A program made the translations under genes and the position numbers. The notes beneath the pieces were generated by a model. It saw only the letters and a program-made list of their open reading frames with translations, ran no database searches and was not told the DNA's origin. DNA of 1,013 bases, from the NCBI GenBank assembly GCA_000004985.1, contig GG739618.1. The stretch is one strand, 5' to 3'. This document shows positions 1 through 1,013 of the stretch, piece after piece. The DNA comes from Naegleria gruberi. Its lineage: Eukaryota. How positions within the stretch are numbered: the stretch's first letter is position 1; every line of letters starts with the position of its first letter.

Positions 1-43
1 GTGAAAACGTAGCTACGCGATACATTCATTGATTATGCAATTA

Positions 44-77
44 CGGAACCGTCTGAATCGCAGCCGTTCGGGAGTTG
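44..77. repeat. Conserved 34-bp core motif, copy 1 (CGGAACCGTCTGAATCGCAGCCGTTCGGGAGTTG)
   Basis: 33/34 identical to 342-375; the only difference is C49 versus T347. Identity stops abruptly at both edges (41-43 vs 339-341 and 78-81 vs 376-379 do not match). Contains an internal 9-bp-period duplication, GAAYCG-TCT-GAATCG. Confidence 0.9.
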
Positions 78-111
78 GGTACCTCAAAAAATTGATATTA
101 TTATATATCAT

Positions 112-136
112 TGTATAGTCAAATAACTATTATATC
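112..136. repeat. Collinear homology block TGTATAGTC...ACTAT..ATATC, copy 1
   Basis: TGTATAGTC (112-120) is identical to 976-984. ACTAT (126-130) matches 990-994, and ATATC (132-136) matches 998-1002. The block lies about 35 bp after the core copy, as its partner does. Confidence 0.6.
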
Positions 137-147
137 AAAAATGGCTA

Positions 148-169
148 GAACCCAGCCGTTCAAAAGTTG
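148..169. repeat. Partial, variant copy of the core motif (GAACC-CAGCCGTTCAAAAGTTG)
   Basis: GAACC (148-152) matches core positions 46-50, and CAGCCGTTC...AGTTG (153-169) matches 61-77 apart from GGG->AAA. The 10 bp GTCTGAATCG of the core is missing. That gives 19/22 aligned bases identical, with one 10-bp gap. Confidence 0.6.
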
Positions 170-185
170 ACAATGATTTTTATGA

Positions 186-211
186 ATATATATCTATCTA
201 TTATCTATATA
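186..211. repeat. TA/TATC-type low-complexity stretch
   Basis: ATATATATCTATCTATTATCTATATA consists only of short TA and TATC iterations. It sits in the most AT-rich part of the window: line 181-240 has 9 G+C out of 60. Confidence 0.6.
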
Positions 212-252
212 ACCTTTTGTAAAGATTTTATTTTATAGAAATTGATTTTTGA

Positions 253-279
253 GCATGTTTCAAAAACCCAAAAACATGC
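253..279. repeat. Small inverted repeat, 8-bp stem and 11-nt loop
   Basis: GCATGTTT (253-260) is the reverse complement of AAACATGC (272-279). The loop is CAAAAACCCAA. Confidence 0.6.
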
Positions 280-341
280 ACTTCGGGTCTCTGACTTCAT
301 GGTTGTCTATTTTCGGAACTGTTGAGAAGTAGTTCGTACAT

Positions 342-375
342 CGGAATCGTCTGAATCGCAGCCGTTCGGGAGTTG
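342..375. repeat. Conserved 34-bp core motif, copy 2 (CGGAATCGTCTGAATCGCAGCCGTTCGGGAGTTG)
   Basis: Direct repeat of 44-77 at an offset of 298 bp, 33/34 identical. Its 5' part (347-360) also pairs with an inverted partial copy at 393-406. Confidence 0.9.
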
Positions 376-406
376 TCATTTACTTCGTAACTTGCGATTC
401 AGGCGA
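347..406. repeat. Long imperfect inverted repeat (potential hairpin) formed by the core motif and an inverted partial copy
   Basis: 347-360 (TCGTCTGAATCGCA) pairs with 393-406 (TGCGATTCAGGCGA): 14 positions, with 13 Watson-Crick pairs plus one T350/G403 pair. The inner helix AGTT 371-374 / AACT 389-392 is also possible. No T-run follows on either strand. Confidence 0.7.
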
Positions 407-420
407 AAATAAATATCAAA

Positions 421-490
421 ATATGACACAACAGGGGTATTCATTTTTCACGACTTTTTTAGGGTGACTTATGGACCTGTTGTGTCATAT
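421..490. repeat. Perfect 15-bp inverted repeat with a 40-bp spacer
   Basis: ATATGACACAACAGG (421-435) is the exact reverse complement of CCTGTTGTGTCATAT (476-490). The pairing does not extend further on either side. Confidence 0.85.
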
Positions 491-538
491 AAACAATTTC
501 GTATTTTTTTTAGGAGGCCTGGAAAAAATTTTGGAACC

Positions 539-561
539 AAAAAAAAAGAAAAAAAGAAAAA
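539..561 (+). repeat. Purine/poly-A low-complexity tract (A9 G A7 G A5)
   Basis: 23 nt containing 21 A and 2 G. It is the source of the KKKKKRK run in the 471-692 ORF. The related unit has only an A10 run, at 740-749. Confidence 0.85.
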
Positions 562-596
562 TAATTATCGGATTGACTATAAACTCGAGGGGCCCA

Positions 597-692
597 GGAA
601 CTAGCAATATTTTATTTTCCCGAAATTCGCAAGTAAAATTTTCGATCGAAGGTTTTGCACTAATATTATTTATTTACAATAAACTGGATTAA
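597..692. repeat. Tail of repeat unit, diverged duplicate of 794-912
   Basis: Blocks shared in the same order: GGAACTA (597-603 vs 794-800); ATTCGCAAGTA vs AATCGCAGTA (625-635 vs 822-831); TTTTCG..GA.GGT (639-653 vs 838-848); AACTGGATTAA (682-692 vs 902-912). Offsets drift through 197, 199, 195 and 220, so there are indels between blocks. Confidence 0.55.
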
Positions 693-718
693 GAGAATCC
701 TCTGAATCGAAAGTCGGG
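682..718. repeat. Degenerate core-motif copy preceded by an 11-bp leader, AACTGGATTAA
   Basis: 695-709 (GAATCCTCTGAATCG) matches core 344-358 at 14/15. It is followed by AAAGTCGGG, which resembles CAGCCGTTCGGG with a deletion. The leader AACTGGATTAA (682-692) recurs exactly at 902-912. Confidence 0.6.
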
Positions 719-780
719 GTGAGAGAAAAATTTCGGGGGAAAAAAAAAATTTCAAAAGTATGGTTGTGTTATCAATATAA

Positions 781-795
781 CCCGACACTGTCGGG
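781..795. repeat. Small GC-rich hairpin, CCCGAC-ACT-GTCGGG
   Basis: Perfect 6-bp stem (781-786 / 790-795) with a 3-nt loop. No adjacent T-run, so it does not look like a terminator. Confidence 0.5.
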
Positions 796-912
796 AACTA
801 ATACAGCCCTACTTTTGCTTCAATCGCAGTATTTAACTTTTCGGAGGTGGTCATTTTTTAAATATCCAATTAAATTTGAGTATTCGGTATTAATTGTAAT
901 GAACTGGATTAA
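794..912. repeat. Tail of the next repeat unit, diverged duplicate of 597-692
   Basis: Same collinear blocks as listed for 597-692. Ungapped identity over the first ~42 bp is only about 50% by hand comparison. Confidence 0.55.
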
Positions 913-938
913 CAGGATCGTTTAAATCGCAAGTCGCG
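902..938. repeat. Degenerate core-motif copy preceded by the same 11-bp leader, AACTGGATTAA
   Basis: 902-912 is identical to 682-692, at an offset of 220 bp. 915-933 (GGATCGTTTAAATCGCAAG) aligns to core 343-361 with 2 mismatches and 2 single-base indels. Confidence 0.6.
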
Positions 939-943
939 ATCGC
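936..943. other. GCGATCGC octamer palindrome (same sequence as cyanobacterial HIP1)
   Basis: Exact GCGATCGC at 936-943. A second CGATCG-core palindrome, TTCGATCGAA (10 bp, perfect), lies at 641-650. A single HIP1 occurrence is only a weak taxonomic hint. Confidence 0.4.
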
Positions 944-975
944 CGATTTTTGTTCCTTTCATCAAACAAAGAAAA

Positions 976-1002
976 TGTATAGTCGGTTTACTATATAATA
1001 TC
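976..1002. repeat. Collinear homology block TGTATAGTC...ACTAT..ATATC, copy 2
   Basis: Matches 112-136 with a 9-bp exact seed plus two 5-bp exact blocks in the same order. Offset is about 864 bp. Confidence 0.6.
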
Positions 1003-1013
1003 CTTTATGAAGT

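Follow-up and report, generated by a model that had tools for sequence, protein, structure and literature searches.

What is the closest described counterpart of the 1,013-nt stretch of Naegleria DNA analysed here (the window)? In Naegleria, the rRNA genes reside on circular extrachromosomal rDNA elements (CEREs), circles of 13.6-16.2 kb that combine a single rDNA cistron with an AT-rich non-ribosomal sequence (NRS) of 7-10 kb; in the NRS are repeat families ranging from 34 bp to 2.1 kb, an ORF resembling a homing endonuclease (downstream of 28S) and a further ORF (upstream of 18S) (PMC7714845, PMC5805870, PMC10586121). This repeat-laden NRS has been hypothesised to contain regulatory domains, the sequences for rRNA transcription being unknown (PMC13398248; PMC7714845; PMC5805870). 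The sequences for CERE replication are likewise stated to be unknown, and poor NRS conservation hampers the search for the origin by sequence comparison (PMC13315211, PMC13398248). Repeats of the published Naegleria NRSs have been given species by species by self-BLAST, with poor conservation stressed, and none of the descriptions that we found names a motif common to several species; the motif described here, in contrast, crosses lineages. A further likeness, one of architecture, is to the upstream promoter region (UPR) of the rDNA of Didymium iridis and Physarum polycephalum, where direct repeats with nested inverted repeats lie upstream of the Pol I unit in a multicopy, non-Mendelian rDNA (PMC13182076). 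Unlike the window, with its irregular spacing and only about 11-47 nt shared between copies, the Didymium repeats are regular 260-bp, highly similar units, and the rDNA of Didymium and Physarum is linear rather than circular.

The type I elements of Tetrahymena thermophila are, like the Naegleria elements, short conserved sequences that recur with a shared orientation in the rDNA upstream spacer of an extrachromosomal molecule. Some type I copies lie in a tandem duplication of a few hundred bp (Domain 1 and Domain 2) adjoining AT-rich DNA, as here, and the elements serve the replication origin and are near the promoter. The two differ in composition: AT-rich in the case of type I elements, GC-richer than the surrounding sequence in that of the Naegleria element. 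The rDNA spacers of animals, plants and yeast, with their spacer promoters, enhancer repeats and promoter-proximal terminator sites (TTF-I or Reb1 type), also resemble the proposed arrangement in Naegleria: orientation-dependent protein-binding sites are repeated upstream of the rRNA gene promoter, and the copy number of the repeats shifts by unequal exchange. No match to the Sal-box or Reb1 consensus was recognised in the Naegleria repeats.

By comparison with two metagenome contigs, the window is intergenic spacer (NRS) of a CERE, the same molecule type as those of N. gruberi (MG699123/AB298288), N. fowleri (MT741533), N. australiensis (OQ627480) and others. The first contig, L003, matches the window across its full length at 96.9% identity (L003:1337-2360) and the second, L014, at 97.8% identity; both contain eukaryotic LSU, 5.8S and SSU genes on the same contig as the window homologue, and it is from this 97-98% identity that we infer the rDNA linkage of the window itself. 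L014 overlaps itself with an exact period of 13,799 bp and is thus a closed 13.8-kb circle. The L003 SSU gene is interrupted by a twin-ribozyme intron with a GIR1 branching ribozyme (202.7 bits) and a His-Cys-box homing endonuclease that is 86% identical to that of N. philippinensis and 82% identical to those of N. gruberi and N. andersoni. The nearest relative of this endonuclease is that of N. italica, at 89% identity. On these matches the host is eukaryotic, a Naegleria. The window lies about 1.3-2.4 kb upstream of the 18S gene (1.7-2.7 kb in a sister variant that has an additional 372-bp repeat) and, as given, is antisense relative to the rRNA genes. It is AT-rich (about 34% GC), repeat-rich and, as the original prediction had held, non-coding: no ORF exceeds 73 aa, the longest ORFs have no Pfam match, an exact-protein look-up of the 73-aa ORF returned no record, a scan for tRNA found none and an Rfam scan found nothing above noise. 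The L003 spacer as a whole contains many repeat families. The region belongs to a class, sub-repeats within an rDNA intergenic spacer, that was absent from the options originally offered, which were a prokaryotic small-RNA array like that of NsiR1, or a decayed satellite or the internal repeats of a transposable element.

How much of the repetition in the window exceeds chance? The core motif on which the original prediction was built is genuine: the 34-nt copies at 44-77 and 342-375 are 97% identical, with a local-alignment z of 14.8. A third copy, called partial at 148, proves to be a diverged but full element, 65% identical over 136-169. A 47-nt pair at 670-716 and 890-936 is 79% identical. 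The 11-nt sub-motif CTGAATCG[C/A]A[A/G] (CTGAATCGMAR) occurs six times at ≤2 mismatches against 1.09 expected, and four times at ≤1 mismatch against 0.07 expected, neither count being matched by any of 200 shuffles. What the copies beginning at 695 and 915 have in common with the core is its first half alone, GAATC-N2-CTGAATCG, and the full-element profile misses them. Every string that had been quoted is present at its position, and the recurrent block containing AATCGCA(A)GTA gains support from a diverged module A at 619-645, resembling CTGAATCGAAAGTAAAATTTTCG, which is recurrent in L001.

The larger claim, of an array of related units spanning the whole window, was overstated. The collinear chain scores of the U1-U2 and U2-U3 unit pairs do exceed all 300 dinucleotide shuffles and all 400 natural spacer draws from other Naegleria circles. 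Once the cores and junction blocks are removed, however, similarity between the I1 and I2 interiors is at chance, and that between I2 and I3 (equalled in 8/300 shuffles and 14/400 natural draws) or I1 and I3 (3/300 and 24/400) is marginal. The sequences 5' of each core have no homology except for the AACTGGATTAA pair, exact repeated 9-mers other than those of the core and AACTGGATTAA are near shuffle expectation, and Tandem Repeats Finder detected no long-period array in the window. The listed cores start 298, 353 and 220 nt apart (the middle unit had been given as 351; the other two lengths were right), and the motif spacings overall are 92, 206/298, 353 and 220 nt. Uniform head-to-tail units, homologous throughout, were not found in the window. 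With interiors that range from unrelated to marginally similar, the units do not make the window a uniform degenerate array; what is real is a family of short motifs that recur in spacer sequence showing little other relatedness.

Table 1. Repeats, elements and composition features of the window (positions in the 1,013-nt stretch; strand as given)
Feature	Coordinates	Strand	Description
Element copy 1	48..78	+	Module A CTGAATCGCAG fused to module B CAGCCGTTCGGGAGTTG; nhmmer E=2.6e-7; closest of the copies to 18S; antisense to the rRNA genes
AT-rich spacer of 92-nt tandem pair	79..140		TATATC blocks ahead of each element
Element copy 2, diverged full	141..170	+	GGCTAGAACC-CAGCCGTTCAAAAGTTG; nhmmer E=4.6e-6; 65% identity to copy 1; variant matches L004:5703-5732
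AT-rich tract	168..267		16-17% GC; very low duplex stability
Element copy 3	345..376	+	Module A + module B; nhmmer E=1.2e-7; 97% identity to copy 1; left arm of the inverted-pair module
Inverted-pair module (inverted repeat I10)	347..406		TCGTCTGAATCGCA, 32-nt spacer, TGCGATTCAGGCGA; module A inverted at 392-402; 14 nt, 93% complementary; DNA fold z=-3.8
Perfect 15-bp inverted repeat I6	421..490		ATATGACACAACAGG / CCTGTTGTGTCATAT, 40-nt loop; 100% complementary; DNA fold z=-5.6
174-nt dispersed spacer repeat	557..730	+	Second copy ~2.1 kb away in sister circle (L003:1894-2067 vs 4032-4205, 96.6% identity); window vs distal copy 90.8%
Diverged module A then GTAAAATTTTCG	619..645	+	GAAATTCGCAAGTAAAATTTTCG; read from sequence
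47-nt direct repeat D2, copy 1	670..716	+	AACTGGATTAA + half-core GAATCCTCTGAATCGAAAGTCG; module A at 702-712
Imperfect 19-nt inverted repeat I4	753..817		Encloses small hairpin CCCGACAGTGTCGGG; 84% complementary; DNA fold z=-4.3
Degenerate module A	819..829	+	TTCAATCGCAG; 2 mismatches
47-nt direct repeat D2, copy 2	890..936	+	79% identity; module A, 2 mismatches, at 922-932

The full element is about 33 nt long and bipartite, consisting of module A, CTGAATCG[C/A]A[A/G], and module B, CAGCCGTTC-RRR-AGTTG; the extra half-copies in the window contain module A only. Element 1 is identical to its counterpart in lineage L001 at 27/27 positions, whereas the aligned flanks are 48% identical, and the chance of such a run between lineages with flanks of that divergence is about 5e-7. 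Copies number three in the window, three in L003, five per unit in L014, three in L001, five in L004 and about five in L010. In four lineages, every copy falls 0.9-3 kb upstream of the 18S gene, the majority oriented antisense to the rDNA; among the copies found, none is downstream of 28S. Module A by itself is enriched in L001 (14 against 0.6 expected) and in L003 (6 against 1.0). The element was not found in the divergent L011 and L018, both contigs with limited upstream sequence, and L007 gave no more than a weak match. Among metagenome contigs just three, all rDNA-linked, contain the exact 22-mer core, and it is absent from collections of prokaryotic genomes, viral contigs, phages and plasmids; a search for the core in 185,579 prokaryotic species genomes gave no match, and plasmid and phage collections contained no meaningful match to the window. 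The lack of a core match in prokaryotic genomes or viral contigs argues against a prokaryotic host. The motif is conserved between species and is probably protein-binding.

The arrangement of the elements is partly conserved and partly fluid. In L003 and L001 the two proximal elements are likewise 92/93 nt apart, with the TATATC columns invariant, and the collinear homology of the L003 and L001 lineages stops just past element 2. The inverted-pair architecture recurs at L001:5228-5291, and two full inverted elements are found at L010:2854-2936, although between about 0.2 and 1.6 kb separates the proximal elements from the inverted-pair module, depending on the lineage. Each arm of the inverted pair keeps to the family consensus from lineage to lineage, without covariation that would keep their pairing, and a role for the pair as an RNA hairpin was dropped. 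Copy number varies even between near-identical rDNA circles: an additional tandem copy of the proximal module (372 bp, corresponding to L003:1231-1601) is present in L014 and L015. Single copies also decay, the half-core of the second D2 repeat having acquired 8 clustered substitutions in the window, whereas it is intact in L003 and L014; in L003 the copy at 915 is a perfect half-core, GAATCGTCTGAATCGCAAGT. The GCGATCGC octamer at 937-944, considered as a cyanobacterial HIP1 signature, is a lineage-specific product of the 8 clustered substitutions, absent in L003 and L014, and was rejected.

What might these elements do? The reading that we favour, at a probability of roughly 0.4, is that they are protein-binding sites in an upstream control region that would regulate Pol I transcription, a replication origin being a close rival. 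One or several proteins that recognise specific DNA sequences would bind the sites and organise the rDNA upstream control region, and a factor bound to such orientation-biased, repeated sites could act as an upstream promoter or enhancer, or as a promoter-proximal element of the terminator type. Spacer sub-repeats that act likewise in other rDNAs provide the model for the proposed Pol I role. Unequal recombination and slippage, both characteristic of rDNA spacers, would leave poorly related sequence between the sites and a variable number of copies, and inversion between inverted module A copies may have flipped one copy in another lineage. A conserved block at which the sequence switches from AT-rich to GC-rich lies downstream of the proximal element, by 488 nt in L003, 478 nt in L001 and 407 nt in L010. 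Its conservation and base composition make this block a candidate for the start of the transcription unit; ITS2 is only 37% GC, which makes composition a weak guide to the transcribed extent. Since the repeats have no significant similarity to the candidate start block, they are probably not classical spacer-promoter duplicates.

Somewhat less probably, the elements would form a replication origin or maintenance module, in which the inverted and tandem pairs would bind an initiator or ORC-associated factor and the adjoining AT-rich tract would be the unwinding element. Tetrahymena, with repeated type I elements in the 5' spacer of its rDNA, is one model for such an origin. The inverted-pair module is kept in three lineages, the three full elements flank the easily unwound tract in the upstream spacer, and among the 100-nt windows of the 13.8-kb L014 circle, only one has a less stable duplex than this tract and its tandem copy, which come second and third; that least stable site is elsewhere (L014:9587-9686), however, and the lineage-dependent distance between the proximal elements and the inverted pair also counts against such a module. 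The orientation bias of the elements fits a polar function. A single origin is reported within a 2.1-kb NRS fragment of the N. gruberi CERE (PMC13315211), and the Entamoeba circle has a preferred origin in the upstream spacer near the rRNA promoter (PMC10285105). The AT-rich tract and the conserved inverted pair suit a replication origin at least as well as they suit Pol I control.

Could the elements have no sequence-specific role at all? In favour of neutral spacer sub-repeats, leftovers of unequal crossing-over and gene conversion in a fast-evolving rDNA spacer, are the unrelated or marginally similar unit interiors, the copy number that differs among near-identical circles and the decay of the copy at 915; the NRS is also reported to be poorly conserved between species (PMC10586121). 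Homogenisation within a genome nevertheless fails to account for the 27/27 identity between lineages, and the presence of the element at a similar position and orientation in four lineages would be left unexplained, making neutrality unlikely. Much less probable is an array of small non-coding RNA genes or spacer transcripts, one per unit, or of hairpin RNAs. Spacer transcripts are known in other rDNAs, and three stable inverted repeats in the window are hairpin-capable, but promoter-like sites number 4 against 4.4 in shuffles, and of the terminator-like sites (2 against 0.7 expected) neither is on the motif strand, nor do they repeat from unit to unit. No Rfam family was matched above noise, and the lack of covariation in the inverted-pair arms also counts against hairpin RNAs. 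In its original, prokaryotic form, the small-RNA array is excluded by the link to eukaryotic Naegleria 18S, 5.8S and 28S genes. Hardly credible is an insertion into the spacer of a decayed satellite, a miniature transposon or a transposable element with internal repeats. The window does have repeated motifs and short inverted repeats, but no coding remnant was found, no terminal inverted repeats were seen to bound a unit, and the original suggestion of this kind does not fit a motif that, in the collections searched, was found on rDNA-circle contigs only, that maintains its position 5' of 18S across lineages and that is constrained between species.

Sub-repeats abound in rDNA spacers and the Naegleria NRS was already known to be repeat-laden, so the region as such is ordinary. 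A motif that is invariant between diverged lineages and biased in position and orientation is nonetheless a concrete candidate for a functional element. Tentatively, and at no great odds, the element CTGAATCG-CAGCCGTTC-RRR-AGTTG, the inverted pair and the AT-rich tract could together be viewed as a cis-acting core common to the Naegleria rDNA circle, serving either as an origin or initiator-binding site or as a Pol I upstream control element, and recognisable across species despite the divergence of the remaining spacer. The specific value of the finding is modest: the design of vectors for Naegleria, including the pathogen N. fowleri, could gain from it if the motif exists there. If a common cis-acting core is real, it would provide a sequence handle for the origin, for the promoter and for stable episomal vectors.

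What kind of molecule does the window belong to? It is non-coding: its ORFs reach at most 73 aa, with no Pfam match, no tRNA and no Rfam match above noise. Plasmid and phage collections gave no meaningful match, and the 22-nt core was absent from 185,579 prokaryotic species genomes and also from viral contigs. A metagenome scan found three contigs. The full-length window aligns at 96.9% identity with positions 1337-2360 of contig L003, where eukaryotic genes for LSU, 5.8S and SSU rRNA lie together with a GIR1 branching ribozyme. The L003 intron encodes a His-Cys-box homing endonuclease that shares 89% identity with the Naegleria italica enzyme and 82% with the N. gruberi and N. andersoni enzymes. 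A further endonuclease-like ORF, located in the spacer, led to two sister contigs, L014 and L015, which lack the intron but match L003 at 99.5% identity. The L014 sequence has an exact period of 13,799 bp and is thus a closed circle. Here the window is the reverse complement (13554-12541, 97.8% identity), antisense to the rRNA genes and 1.71-2.72 kb upstream of 18S (1.35-2.37 kb in L003); in the rDNA sense direction, the core stands at the end of each unit of the original prediction, not at its start. This is exactly the molecule type described as the circular extrachromosomal rDNA element (CERE) of Naegleria, of 13.6-16.2 kb and about 4,000 copies per cell, whose non-ribosomal sequence (NRS) holds many repeated-sequence regions with limited between-species conservation (PMC7714845, PMC5805870, PMC10586121, PMC11008152). 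The window belongs to a class already known, the intergenic-spacer sub-repeats of extrachromosomal rDNA, specifically the Naegleria NRS, and does not qualify as a tandem sub-repeat array of the regular kind.

The original prediction had read the whole window as a degenerate array of units opening with a core motif. Every string that it quoted occurs where it was placed, and its start-to-start distances of 298 and 220 nt were confirmed, with 351 corrected to 353 nt. The motif family is real and over-represented: CTGAATCGMAR occurs four times with up to one mismatch (0.07 expected) and six times with up to two (1.09 expected), counts reached by 0/200 shuffles. The 34-nt core at 44-77 is 97% identical to 342-375, with a 65% copy at 136-169; the local alignment score of units U1 and U2 has z=14.8, and a 47-nt pair (670-716 and 890-936) shares 79% identity. 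In collinear chaining, U1-U2 and U2-U3 score above 300/300 dinucleotide shuffles and 400/400 natural spacer draws from other Naegleria circles, the U1-U3 chain is weaker (6/400 natural draws), and comparisons with U4 are weak or non-significant. Uniformity did not hold up. Most of the chain signal stems from the cores and junction block; with these removed, the interiors of U1 and U2 are similar only at chance level, and the other two comparisons are marginal (second and third interiors, 8/300 shuffles and 14/400 natural draws; first and third, 3/300 and 24/400). Sequence 5' of each core is unrelated among copies, the AACTGGATTAA pair excepted, remaining exact 9-mer repeats are close to shuffle expectation, and Tandem Repeats Finder reported no long-period array. 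The core-motif copies at 695 and 915 contain the first half only, and a full-element profile search misses both. At the 915 copy the sister sequence has the half-core without a mismatch, GAATCGTCTGAATCGCAAGT, from which the window differs by 8 clustered substitutions. These make up 8 of the 22 substitutions separating the window from L003 and L014, fall within 26 nt (916-941), abolish the half-core and generate GCGATCGC; the cluster may stem from conversion over a short local tract or from weaker constraint on the 915 copy. The window is a genuine repeated motif family within largely unrelated spacer.

The core is bipartite, with module A, CTGAATCG[C/A]A[A/G], and module B, CAGCCGTTC-RRR-AGTTG. 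Among circles of further Naegleria lineages, fetched via the intron endonuclease (L001/L002, L004, L007, L010, L011), the full element is present three times in L001, five times in L004, about five times in L010 and weakly in L007; L014 has five per unit, and none was found in L011 and L018, both contigs with little upstream sequence. All full copies lie 0.9-3 kb upstream of 18S, none downstream of 28S, and most run in one direction, antisense to the rRNA genes. Taken by itself, module A is more widely dispersed in the NRS, with 14 copies in L001, where 0.6 are expected, and with 6 in L003 and 5 in the spacer of L010; its orientation bias is the same. The element is invariant across lineages: when L003 and L001 are aligned, element 1 is identical at 27/27 positions against 48% of non-element columns, a run with a probability of about 5e-7.

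Coordinates of features in the window and in related rDNA circles
Feature	Location	Remarks
Full element, three copies	window 48-78, 141-170, 345-376	about 33 nt
Inverted-pair module	window 347-406	core, 32-nt spacer, inverted module A
Inverted-pair module, other lineages	L001:5228-5291; L010:2854-2936	two full inverted elements in L010
Inverted repeat	window 347-406	stable DNA hairpin potential
Inverted repeat	window 421-490	stable DNA hairpin potential; perfect 15-bp stem
Inverted repeat	window 753-817	stable DNA hairpin potential
Conserved block at AT-to-GC switch	L003:850-905 (-); L001:6730-6800; L004:6375-6440; L010:4950-5020	725-980 nt upstream of 18S
SSU	L014:1463-3482	
5.8S	L014:3516-3660	
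LSU	L014:3808-7263	

Paired arrangements are conserved too. L003 and L001 have in common a proximal tandem pair, 92-93 nt apart, with TATATC before each element; collinear homology between these lineages stops just beyond element 2. The inverted-pair module recurs in L001 and L010, and the distal L001 copy is flipped relative to the rDNA, which inversion between inverted module A arms would explain. An additional 372-bp tandem copy of the proximal module in L014 means that copy number differs between near-identical circles. An apparent copy-number difference between L003 and L014 is seen in this unit (L003:1231-1601) and in a 119-bp tandem NRS array (L003:5649-6301), about 1.7-2.4 kb downstream of 28S and just past the endonuclease-like ORF. 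Among 100-nt stretches of the circle, window 168-267 and its duplicate rank second and third for low duplex stability, and a dispersed NRS repeat of 174 nt has one of its copies at window 557-730. The three hairpin regions have z-scores of -3.8 to -5.6, flattered by the regions having been picked after the fact.

About 890 nt immediately 5' of 18S have 60-73% GC, followed by an abrupt switch to 21-28% GC. Composition alone is insufficient to define the transcribed region, since ITS2 has 37% GC. At the switch, L003, L001, L004 and L010 keep a block, TCATCGACCCCCC, about 6 nt, then GTCTGA.C.TC.GTTCCT.ACC.TGCGGAC (including GTCGAC in L004), a candidate for either the Pol I start region or a site of early processing in the ETS. 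The proximal element lies upstream of it by 488 nt (L003), 478 nt (L001) and 407 nt (L010); the window itself has no significant similarity to the block. The ~890-nt block at L003:1-890 contains a 178-182-aa ORF (L003 181-729, minus strand; L014:736-1272) with no Pfam match, which corresponds to an unexplained "ORF upstream of 18S" reported in N. gruberi; it is probably spurious, a by-product of high GC in an external transcribed spacer.

An intact ORF of 351-355 aa stands alone in the spacer, some 600 nt 3' of 28S and on the rDNA strand (L003:6341-7408, minus; L014:7861-8916, plus). It encodes a His-Me / His-Cys-box endonuclease domain (PF05551, E=1e-26); only 3 homologues were found among 5.8 billion proteins, and its N. 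gruberi counterpart is reported to be a likely pseudogene (PMC5805870). The twin-ribozyme intron of the SSU gene (GIR1 with its homing endonuclease; L003:13282-14434), missing from L014 and L015, is a presence/absence polymorphism between otherwise near-identical circles. L007 has an extra group I intron in the LSU gene (11247-11534; RF00028, 50.4 bits). L004 (GCA_013558295.1, JACCDN010942333.1) is a nearly complete Naegleria circle on a single contig of a very fragmented NCBI assembly, in which it may be contamination; its endonuclease shares a 90%-identity cluster with that of N. andersoni.

What might the elements do? They are putative binding sites of a sequence-specific protein, and we favour, at a probability of about 0.4, the view that they act in the upstream control region for Pol I, because their distance to the conserved block of the candidate start region is roughly fixed and their orientation is biased relative to the genes. 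Precedent comes from the spacer enhancers and promoter-proximal terminator sites of other rDNAs. It comes also from Didymium and Physarum rDNA, with repeats in the upstream promoter region (PMC13182076). A close rival, possible though tentative, is an origin or maintenance module of the circle, consistent with a pair of inverted sites together with an AT tract prone to unwinding. One module may serve both functions, as in the type I elements of Tetrahymena. In favour of the origin reading, N. gruberi has a single origin inside a 2.1-kb NRS fragment (PMC13315211), and the preferred origin of Entamoeba circles is in the upstream spacer, adjoining the promoter (PMC10285105).

Neutral spacer sub-repeats would account for the unit interiors and the decayed 915 copy but not for the invariant core, and are an unlikely explanation of the elements. 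Small RNA genes, raised in the original prediction, are poorly supported and highly improbable; a transposon or satellite, likewise poorly supported, is the least probable of all.

The published NRS accounts consulted catalogue repeats species by species and emphasise low conservation, and in them we found no motif common to several species; the element is counted as new for that reason. According to two recent papers, it is not known which sequences control replication and rRNA transcription (PMC13315211, PMC13398248). That the element is a conserved core, of either the origin or the promoter, in the CERE is a speculative proposal, on balance doubtful. What is new here about the Naegleria rDNA circle is modest but concrete: an element shared across lineages, and the pairs in which it is arranged.
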